In this document: in pieces, positions 1-20,000 of the stretch
Position numbering within the stretch: the stretch's first letter is position 1
How the letters are laid out: each line of letters begins with the position of its first letter
Assembly: GCA_022562795.1 (NCBI GenBank)
Contig: JADFOP010000007.1
Coordinates: 50,120 to 70,119 of the forward strand
DNA length: 20,000 bases
Direction: 5' to 3'
Source: Nitrospinota bacterium
GTDB lineage: Bacteria > JADFOP01
Program-made: the position numbers and the translations under genes
The notes under the pieces: generated by a model
Seen by the model: the letters and a program-made list of their open reading frames with translations, nothing else
The model's database searches: none
What the model was told of the DNA's origin: nothing

Positions 1-20
1 TCTCATTTTCGTTAGCAAGG

Positions 21-45
21 TGTAGGGACAGCCTTTATGGCTGTC
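21..45 (+). repeat. GTAG-type REP palindrome (TGTAGG-GACAGCC-TTTAT-GGCTGTC)
   Basis: GTAG at 22-25 followed by a 7-bp perfect stem; 21-45 is identical to the reverse complement of 19435-19459. Confidence 0.8.
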
Positions 46-114
46 AGCCCGGACTACATCCTGCAGAACGCCTCGAAGGTGACCGGGAGGGGGAAAGTCA
101 GTGTACGGAGTTGT

Positions 115-154
115 AAGCCGAGTTGCCCGTTTAAGGGGCAAGCTCGGCTTTTTT
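115..154 (+). terminator. Intrinsic terminator-like hairpin upstream of pyk
   Basis: AAGCCGAG-TTGCCC / GGGCAA-g-CTCGGCTT stem followed by a T-run; a homologous hairpin is on the minus strand at 19259-19295. Confidence 0.75.
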
Positions 155-226
155 CATTATGGCTGGATTTATATAAGCAACAGACGCGCGGCTCAAAAGT
201 TGAGGTTTTCAGAATAGAGAATAAAC

Positions 227-1669
227 TTGAAGCTACCCAATCATAAAACAAAGATCGTGTGCACGATCGGGCCGGCTTCCCGCTCAGAGTCTGTCCTGAA
301 GAAACTGGTCAAGAGTGGCATGAGTGTGGCCCGGCTCAATTTTTCTCACGGCACCCTTGAGGGTCACAGGGAAAATATCCGGCGCATACGCTCTGTAGCG
401 GCCCAGTTAGATCGAGTAGTTACGACTCTTATTGATCTCCCCGGTCCCAAAATCCGCGTTGGCAAACTGCAGAACGAACCGCTTGTGCTTAAGAGAGGTG
501 ACAACGTGACCCTCACCACTAAGGATGTTCTTGGTACGACCTCCCTTATATCTGTCAATTACGACAGGTTACCAGAGAGCGTGTCTAAGGGTAGCCTCAT
601 CTTTCTCAACGATGGTTTTGTGGAATTGAAAGTACAGGAGGTATTAAGCAATGAGGTGAGGTGTAAGGTTACGATTGGTGGGCAATTACTATCCTACAAA
701 GGCCTGAACCTTCCGAATGTAAAATTATTGATAGATGTAGTAACAGACAAAGATCTCGATTTTGTTGATTTTGGATTGAAGGAGGGGGTGGATGCCTTTA
801 GCGTTTCGTTTGTAGAAAAGGCAGAGGATATCGTCAAGGTCAAGGAATTTGCAAGAAAAAAGGGCAAACCTATTTACGTGGTGGCAAAGATTGAGCGGGA
901 AGAGGCAGTCAATAACTTCGATGAAATACTGAATGTGGCGGATGCGATTATGATCGCTCGTGGAGACCTTGGGGTGCAGATACCTCTAGAAGAGGTGCCT
1001 GCGGTCCAGAAAAAGCTCATCCACAAGTCAAATCTCTTGGGGCGTCCGGTCATCACCGCTACGCAAATGTTGGAATCCATGACAGAGAACGTACGCCCAA
1101 CTCGGGCTGAAGTAACAGATGTGGCAAACGCAATTTTGGATGGGACCGATGCCGTGATGCTGTCTGGAGAAACTGCGATTGGCCGATATCCTGTGGAGAC
1201 GGTAAGAATGATGGCCAGAATCGCGGTGTCTATTGAACGTCAGCGGCTAAGCATAAGTCCATCATCGAACGTCGAAGAGTCCTTTCTGAGTGGTGTGGGT
1301 CAGAAGACCGTGTCGATTGAGGATGTTGTATCCCTGAATGTGATCGAAGCCATGCGCGCATTAAATGCACGCTTTATTTTGACACCTACCGATACGGGCA
1401 ATACACCTCGTCGTATCTCCAGATTTAAGCCCGATTGTTGGATTCTAGCTTTTAGTAAATGTGAGAGAACACACAGATTTTTATCATTGTCTTATGGAGT
1501 TTACCCATTTTTGATAGAGAACAAGGCTGATAGTTGGCATGATCTGGTAATGAAATTAATGAAAGATGCCAGATTAGGAAAAAGAGGTGACAAGGTGATA
1601 TTAACTGAGGGCTTATCTTCTGGACAGGCTGGTGGTACCGATTCGCTTAGAATAATTACGTTGGTATGA
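227..1669 (+). CDS. pyk: Pyruvate kinase (TTG start, AT-richer than its neighbours)
   Basis: Motifs KTKIVCTIGPAS, ARLNFSHG, DLPGPKIR, AKIE, IMIARGDLG, ATQMLESM, PTRAEVTDVANAILDGTDAVMLSGETA. Confidence 0.97.
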   Translation: MKLPNHKTKIVCTIGPASRSESVLKKLVKSGMSVARLNFSHGTLEGHRENIRRIRSVAAQLDRVVTTLIDLPGPKIRVGKLQNEPLVLKRGDNVTLTTKDVLGTTSLISVNYDRLPESVSKGSLIFLNDGFVELKVQEVLSNEVRCKVTIGGQLLSYKGLNLPNVKLLIDVVTDKDLDFVDFGLKEGVDAFSVSFVEKAEDIVKVKEFARKKGKPIYVVAKIEREEAVNNFDEILNVADAIMIARGDLGVQIPLEEVPAVQKKLIHKSNLLGRPVITATQMLESMTENVRPTRAEVTDVANAILDGTDAVMLSGETAIGRYPVETVRMMARIAVSIERQRLSISPSSNVEESFLSGVGQKTVSIEDVVSLNVIEAMRALNARFILTPTDTGNTPRRISRFKPDCWILAFSKCERTHRFLSLSYGVYPFLIENKADSWHDLVMKLMKDARLGKRGDKVILTEGLSSGQAGGTDSLRIITLV

Positions 1670-1942
1670 CGACCGAGAACTATCGTTTCTTTTTCACTTT
1701 ACCGCATATCCGTAAAGGGTTCTGGTTCCCAGCTTCCCGGACATTTGATCCGAGTGAGGCCGCCTGGCACCACTGAGGAGGCGGTCGGCGGCCCAGCGTC
1801 TCTCCCTCCCCGCACCAGACCCCTCTGCCCGGCGTCCACAGGTCGTGTCGGGGTTCCGCCTTAGGCTGGAGCCGCCCTTGACTTCCCTGCCTGCCGCCGA
1901 TAGGATGGACGCCTATCTACAAGAAGACCATACCGTGAATTC

Positions 1943-2851
1943 ATGCCTACATACCGCGTTCTCCAGGCCGATGTATTTACCGACCGCCCCTTCGGGGGCA
2001 ACCCCGTTGCGGTGCTGCCCGACGCCGAGGGGTTGGACGAGGCGACGATGCAGGCCATCGCCCGGGAGATGAACCTCTCGGAGACGGCCTTCGTCTTTCC
2101 GCCGACTGACGCCGAGGCCGACGTACATGTCCGCTTCTTCACCCCCAATCAAGAGATCCCCTTCGCGGGACACCCTACCCTGGGCACCCACTACCTCCTC
2201 GCGCTGGAGGGCCGCTACGAGCTCGACGAGCCCGTGACCCGCATCCACCAGGAGATCGGCCTCGGAGTGCTCCCCGTGGACCTCCACGTGGCCGAAGGAA
2301 GGGTGACCCACGTGGTCATGACCCAGGGGCTTCCGGTCTTCGGCCCAGAAGTAAGTGACCGCCGCCTGGTCGCCAGAGCCGTCGGCATGCCGCCGGAGGC
2401 CCTCGCCCCGGGGCTTCCCGTCCAGGTCGTCTCGACGGGGCTGCCCCATCTCATCATCCCCGTAGCCAGCCTCAAGGACGTGGAGGCCGCCTGCGTGGAG
2501 CGGGCCGCGATGGACGAGCTTGCAGAAGCCGTGGGGGTGGACTGCTTCATGCCCTTCAGCCTGGAGACGGCGGACCCGGACAAGACCGTCCACGTCCGGA
2601 TGTTCGCCCCGCGCATGGGAGTTTTAGAAGACCCGGCCACGGGAAGCGGCTCGGGGGCCCTTGGGGCCTACCTCGTCCGCTACCGTCTGGTGGAGGTGAG
2701 CCTGCCCACAACGGTCATCGTCTCGGAGCAGGGGCTCGAGGCGGGCCGTCCCTCCACGCTCCTAATTGAGGTTGACGGGTCAGACGAGATTTTAGGCGTC
2801 AGGGTGGGCGGACAGGTGGTCAAGGTGATGGAAGGGACTCTTACATTTTGA
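1943..2851 (+). CDS. PhzF family (diaminopimelate epimerase-like) isomerase
   Basis: DVFTDRPFGGNP, EMNLSETAF, RFFTP..EIPFAGHPTLG, VSTG, EDPATGS, EQG..GRPS motifs. Confidence 0.93.
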   Translation: MPTYRVLQADVFTDRPFGGNPVAVLPDAEGLDEATMQAIAREMNLSETAFVFPPTDAEADVHVRFFTPNQEIPFAGHPTLGTHYLLALEGRYELDEPVTRIHQEIGLGVLPVDLHVAEGRVTHVVMTQGLPVFGPEVSDRRLVARAVGMPPEALAPGLPVQVVSTGLPHLIIPVASLKDVEAACVERAAMDELAEAVGVDCFMPFSLETADPDKTVHVRMFAPRMGVLEDPATGSGSGALGAYLVRYRLVEVSLPTTVIVSEQGLEAGRPSTLLIEVDGSDEILGVRVGGQVVKVMEGTLTF

Positions 2852-2861
2852 GGAGAAGACC

Positions 2862-3407
2862 ATGGAGCCTATTATTTACAAATCGGAGGTTCTCTCACCC
2901 GCGGGCGCGATACGCCTGGCATGCACCGACCGGGGGGCCTGCGCGCTGGTCCTGCCCGGGGTGGTGAATCCCAAGGAGAAGGTCGCCCGGTCGTTCGCGC
3001 TTGCTAGGCCGGGCCCGGCCGACCACCCGATCCTCCGGCCACTCATCGAGGCCTGCTCGCGCTACTTCGGCGGCGAGCCGGATGCTCTTGAGGGCCAGCC
3101 CGTGGACTTCTCTTTCGTAACGGACTTTCAAGCCCGCGTCTTAGAGGCGGCCCGGACCATCCCTCCGGGAATGGTCCGCTCCTACGGGTGGGTCGCCCGC
3201 AAGTTGGGAAACCCTAAGTCGGCCAGGGCCGTGGGCGGGGCGCTGGCGGCGAATCCGGTTCCGCTGATCGTGCCCTGCCACCGGGTGGTCGCGGCCAACG
3301 GCTCCCTTGGAGGTTTCACGGGAGGAATTGCGTGGAAACGCAGGCTCCTGGCGATTGAAGGAGAGATTTCCGGCCATTCTCTCAAAAAATCGCAAAAAAA
3401 CCCTTGA
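2862..3407 (+). CDS. ogt: Methylated-DNA--protein-cysteine S-methyltransferase
   Basis: FQARV..IPPG..SYG, ARAVGGA..NP..IVPCHRVV active-site motif, KRRLLAIE; RBS GAGGAG upstream. Confidence 0.93.
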   Translation: MEPIIYKSEVLSPAGAIRLACTDRGACALVLPGVVNPKEKVARSFALARPGPADHPILRPLIEACSRYFGGEPDALEGQPVDFSFVTDFQARVLEAARTIPPGMVRSYGWVARKLGNPKSARAVGGALAANPVPLIVPCHRVVAANGSLGGFTGGIAWKRRLLAIEGEISGHSLKKSQKNP

Positions 3408-3432
3408 CATTTTCCAAACATGGTTTTATATT
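3404..3432 (+). promoter_or_regulatory. Sigma70-type promoter TTGACA-N17-TATATT with upstream A-tracts
   Basis: Perfect -35 (3404-3409, overlapping the ogt stop codon), 17-nt spacer, 5/6 -10 (3427-3432), A-tracts at about 3384-3400 resembling an UP element. Confidence 0.85.
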
Positions 3433-3438
3433 GTTCTT

Positions 3439-3540
3439 GGGTCCGAAAGAGTCGAACGAACGCGCGACCTGCAAAGGGAGCGTGGCCCGGAGCAATCCGG
3501 GGCTCCTCGCAAGAGGGGTTCGGAAGGGTCTTTCGGGCCC
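3439..3540 (+). ncRNA. Candidate structured small RNA (four-way junction, three GCAA tetraloops), family not recognised
   Basis: Starts 7 nt after the -10 box; 12-bp terminal stem 3439-3450/3529-3540; three GCAA-capped hairpins; pyrimidine-rich tail; no credible ORF. Confidence 0.75.
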
Positions 3541-3625
3541 ACTACTTTTCCCCGATTTTCCGGGATTTTCCGAATATCCTCGCCCAACACGCCTAGAGCC
3601 ACCACGACCCATCTCACTTTGGCCC

Positions 3626-4624
3626 TTAGACCGCCTCCAGGCGGCGGGCTTCAACCTGCCGCTCCAGCCATCCGAGAACCTCTCGCTCCAGCCTTAGGCC
3701 CAACATAGCATTAAGCCTGGGAATACCCCCCGGCGAGACGACGTTTACCTCGATAAGCCAGGGGCCGATGACGTCGAGGCCAATGAAGGCAAGGCCCTCC
3801 GCCGCGAGCTCGCTGGCCAACGCTTCCCATCGTCCACGAGCAGAGGTGGAGAGCTCCACTGGGGCCACCTGAGCGCCCATGGCCACGTTTGCGCGAAACT
3901 CGCCCGCCGGGGGAATCCGCCGCATGGCTCCGAGCAGGCGCCCTTCAAGACAGAGAATGCGCACATCTCCCGGCATTGGCCCGTGGACCTCCTGCTGGAG
4001 GAGCACCCCCTGCCCGGATGTCAGGCTCTCGGCCAAGGCAGGCTCAGCGGCGATGAGGCTCTCCAGGCGTGAGCGCTCGTCGGCCGGCACTCTGATGATT
4101 CCCAGACCTCCCCTCCCCTCTAGCGGCTTGACGATCAACGAGCCTGGGATCGACGAGGCCGCCTTGCCAAGCCCCTTCGCCGAGCTTACTATCGCCGATG
4201 GAGGCATCAGATGACCAAACCGCTCGACCACGTTGGCCTTCGATGCCCATCGTAGCAGGGCTCTTGGACCGTTGAGGCATGGAATCGTCCCGGCCAGGCG
4301 GGCCAGTAGCTCCGCCGCACCTCGATGAACCGGAGGGTCTTTGCGCCAAATAAGGGCGTCGAGGGTCTTTATATCTAAGGGCACGGACGGACGGCTGACC
4401 ACCCGAGCCTGGAGGCGGCGCCAAAAAATCCCCAGATCGTCTGTGATGGGAAAGTCGATGTCATAGGCCAGGCCGACCAGGCCTCCTGCCTCCTCGCTGA
4501 TGCTCTCGGGAGGTAGACACCATAGGCGGTGGCCCCTGAGATGGGCAGCGTGGAGAAGACAAGCGCCCGTTCTTCTATCAGCGGGAAATAGGATGGGGGA
4601 GGACATAACAACTGCGAGACGCAT
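3626..4624 (-). CDS. Divergent glutathione synthetase-like ATP-grasp ligase (second paralog)
   Basis: WRKDPP, KPLEGRGG.G, GDVRIL, RIP..EFRANV, FIGLDVIG..LIEVNVVSPGG. Start trimmed from the ORF-track 4942 to ATG 4624 (MRLAVV, GGAG RBS). Confidence 0.85.
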   Translation of the reverse strand: MRLAVVMSSPILFPADRRTGACLLHAAHLRGHRLWCLPPESISEEAGGLVGLAYDIDFPITDDLGIFWRRLQARVVSRPSVPLDIKTLDALIWRKDPPVHRGAAELLARLAGTIPCLNGPRALLRWASKANVVERFGHLMPPSAIVSSAKGLGKAASSIPGSLIVKPLEGRGGLGIIRVPADERSRLESLIAAEPALAESLTSGQGVLLQQEVHGPMPGDVRILCLEGRLLGAMRRIPPAGEFRANVAMGAQVAPVELSTSARGRWEALASELAAEGLAFIGLDVIGPWLIEVNVVSPGGIPRLNAMLGLRLEREVLGWLERQVEARRLEAV

Positions 4625-4798
4625 GAAAGCTCCGGCGTGATGAGCTTGAAGGCTTGGCGCAGATTGTATCAGAGGCCCCTTCTCCGCAACAAGGCGGGGA
4701 TAGCCCAAGGAGGCGGGGAAATGGACACGACGGACCCCCTGCTTTATATTGGCGCTGTCGGCCCACCTCACGCATCTACGAATAGGAGGAAACCGGGT

Positions 4799-5125
4799 AT
4801 GGCCAGACGCTCTCTCATTGCCATCATGCTCCTTGGGTTCATCGGGGCCGTTGCCGTTCCCGCAGCACAAGCCTTTGAGTGTCCCACACGCCAGAAAGAG
4901 GCCCGAAAATTTCTGTATAAAGCCCGGGCCGCATCCCGGCAAGTCACAGACCCTGCAAAGCTGGGAACGATCGAAGAGCTTCTTGAACGGGCGGAGGAAA
5001 AACTTAACCAGTCAGAGACGACCCACTACGGGGCGAAAAGCACTGCCGACCACGCAACCAGCGTTCGGCTGGCTTATGAGGCCTTAGGCGATTCTAAGGA
5101 GGCGTACTACCTGGCCACGAAGTAG
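4799..5125 (+). CDS. Small secreted helical protein (108 aa) with AFECP after the signal peptide and two His residues
   Basis: AGGAGGA RBS before ATG 4799; MARR, hydrophobic stretch, AQA cleavage site; amphipathic helical mature part. Confidence 0.75.
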   Translation: MARRSLIAIMLLGFIGAVAVPAAQAFECPTRQKEARKFLYKARAASRQVTDPAKLGTIEELLERAEEKLNQSETTHYGAKSTADHATSVRLAYEALGDSKEAYYLATK

Positions 5126-5145
5126 GAGAAACCCCGCGGTTAGAA

Positions 5146-8100
5146 TTAAGGAGCCTGGCGTCGAGCCGTCTCGGTGACTTCAAGAGCCTCTTGAGCCCGC
5201 CTGTTGTATGGGTCGAGGGCAAGGGAGCGCTGGTAGGCTTCGCGGGCGGCTTCTGAATCCCCAAGCGCTTTGAGGACATCGCCGATGGCGGCATGGAGCT
5301 TAGCCTTTCTCCCAGGAGTCTCAGCCAATCCGAGGGCCGCCTTGTACAGGGTCAGGGCCCGCCGCCACTGCATGTGTTCGACATATCGGTCCGCGACGGC
5401 GGCAAGCTGCGTGGGGCTCCGCCTGTTGATCTTGGCGTCCAGGGAAACTGAGACGTCATAGAGCTCTTCGGCCACGGGATCGGACGGCATCTCCAAAGCC
5501 AGGACAGCCTCCAGGGCCGGCAAAGCTAGAGGGCCGACTCTCTTCAGGCTCCGGGCCGCTTCGGCCCGGATTGACGGGTCGGCCTCCACAAGCCGCTCCA
5601 ACAGAACAGAAACCGCACGCTCCTCCCCAATCAGCCCGAGCACCCTAACGATCTCCCGCCGCGCGAAGGGGTCCGGGTCGGCCGCATGTGCTATGAGCGC
5701 TGCAATCGCTTTAGACGATGGGTATCGCTCTAAGGCAGCGGCCGAGCTGTAGCGAACCCCAGGGTCGGGGTCGTCGAGCGCTCGGATGAAGAGATCTTCC
5801 TGGGCTCTATCAGGCCTGGCAGCATACGCGCCCAGGGCCGCCGCCCTCACCTCCGCCACCTCGTCGACGACAAGCCGAGCGAGGACGCCATCGGTCGCAT
5901 CACCCCCAATCCTCCCAAGAGCTTCGGCTGTCACCCGTCGGACCTCAGCATCACCGTCGGTGGCACACATAGCCACAGAATTCCTCGCCGCGTGGTCCGC
6001 CAGGTCACCGAGACCCTGGACGGCCTCGGCTCGGATGAGGTGGTCAGGGTCTGTCAGGAGACCCTTCAACGTCGGGATGGCCCGTCGGTCGCGAAGACGT
6101 CGGAGCGTGGCGGCCGCCTCGCGTCGGACTGAGACATCCATCCCCTGGAGGGCCTCCGTCAATACCTCTACTGAGCGGGGGCCGCTCATCCGGCCAAGGG
6201 CTTGAACCGCGGCGCTCTGGACCACCGGAGCCCCATTGGCCAGCAACCTCTGTAGCGTTTGTTGGGCCTCGGAGCTTCGCGCCCGCCCAAGCGCGATCGC
6301 CAAACCCCGCTGTTCCAAGACAGACGAGCCGTTGAGGGCATTCCCAATGGCCGCCACTGCGTCCTTCGTCCCTACCTCCCCCAGGGCCTCGGCCGCCGCC
6401 TGCCTAACCCGGAGGGACTCATCCCCCAATGCCTCCCGCAAGGGGGCAACCGCGCTGGAGGCCTTCATGGCCCCTAAGGCATGAGCCGCTTCTGCCCTAA
6501 CTGCCACATCTGAATCCTTAAGGAGACGGCTCAGGGCGGCCTGGGATTCGGGTCGAGCCAGCTTGCCCAGGGCGCGGGCCGCGAACCTCCGGACCAGACG
6601 ATTCTCATCCGCGAGAGCCTTCTCAAGGGCGACTGTCGCTCCCCGACCGCCGACCTGCCCGAGCACGGTCACGACGCGAGTCCTTAGAGCCGGGGCCTCG
6701 CCGTCCATGAGGGCATCCAACGCGGGGACCACCCGGTCCCTTGGCGCCAGGGCCAGGGCTGCCGCCGCCCCGGCCTGGACCGAGGGGTCCTTATCTTTGA
6801 GGGCGGCCACCAATGGTCCAACCGCTTCAGCCCCGCCGCCACGTTGAAGCCCTACCACCGCCGCCCGCCGAACTCGAGCATCGCGGTCCCGGAGTCCTTC
6901 AAGAAGGGCTGAGTGGGCTGCAGAATTACGGACGTAGCCGAGAACCTTCAAGGCACGCTCCCGGTCAGATGTGAAGGAGGCCTCCCGGGCCTGAGCGACC
7001 AGCTCCTCGGTCAGCTCATCCACGGTGGCACCATCGACCCCCATCGCGCTCGGAAGAAGTCGCGCCGACAGCCGTAGGTAGCGGCGGGAGGCCTTTGGGA
7101 ACTCCTCGGACATGGCACGACGGAGACGGGCGAGAAGAAGATCGAAGATGATCGTCGCATCCTCAACCAGTCCCACTAGAAAGCTTGCGGCATACTGCAT
7201 GGCAGGGTCATCCAGGAAGGGCGCCAGCTCTGCCTCAGCCTTCCCCTCTCGCTCGGCGCCGGGGAGACGGCGGGCCACAGCCGTCGCATGAAAGTATTCG
7301 CGGAAGGACGGCAAGAGAAAGCGCACCTGGTAGCCTGAACTCCACGAAGTCGCGGACGAATCCGCCACAATGAGGTCGGTCTGCAACAAGACCTCCATGG
7401 CCTTAGAAGCTTTTGATATTACCGACACTGAGGGCTCTTTGAGCCGACCCTTCAGGGTCTGGGCGAGGGCCGCCTCAGCCTCAAAGCGTGGGAGGGTCTC
7501 ACGCCTCGGACCTATGGTTTCAGCCAGCTTGCCCAGTAGGTACTCCTTGGCCTGTGGGGACAGGGCCTCACCCTCCTCGTCCTCAGTACGAGAGGAACTC
7601 AATGCCTCGAGCGTGACGGCACGGTAGAACGATCCCAGACGATGCGGCACCGTCCGGTTACGCCGATATTGTTTGAGGAACATGGCCATGACGAGTGGGT
7701 TGCGAAGTGCCCGGGCAACCCGTGGAGTTCTTCGAAGATCGGCCACAACGGCGTCGGGGGCTTGAGGAATAGCATCCCGGACCACACCAGCCAGCTCAGC
7801 TTCCTGAAACTTGGCGACCCAGACTTCCGTGAGCGGACTCAGGGATGGCCGGAGAGAGCGGCGAGCGAATTCGATCCGGTAGCCGACCCACCAGCGGTTA
7901 TTTCTCCAGGATACATCGGATATCAGGGAGCGCACCGCCTCAGCGGTCCTAATCGGATCGCCGCTCGCTTCCAAGCGGGTCACGACCAGCAGGAAGCCGC
8001 CTTCGGCAGCCCGCTGACGGACAACCCTCCCGGGAATCTCAACCCCATGGGATTGAGAGGATGCACGGAGGGTGGCCACTATATGGTTGGCCAGATCGTC

Positions 8101-9102
8101 GGCATCCCCAACAAAATCGGCCAAGTCCACCACAACCGGAATTGTTCCGAAGCGGGGGTGGGGCCTCTTTCGTAGAGCCCTCCACGCCCAGACCTCAAGG
8201 ATCACCGTCTGGAGGGCGCCATCCGAGCTCAAGAGGGCGAGGCCCGGCTTGTGCGCCATAAGGTCGCGGGCCGGAGTAGGCTGGTCATTCCACCTCACCT
8301 CGTCCTGGTGCTCCTCCAAGGAGAGATCGAGCAGACTGATACCGGGCAGGTCGGTGAATAAAGCAATCCGTTCACCCAGGCGGGCCAACTCTCCTTCCTC
8401 GTAAGCGCCGAAGGAGACCTGTTCTTCCATGAGCCGGCCGAAGGCAGGCCTAAGCCAGAATGCTTCCAGGGGATTAAAGGCGTGGATGCGGCTTAGGAAG
8501 GACTCCTCCAGGACGGCGGCGGCCTGCTGGGCCGCCTCAAACTGACGGGCGTCCAGGGCATTTACCACCGCGCGGTAGCGCAGAGCGTTGGTCCCCCACC
8601 CTCCTACAAAGACGGCCGCTATAAGCACAAACACGTACTTGAGTTTGATGACGGGGAAGAGGGTGCCGAGCAGGCCTCGGACAGCGAGGGGAATGCCGCG
8701 GGGTAGCGACTCAGCCTTGAGCTCCGCAGCCCAGAGGTGGCGAAACCAATCGAGCAAGGATTTCCAGAAGCCCAAGATGTTCGAGCCGACCACAGCAAGC
8801 AAGCCCGTCGGCTGGCTCGGCTTAAAGACCTCCTCCCGAACCTCCTCCATACGTCGAGCGAAGGCCTCCTCGCCCTCCTCATGATAGAGGGCTTTGAGCT
8901 CTTCTAAGAAGGAGCCTAGAGCGTTTCGCTGGGCGGGGTCGTCAGCCAGGTCGCCCAGCCCCGTAGCGGCAACCTCCTCGGCCAGGAACTTCTCCCAATT
9001 GGAGTGCGCCCACTCCCCTTTGAAGGCGACGACGAAGCCGTAGGCGGCCAGGCATACCGAGGGCCTGAATTGCGGGTCTAAAAATGCGAGGGCCTCATCC
9101 AC
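5146..9102 (-). CDS. Large protein: N-terminal TM segment, degenerate NACHT/STAND-like module, long HEAT (PBS-lyase type) array, C-terminal TPR
   Basis: GTG start with GAGGGAG RBS; TM FVLIAAVFVGGWG; IPVVVDLADF, NPLVM, SFREYF motifs; many L.D.D..VR..AA.ALG repeats; terminal AY.RSLALDP TPR. Confidence 0.85.
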   Translation of the reverse strand: MDEALAFLDPQFRPSVCLAAYGFVVAFKGEWAHSNWEKFLAEEVAATGLGDLADDPAQRNALGSFLEELKALYHEEGEEAFARRMEEVREEVFKPSQPTGLLAVVGSNILGFWKSLLDWFRHLWAAELKAESLPRGIPLAVRGLLGTLFPVIKLKYVFVLIAAVFVGGWGTNALRYRAVVNALDARQFEAAQQAAAVLEESFLSRIHAFNPLEAFWLRPAFGRLMEEQVSFGAYEEGELARLGERIALFTDLPGISLLDLSLEEHQDEVRWNDQPTPARDLMAHKPGLALLSSDGALQTVILEVWAWRALRKRPHPRFGTIPVVVDLADFVGDADDLANHIVATLRASSQSHGVEIPGRVVRQRAAEGGFLLVVTRLEASGDPIRTAEAVRSLISDVSWRNNRWWVGYRIEFARRSLRPSLSPLTEVWVAKFQEAELAGVVRDAIPQAPDAVVADLRRTPRVARALRNPLVMAMFLKQYRRNRTVPHRLGSFYRAVTLEALSSSRTEDEEGEALSPQAKEYLLGKLAETIGPRRETLPRFEAEAALAQTLKGRLKEPSVSVISKASKAMEVLLQTDLIVADSSATSWSSGYQVRFLLPSFREYFHATAVARRLPGAEREGKAEAELAPFLDDPAMQYAASFLVGLVEDATIIFDLLLARLRRAMSEEFPKASRRYLRLSARLLPSAMGVDGATVDELTEELVAQAREASFTSDRERALKVLGYVRNSAAHSALLEGLRDRDARVRRAAVVGLQRGGGAEAVGPLVAALKDKDPSVQAGAAAALALAPRDRVVPALDALMDGEAPALRTRVVTVLGQVGGRGATVALEKALADENRLVRRFAARALGKLARPESQAALSRLLKDSDVAVRAEAAHALGAMKASSAVAPLREALGDESLRVRQAAAEALGEVGTKDAVAAIGNALNGSSVLEQRGLAIALGRARSSEAQQTLQRLLANGAPVVQSAAVQALGRMSGPRSVEVLTEALQGMDVSVRREAAATLRRLRDRRAIPTLKGLLTDPDHLIRAEAVQGLGDLADHAARNSVAMCATDGDAEVRRVTAEALGRIGGDATDGVLARLVVDEVAEVRAAALGAYAARPDRAQEDLFIRALDDPDPGVRYSSAAALERYPSSKAIAALIAHAADPDPFARREIVRVLGLIGEERAVSVLLERLVEADPSIRAEAARSLKRVGPLALPALEAVLALEMPSDPVAEELYDVSVSLDAKINRRSPTQLAAVADRYVEHMQWRRALTLYKAALGLAETPGRKAKLHAAIGDVLKALGDSEAAREAYQRSLALDPYNRRAQEALEVTETARRQAP

Positions 9103-9150
9103 GGAGCGCTCCCTCGGCCATATTGGCAGATTGTGCCTTCAAGATGTAAA

Positions 9151-9178
9151 ACTATACAGGAAACCCGTTAAAATCCAA
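9151..9178 (-). promoter_or_regulatory. Possible sigma70 promoter for the HEAT protein gene (TTGGAT-N16-TATAGT)
   Basis: Near-consensus boxes in the AT-richer 107-nt gap upstream of 9102. Confidence 0.4.
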
Positions 9179-9209
9179 CGCAGTGGCTGGGTTCAGATAA
9201 CAAGAGCGC

Positions 9210-10058
9210 TCAGGCCGGCCGTTCGAGGAGGTAGAATGAACGTCGTACATCATCGAGGATAGTTGTAAAGCACTCGGTCACAGCATACCCGTCAATATTG
9301 ACATACTTTTCTAGAAGTAGCCCCACCCCACGTCGCCAGTCGTTCAGAACTTCCGGGTATTCTCTGTAAGGTGGTAGATCGAGCGGTATCTCCATCATAA
9401 GCCGAGTATCAGCCTTATCCAAGAAGGTCTCGGCCAACCGGGGAAGGCTGCCTTCATCGACGACCCTAGTGACCCAGGTCCCCTCCGGCGGCTTCGGACG
9501 CTCTCCCGCGAGACGGGCCTCAACACGCTTGGAGGTGAGGTCCCAGGAGACGAGAAGCCGCTCATTGGTCAAGAGATGGTCCTCACGACCCTCTGCCGAA
9601 TCGAAATAGTCGGCCTTGTAGGCCCGGCAGATAGCCCCTATGGCGGTGCAATGGAAGTGGGCCGTTCTGGCAAGGAGAGGAGCGAAGGTCCAGCCCATTC
9701 GGGTGAGACCCTGGGCGAGGACGTGGTCTTTCTGGGCCATCTTTAGCAGGCGTCCGAGGCCCAAATTGCGATGGCCGCGGCGCACCGCCAAGGCCACGCC
9801 GAAGAGGTAGGGCCCATCGCTGTCGGATGAGGAGACGGCCACGGCGAATGCGACGAGATTATCCCCTAAGAACCCACCAAGAACCAGGCCTCCGGTGCGG
9901 CTTATTTCGAGAAGCTCCTGTGGGTTGTAAGGTTTAGGGCGCCGCAGTATTTGGCGCTGGGTGGCCTCGACGGCCACCATTTCACTGTAACGAGTGAGGG
10001 TCTTGACCGAAGGGTCCAGGGTTCCCTCAAGATGGGAGACGGCCTCGACGCTCTCCAT
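9210..10058 (-). CDS. GNAT-family N-acyltransferase, divergent COG3375-like
   Basis: Acyl-CoA motif V...HRNLGLGRLLK..Q, WTF.PL, GA....Y..DYF, ERL...WDL.S, and a C-terminal EIP...WR segment. Confidence 0.8.
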   Translation of the reverse strand: MESVEAVSHLEGTLDPSVKTLTRYSEMVAVEATQRQILRRPKPYNPQELLEISRTGGLVLGGFLGDNLVAFAVAVSSSDSDGPYLFGVALAVRRGHRNLGLGRLLKMAQKDHVLAQGLTRMGWTFAPLLARTAHFHCTAIGAICRAYKADYFDSAEGREDHLLTNERLLVSWDLTSKRVEARLAGERPKPPEGTWVTRVVDEGSLPRLAETFLDKADTRLMMEIPLDLPPYREYPEVLNDWRRGVGLLLEKYVNIDGYAVTECFTTILDDVRRSFYLLERPA

Positions 10059-10072
10059 GATGCTCGCCTGGC

Positions 10073-11080
10073 TCAGGGGCTCGCGGCCACTTGCTTGGCC
10101 ATCAACGCCCGCGCGCGAGCTTCGACGAAGTCTATGACCGCCACTTCTAGCCGCTTGCCTGAGAGGGAATTAATCCGTGGGATTCCACCGGGGGAGATGA
10201 CGTTTATCTCGATGAGCTTATCCTCGATGACATCTATCCCGACGAAGTGGAGGCCGTCGGCCTGGAGCTTCGGCTTAAGGATGTCGATAATATCGAGGTC
10301 CACTGCCGTCACGTCACACTGCAGGAATGCGGCCCCCACGTGGATATTGGCCCGGATCTCGCCCTTCTTGGGGATTCGCCGCATGGCCCCCAGAACCTCG
10401 CCGTCGAGCAGCAAAATCCGCTTATCGCCCTGCCTGGCAGCGCTTAGAAACTCCTGGACGATGACGCTGTTTCTCTCCCGGTAGGGACGGAGATCGTCCA
10501 CATAGTAATGGAGCAGGGAGTCGAGGTTTTCCTCGTCGCGGGTGGAGACTTTGATGACGCCGTGGCCTCCGTGGCCGGCGTAAGGCTTCATAACCATATC
10601 CCCCCCGAACTCCTCTATGACCCGCCTGAGCCGTTTCGGGTCTCGGGAGACGTGGGTTTCGGGGATGACGTCGGGGAAGTTGAGGTTGTAGAGCTTATTC
10701 GAGGCTTTCACAACCCCCATAGGGTCGTTAATGAGGAATACCCGGTCCCGGAGGATCTGGAGGTGACCCGCCATCTCGAGGTTGAGCGGCGGATCTTTCC
10801 GCATGAAGATGACATCGAGGTCCTCAAGGGGTAGGGAGTCAGGGGCCTGAGAGAGCCATGCCTGCTCGACCGCTTCCCAATAAGCCTGCACCCCGAAGGC
10901 TCGGGGAACGGTTACCCGCCACATCCGGGCCATGACCCGGTTCGCCCGAACGTAGAGGTCGTGGGGCTCCAGAAAGAAAACACCATGGCCCCGTTCGTTG
11001 CACTCGGCCATGAGGGCCACGGTGGTCTCGAAACGGGGGTCGATCGATTCCAGGGGGTCCATGATGAAGGCAATTTCCAC
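10073..11080 (-). CDS. gshB: Glutathione synthetase-like ATP-grasp ligase
   Basis: FIMDPLESI...TT.ALM.E...RG, IFMRKDPP, NKLY, KP..GHGG.GV, QEFL....GDKRI, RANIHVG, FVGIDVI..LIEINVISP; GTG start. Confidence 0.88.
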   Translation of the reverse strand: MEIAFIMDPLESIDPRFETTVALMAECNERGHGVFFLEPHDLYVRANRVMARMWRVTVPRAFGVQAYWEAVEQAWLSQAPDSLPLEDLDVIFMRKDPPLNLEMAGHLQILRDRVFLINDPMGVVKASNKLYNLNFPDVIPETHVSRDPKRLRRVIEEFGGDMVMKPYAGHGGHGVIKVSTRDEENLDSLLHYYVDDLRPYRERNSVIVQEFLSAARQGDKRILLLDGEVLGAMRRIPKKGEIRANIHVGAAFLQCDVTAVDLDIIDILKPKLQADGLHFVGIDVIEDKLIEINVISPGGIPRINSLSGKRLEVAVIDFVEARARALMAKQVAASP

Positions 11081-11281
11081 GAGCAGGTTACCTCTCAGGC
11101 AGTAGAGGTATAAATAGCCGCACCTCTCAACTCCTTGAAATACATGGGAATAGTATTATCGGTGCGCTCAATACCTGTTGTGGTGTTCATGTTATTGCAC
11201 TAGAAAAGATAACATGTTTCAACGCTTATGGCAAATCCCGCCGGGCCTTTCAGGGCCCAACTATCTGGAATGAAAAGGCCC

Positions 11282-12079
11282 TCACCCTCCCCCGGGCTGA
11301 CTCAACTCATCCAGGAAGGTCTCCCAGGCGCTAAGGTAGTCCTCGCCGCCGACGAAGTAGGTGTCGTTGTGGCGTGCGCCCTCGATGGCGTAGAAGCGCT
11401 TGGGCTCGTTCGCCGCCTCAAAAAGCTCCCGTCCCTGGGCGAATGGGACAATCTCGTCGGCCGTGCCGTGGAGGACAAGCAGTGGGACGCGGAGCGCCCC
11501 TATTTTGGCCAAGGAATCATACTTGGTCGAGAGCAGGGAGCCCACCGGCAGCCACGGAAAGATGGCCCGGGCCATGGCTCGAATGCTCGTCATAGGGCTC
11601 TCGAGGATAAGCGCCGCCGGGGCACGGCGCCTGGCAAGCTCCACAGCCACAGCGGCGCCGACTGAGCGGCCGAAGTAGACCAGCCGAGAGGAATCCAAAT
11701 CAGGCCGGCTCATCAAATATGCCAAGGCTCCATCGGCGTCGGTGTAGGTCCCCTCCTCGCTCACCTCGCCCTGGCTGAGGCCGTACTCGCGATAGTCAAA
11801 GAGGAAGATGTTGACGTCGAGACGGTCGTGGAGGAGGCGGGCGTTGTGGAGTCGGTGGGAGATGTTGCCTGCGTTTCCGTGCATCCATAGAATGGTGGGG
11901 CGAGCGGCGCCGCCGCCCCCGGCCGGTATCCACCAGCCGTGGAGCTCCATCCCGTCAGAAGTGAGGAAGAAGACCTCCTCGAAGGCGAGTCCGTACTCGG
12001 CCGGGGTCGCCTCGATGTACTTATCGGGATAATAGATGAGGGTCTTTTCCAGGGGCCACACGCAACCTCCAAGAGCCAT
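11282..12079 (-). CDS. Alpha/beta hydrolase (ABHD13/Bem46-like), probably a lipoprotein with a longer N-terminus
   Basis: HGNAGN, DYREYG.S.G, nucleophile GRSVG, HGTADEIVP, GARHND; lipobox-like LGGC. Confidence 0.9.
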   Translation of the reverse strand: MALGGCVWPLEKTLIYYPDKYIEATPAEYGLAFEEVFFLTSDGMELHGWWIPAGGGGAARPTILWMHGNAGNISHRLHNARLLHDRLDVNIFLFDYREYGLSQGEVSEEGTYTDADGALAYLMSRPDLDSSRLVYFGRSVGAAVAVELARRRAPAALILESPMTSIRAMARAIFPWLPVGSLLSTKYDSLAKIGALRVPLLVLHGTADEIVPFAQGRELFEAANEPKRFYAIEGARHNDTYFVGGEDYLSAWETFLDELSQPGGG

Positions 12080-12159
12080 CGGAAGCGAAACGATGAAGAC
12101 GAGGGTTGGGACGCAAAGACGAAGGAGAAGGAATTGCGATGATGGGCTCAGGGCGCGCC

Positions 12160-13071
12160 CTACCTTAACTCATCGGGAGCCTCGCCGTCAGGCTGCTCCT
12201 CTACCCCTTCGCTCTCATCCTCCTCCACACGACCCAGAACAGCCATGTAGTCCTCCATCAGGCTGACCTCCAACAGGGCCTCCCGCTGGAGGTAAATCTC
12301 GCGGAGGTTCCGGACCATCCGCATCAGCATCTCCCGGTTCGTGGAAGGGCTTAGGTAGTCCTCCCGGAAAATGAAGCCCGCCTGGCGGCACAAAGCCGCG
12401 GAGTCTTCGCGGGTCAGGAGGCGACCGTTATGGAAAGGGTCGAAATAGACCCCTCCCTCTTCTGACCCGAAGCGGCAAAGGAAGTGGCCCGGCAGCCCGA
12501 TTCCCGCAAGAGGGAGCCCCAAGCGATGGCCGACGAGAAGACATAGGGCGCTCAACGTTATCGGGATTCCACGGCGACTATCCAGTACCTTGTGAAAGAA
12601 GCCGTTGTCCGGGTCGTAGTAGTCGGCTACGTTCCCTCGGAATCCTTCATCATCGAAAAGGGTTTTAACGAAGCCCTTGAACGCCTGCAGGGGGGGCTCG
12701 ACCCGGCCTGTCCGGCTCCGGACCGCCTCAGCCAGGCGCTCCAGCTCTCTGGTGTAGGGTGCGGTCACCAGGTCGGGGTCGCGAAAGCGGGCCAGACACC
12801 AAAGGCCCGCCTCCAGGTCCACCTCATCGCCACCGGTCTCCACGAGGCGAGCGAGATCCTCCACCGGGGCCCGCCGGGGAGCTAGGAAGGCAAGCTCCTC
12901 GATGCGCCGAGCCACCTCAGGAGCAGCCCGGCCGCTCGCGCCTCGAAGCTGGTCCAGGGCGGCCTGGTCAAGGGAGGCGAGGCTCATCTCCGCCCACGCC
13001 CGGGTCGAGGAGTCGGGGTCTTCCAGAAGCTTAAGGAGAGCCGAAAGCTCGCCATCGGTCATGGTCGGCAT
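12160..13071 (-). CDS. SirB1-family / transglutaminase-like (Transglut_core2) protein
   Basis: GFRGN..DYYDPDN....VL..RRGIPITLS, GIGLPGHFL, YFDPF..G, RM.RNL motifs. Confidence 0.88.
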   Translation of the reverse strand: MPTMTDGELSALLKLLEDPDSSTRAWAEMSLASLDQAALDQLRGASGRAAPEVARRIEELAFLAPRRAPVEDLARLVETGGDEVDLEAGLWCLARFRDPDLVTAPYTRELERLAEAVRSRTGRVEPPLQAFKGFVKTLFDDEGFRGNVADYYDPDNGFFHKVLDSRRGIPITLSALCLLVGHRLGLPLAGIGLPGHFLCRFGSEEGGVYFDPFHNGRLLTREDSAALCRQAGFIFREDYLSPSTNREMLMRMVRNLREIYLQREALLEVSLMEDYMAVLGRVEEDESEGVEEQPDGEAPDELR

Positions 13072-13073
13072 GG

Positions 13074-14984
13074 CTAGTTATGATCCTGGAGACACTTTGC
13101 CAGGGCGCCGGGAAGTTCTTCGAGGCTCTTAGCGAAGGAATACGTTCCCTTGCCTTCCCGGGCAAGTTTATCCACTTGGGTCCATTCCCTATACATCGCA
13201 GGGACTCTAAACTCGTAGTCCATGATGTAGCGTGCCGGGTCCTCGAGTCCGATGACGTGAAGCCGACTGTAGAGACGACATATCTCAAGTGGGCTTCCGC
13301 CGTGGGTCCAATCGCCGTCGCTCAACAGAATTCCAAGCTTTTTCGAATAGCCCTGCATCTCCTGAACCCCAATCAAGAGAGCGTCTCGAATATTCGTGTA
13401 GCCGACAGCCGAGAGGCTCAGGACCTCCTCCGCCACCTTCAGGGGCGACATGTGGGCCCGCAAGGGTTTTAGCAAATGGGCCTTCGTGTTGAAGACCACG
13501 ACCCCGAAGTGCTCACGAAAGTGGAGGGCGATGGTCGCGGCGGCCAGGGCCGCCATTGAGACCTTGATGCCCCGCATGGAAGATGAGTGGTCCAAGAAAA
13601 CCATGCAGGCGGTCTCTTCGGGCTTGCGCGCCAGCACCAGGATGTTCTCCTCCAGCTCCCCCGTGGGGTTATCGATAATGCGGGCCAGCGTTCCGTCGAT
13701 TTCCACCTCATCGCTCGCATTGATATCGTTGACCGCTTGGAGGGGGCCCGCCTTAAGGCCCAGGTTGGCGACCTGGCGGGCCATCTTCATGATGAGACGG
13801 CCCGCGTACTTGAGCGCGAGGTCCCTAAGCTCCTCATCGAGATCATCCTTAATGTAGCTGTAAAGGTCGAGGATGAGAGGGCTTTCCACAACGTCCCGGC
13901 CCAGATTCCGGTGGGCGCTGAGGTAGCGGCCAACATCGGCGGGATTCTCCTTCGCATCCCGCAACAAATTGCGGCTGAGCCGGGCCACCTCGTCGTCCTG
14001 GAAGAACTCCAGGTCCACATCGAACGGCAGATCCTGGCTCGGCAGTCGCTTGAGACGCTTCTCTTTCTCCTCCTCCTCCGGCTGGAACTCAGGCCTCCGC
14101 CGCGCCCCGTCGTCGTCGCCGCGTTCCACCTGATAGTAGAGGGCGAAGAAGAGCCGCTCGATAATCTCTTCCGGGGTCTTCTCGGAGGTCTCCCGGAGCC
14201 AAATGCGCCCGCTCATGGCGGAGAGCGCCGCGTCGAGGAGAACCTCGCCGACATCCCCTCCCACCTGCTCCAGGCGCACATGGGCAATCTCCAGCATGTC
14301 GATCGCCCCACGAAGGCTGGAGCCCTGCCTCACGTCGGGGTGCTCACGGGTGGCCCGAGCCAAGTCCACTGCCAGGGGAACCATATTTTGGATGGGCTCG
14401 GGGGCTAAGCTGAGGACGATCTCCTCCTCTTCGTGTTTCGACTGGTAGGAGAGCTCGACGCGGCAGAACCGGTCGTAAATCGCGCGACTGACCCTCTGGG
14501 TGCCCACATCATCGAGGGGGTTTTGGGCGCAAAGGACTCGGAAGGCCGGATGAGCCTCTACAAGGCCGTATCGAGGCACAACGAGACGCCCCTCGGACAA
14601 GACCGAGACGAAGACATTCGCCGTATCGGCAGGCATGCGGTTGAATTCCTCGATGTAAAGCAGGCCCCCCTCCATGGCTCGAACCAGGGGACCTTTCTCG
14701 AACGACTCGGGAGAGAAGCCACGACGAAAAACATCGGCAGGGGGGAAATGGCCCACTAGCTTACTCAAGGTGAGATCGATCCCACCCTCGACGAAGTAGA
14801 CCGGAAGACCACTGGCCCCGGCTATCGCCCTGAGCAACGTGGACTTGGCCGTCCCGGGAGCGCCTTCGAGGATTAGGTGGCGACCGGCGTTCAGGGCCGC
14901 CAAAATCTGCTCGATCTCTCCTCGTCGGCCTACCACCTTGCTCTCGACGGTGGACTGAAGAGCCTGGAAGCTGGGCGCCTGCAT
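13074..14984 (-). CDS. MoxR-type AAA+ ATPase fused to a C-terminal vWA domain
   Basis: Walker A GAPGTAKS, Walker B YIEEFNR, AQNP, DRF, SLRG; MIDAS DHSSSM...GYTN...SDGD. Start trimmed from 15107 to ATG 14984 (MQAP). Confidence 0.88.
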   Translation of the reverse strand: MQAPSFQALQSTVESKVVGRRGEIEQILAALNAGRHLILEGAPGTAKSTLLRAIAGASGLPVYFVEGGIDLTLSKLVGHFPPADVFRRGFSPESFEKGPLVRAMEGGLLYIEEFNRMPADTANVFVSVLSEGRLVVPRYGLVEAHPAFRVLCAQNPLDDVGTQRVSRAIYDRFCRVELSYQSKHEEEEIVLSLAPEPIQNMVPLAVDLARATREHPDVRQGSSLRGAIDMLEIAHVRLEQVGGDVGEVLLDAALSAMSGRIWLRETSEKTPEEIIERLFFALYYQVERGDDDGARRRPEFQPEEEEKEKRLKRLPSQDLPFDVDLEFFQDDEVARLSRNLLRDAKENPADVGRYLSAHRNLGRDVVESPLILDLYSYIKDDLDEELRDLALKYAGRLIMKMARQVANLGLKAGPLQAVNDINASDEVEIDGTLARIIDNPTGELEENILVLARKPEETACMVFLDHSSSMRGIKVSMAALAAATIALHFREHFGVVVFNTKAHLLKPLRAHMSPLKVAEEVLSLSAVGYTNIRDALLIGVQEMQGYSKKLGILLSDGDWTHGGSPLEICRLYSRLHVIGLEDPARYIMDYEFRVPAMYREWTQVDKLAREGKGTYSFAKSLEELPGALAKCLQDHN

Positions 14985-15196
14985 GGTGAGGTTCCCTGGA
15001 ACTTTCCGAACGAACTGGTAGCCGCTCTCCAACAGTATACGTACGGGCCGCCCAAAAGACAACGGCGTCGCATAGACCCTGGCCTTCCCGCCCTTGAAAT
15101 GGAACAAAAACCGCCTGAGATTTGTTTATAAAGGAGGACCCAAGGATCACCCTTCTTAAGCAGCAGAGGGGTCTAGGTAATATGGAGGATACTGGT

Positions 15197-15751
15197 ATGG
15201 GTTCTAGACGATTCCTCACAATATCGGCCGCCCTGGGCGCGGCCCTCCTCCTGGCGGTTTCCCTGGCAGGCGCCAGCGGGCAGGCCCGCCTGACCCAGCT
15301 CCTCTCGCCCCGGGTCGCTAAGGAGTTTCTTATGACTGTGGATTGGGGGCGCTACGAGGCCACACAGATCAACATCGCCGAAGATACCGCCTGGGAGGAC
15401 CCCGCCATTTACCTCGACCTCAAGGGCGACGCATGGACGGTTGAGTTTCCCAACGACAGATTCTTGTCCCATACTCGATTCTTCCTTGGCGACATCGCCG
15501 ACCCACGGCCCGTGAAGGGCGACCTCCAGAAGGCGGCCCTCAAACTTCTGGAGCGCGACCTCGTCTACGTCTTCCGGGTCCGCCTTGGGAAGTCTGAGGG
15601 TCCAGACCAGGCCATAATTCTGACACCATACACCATTCATGCCTTCACGCTCGGAGACACCATCCGTATCAAGCTCGACGACAACGGCCTGCAGACCCGG
15701 GAAGGGGACCTCACCGGCGGCGACGATAAGGGCGGTCCCTCCGGCCGATAG
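15197..15751 (+). CDS. Secreted hypothetical protein
   Basis: GGAGG RBS before ATG 15197 (15182 is an alternative start); RR, hydrophobic stretch and A-x-G/A signal peptide; host-like GC3 bias. Confidence 0.7.
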   Translation: MGSRRFLTISAALGAALLLAVSLAGASGQARLTQLLSPRVAKEFLMTVDWGRYEATQINIAEDTAWEDPAIYLDLKGDAWTVEFPNDRFLSHTRFFLGDIADPRPVKGDLQKAALKLLERDLVYVFRVRLGKSEGPDQAIILTPYTIHAFTLGDTIRIKLDDNGLQTREGDLTGGDDKGGPSGR

Positions 15752-15821
15752 GGCGAGAACCTACCAGACCCGATAAATCCACCCGCCATCCATTGAGGAA
15801 AGGTGCGAGGATACTTCTCCC

Positions 15822-16742
15822 ATGCGCTTCGGAGCCCACGTATCAATTGCCGGAAGCGTGGCCGAGGCCCCGGCCAGGGGCCTTGAGCTGGGGTGCCGCA
15901 CCATCCAGATATTCACCAAGAACGCCCGCCAGTGGAAGGCCAAGCCCTTGGGCGACGAGGAGGCAGATCAATTCCGCGCCGCCGTTGATACAAGCCCCAT
16001 CTGGGAAGTTGCGGCCCATAACACCTACCTCATCAACATGGCCAACCCTGAAGACGCTGGTTGGGAGAAGTCGGTAGAGGCCATGCTCGACGAGGTGGAC
16101 CGCTGCGACGCCCTCGGCGTAAAGCACCTGGTGTCCCATCCCGGCTCTCACCTCGACTCCGGCGAGTCGGCGGGACTGAGGCGCATCGCCGAGGCCCTCG
16201 ATGCCATCCACGAGGCCAGACCCGCCTCAGCATGCCTCATCACCTTAGAGGCCACCGCCGGCCAGGGCACGAACCTCGGCTACCGCTTCGAACACTTCTC
16301 GGAGCTCCTGGGCATGGTCAAAGCCCCTAAGCGGCTGGCCTTCTGCCTCGATACCTGTCACATCTTCGCCGCCGGCTACGACCTCGTCGATAGGTCGGGC
16401 TACGAGGGAACGATGAAGGCCTTCGACGAGTCGGTGGGCCTGGAGAGGCTCGCCCTCTGGCACGTGAACGATTCGGTCAAGGGCCTGGGAAGCCGCCTCG
16501 ACCGCCACGCCCACATCGGCCGGGGCGCAATCGGCCTGAAGGGCTTCCGGCGGCTGGTCAACGACGAGCGCTTCTTTCAAACCCCAATGATTCTGGAAAC
16601 CCCGAAGGATAAGCCGACGGACGACGTTGAAAATCTGAGAACCCTCCGCCACCTCGTGACCGGCAAGGCCAGAAAGGCCACTAAAACCCTCAAGCCGGAA
16701 GAAGCCCTGCCCAATAAGGCCATGACAAAAGCGAAGAAGTAA
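15822..16742 (+). CDS. nfo: Endonuclease IV (deoxyribonuclease IV)
   Basis: GAHVSIAG, QIFTKN, H..YLIN, HPGSH, E.TAGQG..LG..FE, CLDTCH.FAAGYD, HVNDS, DRHAHIG.G.IG, ILETP. Confidence 0.97.
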   Translation: MRFGAHVSIAGSVAEAPARGLELGCRTIQIFTKNARQWKAKPLGDEEADQFRAAVDTSPIWEVAAHNTYLINMANPEDAGWEKSVEAMLDEVDRCDALGVKHLVSHPGSHLDSGESAGLRRIAEALDAIHEARPASACLITLEATAGQGTNLGYRFEHFSELLGMVKAPKRLAFCLDTCHIFAAGYDLVDRSGYEGTMKAFDESVGLERLALWHVNDSVKGLGSRLDRHAHIGRGAIGLKGFRRLVNDERFFQTPMILETPKDKPTDDVENLRTLRHLVTGKARKATKTLKPEEALPNKAMTKAKK

Positions 16743-16777
16743 GCTACGAAAGGAGCCTGACCGTCTGCCAGCCCTTC

Positions 16778-17014
16778 CATTTGGCCATTTGACACATTTG
16801 ACACTTCTACACACATCTTGGGTTTTTCAAGAAGTGTCAAATTGAGCCTTGTACATTGATTTTACTGGCCTTATAGAAAATCAGCCCTCGGACATAAGCG
16901 TACAGTGTCCAACAGTGTCCAGAAGCCTCAGCTTACCATAAACCATTGATTATATTGTGGCTATTGGAAATCGTAGGCTTTTGGAAAATGGACAGGTGTG
17001 AAGGAGGTGTCCAA
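16778..17014. repeat. AT-rich tract with direct and inverted GTGTCMAA boxes and an IHF consensus site
   Basis: CATTTGACA x2 (16786-16803); 13-bp inverted repeat 16796-16808/16830-16842; ACAGTGTCCA x2 (16902-16921); GTGTCCAA 17007-17014; AATCAATGGTTTA on the minus strand at 16939-16951. Confidence 0.6.
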
Positions 17015-17152
17015 CTCTTGTAAGTGGTGGAAATTATAAAGCTTGCGGGCTTTAGCCAGAAATCCCGTGTATTTCGGGATCGGCAGCCCCACCTTCCGCT
17101 TAAGGCGGACCTGAGGCGGAACCCCCCGACCCGCCTGAGGCGGGCTGGCGGT

Positions 17153-17220
17153 CTCAGGTTCAGGAGCGAACCTGAGCTACCCAAATTAAGGGTAGTCGGG
17201 GTCGCCCCTGACCCCGACTC
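17153..17220. repeat. Divergent doublet of GTAG-type REP palindromes
   Basis: Minus-strand GTAGCTCAGGTTCGCTCCTGAACCTGAG (17153-17180) and plus-strand GTAGTCGGGGTCGCCCCTGACCCCGAC (17192-17218). Confidence 0.75.
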
Positions 17221-17243
17221 GACCTGTCGAGGGCGCGGTATGA

Positions 17244-19178
17244 TTATTTATTGGCTTTAATTCCCCTTGCGCGCTCAAGCAGTCTCTCCGCTTCGTCTTC
17301 CCTCCCCATTTTCTTATAAAGCACCGCCAGATTTATCAGCTCATTGGTCACATCGGTGTGGCCGGGCCCACGGGTCTTCTCCCTAATCGCCAGGGCCCGC
17401 CGGTACATGACCTCGGCTTCGGAGTACTGGCCCTGCAATGTGTAGATCTTCGCCAGTCGGTTCAGCATAAATACGACCCGGGGATGGTCCGGCCCGATCG
17501 ATTTCTCCCGGAACTCTAAAACCCGCCTGTAGAGAGGCTCCGCCTGGGCGTACTGGCGCTGCTTATAGTAGACAAGAGCCAGGTTGTTCAGGCTCTGGGC
17601 CACAACGGGGTGGTCCGGCCCGAGGGTTTTTTCCCGGATCGCCAGCACCCGCGTGTAGAGAGGCTCCGCATCGACGTACAGGCCTTGCTTTTTATACAGG
17701 AGCGCCAAGCTGTTCAGTGCTTTGCCCACATCGGGATGGTCCGGCCCGAGGGCCTTTTCCCGGATCGCCAGCGCCCGCCTGAAAAGCGGCTCCGCCTTGG
17801 CGTACTCTTTCTTTTTCATGTAGGCATTGCCGAGGCTGTTGAGCGCCTTCTCATCGCCTGGCTTGAGGCGAAGGGACTTCTCGTACGAGGCGATGGCCTG
17901 GTCCAACAGGCCCTTTGCCCCGTAGGCGCGGCCGAGCTCGTAATGGGCCTTGGCATCACCCGGCTTGAGATAGACGGCCTCCCGAAACGCCGAGAGGGCG
18001 GCATCGTACTGGCCCGTCTTGCCGTAGGCCACGCCGAGGTCGTAATACGCAAGGGCATTGGCGGGATCGATGCGGACGGCCTCCTTAAGCGCCGAGATGG
18101 CTGAATCCCACCGGCCTCCCCTGCCGTAGGCCATCCCGAGGCTATAGTGCGCCGACGCATCATCCGGCTTTAAGCGAAGGGCCTCTTTGAACGAGACGAC
18201 AGCCGCATCCCACCGGCCCTTTTGAAAGTAGGCGTCGCCGAGGTTTTGGTATACCTGGGCATCGTCGATTCTCAGGCGAATGGCATTTTGGTATGAGGCG
18301 ATCGCATCATCCCACATACCTTTAATCCCGAAGGCGACTCCTAGGCTATTGTGCGTCCACGCATCGTCCGGATTGAGGCGCAGCGCCTCTTGGTACGTCT
18401 CGATGGCGGAATCCCACTGGCCCTTGTTAACGTAGGCGTCGCCGAGGTTGTTACGCGCCTCGGCAAAGTCGGGCCTTAGGCGAACGGCCTCCCGGTATGA
18501 GGAGATGGCAAAGTCCCACATGCCCTTTACCCCGTACGCCCACCCGAGGTTGTTTTGGACCTGGGCATCGTCTGGCTTGAGGCGAAGAGCCTTCTTGTAC
18601 GAGGCGATGGCAAAATCCCACTGGCCCGCCTTCCCGTAGGCCCAGCCGAGGTTGTTCTGCGCCTTATAGTGGTTCGGGTCGAGGAGGAGGGCCTCCTTGT
18701 AGGCAGCGATGGCGGCATCGTACCGGCCGGTATCCCCGTATGTGACACCGAGGCCGTAATGCGCCCTCGCATCGTCCGGCTTGAGGCGAAGGGCCTCCTG
18801 GTACGAGGCGATGGCGGCATCGTACCGGCCCGTATTTCCTAAGGCCGCCCCGAGGTTTTTGTGCGCCTCCACGAAGTCCGGCTTGAGGCGAAGGGCCTCC
18901 TTGTAGGCGGCGATGGCGGCGTCGTACCGGCCCGTCTTGTTGTAGACCCAGCCGAGGCTGTTATGGGGCTCGGCGAAGTCGGGCTTTAAGCGGATGGACT
19001 CGTTGAACGAGGCGATGGCGTCGTCGTACCGGCCCTGCTGCCACGAGGCAATTCCTTCGTCAAAAGACGTCAGAGCATCGGCTCCCCATGCCTTGGCCAC
19101 AGGCGATGTCAGGGCCGACGCCACGACCAGTGCGAGGGCCAGGACACTCATTGCCAAAAGGCGCATACACCACCTCAT
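17244..19178 (-). CDS. Secreted TPR protein: 12 canonical 34-aa TPRs plus about 5 kinesin-light-chain-type 42-aa TPRs
   Basis: Repeats NLG..Y...G.YD.AIA.Y.EALRLKPD, then LAIREK.LGPDHP; signal peptide. Start set at ATG 19178 (19166 or TTG 19238 are alternatives). Confidence 0.92.
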   Translation of the reverse strand: MRWCMRLLAMSVLALALVVASALTSPVAKAWGADALTSFDEGIASWQQGRYDDAIASFNESIRLKPDFAEPHNSLGWVYNKTGRYDAAIAAYKEALRLKPDFVEAHKNLGAALGNTGRYDAAIASYQEALRLKPDDARAHYGLGVTYGDTGRYDAAIAAYKEALLLDPNHYKAQNNLGWAYGKAGQWDFAIASYKKALRLKPDDAQVQNNLGWAYGVKGMWDFAISSYREAVRLRPDFAEARNNLGDAYVNKGQWDSAIETYQEALRLNPDDAWTHNSLGVAFGIKGMWDDAIASYQNAIRLRIDDAQVYQNLGDAYFQKGRWDAAVVSFKEALRLKPDDASAHYSLGMAYGRGGRWDSAISALKEAVRIDPANALAYYDLGVAYGKTGQYDAALSAFREAVYLKPGDAKAHYELGRAYGAKGLLDQAIASYEKSLRLKPGDEKALNSLGNAYMKKKEYAKAEPLFRRALAIREKALGPDHPDVGKALNSLALLYKKQGLYVDAEPLYTRVLAIREKTLGPDHPVVAQSLNNLALVYYKQRQYAQAEPLYRRVLEFREKSIGPDHPRVVFMLNRLAKIYTLQGQYSEAEVMYRRALAIREKTRGPGHTDVTNELINLAVLYKKMGREDEAERLLERARGIKANK

Positions 19179-19258
19179 CGCCACATTGCTCCCCTGGGGC
19201 CGGAATGCTTTCTCACGCGGTTTGCCGGATCGTTTCAATGCAATATATCAAATCGCAA

Positions 19259-19295
19259 GAAAAAAGCCGACCTACCCCTAACAGGGTAACTCGGC
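19259..19295 (-). terminator. Intrinsic terminator-like hairpin upstream of the TPR gene
   Basis: Minus strand GCCGAGTTACCC-TGTTA-GGGGTAGGTCGGC-TTTTTT; homologous to 115-154. Confidence 0.7.
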
Positions 19296-19433
19296 CTATA
19301 CGGCTACGTATTGCTGAGGCTCCCCAACAGTCAACGTCGCAGCTTTCCGCAGGACGTTGCTTTTTGTATGGACAGGGGAGCAGCCAGGGGCACCCCGCCT
19401 CAGGCGGACTTCCCGCTCCCTGTTCTAAAGGCC

Positions 19434-19629
19434 GGACAGCCATAAAGGCTGTCCCTACATAACCAGAATTCGATGGTTTGGGGACGAATCCCATGTAGGG
19501 ACAGGGTTTACCCCTGTCCGTGGGTTAGACGGGCGGGTCGCTGTCATAAAGGCCGGACACCCACAAGGGGCGTCCCTACAGGAAGGACTGCTAAAAGGAG
19601 TCGGGGTCAGGGGCGACCCCGACTACCCT
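19434..19629. repeat. Cluster of four GTAG-type REP palindromes (REPIN/BIME-like)
   Basis: 19434-19458 (-), 19495-19519 (+), 19555-19579 (-), 19598-19629 (-); each is GTAG plus a GC-rich stem. Confidence 0.8.
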
Positions 19630-19732
19630 CATTTATGAGATCTACAAAATGATACAATCTTCGGTGAAACAGCGCAAGCGCTCTTTTGAAGGGCCGCCCC
19701 TGGCGGGCGTTTCTACTTCCTCCCCCTTGTTT

Positions 19733-20000
19733 TCATTTGACCAGGTCGTGGAAAATCCAGCCGGGGCGGCCGTCGCTCAAGCGGACCTTCATCCATCCGT
19801 ACCGGAGGTGGGAAGAAGCCGCCCGAACCGTATCGCCCCTCTTGAGGGTCACGGCCACCGGGTAGGCGAGCCCGAAGCCTTCTCGGACGTTGGCCTGCCA
19901 TTTGACGACCTGAACCTTCGTGAGCTCCCCGGTGAGGAAATCAGCGTTGCCCCGCGGGTCCTTTAGCTCGGCGAGCTCCCGCTCCACCTCCCGCGTCACG
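19733..20000 (-). CDS. C-terminal part of a protein with a bacterial SH3 domain preceded by a coiled-coil-like segment (5' truncated by the window edge)
   Basis: ANVREG.G....V...LKRGD.V.......GWMKVRL.DG..GWI...LV is the SH3b (SH3_3) pattern. Confidence 0.8.
   Translation of the reverse strand, partial: VTREVERELAELKDPRGNADFLTGELTKVQVVKWQANVREGFGLAYPVAVTLKRGDTVRAASSHLRYGWMKVRLSDGRPGWIFHDLVK

What the first reader, a model, noticed from the sequence alone, without database searches (positions are those of the whole stretch)
3404..3580. Strong promoter driving an ORF-free ~102-nt four-way-junction RNA with three GCAA tetraloops (candidate undescribed ncRNA)
Seen: TTGACA-N17-TATATT with A-tracts upstream. 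The expected +1 (G3439) is the first base of a 12-bp stem, GGGUCCGAAAGA (3439-3450), pairing with UCUUUCGGGCCC (3529-3540). Inside are P2 UCGAAC 3452-3457/GUUCGG 3518-3523; P3 ACGC/GCGU enclosing CCU-GCAA-AGG with a GCGA/GA internal loop (tandem G.A, kink-turn-like); P4 CCCGGA-GCAA-UCCGGG 3486-3501; and P5 UCCUC-GCAA-GAGGG 3504-3517. A pyrimidine-rich tail with TTTTCC repeats follows. The next gene is convergent, so this is not an mRNA leader. Known: GNRA loops mark functional structured RNAs. The sequence lacks the hallmarks of tRNA (TTCRA arm, anticodon loop), SRP RNA (GGAA loop with the CAGG/AGCAG motif) and 6S RNA (too short). Inference: an independently transcribed, probably abundant small RNA, for example a tRNA mimic or protein sponge, of a class I cannot assign.
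Basis: partly seen in the sequence, partly recalled or inferred. Interest (0 to 1): 0.88.

Follow-up and report, generated by a model that had tools for sequence, protein, structure and literature searches.

The report
New structured small RNA gene
An uncultured marine-sediment bacterium carries a promoter-driven gene for a very stable, roughly 100-base RNA that matches no described RNA family; its shape is kept in the only related species known, but its job is still unknown.

Summary
A near-consensus sigma-70 promoter (3404-3432) puts the expected start at G3439, the first base of a 12-bp closing stem. The 102-nt RNA (3439-3540, + strand) folds into a four-way junction with three GCAA-capped hairpins (MFE -65.3 kcal/mol, z -6.7). 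No Rfam family matches.

A covariance model finds three copies: this one, the syntenic copy in the one congeneric genome, and a diverged second copy there. It finds none in 149 other genomes. All three copies keep the promoter, the start at the first G of the stem and the architecture, with 5 compensatory pair changes.

The "TTTTCC tail" is not specific to the RNA. It is a genome-wide decamer repeat inside a C-rich, G-poor stretch that looks like a Rho loading site.

No expression data could be obtained. Function is inferred only: most likely a stable, protein-binding housekeeping-type RNA. tRNA, SRP RNA, Y RNA, 6S and tmRNA identities were tested and not met.

In passing: this genus lacks the whole signal recognition particle (ffs, ffh, ftsY), with clean gaps at the ancestral sites. 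A link to the RNA is unproven.

The parts
2862..3407 (+). Upstream gene ogt (methylated-DNA-protein-cysteine methyltransferase). Its stop codon TGA lies inside the -35 hexamer.
   Evidence: Pfam PF01035, 2.3e-33; ORF list. The same neighbour stands upstream of the copy in G001.
3384..3403 (+). A-tracts upstream of the -35 hexamer (UP-element-like).
   Evidence: Sequence. The run GCAAAAAACC is also present upstream of the G001 syntenic copy. The UP-element function is inferred.
3404..3432 (+). Sigma-70 promoter TTGACA-N17-TATATT.
   Evidence: 11 of 12 matches. TTGACA, 17-18 nt, TATATT, then 6-7 nt before GGG in all three copies. It is one of 100 sites with at least 11 of 12 matches in the genome. 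The 6S RNA gene of the same genome has TTGCAA-17-TATAAT.
3439..3540 (+). The RNA, 102 nt from the expected +1 to the end of closing stem P1.
   Evidence: RNAfold. Covariance models score it at 119.1 and 108.2 bits.
3439..3450 (+). P1, 5' strand. It pairs with 3529-3540. P1b (3452-3453 with 3526-3527) and P2 (3457-3459 with 3520-3522) continue the stack.
   Evidence: In the three copies, 100% of cells are paired in P1/P1b and in P2. Double (compensatory) changes occur at pairs 5/99 and 15/89.
3461..3484 (+). Hairpin 1: 5 bp, a 2x2 purine loop (GA/GA), 3 bp, and a GCAA loop at 3471-3474.
   Evidence: 91.3% of cells are paired, with one double change (23/47). The loop is GAAA in G001a and UUU in G001b.
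3486..3501 (+). Hairpin 2: 6 bp, GCAA loop at 3492-3495.
   Evidence: 94.4% of cells are paired, with one double change (50/63). The loop is GCGA in G001a and GGGG in G001b.
3502..3519 (+). Hairpin 3: 7 bp, GCAA loop at 3509-3512.
   Evidence: Only 68.4% of cells are paired in the fixed alignment, because the homologs are shifted by one base. Each homolog folds a hairpin here on its own, with loop GAAA or GUAA.
3529..3540 (+). P1, 3' strand.
3541..3620 (+). C-rich, G-poor tail (C 31, G 10 in 80 nt). It begins ACUACUUUUCCCC. Likely site of termination, by a weak intrinsic U-run and/or Rho loading.
   Evidence: All three copies have such tails: C:G of 31:10, 31:11 and 30:14. These lie in the top 0.16%, 0.24% and 1.6% of 80-nt windows of the genome. 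rho is present. The termination mode is inferred.
3554..3576 (+). Two copies of the decamer GATTTTCCGG/GATTTTCC followed by GAATA, a genome-wide repeat that is not specific to the RNA.
   Evidence: The 8-mer occurs 192 times against about 37 expected, in 27 arrays of 2-5 units. It is absent from the tails of both homologs.
3626..4942 (-). Convergent downstream gene, a GshB-like ATP-grasp protein.
   Evidence: Pfam PF02955, 3.6e-33. The ortholog (79% identity) is also convergent behind the G001 syntenic copy.

Best explanation
This is a real, independently transcribed gene for a highly structured small RNA of about 102-110 nt. It founds an RNA family seen so far in only one genus of an uncultured marine-sediment lineage; one record of that genus is titled 'Nitrospinae bacterium'.

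A near-consensus sigma-70 promoter starts transcription at the first G of a 12-bp closing stem. The RNA folds into a compact four-way junction whose three arms are mostly capped by GNRA tetraloops. Two purine-rich symmetric internal loops are kept. Transcription probably ends in the C-rich, G-poor tail, by Rho and/or the weak U-run after P1, and the 3' end is then trimmed back towards P1.

Most likely mode of action (inferred, not shown): it acts in trans as a stable, abundant RNA that binds a protein or forms the core of a small ribonucleoprotein, in the way 6S, 4.5S or Y RNAs do. The terminal stem would protect it from exonucleases. The GNRA loops and purine loops would serve as tertiary or protein contacts. 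The partner is unknown.

My odds: real structured RNA gene about 0.8. Given that, protein-binding or RNP role about 0.4.
For: Shown:
- Fold far beyond chance in all three copies: z -6.69, -4.65 and -6.39, with 0 of 200 shuffles as good in each case.
- The signal is strand-specific. The model scores 119.1 bits on the sense strand and 36.3 on the antisense.
- Promoter: 11 of 12 matches. All three copies keep TTGACA, 17-18 nt, TATATT, 6-7 nt, GGG, although the third copy has a different upstream neighbour.
- Of the 100 near-consensus promoter-like sites in the genome, this one drives the most stable and most non-random 105-nt fold, ranking 1 of 100.
- Pair counts on the three copies: 91.9% of 111 cells paired and 5 pairs with changes on both sides. 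Shuffles give a mean of 2.3 such pairs, and 13 of 500 reach 5. Slid controls give 22.5-60.2% paired.
- 7 of 9 hairpin loops are GNRA. In G001a all three loops changed sequence and stayed GNRA: GAAA, GCGA, GAAA.
- No Rfam match at the gathering thresholds in the window. At E up to 10, only two noise hits.
- No tRNA in the window.
- In a strain variant seen in a DNA run, 5 differences are listed between 3204 and 3323 and none in 3404-3576. This is weak evidence.

Inferred: the protein-binding role, from the likeness in gene layout to 6S RNA (same promoter class) and from the loop types.
Against: - There are only three sequences from two genomes, and they are related. The shuffle figures are therefore not probabilities.
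- No transcript was seen.
- The third copy has non-GNRA loops in two arms. It sits on a 2,970-nt contig of 49% G+C and a coverage label of 3032, against 65% G+C and 17 for the syntenic contig. It may belong to a mobile element or another cell.
- The family is absent from the one other genome of the class and from 149 of 151 genomes searched. It is therefore not a universal housekeeping RNA.
- No candidate partner gene is linked to it. The neighbours are ogt, a GshB-like ligase and a HEAT-repeat protein, and they differ at the third copy.
Confidence: 0.6

Rival explanations
1. It is a base-pairing regulatory sRNA. The structured body is a stabilising scaffold, and the single-stranded pyrimidine tail (..CUnnUUCCCC) is the seed that pairs with G-rich ribosome-binding regions of target mRNAs.
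For: A UUCCCC run lies 9-14 nt after P1 in all three copies, although the rest of the tails differ. C-rich seeds that pair with Shine-Dalgarno regions are known from staphylococcal sRNAs (recalled).
Against: If transcription ends at the U-run directly after P1, the C-run is not in the RNA. The tail composition equally fits a Rho loading site. No target prediction was made. The conserved, compensated four-way junction is more elaborate than a scaffold needs.
Confidence: 0.13
2. It is the RNA of a mobile or selfish element (island, satellite, defence or counter-defence module). The chromosomal copy next to ogt is a domesticated or resident copy.
For: The second copy in G001 lies on a short, low-G+C contig (49% against 65%). 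It stands beside an Xre-type HTH gene and ORFs without a Pfam family. It is bracketed by two copies of a 65-nt dispersed repeat. The family is confined to one genus.
Against: The same 65-nt repeat is scattered over at least 10 contigs of G000, so it is not specific to the RNA. The ogt-linked copy is syntenic in both species, without repeats or mobility genes. There is no match in the phage, plasmid or viral-contig collections. No reverse transcriptase, integrase, Cas or toxin gene is adjacent.
Confidence: 0.1
3. It is not a functional RNA product. It would be a large bidirectional terminator or insulator between the convergent ogt and gshB-like genes, with a promoter-like sequence that is fortuitous.
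For: It lies between convergent genes. The scan flags 3516-3540 plus the T-run as terminator-like. The minus strand also folds better than shuffles (z -3.78).
Against: The promoter and its spacing to the first G are kept in three copies, one of them in an unrelated context. The sense strand scores far better than the antisense. GNRA loops and G.U pairs make sense on one strand only. A simple hairpin would be enough for termination.
Confidence: 0.07
4. It is a ligand-sensing or catalytic RNA: an orphan riboswitch-like four-way junction or a ribozyme.
For: Four-way junctions with docking arms occur in the yybP-ykoY and NiCo riboswitches and in the hairpin ribozyme (recalled). Conserved purine internal loops lie in two adjacent arms.
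Against: There is no downstream gene to regulate. No Rfam riboswitch or ribozyme model matches even at E up to 10. The AGUC at 3450-3453, which resembles a hairpin-ribozyme cleavage site, is AGCC and AGCU in the homologs.
Confidence: 0.04
5. It is the RNA subunit of a replacement for, or a consequence of the loss of, the signal recognition particle in this genus.
For: Both genomes that have the RNA lack ffs, ffh and ftsY. The one class relative that has all three lacks the RNA. Like 4.5S RNA, it is about 100 nt, begins with GGG, ends in a long terminal stem and carries GNRA loops.
Against: This is a single evolutionary event, so the anti-correlation has no statistical weight. No SRP54-type GTPase is left to bind it. 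The helix-8 motif is absent, and the SRP models do not match it. 20 of 149 other genomes also gave no Ffh M-domain hit, yet none of them has the RNA. The RNA lies about 18 kb from the vacated ffs site.
Confidence: 0.04

Closest known systems
6S RNA (Rfam RF00013)
   Same: A stand-alone gene behind a near-consensus sigma-70 promoter. It is a stable, highly paired RNA with its 5' and 3' ends in one long stem, and it acts by binding a protein (recalled). The 6S promoter in this same genome is of the same class.
   Different: 6S is about 180 nt and forms a single rod with a central bubble. This genome has a bona fide 6S RNA elsewhere (107.1 bits). The candidate is a 102-nt four-way junction and does not match RF00013.
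Bacterial small SRP (4.5S) RNA, RF00169
   Same: About 100 nt, a G-rich 5' end paired to the 3' end, and a GNRA tetraloop on a short distal stem next to a symmetric purine-rich loop. It is the one housekeeping RNA missing from this genome.
   Different: 4.5S is one long hairpin with the conserved GGAA loop and the AGG/AGCA symmetric loop. This was seen in all 30 relatives' SRP RNAs that I extracted. The candidate is branched, lacks that motif and does not match the model. The candidate's model does not hit the four SRP RNA loci tested. Ffh is absent.
Y RNA / YrlA with Ro (Rsr)
   Same: About 100 nt, a terminal stem formed by both ends, a branched tRNA-like module and a pyrimidine-rich 3' tail. 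The 5' GGUCCGAA of this copy resembles the Ro-binding strand of vertebrate Y RNAs (recalled).
   Different: No TROVE/Ro gene in G000, G001 or G002 (0 of 3). No Rfam Y RNA or YrlA match. The stem has no bulged C, and the GGUCCGA word is not kept in the homologs, which read GGUUCGA and GGUUCGG.
tRNA and tRNA-like RNAs
   Same: Cloverleaf topology: a closing stem plus three hairpins around a four-way junction.
   Different: The closing stem has 12 bp, not 7. The loops are tetraloops. There are no D or T loop sequences, no anticodon loop and no CCA end. ARAGORN and Rfam find no tRNA here.
Orphan structured RNA motifs from comparative genomics (for example the sets in PMC2864571 and PMC6429828; I saw only their search listing and the start of their abstracts)
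   Same: A conserved, covarying intergenic structure of unknown function in uncultured bacteria.
   Different: These motifs are mostly in Rfam (recalled), and none matches. This one has a clearly conserved promoter of its own and a very narrow distribution.

Membership tests
Any Rfam 15 family | Score at or above the family's gathering threshold | tested here: not met
   0 matches in the 20-kb window. At E up to 10 on 3380-3640, the only hits were mir-657 (13.5 bits against a threshold of 69) and sR38 (10.9 against 50), on mismatched logic.
SRP RNA (RF00169 / RF01854) | Helix 8: GNRA (GGAA) loop, symmetric loop AGG/AGCA, single long hairpin | tested here: not met
   No model match. The motif is present in all 30 SRP RNAs extracted from relatives and absent here. 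The fold is branched.
SRP RNA (RF00169 / RF01854) | The partner protein Ffh (M domain) is present | tested here: not met
   PF02978 gives 0 hits in G000 and G001. tblastn with the relative's Ffh has a best E of 0.25. The ffh slot between gene A and rpsP is empty.
Y RNA / YrlA | A Ro/Rsr (TROVE) protein is encoded, usually nearby | tested here: not met
   PF05731 gives 0 of 3 genomes. The neighbours are ogt and a gshB-like gene.
Y RNA / YrlA | Conserved Ro-binding stem with a bulge | tested here: not met
   P1 is fully paired, and its sequence varies at the critical positions. The definition of the motif is recalled.
tRNA | 7-bp acceptor stem, D and T loops, 7-nt anticodon loop | tested here: not met
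   ARAGORN finds 0 genes in the window. Rfam tRNA does not match. The fold has tetraloops only.
6S RNA | A rod of about 180 nt with a central bubble; match to RF00013 | tested here: not met
   The genome's 6S RNA is at C43:6771-6952 (107.1 bits). The candidate does not match.
tmRNA / RNase P RNA | Model match | tested here: not met
   tmRNA was found elsewhere in the genome by ARAGORN. RNase P RNA is at C50 (308.9 bits).
Riboswitch or cis-leader | A gene lies downstream on the same strand | tested here: not met
   The next gene is convergent. The same holds in G001a.
Retron ncRNA | A reverse transcriptase gene lies directly downstream | tested here: not met
   No RT among the neighbours.
New family defined here (models R1 and R2) | Own sigma-70 promoter with +1 at the first G of P1; 12-bp P1; four-way junction with three hairpins; C-rich tail | tested here: met
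   3 of 3 copies meet it. The matches score 95-119 bits. These are the sequences the models were built from, so they match by construction.
New family defined here (models R1 and R2) | The RNA is transcribed | not testable with these tools
   Only assembled contigs of three metatranscriptome runs were available.

The most novel reading that the evidence does not exclude
The RNA is the core of a previously unknown housekeeping ribonucleoprotein that arose in a lineage which has discarded the entire signal recognition particle. It could be a new ribosome- or membrane-associated factor that took over part of the vacant job. Alternatively it could be a self-assembling RNA particle held together by GNRA-receptor contacts.
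Probability: 0.05. Interest if true: 0.9.

Novelty: new variant of a known kind. Interest (0 to 1): 0.55.

Why it matters
Stable, promoter-driven structured RNAs of about 100 nt are few in bacteria (6S, 4.5S, Y, tmRNA, RNase P RNA), and each has revealed a basic cellular mechanism.

This one comes from a phylum represented by only three species genomes in the collection searched. It has a clean gene structure and conserved architecture, and it matches no described family. That makes it a well-defined target for structure probing and partner hunting.

Its value is limited for now by its narrow distribution (one genus), by the lack of expression data and by the lack of any functional clue.

The side observation may interest more people than the RNA itself: the same genus, and apparently a good number of other uncultured bacteria, lack the supposedly universal SRP pathway.

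Tried and rejected
- **Expression.** One search for sequencing runs and one laying of three metatranscriptome runs plus one DNA run. The RNA-library contigs lay only on parts of ogt and the gshB-like gene. None lay over 3404-3576. These are contigs, so this says nothing either way.
- **More homologs.** An exact-pattern scan for both P1 strands was run over the metagenome contigs and the GTDB species genomes. Besides the known copies it returned L084, L085 and L087. These score 19-35 bits. L084 and L085 score equally on both strands, have different interiors, and L084 has no such promoter. They are look-alikes selected by the pattern itself.
- **Viral, phage and plasmid collections.** Two pattern scans of viral contigs gave 0. 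blastn against the phage and plasmid collections gave no match.
- **Divergent SRP RNA.** Rejected; see the membership rows.
- **Y RNA.** Rejected; no Ro gene.
- **Hairpin-ribozyme-like AGUC site.** Not conserved.
- **Alternative local terminator hairpin 3516-3540**. By eye on the sequences, its pairing is weakened in G001a and largely lost in G001b.
- **My first motif regexes for SRP helix 8**. They were too loose to be useful and were replaced by an exhaustive nhmmer search.
- **Synteny with the class relative G002.** The gshB-like gene has no ortholog there, only 29-32% paralogs. The gain of the RNA could therefore not be placed.
- **Literature.** Four full-text searches gave no paper on this RNA, on non-coding RNAs of this lineage, or on free-living bacteria without SRP. 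Only listings and the starts of abstracts were seen. No paper was opened, and supplements were not consulted.
Full report
**1. What is in the sequence**

The stretch 3380-3600 was read directly.

- The promoter is TTGACA (3404-3409), 17 nt, TATATT (3427-3432). It matches 11 of 12 consensus positions.
- The scanner found 2 promoter-like sites in 3000-4200, against a mean of 0.1 in 50 shuffles.
- Two A-tracts precede the -35 hexamer.
- The -35 hexamer overlaps the stop codon of ogt (2862-3407; PF01035).
- Seven bases after the -10 hexamer lies G3439.
- From there, GGGUCCGAAAGA pairs with UCUUUCGGGCCC at 3529-3540.

RNAfold of 3439-3545 gives -65.3 kcal/mol, and the minimum-free-energy structure holds 45% of the ensemble. 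None of 200 dinucleotide shuffles folds as well (z -6.69). The structure is:

- P1 (12 bp), a 2-bp and a 3-bp continuation (P1b, P2), and a four-way junction.
- Three hairpins, each closed by GCAA.
- Hairpin 1 carries a symmetric GA/GA internal loop.

The complementary strand folds markedly worse (-48.7, z -3.78). The next gene (3626-4942) is convergent and encodes a GshB-like ATP-grasp protein. Behind it lies a 1318-aa HEAT/TPR repeat protein.

**2. Is it a known RNA?**

- cmscan of the whole window against Rfam 15 at the gathering thresholds gave nothing.
- A permissive scan of 3380-3640 at E up to 10 gave only two meaningless hits.
- ARAGORN finds no tRNA or tmRNA in the window.
- The genome has its own 6S RNA (107.1 bits), RNase P RNA (308.9 bits) and tmRNA elsewhere.
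- No Ro/TROVE gene exists in G000, G001 or G002 (0 of 3). This removes the Y RNA reading, which the 5' word GGUCCGAA had suggested to me from memory.

**3. Relatives**

The genome (G000; 2.15 Mb, 84 contigs, 97.1% complete) belongs to a phylum with only three species genomes in the collection.

- blastn found one homolog at 77% identity in the congeneric genome G001. Promoter and RNA align. It lies in the same place, after ogt and before the convergent gshB-like gene.
- A covariance model of the pair (R1) found a third, more diverged copy on another G001 contig (64.2 bits). It found nothing in the class relative G002.
- A three-sequence model (R2) matched in 2 of 151 genomes, G000 and G001. 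It matched none of the 149 others, each from a different family.
- Exact-pattern scans of metagenome contigs and of the GTDB species genomes added only look-alikes of the P1 stem. These score 19-35 bits, two of the three equally on both strands, and none shares the interior.
- Viral contigs, phages and plasmids gave nothing.
- A record title calls G001 a 'Nitrospinae bacterium'.
- DNA nearly identical to the window, holding at least half of the sampled words, is held by 17 runs labelled sediment, marine sediment or marine metagenome, one of them simply 'metagenome'.

**4. What the three copies share**

- Each folds on its own into the same architecture, with z -6.69, -4.65 and -6.39.
- Each has TTGACA, 17-18 nt, TATATT, 6-7 nt, and then the GGG that opens P1. 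The third copy has quite different neighbours. The constant placement of the expected start at the first base of the closing stem is the strongest argument for an independent primary transcript.
- On the three-way alignment, 91.9% of 111 cells are standard pairs. Five pairs change on both sides: 5/99, 15/89, 23/47, 50/63 and 66/81. Shuffles give a mean of 2.3 such pairs, and 13 of 500 reach 5. Sliding the partners drops pairing to 22.5-60.2%.
- Seven of the nine hairpin loops are GNRA. In G001a all three loops differ from G000 and remain GNRA. In G001b two are not: UUU and GGGG.
- With three related sequences this is suggestive, not proof.

**5. The tail**

The TTTTCC repeats belong to a decamer, (GC/GG)GATTTTCC, that occurs in 27 arrays across the genome. 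Its 8-mer core occurs 192 times against about 37 expected. The repeats are missing behind both homologs.

What the three tails do share is composition and a short motif.

- C:G is 31:10, 31:11 and 30:14 in the 80 nt after P1. These lie in the top 0.16%, 0.24% and 1.6% of genome windows.
- All three begin A(C/U)U..CU..UUCCCC.
- rho is present.

I infer Rho-dependent termination, and/or a weak intrinsic terminator formed by P1 and the U-run, followed by trimming back to P1. This is not shown.

**6. Promoter context**

Near-consensus promoters are widely used in this organism. There are 100 sites with at least 11 of 12 matches, against roughly 5 expected by my own rough composition estimate. The 6S RNA gene has TTGCAA-17-TATAAT, and rpsP has TTGACA-16-TAAAAT. 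Among the 100 sites, the 105 nt downstream of this one has the lowest energy and the lowest z (rank 1 of 100).

**7. Expression**

Three metatranscriptome runs held about 5% of the sampled words. When laid, their contigs lay on ogt and gshB-like fragments only. Because these are contigs, this is uninformative.

A DNA-run contig spanning 3000-3576 carries 6 differences. Five of them are listed, at 3204-3323, and none is listed in 3404-3576. This is a weak hint of constraint.

**8. A lead that I followed: the missing SRP**

The small and large SRP RNA models find nothing in G000 or in G001 (small model only). G002 has a standard SRP RNA (78.7 bits) between a cluster of five tRNAs and dnaX.

- In G000 the same five-tRNA cluster abuts dnaX, with only a terminator-like hairpin between them.
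- An exhaustive nhmmer search with a profile of 30 relatives' SRP RNAs has a best E of 2.4.
- The Ffh M domain is absent from G000 and G001 and present in G002 and G003.
- tblastn with G002's Ffh finds nothing better than E 0.25 in G000. It therefore finds no FtsY either.
- The only SRP54-type domain hit is a 33-bit, P-loop-less, frame-shifted flhF remnant. It lies between a sigma-54 activator and a FliA-like sigma factor.
- The order 'gene A - ffh - rpsP - KH - rimM - trmD' of G002 is 'gene A - about 140 nt with a promoter - rpsP ...' in G000.

The genus therefore lacks the SRP pathway in its assembled DNA, and the vacant sites look natural.

Does the new RNA replace it? I found no support beyond the co-occurrence.

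- The RNA lacks the helix-8 motif and no Ffh-like protein remains.
- The state is not unique. 22 of 151 sampled genomes gave no M-domain hit.
- Four of five of these that I re-tested had no SRP54 domain at 1e-10.
- For one complete 785,860-nt genome (G071), my own tblastn (genetic codes 11 and 4) and nhmmer confirmed the absence.
- None of those genomes has the RNA.

I keep the link as the most novel reading, at about 5%.

**9. Mechanism**

Shown:

- gene layout;
- fold;
- strand;
- conservation with compensatory changes;
- absence from known families.

Inferred:

- It is a trans-acting, stable RNA.
- The long G-C-clamped terminal stem protects both ends.
- The perfectly stacked junction (0-1 nt linkers), the GNRA loops and the two conserved purine-rich symmetric loops give a compact tertiary fold and surfaces for a protein.

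This is the logic of 6S, 4.5S and Y RNAs. I rate it the most likely mode (about 0.4, given that the RNA is real). It stands ahead of a base-pairing sRNA that uses the C-rich tail, an RNA of a mobile element (suggested by the context of the third copy), a mere terminator, and a sensor or ribozyme.

**10. Verdict**

This is a genuine and well-defined candidate for a new structured small RNA family. It is confined, as far as could be searched, to one genus of an almost unsampled phylum. It is neither an artefact nor a known RNA. Interest 0.55.

Noticed in passing
Whole genome G000; L042 2800-2910 (tRNA cluster to dnaX spacer); L090 about 800-950 (gene A to rpsP spacer): The genus (G000 and G001) lacks the signal recognition particle: no SRP RNA, no Ffh and no FtsY. 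In G000 the ancestral ffs and ffh sites are empty, whereas the class relative G002 has all three.
   Followed up: yes
Genomes G010, G016, G026, G071 and 16 others among 149 sampled families: 22 of 151 genomes, G000 and G001 included, gave no Ffh M-domain hit. Four of the five re-tested also lack any SRP54-type GTPase at 1e-10. The complete 785,860-nt genome G071 has no Ffh or FtsY by exhaustive tblastn and no SRP RNA by nhmmer. SRP-less bacteria seem far commoner in this collection than the textbook view allows.
   Followed up: partly
Window 3554-3576 and 26 other arrays in G000 (for example C12:3409, C54:12656, C60:3765): A dispersed tandem decamer, (GC/GG)GATTTTCC in 2-5 copies, usually ending in GAATA. 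Its 8-mer core occurs 192 times against about 37 expected. Several arrays follow the same roughly 40-nt sequence (..CCCATTGACCGTTCAAGCT..). Its function is unknown; it could be a protein-binding array or the end of a repeat element.
   Followed up: partly
L086 1377-1441, 1761-1825 and 2901-2929; at least 10 contigs of G000: A dispersed repeat of about 65 nt, with the core TTATCCCAGGAAAT, brackets the second RNA copy in G001. It recurs on many G000 contigs, and some of the G000 matches lie within about 100 nt of a contig start.
   Followed up: partly
G000:C75:8293-8738 (L075 about 1385-1830, minus strand): A remnant of flhF (SRP54-type GTPase domain, 33 bits) without a P-loop and split by a frame shift. 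It lies between a sigma-54 activator and a FliA-like sigma factor, which suggests decay of a flagellar regulon.
   Followed up: partly
G000:C24:9186, C25:6868 and C46:14034 (+ strand): Three near-consensus promoters each drive almost the same sequence of about 45 nt (GTCTCAAGTTGCCACCCAAACCG...). This is another promoter-linked repeated element or small RNA family.
   Followed up: no
G000:C22 (minus strand) position 16; C64:19398 (+ strand): After the candidate, these are the next most non-random folds downstream of near-consensus promoters (z -5.8 and -4.95). They may be further unannotated RNAs or leaders.
   Followed up: no
Window 5146-9102 (minus strand): A 1318-aa protein made almost wholly of HEAT/PBS-lyase-like repeats, with a C-terminal TPR. 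Its function is unknown.
   Followed up: no
L084 3434-3535 (JQIA01014581.1): A metagenome contig carries a 25-bp perfect stem that begins with the same 14 bases as the G001a P1. The stem encloses two small hairpins (-65.2 kcal/mol, z -9.2) and has no matching promoter. It is probably an unrelated inverted repeat.
   Followed up: partly
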